Shown here in pieces: positions 1-11,053 of a DNA stretch of 11,053 bases (position 1 is its first letter; every line of letters starts with the position of its first letter). Origin of the DNA: Candidatus Hydrothermarchaeales archaeon (GTDB lineage: Archaea; Hydrothermarchaeota; Hydrothermarchaeia; Hydrothermarchaeales; JAZGAD01); assembly GCA_036444275.1 (NCBI GenBank), contig JAZGAD010000049.1, positions 1-11,053 of the forward strand. Direction: 5' to 3'. A program made the position numbers and the translations under genes. A model generated the notes under the pieces. It was not told where the DNA came from and did no database searches. It saw only the letters and a list, made by a program, of their open reading frames with translations.

Positions 1-292
1 CCAGAGCTTTCCTAAGGATAGCAACACATTCCTCTAGAGTTATCCGGTGTTTGATCCATGCATAGAATATGAGTGCTTCCACGAAGTCAGCCATCTCTCC
101 TTTATCCAGCCTTGAACCAGCTTTATCCCTTAAGCCAGAGAGTAGCAACGCTTGGGATAAGACATGATTAGACGCCTTCCTCCCAACTGGTTTTTTCAGA
201 GCCTGCGATACAGCGATAGAATAAATGAGGTTAGTGAAGCTGTCCCCAATGCTGGAGAGCTCGGACAGCTCACCCTCAAAGTCAAACTCCAT
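1..292 (-). CDS. Archaeal ribonuclease III-like (Mini-III-type) family protein, 3' end truncated by the window edge
   Basis: Not in the ORF track; translated by hand from the ATG at 292: MEFDFEGELSELSSIGDSFTNLIYSIAVSQALKKPVGRKASNHVLSQALLLSGLRDKAGSRLDKGEMADFVEALIFYAWIKHRITLEECVAILRKAL... It has RNase III-like GDS, N..L and ADFVEAL motifs. The ATG directly follows the rpoL stop (TGAATG). Confidence 0.8.
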   Translation of the reverse strand, partial: MEFDFEGELSELSSIGDSFTNLIYSIAVSQALKKPVGRKASNHVLSQALLLSGLRDKAGSRLDKGEMADFVEALIFYAWIKHRITLEECVAILRKAL

Positions 293-775
293 TCAAGTAG
301 CCTTACCCAACTTGATCCCAGAAAAGCTAGCAGCGAGGTCCTTTAGAGTCTTCTTGAGGACATACCGAGGGATGCTCCCCTTCCAGAAATTCATTTTAGA
401 CGCCTTTTGGACAAGGCTCTCTGCAGTTGCCAGTGGTATTCCCGCTTTCTTTGCCAGCTTCTTCGGATCGACTTTTGCCAGTGAATTGGCAGATTTTATC
501 CCGGCCTTTCGCAACTGCTCCTCCCTCTTCGCTGCCACTCCCGGCACTTCTGAGAGGGGCACTATCTTCTGGGCCTTCACCGGCAGTTGAATATTCTTAG
601 TCTTTATTAACATCCTCGGGGAACTCAGTAAGGGATGCGTCACCTTATAAGTAGCGACTAGCACGTCCTCGTTGTCATTGAGGGCCCTACGCAGAGCATT
701 GCAGAAGGCGTGATCTTCACCAACTAACTCAAATTCCAACTCGTTTTTACTCTCCTTAAGCACCTTTAACTCCAT
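293..775 (-). CDS. rpoL: DNA-directed RNA polymerase subunit L (Rpo11) with an inserted helix-hairpin-helix domain
   Basis: Residues 1-60 carry the Rpo11/RPB11 signature (ELEFELVGEDHAFCNALR...ATYKVTHPLLSSPRMLIKT). The C-terminal helix (PRYVLKKTLKDL) resumes at about residue 136. It lies downstream of csl4, with an SD-like GAAGTGA before the ATG. At 160 aa it is much longer than the usual 90-100 aa. Confidence 0.9.
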   Translation of the reverse strand: MELKVLKESKNELEFELVGEDHAFCNALRRALNDNEDVLVATYKVTHPLLSSPRMLIKTKNIQLPVKAQKIVPLSEVPGVAAKREEQLRKAGIKSANSLAKVDPKKLAKKAGIPLATAESLVQKASKMNFWKGSIPRYVLKKTLKDLAASFSGIKLGKAT

Positions 776-798
776 GATATCACTTCACTTACAGTTAG

Positions 799-1368
799 CT
801 ATACTTCCATCTTCCCATAATCTGGGGATAGCTTCCGTTCCTCTATTCTTCCACAGTTCTCACATTTAAGTTTGTCATCCAGCTTAACCACGGGTCTATT
901 ACAGGAGTAGCAGAAGGCTCTCAGCACTCCAAGTTCCTTGCCCATAGTGGCGAGCTGTATAGACACACTTGAGGTATTAACCACTTTGGCAAGAACTACG
1001 TCGCCAGCTCTAATCTCTTTAGAAAGGTCTGATACATAGGAATCACGAACCTGGGATATGTGGATACTCCCAGAGAGAGACCCAGGTAATGCTCTATCAA
1101 TGCCCTTCAGCTTGAGTATATCCACTATGGCAAACTGTTGCTTCACATCCACGATATTGCCTATGACCAAATCTCCATTCTTAATGATCGGTATAGTACT
1201 CGTCTTCGGCGCTACGGAGATCTTCCTCTCTTCGGGGTCTACCACCAGACTCCCCGTGATATTCGCATATATCTTGCCGTCCTCTTCATAGGTTCCATCC
1301 CCAGCGATGAACTCCTCGCTAAAGCCCAACTCCCTCCCAGGAAATACAAATTCTTTACTTTCAACCAT
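799..1368 (-). CDS. csl4: Exosome complex RNA-binding component Csl4
   Basis: N-terminal FVFPGRELGFSEEFIAGDGTYE, an S1 domain (GDLVIGNI...GSIHISQV...GDVVLAKV), LGVLRAFC and a C-terminal Zn ribbon (CYSC...CENC...ERKLS). Start placed at ATG 1368 (MVESKEF) behind GAGGAAGGTG; the ORF track starts it at 1395. Confidence 0.93.
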   Translation of the reverse strand: MVESKEFVFPGRELGFSEEFIAGDGTYEEDGKIYANITGSLVVDPEERKISVAPKTSTIPIIKNGDLVIGNIVDVKQQFAIVDILKLKGIDRALPGSLSGSIHISQVRDSYVSDLSKEIRAGDVVLAKVVNTSSVSIQLATMGKELGVLRAFCYSCNRPVVKLDDKLKCENCGRIEERKLSPDYGKMEV

Positions 1369-1425
1369 AGATAACACCTTCCTCATACCGTGCATGCCAG
1401 CATATCTTTCTTTTTCCTTTGAGTC

Positions 1426-2031
1426 TCATTTCCCCTCGATCCTATAGATATCTACCCATATACGCTTCACCGGCTTCCAGTGGAATTTATAGGAGTGGGG
1501 TAATGAAAACGCCACCCTCATAACATCTGTAACGATTCCTCTCTTCTCTATATAACCCATTATGAATTCCCTCGTCTCAGCCTTGTGCATAGAGTAGACG
1601 ATCCCCCCTAGGTCCAAAGCCTTTTTCAAAAAGACCTTATCAGCCTCCTTCTTATGCACTCCAAAAGGGGGATTTTGAATCACCGTATCACACTCTCCCC
1701 TTATATCTTTTATGTCTGCTTCCACCCATTCAATATCCAGAGAAAATTTAGCAGCATTATTATGGGCTATTGTCAGAGCGTCACTATCTACATCAAAACC
1801 TTTGACTCTGGAAGCACCCATGAGGCAAGCACCTATAGCTAGCCTTCCTGTACCACAGCCCAAATCATAGATGCACTTCCCCTCTATATCACCCTTCAAG
1901 CGAGCCAGCCACAGTAAATCAGCAGCTATATCAGATGGAGTAGAGTACTGCTCTAACATGATCTTCGGATCGCGGTATCCATCACATTTCTCCAGTAGAA
2001 TCTCCAGCTCCTTCTTATCCAACTGTATCAC
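1426..2031 (-). CDS. METTL5-like putative RNA N6-adenine methyltransferase (COG2263 type)
   Basis: LEQYSTP, SAM-binding DLGCGTGRL, catalytic NPPFG, YSMHK and a C-terminal FH motif. Typical neighbour of csl4. GTG start. Confidence 0.9.
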   Translation of the reverse strand: MIQLDKKELEILLEKCDGYRDPKIMLEQYSTPSDIAADLLWLARLKGDIEGKCIYDLGCGTGRLAIGACLMGASRVKGFDVDSDALTIAHNNAAKFSLDIEWVEADIKDIRGECDTVIQNPPFGVHKKEADKVFLKKALDLGGIVYSMHKAETREFIMGYIEKRGIVTDVMRVAFSLPHSYKFHWKPVKRIWVDIYRIEGK

Positions 2032-2116
2032 CCAACCCTTTTCTGCAAGAATGTGTTAATCTCAATAAGAACCATCTACCTCGCCCATAGCTTCACTTTG
2101 GTGCATACCCAAACAG

Positions 2117-2140
2117 TTTAAATCGATATAAATATAAAAA
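2117..2140. promoter_or_regulatory. AT-rich putative divergent TATA region with an imperfect palindrome
   Basis: TTTAAATCGATATAAATATAAAAA lies between the divergent methyltransferase and hisB genes. TATA-like on both strands. 2117-2132 matches its own reverse complement at 14 of 16 positions. Confidence 0.4.
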
Positions 2141-2372
2141 GATGTTATGAAGTGAGGCCCTCCCAGGTGAAGGGTGTTTTTCAGATGGTTCCTGTCGCAC
2201 ATATTGGTGCTATCAAGCGTGCAGGATCGTTCTGCACATCTTTGCAAATTCCAGGACTTTCCAAACCTACGATTCAAGGTTATTCGTATTCATTATTCCA
2301 TAAGTTTAAATGGCATATGTCATCTAAATCTTGAACGTCTGGATATTCGTCAAATTTATGGATGGTAACGCC

Positions 2373-2942
2373 ATGAGGTCTGCTGAGATAAAAAGAAAGA
2401 CAAAGGAGACGGAGATAGCAGTTACCCTAAACATCGATGGAGCAGGAGAATACAACATAAACACTGGAATAGCTTTCTTTGATCACTTGCTCTCTAGTTT
2501 TTCAAAGCACGGTTCCTTCAATTTAAAAATAGATGCTAAGGGGGATAACGAGCATCACCTTGTCGAAGACGTCGCTATTTGCTTAGGTAATGCCTTCAGA
2601 GACGCTTTGGGTGATAAGAGAGGTATCGCCAGGTTTGGGCAGGCGGTAATACCTATGGACGATGTCCTGATGCTTGTTTCCATTGATATCAGTGGGAGGA
2701 ACTACTGTGCACTTGACCTCAAGTTAAGAAGGAAGAAGGTAGAGGACTTTAGTGTTGAGATGATCCCCCACTTTCTAGAGAGTTTTACTTCGGAGTTTAA
2801 GATAAATATGCACGCCAAGCTCCTAGATGGTAGAAACGACCACCATAAGACAGAGGCCTTATTCAAGGCACTTGGTATAGCTCTGAGAGGAGCGTGTAGC
2901 GTGGTGGGGAAAGGCATTCCGAGTACAAAGGGTCAACTCTAG
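2373..2942 (+). CDS. hisB: Imidazoleglycerol-phosphate dehydratase
   Basis: RKTKETEI, TGIAFFDHLL, HHLVEDVAI, PMDD, NDHHKTEALFKA and IPSTKG motifs. The probable start is ATG 2373 (MRSAEIKR), not the TTG at 2331. Confidence 0.96.
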   Translation: MRSAEIKRKTKETEIAVTLNIDGAGEYNINTGIAFFDHLLSSFSKHGSFNLKIDAKGDNEHHLVEDVAICLGNAFRDALGDKRGIARFGQAVIPMDDVLMLVSIDISGRNYCALDLKLRRKKVEDFSVEMIPHFLESFTSEFKINMHAKLLDGRNDHHKTEALFKALGIALRGACSVVGKGIPSTKGQL

Positions 2943-3038
2943 ACACATTTTTGCATCGCTCCGGGACTGATTACTTTTCACGTGCTCTCGGACAAAGCAT
3001 ATAGTGTATAAAAGACTCTTTTGTTTTAGGTGACAAAA

Positions 3039-3281
3039 ATGGAGATAGAATTGCATTGTGTAATGTGCGGCGGAACCTTGACGAGGGAGGAGGGCTCGGC
3101 AATGTGCGTCCTCTGCGGTGCCGAGTATCCCGCTATACTAGTCTCAGAGAGTATTCCTTTTGACGAGGATCTTGCTACTGAGATGAGCATTAGCATGGAT
3201 TGCATCTTACTAAGACCAAAACAAGAGAGGGTTGTGCCCTTCGAGATAGAGAGCCCGCTGGAAGAACTTATTGTTGTTTAA
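3039..3281 (+). CDS. Small zinc-ribbon protein (CxxC-x12-CxxC) with an acidic C-terminus, function unknown
   Basis: MEIELHCVMCGGTLTREEGSAMCVLCGAEYP... It has an SD AGGTGA at 3028-3033 and a TATA-like GTATAAAA at about 3007-3014. Confidence 0.7.
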   Translation: MEIELHCVMCGGTLTREEGSAMCVLCGAEYPAILVSESIPFDEDLATEMSISMDCILLRPKQERVVPFEIESPLEELIVV

Positions 3282-3282
3282 G

Positions 3283-3327
3283 GGGAGCGAAAGCTTTAGT
3301 AACCCTAGGGTTATTCCTTCCGCTCCC
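3283..3327. repeat. Inverted repeat / stem-loop (possible terminator, sRNA or mobile-element end)
   Basis: Outer arms GGGAGCG (3283-3289) and CGCTCCC (3321-3327) enclose a perfect 14-bp palindrome TAACCCTAGGGTTA (3300-3313). A pyrimidine-rich tract follows. Confidence 0.6.
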
Positions 3328-3386
3328 TCTTACCCCCCTTCAACATTGGAAGAAACACTTATCAGCGGTTCTAGCACGAAATTCGA

Positions 3387-3403
3387 AGATTATTTATATT
3401 AAC
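3387..3403 (+). promoter_or_regulatory. Putative BRE/TATA promoter of the radical SAM - TcmP operon
   Basis: AAGATTATTTATATTAA lies about 45-60 nt upstream of the TTG start at 3447. Confidence 0.45.
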
Positions 3404-3446
3404 CCGGAGTAAAATTGTCATAAATTATACTACTGGGGGGAAAAAC

Positions 3447-4394
3447 TTGTCAATCAGATATAAGGAGTACGTCGATTTAAAAGGAGAAAAAAAGAGACTA
3501 ATTGAGAGAGTACAAGACGGCTCGATTATAGTTAGATTTGATAAGACCCCCAATCCTAAACATAAAAATGATGTAGTCTGCCCTCATTTTTTGGAATTGA
3601 AATGGGGCTATGGATGTCCTTATAGTTGCGCATGGTGCTACTTGCAAGGCACCTATAGATGGCCGCAATTCAAAAAACACGGTAGCAATATTGATCCTGT
3701 AATAAAAAACGAAAAGAAAATAGAGAAACATCTTAAAATCATTTCTCAAAATGGGCATAAAGAAATTCTTAACGCTGGTGAGCTCGCTGATTCCCTAATG
3801 CTTAATTGGCTTCCCAGATTCTTACTAAATACACCATTAGGCGGGAATAAAGTTCTCTTCGTATCCAAAAGCGACCATGTTGACTTTCTTGTCGAAAACA
3901 AGGAGCGATTAAAAGAAAAAATCGTAATATCTTTCACACTGAATGCTGTCCCAGTAGCTGATAAGTGGGAAAGAGGTGCTCCTAAAGTATCTAAGCGAAT
4001 AAAAGCCGCAGAACATGTTTCAGAAGCAGGATATACCGTGAGAATTAGGATTGATCCAATGGTTCCGATTCATAAGTGGGAGGACCATTATAAACAATTG
4101 ATTGACGACATTTTTGAAAAATTTACTCCTGAGAGGATTACACTTGGATCACTTAGAGGCCTCCAGTCCACGATAAATCAAGCAAGAGATAAATCATGGG
4201 TCACCTTTATGAAGGAGAAATCGAATTGGGGGAAAAAGATCCCAATTGATACCAGATTGAAGTTATATTCAAAAATTATGAACTATCTTATGTCAAGATA
4301 TAACTATTCACATCTAGCGTTTTGCAAAGAAACAGTAGAAATATGGAATAGACTAGGCCTTGATTATAAAGAAATAAGTTGCAATTGCATTTGA
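3447..4394 (+). CDS. Spore photoproduct lyase (SplB)-like radical SAM protein
   Basis: CxxxCxxC motif GCPYSCAWCYLQ, plus NAGELADS, LFVSKS, ISFTLN, E.GAP....RI.AA....AGY.V...IDP, ITLGSLR and FCKET..IW, the pattern of SPL-family radical SAM proteins. TTG start after a G-run SD. Confidence 0.85.
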   Translation: MSIRYKEYVDLKGEKKRLIERVQDGSIIVRFDKTPNPKHKNDVVCPHFLELKWGYGCPYSCAWCYLQGTYRWPQFKKHGSNIDPVIKNEKKIEKHLKIISQNGHKEILNAGELADSLMLNWLPRFLLNTPLGGNKVLFVSKSDHVDFLVENKERLKEKIVISFTLNAVPVADKWERGAPKVSKRIKAAEHVSEAGYTVRIRIDPMVPIHKWEDHYKQLIDDIFEKFTPERITLGSLRGLQSTINQARDKSWVTFMKEKSNWGKKIPIDTRLKLYSKIMNYLMSRYNYSHLAFCKETVEIWNRLGLDYKEISCNCI

Positions 4395-4416
4395 ATCATC
4401 TTTAGGTGGGAAGGAA

Positions 4417-5382
4417 ATTCCAAGAGGAAAAATAATTAGCAATGAAGAATTCTTTGATAAACGAATTGATTTCTTTTTCGAAAAGGGAAAGGAGTTATTC
4501 AATCGCTGCCCAGGGGTGGTAGATGAATACAACGATCATTCTTTGTTGAAACTGATCGCAATCACCTACTGGATTGGCATATTCTCACCGATTAGTCACA
4601 AGCAATTAAAACAAAAGTATGGTTATGATGTTGTTTACGTTGACACAATGGCGGGGAGTGGAATTACTAAAACTCAACGGGAGGGGGACTATTTATGCGG
4701 GAGTTTCCCAAGCGCCTCTTTGCGAGCAGCGGATTTAGGATGTCCGTTTGATAGATTAATTGGAGTTGAAATCAAATCAGAGAAAGCTACTATAGTGAAA
4801 GAGCGTCTCAAATCATTAAACTTTGATAAAGAAGTTAAGATTTTTGATAAGGATATTTTGGAAGTTTCGGGGGATGTAGTTAATTATATCGGAAGTCTGT
4901 CTGTTTCCTATATCGTAATCGATCCCCAAGCGTTCAAGGGGATGACTTGGGCTGCAATCGGCCCCCTCTTGAAGTGTAAGGGTGACGCTATGGTAACGTG
5001 GTTCGAACAGGAAGCTTGGAGGATGAAAGAGGCCGCTTTATCTAATGCAAGATCAGCACAGGGAAATGCAGATAGACTTGATGAATTATTAGGAACCAAT
5101 TGGAGAACAGCAAATAAACCAGAAGATCTTACCCATCTATTCACACAACGGATTCTAAATGAGACTCAAAAAGTAGCTACAGAAAGTATACTCATTGAAG
5201 ATATTTTGGGTAAACATTACAAAATGATATTGTTTGTTGGAAAGTCTAAACGGGCAAAGCATCTAGCAATGGAATGGAAAAAATATATGGATAAATATCT
5301 GGGATCTGATAAAGGTAGAAATATTTCAAGATTACTAGATATTAAAGCAAGAAGACAATCCGACCTTAAGGATTACTTGTAG
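4417..5382 (+). CDS. tcmP: Three-Cys-motif partner protein (TcmP)-like SAM-dependent methyltransferase-fold protein with a C-terminal PIP-box-like motif
   Basis: HSLLKL..I.YW, YVDTMAGSG (motif I), GS, FDRLIGVE, VIDP (motif IV-like), W..I..L, LDELLG..W and HYKMILF. The ORF track starts it at GTG 4516, but the frame is open from 4378 and an SD AGGTG (4404-4408) precedes an in-frame ATT at 4417. The start position is an inference. Confidence 0.75.
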   Translation: MPRGKIISNEEFFDKRIDFFFEKGKELFNRCPGVVDEYNDHSLLKLIAITYWIGIFSPISHKQLKQKYGYDVVYVDTMAGSGITKTQREGDYLCGSFPSASLRAADLGCPFDRLIGVEIKSEKATIVKERLKSLNFDKEVKIFDKDILEVSGDVVNYIGSLSVSYIVIDPQAFKGMTWAAIGPLLKCKGDAMVTWFEQEAWRMKEAALSNARSAQGNADRLDELLGTNWRTANKPEDLTHLFTQRILNETQKVATESILIEDILGKHYKMILFVGKSKRAKHLAMEWKKYMDKYLGSDKGRNISRLLDIKARRQSDLKDYL

Positions 5383-5386
5383 AGGG

Positions 5387-5398
5387 AAAATTTTATAG
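5387..5398 (+). promoter_or_regulatory. Putative BRE/TATA promoter for the cdc6 cluster
   Basis: GAAAATTTTATA lies about 25-30 nt upstream of the cdc6 ATG, followed by an SD-like GGGAG. Confidence 0.5.
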
Positions 5399-5420
5399 GG
5401 ACTTTACTTAAGGGAGAGTC

Positions 5421-6539
5421 ATGGGGCAGAAAATAAGGGATATGCTAATGTATGAGGAGACTCTTTTCAGAGACGAGCGGGCCTTTGATAGAGACTACAT
5501 ACCCAAGGATTTCAACTTTCGAGACACCCAATTGAGAGAGATAGCCCTATGTCTCAAACCAGGGATACGGGGAGAACGTCCCTTAAACGCCAGTATCATA
5601 GGGCCTCCAGCTACCGGGAAGACTACTGCGGTAAAACTGATGTTTGACGAGATCCAGAAGATGACCGATAAGGTAACATGTGTCCATATAAACTGCCAAA
5701 TCCATCCTGCTAAATTCACTATCTTTTCTCATATGCACAAAGCGGTGCTGGGCCATACACCTCCTGAAACTGGGGTCCCATTTACTAAAGTTTATGAGAG
5801 CATTTTCAAGAAGCTCGCGAGGGATGGGAAGAGCTTGGTCGTAGCCCTCGATGACTTGAATTACCTATTCTATGAGAACAAGGCCAATGAGATAATCTAC
5901 GATATACTCAGAGCCCATGAAGTCTTTCCCGGAGCTAGAACAGCGGTATTCGGAGTCCTGTCTGATGTGAGCTTCGATTATAAACTAGAAGCCAAGGTAT
6001 CCTCTATCTTCAAGCCTAGAGAGATATTTTTCCAGCCGTACACCCCGAAAGAGATAATTGACATTCTGAGGGATAGGTCCAAGTTGGGGTTCTTCCCTGG
6101 TGTGATCTCAGATAAAGTTTTGGAAGCGGTGGCAGACTACGCATTTGAACACGCGGATCTACGTGTAGGCATAGAAGTTCTAAGGATCAGCGCTCTAATT
6201 GCCGAATCTGATGCGTCGAGGACAATCAAAATTAGACACATGGAGAAGGCATACAGCAAGTCTAAGTCCCGGAATTTGAAGTCCCTACTCTCTTCCCTGA
6301 ACAAGGAGGAAATGGAGCTGGTTAATGCATTGACAAAAGGAGAGACGAACTCTGGCGAGTTATACGGGCTTCTAAAGGAGAAGATGTCGAGCTATTCTAG
6401 ATTTTATAGAGCCCTGGATAAATTGGAATCTATGAAACTAATAGATACTACGCCCTTGAAGAAGGGGAGGCGAGGTAGGAGTAGGCGGATCGCCCTGCGC
6501 TACACCGAAAAAGAGGTCTCGAAGGCACTGGCGACATGA
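5421..6539 (+). CDS. cdc6: ORC1-type DNA replication initiator protein Cdc6/Orc1
   Basis: DYIP....RD.Q, Walker A GPPATGKTT, VHINC, Walker B VVALDDLNYL, F.PYT..EI.DIL..R, sensor-2-like DLRVGI and a C-terminal winged helix with the GRRGRSR wing. Confidence 0.95.
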   Translation: MGQKIRDMLMYEETLFRDERAFDRDYIPKDFNFRDTQLREIALCLKPGIRGERPLNASIIGPPATGKTTAVKLMFDEIQKMTDKVTCVHINCQIHPAKFTIFSHMHKAVLGHTPPETGVPFTKVYESIFKKLARDGKSLVVALDDLNYLFYENKANEIIYDILRAHEVFPGARTAVFGVLSDVSFDYKLEAKVSSIFKPREIFFQPYTPKEIIDILRDRSKLGFFPGVISDKVLEAVADYAFEHADLRVGIEVLRISALIAESDASRTIKIRHMEKAYSKSKSRNLKSLLSSLNKEEMELVNALTKGETNSGELYGLLKEKMSSYSRFYRALDKLESMKLIDTTPLKKGRRGRSRRIALRYTEKEVSKALAT

Positions 6540-7045
6540 AGGTCGTGATTTTGAGACTGGGACACCGCCTGTTAAGAGACAAGCGCACAACGACACACGT
6601 AGCCCTTGTGGCTAGAGCATTTGGTGCGCAGGGTATGGTTATGAATGTTGATGACGAAAGGATACGAAGAAGCATCAAGAAGGTAACAAAACGCTGGGGA
6701 GGCGAGTTCTTTGTAGAGGTAACAAAAGACTGGAGGGACTACGTGAAGAACTGGAAGGGCAAGGTTGCACATCTAACCATGTACGGCATACCCGTGGAAG
6801 AATCTGTGAAGCACATACGGAAAGAGAATTGTGATTTCCTAGTAGTAGTCGGCTCGGAGAAGGTCCCCAAGAGTATCTTTGACTTGGCTGACTACAATGT
6901 TTCTATTACTAACCAACCACATTCCGAGGTGGCTGCTCTCGCAGTATTCCTGGATAGACTATTTGAGGGGAAAGAACTATCTAGGGATTTTAAGGGCGAA
7001 CTTACGGTCATTCCTTCTGAAAGAGAGAAGAGGCTGGCAACCTAG
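6536..7045 (+). CDS. trm56: tRNA (cytidine(56)-2'-O)-methyltransferase aTrm56 (SPOUT)
   Basis: LRLGHR..RDKR.TTHVALVARAFGA, VAHLTMYG, VVVGSEKVP and NVSITNQPHSEVAALAVFLDRL. ATGA overlap with the cdc6 stop. Confidence 0.96.
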   Translation: MKVVILRLGHRLLRDKRTTTHVALVARAFGAQGMVMNVDDERIRRSIKKVTKRWGGEFFVEVTKDWRDYVKNWKGKVAHLTMYGIPVEESVKHIRKENCDFLVVVGSEKVPKSIFDLADYNVSITNQPHSEVAALAVFLDRLFEGKELSRDFKGELTVIPSEREKRLAT

Positions 7046-8161
7046 ATGGAATCCCTATTGGTAATCGGCTTGCATACCAGGCCGGCAGTCTTCTCTGCTA
7101 AGGCCTTGGGCTACGAAGTCTACTCCGTAGATTATTTCGGAAGCATGGACTTGAAGGAGAAGGCAGACCTTTCCAGGTCCATAATTGAACAAAGACCTGG
7201 TGCCTCTATGGGCCGAATATCCGAGAATTACTCGGATGCCAAGCTCGTGGAACTCGCAAAGGATATAGATGCAGATAAAACCATCCTCACTTCCACCCTT
7301 GAACCAAATAGAAAGACGCTCGGTACTAATCCAAAGAGAATGAAGCAAATTAAGGATAAGTGGCGGCAACTTCAAAAAGTGGAAAGGCTAGGCATACACA
7401 TCCCCAGGAGCGAACTAGCTCGTTCTAGAAAGGAGATAGTAGAGATATCAAGAAATCTTAAGTTTCCATTAATAATTAAGCCGGTGCGGGGGGATGGTGG
7501 TAAGAAGGTGCTTCTTCTTCACAATATTGATGAGATACCAGAGATAGAGAAACCCCATATAGTCCAGGAATACGTAAAAGGGAGACCTATAAGCGTATCC
7601 ACTTTGTCTACAAAGAAGGAAAGTAGGGCGATATCTTCGAGCTTGCAGATTCTTGGCTCCAGATTTCTAAATCAAAGGGGATTCGCCTACTGTGGGAGTG
7701 TCGTTCCCTATAAATGTAGTGATGTGGCGTTTAGAGAGGCTGAGGAGATATGTAGGGTGTTCGGTGTGTCTGGGTGGAATGGTGTGGATTTCATAGAGAC
7801 GAATGGGCGCTGTATCTTCATGGAGATAAACTCAAGATTTCAAGGAACCTATGACTGTGTGGAGCTGGTATACGGCTTGAATCTTGTCGATGCTCATATC
7901 AAGGCGTGCGAAGGAGAACTGATGCCAGCTTCAATAGCTAAGGGATATTCCATTAGGTTGACCATTTATGCAGGAGAAAGATCCATCGTTTGTGGAGACC
8001 TAGCTCTTCTAGCCAGGGACATACCTTGTAGGGATGTCGTAGTAGAAAAGGGAGAGCCAATCACTACAGTAGTAACTTGGAGTCCCACTCGCAGTGCAGC
8101 GATTCTAGAAGCCAAGGAGCAGGCAAAGCGTATCTACAGGGAGTTCATTTCTAACGTGTGA
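7046..8161 (+). CDS. ATP-grasp domain protein (predicted ATP-dependent carboligase, COG2232 type)
   Basis: VDYFGSMDL, DKWRQ, FPLIIKPVRGDGG, IVQEYVKG..ISVS, GWNGVDF, MEINSRFQG and GEPITTV. The ATG immediately follows the trm56 stop. Confidence 0.85.
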   Translation: MESLLVIGLHTRPAVFSAKALGYEVYSVDYFGSMDLKEKADLSRSIIEQRPGASMGRISENYSDAKLVELAKDIDADKTILTSTLEPNRKTLGTNPKRMKQIKDKWRQLQKVERLGIHIPRSELARSRKEIVEISRNLKFPLIIKPVRGDGGKKVLLLHNIDEIPEIEKPHIVQEYVKGRPISVSTLSTKKESRAISSSLQILGSRFLNQRGFAYCGSVVPYKCSDVAFREAEEICRVFGVSGWNGVDFIETNGRCIFMEINSRFQGTYDCVELVYGLNLVDAHIKACEGELMPASIAKGYSIRLTIYAGERSIVCGDLALLARDIPCRDVVVEKGEPITTVVTWSPTRSAAILEAKEQAKRIYREFISNV

Positions 8162-8182
8162 TGGTCCCTTGATTCCAATTTA

Positions 8183-8198
8183 CCCAAAAATATAATAA
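8183..8198 (+). promoter_or_regulatory. Putative BRE/TATA promoter for tfe
   Basis: CCCAAAAATATAATAA in the intergenic gap. An SD GGAGGT at 8233-8238 precedes the TTG start. Confidence 0.45.
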
Positions 8199-8244
8199 TG
8201 GGCAGTGAGAATATTATAACGGCTGTATAATTGGAGGTAGTTTT

Positions 8245-8757
8245 TTGGACGATGGGAAATTAGTTCACAACGAAGAAGTTAGAGAATTTTTGTTGGGCAT
8301 AGTAAGTGATGAAGGACTGGATGTGGTTCAAGCTATAACAGGCAAAGAGGTCACGGACGAGGAGTTGTCTGAAGAAACAGGCCTTAAGCTGAATATCATT
8401 AGGAGGATTCTGTACAAGTTATATGACTACCGCCTAGCTAGCTATATCAGGACAAAGGACAAGGATATAGGCTGGTATACCTATACTTGGAAATTGGACT
8501 TGAGTAAGGTCTCTGATATCCTCAGTGAGAGGAAGAGAAGGATGTTGGAAGGGCTTATGAGGAATCTGGAATTCGAGACTGGCCATGTATTCTTTACATG
8601 TAAGAACGACAACTCCAAGGTACCTTTCTATATAGCCGGTGAGAATAATTTCAAGTGCCCTCAGTGCAATGAGATTATGGATTACGCAGATAATCGAGGA
8701 GTGGTTATGAACCTTGAAAAGGAGATCAAGCGTCTTAAAAAAGAGATTCGCCATTGA
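8245..8757 (+). CDS. tfe: Transcription factor E (TFE alpha)
   Basis: Winged helix EVTDEELSEETGLKLNIIRRILYKLY, GWYTYTW, FE..HVFF.C...F.CPQC Zn ribbon and a C-terminal coiled coil. Confidence 0.95.
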   Translation: MDDGKLVHNEEVREFLLGIVSDEGLDVVQAITGKEVTDEELSEETGLKLNIIRRILYKLYDYRLASYIRTKDKDIGWYTYTWKLDLSKVSDILSERKRRMLEGLMRNLEFETGHVFFTCKNDNSKVPFYIAGENNFKCPQCNEIMDYADNRGVVMNLEKEIKRLKKEIRH

Positions 8758-9238
8758 GCTCCTGAGAAAACAGGGGTGTTCTGAGGATATAATCCAACAC
8801 TGCCTAGCTGTTTCTAATAACGCATTAAAGATAGTGGATAAGGTCAATATTCCAGTAAATAGGGATCTAATTGAGATCGGAGCCATTCTTCATGATATAG
8901 GCAGGTGCAGAACGCAGGGTATAGATCATGTCACTGTTGGGGGGGAGATTGCTAGGCAGCTAGGCCTGCCAGAAGAAATAGCCAGGATAATAGAGCGCCA
9001 CATTGGAGCTGGGATCATTGCTGAAGAGGCTAGAGTTCTGGGCTTGCCACCAAGGGACTACATACCCATAACTCCTGAGGAGAAGATCGTCTCTTATGCC
9101 GATAACCTTACTATAGGCCTACGAATGTCAAGCTTCGAGGAGAGCCTAGAGAGGTTCAAGAGGCTCTTAGGAGAGGGGCATCCAGCTGTGGCGAGATTCC
9201 AGAGTATGCACCACGAGCTACAAGACTGGATTAATTAA
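8714..9238 (+). CDS. HD-domain metal-dependent phosphohydrolase (TIGR00295-like)
   Basis: IIQHC..V, GAILHDIGR, DH...GG, IIERHIGAGI and EEKIVSYADNL. A usual neighbour of tfe; it overlaps the 3' end of tfe, so the start is uncertain. Confidence 0.9.
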   Translation: MKRRSSVLKKRFAIELLRKQGCSEDIIQHCLAVSNNALKIVDKVNIPVNRDLIEIGAILHDIGRCRTQGIDHVTVGGEIARQLGLPEEIARIIERHIGAGIIAEEARVLGLPPRDYIPITPEEKIVSYADNLTIGLRMSSFEESLERFKRLLGEGHPAVARFQSMHHELQDWIN

Positions 9239-9735
9239 TAAATAGTAACCTTTTTTACCCCCTCTATTTTACGAAGTTCATTAATGAGTTCTCCTGGTAT
9301 TTCGCCCTCAGTTATCACCGTCAGCTCAGGACTCTCAAGTAGATAGGGATCCTCGGCTAGGGCCTGGCGTATTGATATCCTGTGCTCCGCTATTCTGCTG
9401 GTAATACTTCCAATTATTCCAGGCTTAGAGGCGTCGTCAGCAGTAATCACGATAACATTCAAGCCCATAGCTGGTGCTGATTCTCTGAGGAAAGCTATGG
9501 GCTGGAGTTTTGAATATACTTCCCCCAGTTTCTTGTTCTCTAGAATCCGTGTTGTCGTTGCATCTACAACCCTCCGGTCTACCCCAAGCTCCTTTGCTAT
9601 CTGGGTATGAGGGATCTCCAGCTTGCCACACAATACTTTTCCATTTTTGATACGCAGTCCCCTCCTAAGCAGTAAGATAGCCACTCTCTTCTGGGCCGGG
9701 AACTTCTTGAAATATGTTTCTAGTTCACTCCACAT
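9235..9735 (-). CDS. ACT-domain protein with an N-terminal HTH-like region (predicted regulator of amino acid metabolism, COG2150 type)
   Basis: MW..L..YF..FPAQ.RVA..LL..GL, IAKELGVDRRVV and a C-terminal ACT fold (PGIIGSITSRIAEHRISIRQ...EDP...LRKIEGVKKVTIY). Confidence 0.88.
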   Translation of the reverse strand: MWSELETYFKKFPAQKRVAILLLRRGLRIKNGKVLCGKLEIPHTQIAKELGVDRRVVDATTTRILENKKLGEVYSKLQPIAFLRESAPAMGLNVIVITADDASKPGIIGSITSRIAEHRISIRQALAEDPYLLESPELTVITEGEIPGELINELRKIEGVKKVTIY

Positions 9736-9784
9736 CTCATCCTACCCGTGCTTTTCATTTCACCATGCGGCTTAAGCGATTGAA

Positions 9785-9858
9785 TGGGCCCGCCGGGATT
9801 TGAACCCGGGTTATAAGGTCCGCAACCTTATGTCCTATCCAGGCTAGACTACGAGCCC
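9785..9858 (-). tRNA. tRNA-Arg (anticodon GCG), intronless, CCA not encoded
   Basis: Minus strand reads GGGCTCG-TA-GTCT-AGCCTGGATA-GGAC-A-TAAGG-TTGCGGA-CCTTA-TAAC-CCGGG-TTCAAAT-CCCGG-CGGGCCC-A. This gives a full cloverleaf with A20, the arginine identity element. Confidence 0.96.
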
Positions 9859-9902
9859 ATCTCACTTCATATTTACCGCCACTACTTTATCTTGCTAGGT
9901 GC

Positions 9903-9916
9903 AATATATACTCTTT
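9903..9916 (-). promoter_or_regulatory. Putative BRE/TATA promoter of tRNA-Arg
   Basis: Minus strand AAAGAGTATATATT lies about 45-55 nt upstream of the mature tRNA 5' end. Confidence 0.5.
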
Positions 9917-10841
9917 ATTCAATCTCAATGTTTCTTAGCGCCTTCTCCAAATAGTGGTTCATCTCTGTTGTATATCCATGGGTCTTCGTAGTTATTTTGT
10001 AGAAGGCCTTAGGCTCTCTAGCTAGGGAAATAGTATATTCGGCTTCCTGAATGGGTATTACTTCATCGTTTTCAGAGTGAATCATAACCAGCCCACGAGG
10101 TGATATCATAGAGACATAGGTGTTTGGATCTATGGACTTGAAGAATCTCAACTCTTCCTGATTCAAAGTGGCAGGCAATCTATAGCCAGCGGTGCTTATT
10201 CCAATTACACCTGCAATACTTGGGTCTATAGCACCTGCTATTATTGCAAATCTTCCTCCCATGCTCTCGCCAGCAATATACACATCTTCAATCTCCGGGA
10301 AGCTCCTCATGCAGTCTATGGCGCGGAGGGCATCATATACCATCTTATGCTGTATCGGCTCCTCACCTCTTAGAAAGGTACGGTAGTCCTCCTCGATGCT
10401 CGTTACATAGCCATCTGTCTCACCGTGGCCCCTCTGGTCAAGGGTGAGGGTAGCGTATCCCAGCTGCCTAAGTACGTCTGCTAATCCCTGCTGTCCTTCC
10501 TTTGGAACCCCGGCTCCAGGTAGGAGAACCATGCCAGGGACCTTGGATTTGTCCCTTGGGATGCGTAGCAGTCCATAGACCTTTAAACCCTTGCTCTGGT
10601 AGGTGACCTTTTCCAAGGTATACGCCTCTCCACCCTCTAAGGGGGCTCTCACGCATGTTAGCGATCCGCGCTTCTGGGGGTAATTCAGTATTCCTCCCTT
10701 AGATACGCTCCAAGCCTCTGGGCTACCCTTGGGTACAAGGAGGAAGTATAGGGAGATAAGCAGGACGGCAAACACTACTAGTGCCCTTATAGGGGCATGC
10801 TTTTTTTTCTTACTTCGTTTGTTATTGCGTTTCTTTCCCAT
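9915..10841 (-). CDS. Membrane-anchored alpha/beta hydrolase (esterase/peptidase family)
   Basis: Basic N-terminus followed by a hydrophobic helix (ALVVFAVLLISLYFLLV), LDQRGHGET, nucleophile elbow GESMGG, HSENDEVIP (Asp) and THGY (His). Confidence 0.88.
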   Translation of the reverse strand: MGKKRNNKRSKKKKHAPIRALVVFAVLLISLYFLLVPKGSPEAWSVSKGGILNYPQKRGSLTCVRAPLEGGEAYTLEKVTYQSKGLKVYGLLRIPRDKSKVPGMVLLPGAGVPKEGQQGLADVLRQLGYATLTLDQRGHGETDGYVTSIEEDYRTFLRGEEPIQHKMVYDALRAIDCMRSFPEIEDVYIAGESMGGRFAIIAGAIDPSIAGVIGISTAGYRLPATLNQEELRFFKSIDPNTYVSMISPRGLVMIHSENDEVIPIQEAEYTISLAREPKAFYKITTKTHGYTTEMNHYLEKALRNIEIE

Positions 10842-10863
10842 TTTTATCGCCTAGGATAAGGAA

Positions 10864-11053
10864 TTAAGTAGTCTTCCAGGCTTTTACTACTAATCTGCTT
10901 TGGGTTAGGGTTCGCCCTCCTTTGTCAAGGTATTTGATGAGTTCATTCCAATTCTTCCTAGCCCATCTCCTAGTCTTATAGGTCCTTATGACCTCTTCTT
11001 TTGAAGGGAGCTTAATCTGCCATCTCTCTATTCCAAGATATTCTACTTTGAAT
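10864..11053 (-). CDS. C-terminal fragment of a protein entering from the right edge (possibly a class I SAM methyltransferase C-terminus)
   Basis: Not in the ORF track. Open frame FKVEYLGIERWQIKLPSKEEVIRTYKTRRWARKNWNELIKYLDKGGRTLTQSRLVVKAWKTT* ends at TAA 10864, 22 nt before the hydrolase ATG. The product guess rests only on the terminal beta-strand pattern. Confidence 0.6.
   Translation of the reverse strand, partial: FKVEYLGIERWQIKLPSKEEVIRTYKTRRWARKNWNELIKYLDKGGRTLTQSRLVVKAWKTT

Follow-up and report, generated by a model that had tools for sequence, protein, structure and literature searches.

An inserted gene pair in an archaeal genome encodes an SPL-like radical SAM enzyme and a TcmP-like methyltransferase-fold protein that may together modify DNA

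The DNA analysed here, referred to as the window, is a stretch of 11,053 nucleotides from a Candidatus Hydrothermarchaeales archaeon (contig JAZGAD010000049.1). Two co-oriented genes, one for a radical SAM enzyme resembling spore photoproduct lyase (SPL) and one for a TcmP-like protein, were confirmed at the coordinates given for them beforehand (Table 1). They lie in a segment bounded by a small conserved ORF, which lies next to hisB, and by orc1/cdc6 on the other flank. Upstream of the radical SAM gene, a G-run (3435-3440) sits between two candidate TATA-like elements and the start codon.

Table 1. Coordinates of the inserted segment and of the features within it
Feature	Position	Strand	Remarks
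Inserted segment	3282..5420	.	Between conserved small ORF (3030-3281) and orc1/cdc6 (5421-6539)
AT-rich tract	3390..3429	+	Two candidate TATA-like elements (3390-3401, 3420-3429); sequence reading only
SPL-like radical SAM gene	3447..4394	+	315 aa; TTG start; TGA stop 4392-4394
Shine-Dalgarno-like AGGTGGGAAGGA tract	4404..4415	+	Upstream of the ATT start; recognised from the letters alone
TcmP-like class I SAM methyltransferase-fold gene	4417..5382	+	321 aa from ATT 4417

In relatives, the corresponding site is empty. While 2.1 kb separates the small ORF from cdc6 in the window, relatives have the small ORF or hisB directly upstream of cdc6, at a distance of at most about 200 nt (loci L122-L124 and L126-L129). 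Moreover, the GC content of the inserted segment is 0.377 compared with 0.451 and 0.457 in its flanks; the individual values are 0.366 for the radical SAM gene and 0.381 for the TcmP-like gene, whereas the 12 flanking genes range from 0.415 to 0.491, and the pair taken together has a value of 0.374 against 0.45 in its surroundings. The empty site and the low GC content bear out the proposal, made in the initial annotation, that the two genes are inserted among housekeeping genes. Direct or inverted repeats flanking the insert were not found in a search over positions 2900-5500.

The radical SAM protein contains the cluster motif C57-x3-C61-x2-C64 (CxxxCxxC), each cysteine of which is present in 314 of 315 aligned sequences, and Y65, the tyrosine after the third cysteine, is kept in 300 of the 315. 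The protein scores 60.1 bits against the Pfam model for SPL (PF20903; cut-off 27), and its best sequence match is SPL (E 2.4e-8). In a fold search with the structural model, the six best solved matches were all SPL chains (E 1.7e-10 to 9e-10), with a TM of about 0.55 for the best (PDB 4FHC and related entries); the first match below the SPL chains appeared at 8e-5, and the structural matches ranked next after SPL were peptide-modifying enzymes (SuiB, anSME). Thus, sequence and fold both uphold the description of the protein as an SPL-like CxxxCxxC radical SAM enzyme.

By contrast, the protein reaches only 65.2 bits against the SPL equivalog model TIGR04070, which has a cut-off of 400. The hydrogen donor of SPL is C140 in the Geobacillus enzyme, and the residue aligned to this position (represented by a C140S chain in the alignment) is not a cysteine. 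Because no cysteine is present between residues 65 and 292, we judge the hydrogen-donor cysteine to be missing. Moreover, four additional cysteines (C45, C293, C312 and C314) are invariant in the 315-sequence alignment, an arrangement suggestive of a further metal or Fe-S site. Based on the score of 65 bits against 400, the absence of the hydrogen-donor cysteine and the four extra invariant cysteines, the candidate assignment as a true spore photoproduct lyase was rejected. This agrees with the earlier expectation that spore photoproduct repair is an unlikely role.

The frame of the TcmP-like gene is open from 4396 to 5382, and its first ATG, GTG or TTG codon is GTG 4516. A start at this codon would give a truncated protein of 288 aa. 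In an alignment, full-length homologues start with MPRG... or MPKG... at the I-P-R-G of the window, i.e. at ATT 4417. Because the N termini of the homologues align exactly there, the alignment supports ATT 4417 as the start and, hence, the spacing of 22 nt after the radical SAM TGA that had been noted for this start. We also considered that the ATT marks a decayed gene; however, the conservation of the N-terminal 33 residues and the presence of the Shine-Dalgarno-like tract argue against decay.

The protein matched positions 2-252 of the 263-position profile TIGR04474 (TcmP) with 42.3 bits (42.6 bits in a genome search with the same model). This is below the cut-off of 53, and we therefore refer to the protein as TcmP-like and to its family as a divergent sister subfamily. 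The AlphaFold2 model (pLDDT 88.9) has a class I SAM methyltransferase fold; 73-75 of 81 family members share motif I (D83, G87, G89), motif IV (D176-P177) and K52; and the 30 nearest Atlas clusters all belong to TcmP, with scores up to 0.95. In total, fold matches and retained motifs agree with the predicted TcmP-like Rossmann methyltransferase fold, at a TIGR04474 score that stays under the cut-off. The nearest Atlas clusters outside TcmP are RlmJ-type (0.82-0.84) and serve as a lead only. Foldseek alone singled out no methyltransferase subfamily for the model; VIA re-ranking placed Trm1 (tRNA m2,2G26), RlmJ (23S m6A2030) and TrmR, all of which are RNA methyltransferases, closest among solved folds. 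These three lie within 2 Z units of many O-methyltransferases and, therefore, the fold leaves the methylated atom unfixed. A comparison of the TcmP-like profile with the sequences of solved structures gave nothing significant (best E 0.091), and no relative was found in a scan of viral contigs with the TcmP-like alignment.

The radical SAM gene lies directly upstream and on the same strand in four of six genome loci of the TcmP-like protein, and the remaining two adjoin a different CxxxCxxC radical SAM gene; a gene for a three-Cys-motif protein adjoins the TcmP-like gene in all six. A metagenome scan gave at least 570 stretches encoding the radical SAM family. Among 80 metagenome loci with the radical SAM clade, 32 contain a single-ORF TcmP-(wHTH)-radical SAM fusion and another 32 have TcmP within 1.2 kb, i.e. 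a TcmP partner is fused or adjacent in 64. The initial annotation had presented the SPL-type partner as exceptional, whereas members of this radical SAM clade normally have TcmP as their partner. TcmP was absent, with adequate flanks, from only three loci (L050, L056 and L060). Three fusions checked against NCBIfam matched TIGR04474 with 169-211 bits and also matched SPL. In the fusions, a GMT-like wHTH domain is located between the two enzymatic domains; no wHTH domain was detectable with Pfam in the window's own pair. Finally, 433 database proteins of at least 553 aa match the radical SAM protein, and the 120 of these that were listed are all 600-743 aa long. The conserved adjacency and the many gene fusions support the two genes as a functional pair, as had been suspected. 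On the best reading, the window pair is the split form of a bifunctional enzyme found widely among anaerobic bacteria and archaea, with each part made as its own protein.

Within the phylum, TIGR04474 is present in 6 of 38 genomes. A three-Cys protein adjoins each of the seven TcmP copies in these 38 genomes; five copies pair with the radical SAM clade of the window and one with a Gp37/Gp68-type protein, so that DUF5131/PF07505 proteins, earlier named as the usual partners of TcmP, do not have this position here. Among 41 relatives, three were found to have the TcmP-like protein. One relative carries three copies of the radical SAM gene, and relative G004 (100% complete) has a close homologue of the radical SAM protein, yet no TIGR04474 match. 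The empty site in relatives, the low GC content, the patchy occurrence and the multiple copies in one relative argue for mobility of the pair, which is best read as a horizontally acquired operon and a mobile two-enzyme module.

Most genes neighbouring the module are unrelated housekeeping genes, and each neighbour family occurs in at most eight loci. BLAST clustering of 605 non-overlapping ORFs from 97 loci did not reveal a third conserved component; likewise, conserved repair genes and conserved precursor-peptide, transporter or biosynthetic genes were not found in the neighbourhoods. Of the three radical SAM loci with adequate flanks that lack TcmP, two adjoin type II restriction-modification genes, i.e. 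genes for an N6_N4 methylase, BsaWI and a second methylase in L060 and a BglII-like gene in L056. Among the 140 nearest neighbour genes, eight match MADS mad2, five type I methylase models, four type I specificity subunits and four type IIG enzymes (E<=1e-10; raw counts). Moreover, in three loci (L034, L039 and L087), the first part of the fusion gene is overlapped by a large gene that contains an N6-methylase; the fusion protein of the L034 type is 701 aa long. RadC genes lie near the module in eight loci. Plasmids and prophage lysogeny modules are further locations of TcmP; in a Gordonia phage, a canonical TcmP + Gp37/Gp68 pair is flanked by the immunity repressor on one side and the integrase on the other.

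The wHTH domain in the fusions, SPL as the nearest solved relative and the retained methyltransferase motifs point to a nucleic acid, probably DNA, as the target, and a role in DNA modification or defence accords best with the context. We give an even chance to a reading in which the two enzymes form a mobile module that alters DNA bases, either as the partner of a restriction-modification system or as part of defence or anti-restriction. For such a module, we infer that DNA is the substrate, in what order the two steps occur, which chemistry they use and what the module does in the cell. The TcmP part and the radical SAM part would act together on one flipped-out DNA base. The TcmP part would contribute polar SAM chemistry, most simply methyl transfer, and the radical SAM part would generate a 5'-deoxyadenosyl radical to remove a hydrogen atom from the base or from its new substituent. 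The product would be a covalent DNA mark that distinguishes self from non-self, and this mark may serve a restriction-modification partner or a defence or anti-restriction module.

Several observations weigh on the other side. Among solved folds, those nearest to the TcmP-like protein are all RNA methyltransferases. Also against this reading stand the predominance of unrelated housekeeping genes among the neighbours, the window pair's lack of a detectable wHTH domain and the TcmP-like score below the NCBIfam cut-off, the weak and partial match to PDC-M41A together with the absence of a PADLOC match for the radical SAM partner, and finally the absence of TcmP-like relatives from the viral contigs and the presence in G004 of the radical SAM protein without TIGR04474.

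More tentatively, and with somewhat less than an even chance in our estimate, the TcmP/SPL-like radical SAM module, in its split form or as a TcmP-wHTH-radical SAM fusion, could represent an unrecognised class of cellular DNA-modifying enzymes, in which a non-canonical base is the mark of an epigenetic immunity that operates beside classical restriction-modification. Such a base would be made by polar SAM transfer and 5'-deoxyadenosyl-radical chemistry, possibly with a second Fe-S cluster on the four cysteines, and would be written into anaerobic bacterial and archaeal genomes. If the module writes a DNA mark, this would amount to a DNA chemistry of a new type and add a new level of self/non-self discrimination in anaerobes and archaea; it would give a function to catalogued TcmP/three-Cys pairs, including PDC-M30 and PDC-M41, and to some of the 'SplB-like' proteins that have long been puzzling in non-spore-formers. 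The family, which joins SPL-like radical SAM, winged-helix and methyltransferase-like domains, is large in both the metagenome stretches and the long fusion-form database proteins, and the fusions are convenient single-polypeptide targets for biochemistry.

It is unlikely, but has some weight, that the pair installs a complex modification in tRNA or rRNA by combining a methyltransferase step with a radical step, as for wybutosine or ms2i6A. Many radical SAM enzymes have RNA substrates, and Trm1, RlmJ and TrmR, as the best structural matches of the TcmP-like model, and the RlmJ-type Atlas clusters, as a lead only, would fit such an activity. However, an RNA-modifying pair is difficult to reconcile with the patchy occurrence in the 41 relatives and in the 38 genomes of the phylum, with insertion at a variable site and with up to three copies in one genome. 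Moreover, TcmP has plasmid and prophage (lysogeny module) locations, the neighbours include restriction-modification genes, and the nearest relative of the radical SAM half works on DNA.

Type IIG enzymes combine restriction and methylation activities in a fused form and, in this respect, are a precedent for an antagonistic pair, in which the radical SAM protein would be an effector that damages unmarked foreign DNA while methylation by TcmP protects the host DNA. The two activities, the absence of a nuclease, the location in or beside restriction-modification loci and the listing of related TcmP/Gp37-Gp68 pairs as defence candidates are consistent with this idea. We consider it distinctly improbable: the radical SAM protein occurs without TcmP in L050, L056, L060 and G004, which argues against a toxic effector that depends on an antidote, and the permanent fusion in one chain in 32 of 80 loci fits cooperative catalysis at one site at least equally well.

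A role in DNA repair has little probability; here, the radical SAM protein would directly undo a lesion distinct from spore photoproduct, for example a crosslink or an alkylation adduct, and TcmP would be a lesion-binding or accessory subunit. The match to SPL by sequence and fold and the RadC genes near the module would agree with repair, as would two earlier reports, which propose the repair of other crosslinks for archaeal SplB-like proteins (PMC4929162) and associate SplB-like enzymes with SOS and repair operons (PMC3765255); against it are the missing hydrogen-donor cysteine, with no cysteine within residues 65-292, the retained catalytic methyltransferase motifs of TcmP, the sporadic distribution of a pair that resembles a mobile element and neighbourhoods without conserved repair genes. 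Least probable of all is a peptide, protein or small metabolite as the substrate, to which the peptide-modifying enzymes SuiB and anSME as next fold matches after SPL and the generic nature of the class I methyltransferase fold would lend themselves, but against which speak the wHTH domain of the fusions, the restriction-modification genes in the neighbourhoods and the lack of conserved precursor-peptide, transporter and biosynthetic genes.

SplB (TIGR04070) and the radical SAM protein of the window have in common the CxxxCxxC core and the tyrosine following the third cysteine; however, the window protein lacks an equivalent of the hydrogen-donor C140, has the extra C45, C293, C312 and C314, and has an obligate methyltransferase partner in a host archaeon that forms no spores. 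Archaeal SplB-like proteins adjoin NreB and have no assigned substrate; repair of other crosslinks is proposed (PMC4929162). Compared by description, these proteins resemble the window module in that an SPL-like radical SAM enzyme has a conserved neighbour gene; that neighbour is the PCNA-associated NreB, whereas in the window it is methyltransferase-like. RlmJ (23S rRNA m6A2030) and Trm1 (tRNA m2,2G26) share 11-14% identity with the TcmP-like protein and are housekeeping enzymes that work alone, unlike the TcmP-like protein with its obligate radical SAM partner.

In PMC8989533, only two radical SAM enzymes are named as acting on DNA, i.e. spore photoproduct lyase and one phage hypermodification enzyme. 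A radical SAM enzyme of thymidine hypermodification is gp53 of Pseudomonas phage M6, whose substrate is a DNA base that already bears a modification; according to its authors, no radical SAM enzyme had previously been found to introduce a modification into DNA (PMC8989533). Compared by description, gp53 belongs to a multi-step pathway built on 5-hydroxymethyl-dU and has no TcmP partner. For TcmP or its radical SAM partners, the literature searched, which lay largely outside subscription journals, contained annotation-level mentions and no functional study, and it reported no modified base, enzymatic activity or phenotype for any TcmP/radical SAM member.

The closest known system is TcmP + Gp37/Gp68 (PF07505/DUF5131). 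Judging from the names of the HMMs, the canonical pair would correspond to the PADLOC candidates PDC-M30 and PDC-M41; PDC systems are presented as phage-defence candidates only (10.1101/2024.01.29.577857). The TcmP-like protein of the window has a weak, partial match to PDC-M41A (E 1.5e-6, residues 72-197), and its radical SAM protein matched none of the PADLOC candidate components, including the B models; with the A match weak and partial and the B match absent, the window pair is not counted as PDC-M30 or PDC-M41. The two systems differ in that the window partner is SPL-like, has 315 aa and carries seven invariant cysteines, compared with a Gp37/Gp68 protein of about 250 aa, and in that the TcmP-like protein belongs to the divergent subfamily below the TIGR04474 cut-off. 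They are alike in that a protein with the TcmP methyltransferase fold lies beside a three-Cys protein of the radical SAM type and in their occurrence in mobile elements and restriction-modification contexts; moreover, the RadicalSAM.org description places DUF5131 and SPL in one megacluster, 5 (PMC9477430). Altogether, the module of the window is best read as a variant of the catalogued TcmP/Gp37-Gp68 pair that has an SPL-like partner.

The initial annotation regarded the spore photoproduct lyase (SPL)-like radical SAM protein as an exceptional partner for a TcmP-like protein. A database search with the radical SAM protein gave 1664 relatives of about its own length, and a metagenome scan with it gave at least 570 confirmed stretches, the best 80 of which were examined with a TcmP profile iterated on those loci. 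In 32 of these 80 loci, a single ORF of ~630-720 aa carries TcmP N-terminally and the radical SAM domain C-terminally, and in 32 others a separate TcmP gene lies at most 1.2 kb away (16 upstream and 9 downstream on the same strand, 7 convergent). No TcmP was detected by the iterated profile in the last 16, of which 13 either extend beyond the contig or lack a full 1.2 kb of flanking sequence on one or both sides; the informative absences among the best 80 loci are L050, L056 and L060 only. Even before iteration, the profile detected 24 fusions and 24 neighbours. Three fusions compared with curated models matched TIGR04474 (TcmP) with 169-211 bits and SPL as well, and in two of the three the halves are separated by a GMT-like wHTH domain (PF22560). 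Moreover, a search for long proteins gave 433 radical SAM relatives of at least 553 aa; among the 120 listed, all are 600-743 aa, and several are named TcmP by NCBI. Six loci (L028, L030, L040, L065, L080, L085) contain two SPL-like paralogues in tandem and, after them, a TcmP gene in convergent orientation, the second paralogue having been checked against family libraries in L028 and L080; in L041, a second SPL-like gene lies at the contig end.

Starting from the TcmP-like protein, 50 database relatives were found. Species-representative genomes provided six loci, from Halobacteriota, Methanobacteriota, Methanomicrobiaceae, two Thermoplasmata and an Izemoplasmatales bacterium. A close homologue of the radical SAM protein (44-48% identity) is encoded directly upstream on the same strand in four of the six, and a different CxxxCxxC radical SAM gene adjoins in the other two. 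In the 38 genomes of the window's phylum, TIGR04474 was found in seven places in six genomes, and all seven copies adjoin a three-Cys protein: five a member of the same SPL-like clade, one a protein of the Gp37/Gp68 type (34-37% identical to phage and plasmid examples) and one a third radical SAM type. One related genome, G036, has three close SPL-like copies (contigs C8, C16, C26), two adjoining TcmP and the third running off the contig end. Thus, the pair is linked in other genomes as anticipated, and the SPL-type partner is no exception, TcmP being fused or within 1.2 kb in 64 of the best 80 loci and SPL-like partners accounting for five of the seven phylum copies. Joint action of the two proteins is evident from the fusions and from their conserved adjacency.

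Features of the module and its upstream neighbour in the window
Feature	Position	Strand	Remarks
Small ORF	3030-3281		83 aa
SPL-like radical SAM ORF	3447-4394	+	315 aa, TTG start
AGGTGGGAAGGA tract	4404-4415	+	just 5' of the ATT start, from sequence
TcmP-like frame	open 4396-5382	+	probable ATT start 4417-4419

The radical SAM protein matches the Pfam SPL family PF20903 with 60.1 bits (cut-off 27) and reaches 65.2 bits against the cut-off of 400 for the spore photoproduct lyase equivalog TIGR04070. Its predicted model is of only moderate confidence (pLDDT 74.9); all six top solved-structure matches are SPL chains, with E from 1.7e-10 to 9e-10, followed by a match at 8e-5. The radical SAM triad is C57-x3-C61-x2-C64, and there is no cysteine at residues 65-292, so that the hydrogen-donor cysteine of SPL is impossible here. 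C45, C293, C312 and C314 as well as the three cluster cysteines each occur in 314 of the 315 sequences of the family, and we read the former four as a putative second metal or Fe-S site.

The TcmP-like protein has no match in Pfam, and its alignment to TIGR04474 (positions 2-252 of 263) scores 42.3 bits and so falls short of the cut-off (53). Its model (pLDDT 88.9) has a class I SAM methyltransferase fold. In the ESM Atlas, all 30 nearest matches are TcmP clusters (scores up to 0.95), and the Atlas model superimposes on TcmP clusters with a TM of 0.77 and, with a TM of 0.75, on the TcmP portion of a cluster of 678 aa, 98% of whose members contain PF20903. The positions conserved best among 81 sequences of the TcmP family are K52, D83/G87/G89 (motif I), D176-P177 (motif IV) and R209, which makes it probable that the protein still binds SAM and is catalytically active. 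In view of its score, we regard it as TcmP-like, a member of a divergent sister subfamily.

The first ATG, GTG or TTG of the TcmP-like frame is a GTG at 4516, and no canonical start was found between the upstream stop and this position. Homologues of 320-337 aa span 95-99% of the read-through translation; their N termini (MPRG.../MPKG...) align with I-P-R-G of the window at the ATT, and the homologue P0015 likewise has I at this position. Together with the upstream tract, these observations support the ATT start and the 22-nt gap from the radical SAM stop (TGA, 4392-4394), both proposed initially; alternatively, the protein could possibly be truncated and begin at the GTG. In the Methanomicrobiaceae locus L004 (6948 to about 7700, minus strand), the radical SAM motif GCDHGCTYCY precedes the first ATG, GTG or TTG of its frame, which suggests another non-canonical start, as in the window and P0015, or a broken gene. 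The same locus has a 250-aa ORF without a Pfam match ~2 kb downstream of the TcmP-like gene (9076-9828, plus strand). In the Thermoplasmata locus L006 (5941-6941), the TcmP-like gene lies in two overlapping frames, as a result of either a frameshift that made it a pseudogene or an error in assembly.

The pair is flanked by housekeeping genes, hisB and the small ORF upstream and orc1/cdc6 downstream, with a SPOUT-like methyltransferase gene, named from its translation alone, and further genes beyond. A cdc6 orthologue is present in 20 of 21 related genomes, and ten regions around it were compared. The small ORF lies ~150-350 nt upstream of cdc6 in six (L122, L123, L124, L127, L128, L129), hisB abuts cdc6 in L126, and L125 and L130 have neither upstream of cdc6. 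In the window, small ORF and cdc6 are 2.1 kb apart, and in the related genome G004 (L121, G004:C55) the same site holds 2.2 kb of unrelated ORFs of 285, 76 and 119 aa (2981-5172). Thus, the hisB-cdc6 site is variable, and it looks like an insertion hotspot beside a presumed origin. The GC content of the module is 0.374 versus 0.451 and 0.457 in the flanks, the two module genes being the lowest of 14 genes measured (0.366 and 0.381); a search for repeats flanking the insert found none. The spacing relative to the near-adjacent genes of relatives and the low GC content bear out that the pair is inserted. The small ORF has 36-43% identity to its counterparts at the same place in the six relatives and may be part of the replication-origin region.

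No third gene conserved with the pair was found among the locus neighbours. RadC is the commonest neighbour family (8 loci; upstream in L056, L060 and L075); type I HsdM genes were seen in 5 loci, and Eco57I-like type IIG genes likewise in 5. In L034, L039 and L087, the 5' end of the fusion gene is overlapped by a gene of ~1070 aa that contains an N6-methylase domain. Two TcmP-less radical SAM genes directly follow genes of type II systems: an N6_N4 methylase, BsaWI and a second N6_N4 methylase in L060 (2858-6942) and a BglII-like gene fragment in L056 (5294-6942), and in G004 the radical SAM gene adjoins an HTH-NucS_C protein. Among the 140 nearest neighbours, with matches counted at E<=1e-10, MADS mad2 matches 8, single type II methylase models up to 6, type I methylase 5, type IIG 4 and type I specificity 4, as raw counts from overlapping sets without a baseline. 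The recurring restriction-modification neighbours are suggestive, the raw counts falling short of demonstrating enrichment.

TcmP is also found on mobile elements, occurring in 110 records of plasmids and in 8 of Gordonia phages. The Gordonia phage ThankyouJordi encodes it in the interval from the immunity repressor to the integrase, where it converges with a Gp37/Gp68 gene; on a Mycolicibacterium plasmid, the two genes are divergent. On plasmid pHALXA02 of Halopiger xanaduensis (L098, 2353-6143), TcmP is flanked by a divergent and a co-directional radical SAM gene, which are paralogous and both of the CxxxCxxC type, and it follows a radical SAM gene. A ThiF-family gene lies 2 kb downstream on this plasmid, whose host is a cultured haloarchaeon.

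The wHTH domain, which is not detectable in the window's own pair, the kinship with SPL, the mobility of the module and the restriction-modification neighbours suggest that the substrate is DNA and that the module takes part in conflict with foreign DNA. We propose, at about even confidence, that the proteins cooperate in base modification, in which polar SAM chemistry on the base would be followed by radical chemistry. The folds closest to the TcmP-like protein are those of RNA enzymes, which speaks for RNA modification by the pair; we consider this unlikely. A restriction-like effector/antidote pair is less likely still, repair is improbable, and a substrate other than nucleic acid is the least probable.

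In the papers covered by a literature search, we found no description of an SPL-like TcmP partner, of TcmP-wHTH-radical SAM fusions or the seven-cysteine signature, and no reported function for the TcmP/SPL-like pair. The association of TcmP with a three-Cys protein is already known, as an annotation name and as two candidate PADLOC systems: canonical TcmP proteins match PDC-M30A and PDC-M41A, and Gp37/Gp68 proteins match PDC-M30B and PDC-M41B. PDC systems are presented in a preprint as found through embedding in known defence systems, with candidate status only (10.1101/2024.01.29.577857), and in Sinorhizobium a TcmP gene appears in a list next to the Hna defence gene (PMC12445080). In comparison with SPL, the radical SAM protein of the window has a similar predicted fold and PF20903 in common but lacks the hydrogen-donor cysteine. 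Finally, canonical pairs have TcmP beside a three-Cys protein, as in the window; however, their partner is Gp37/Gp68, whereas that of the window is SPL-like.
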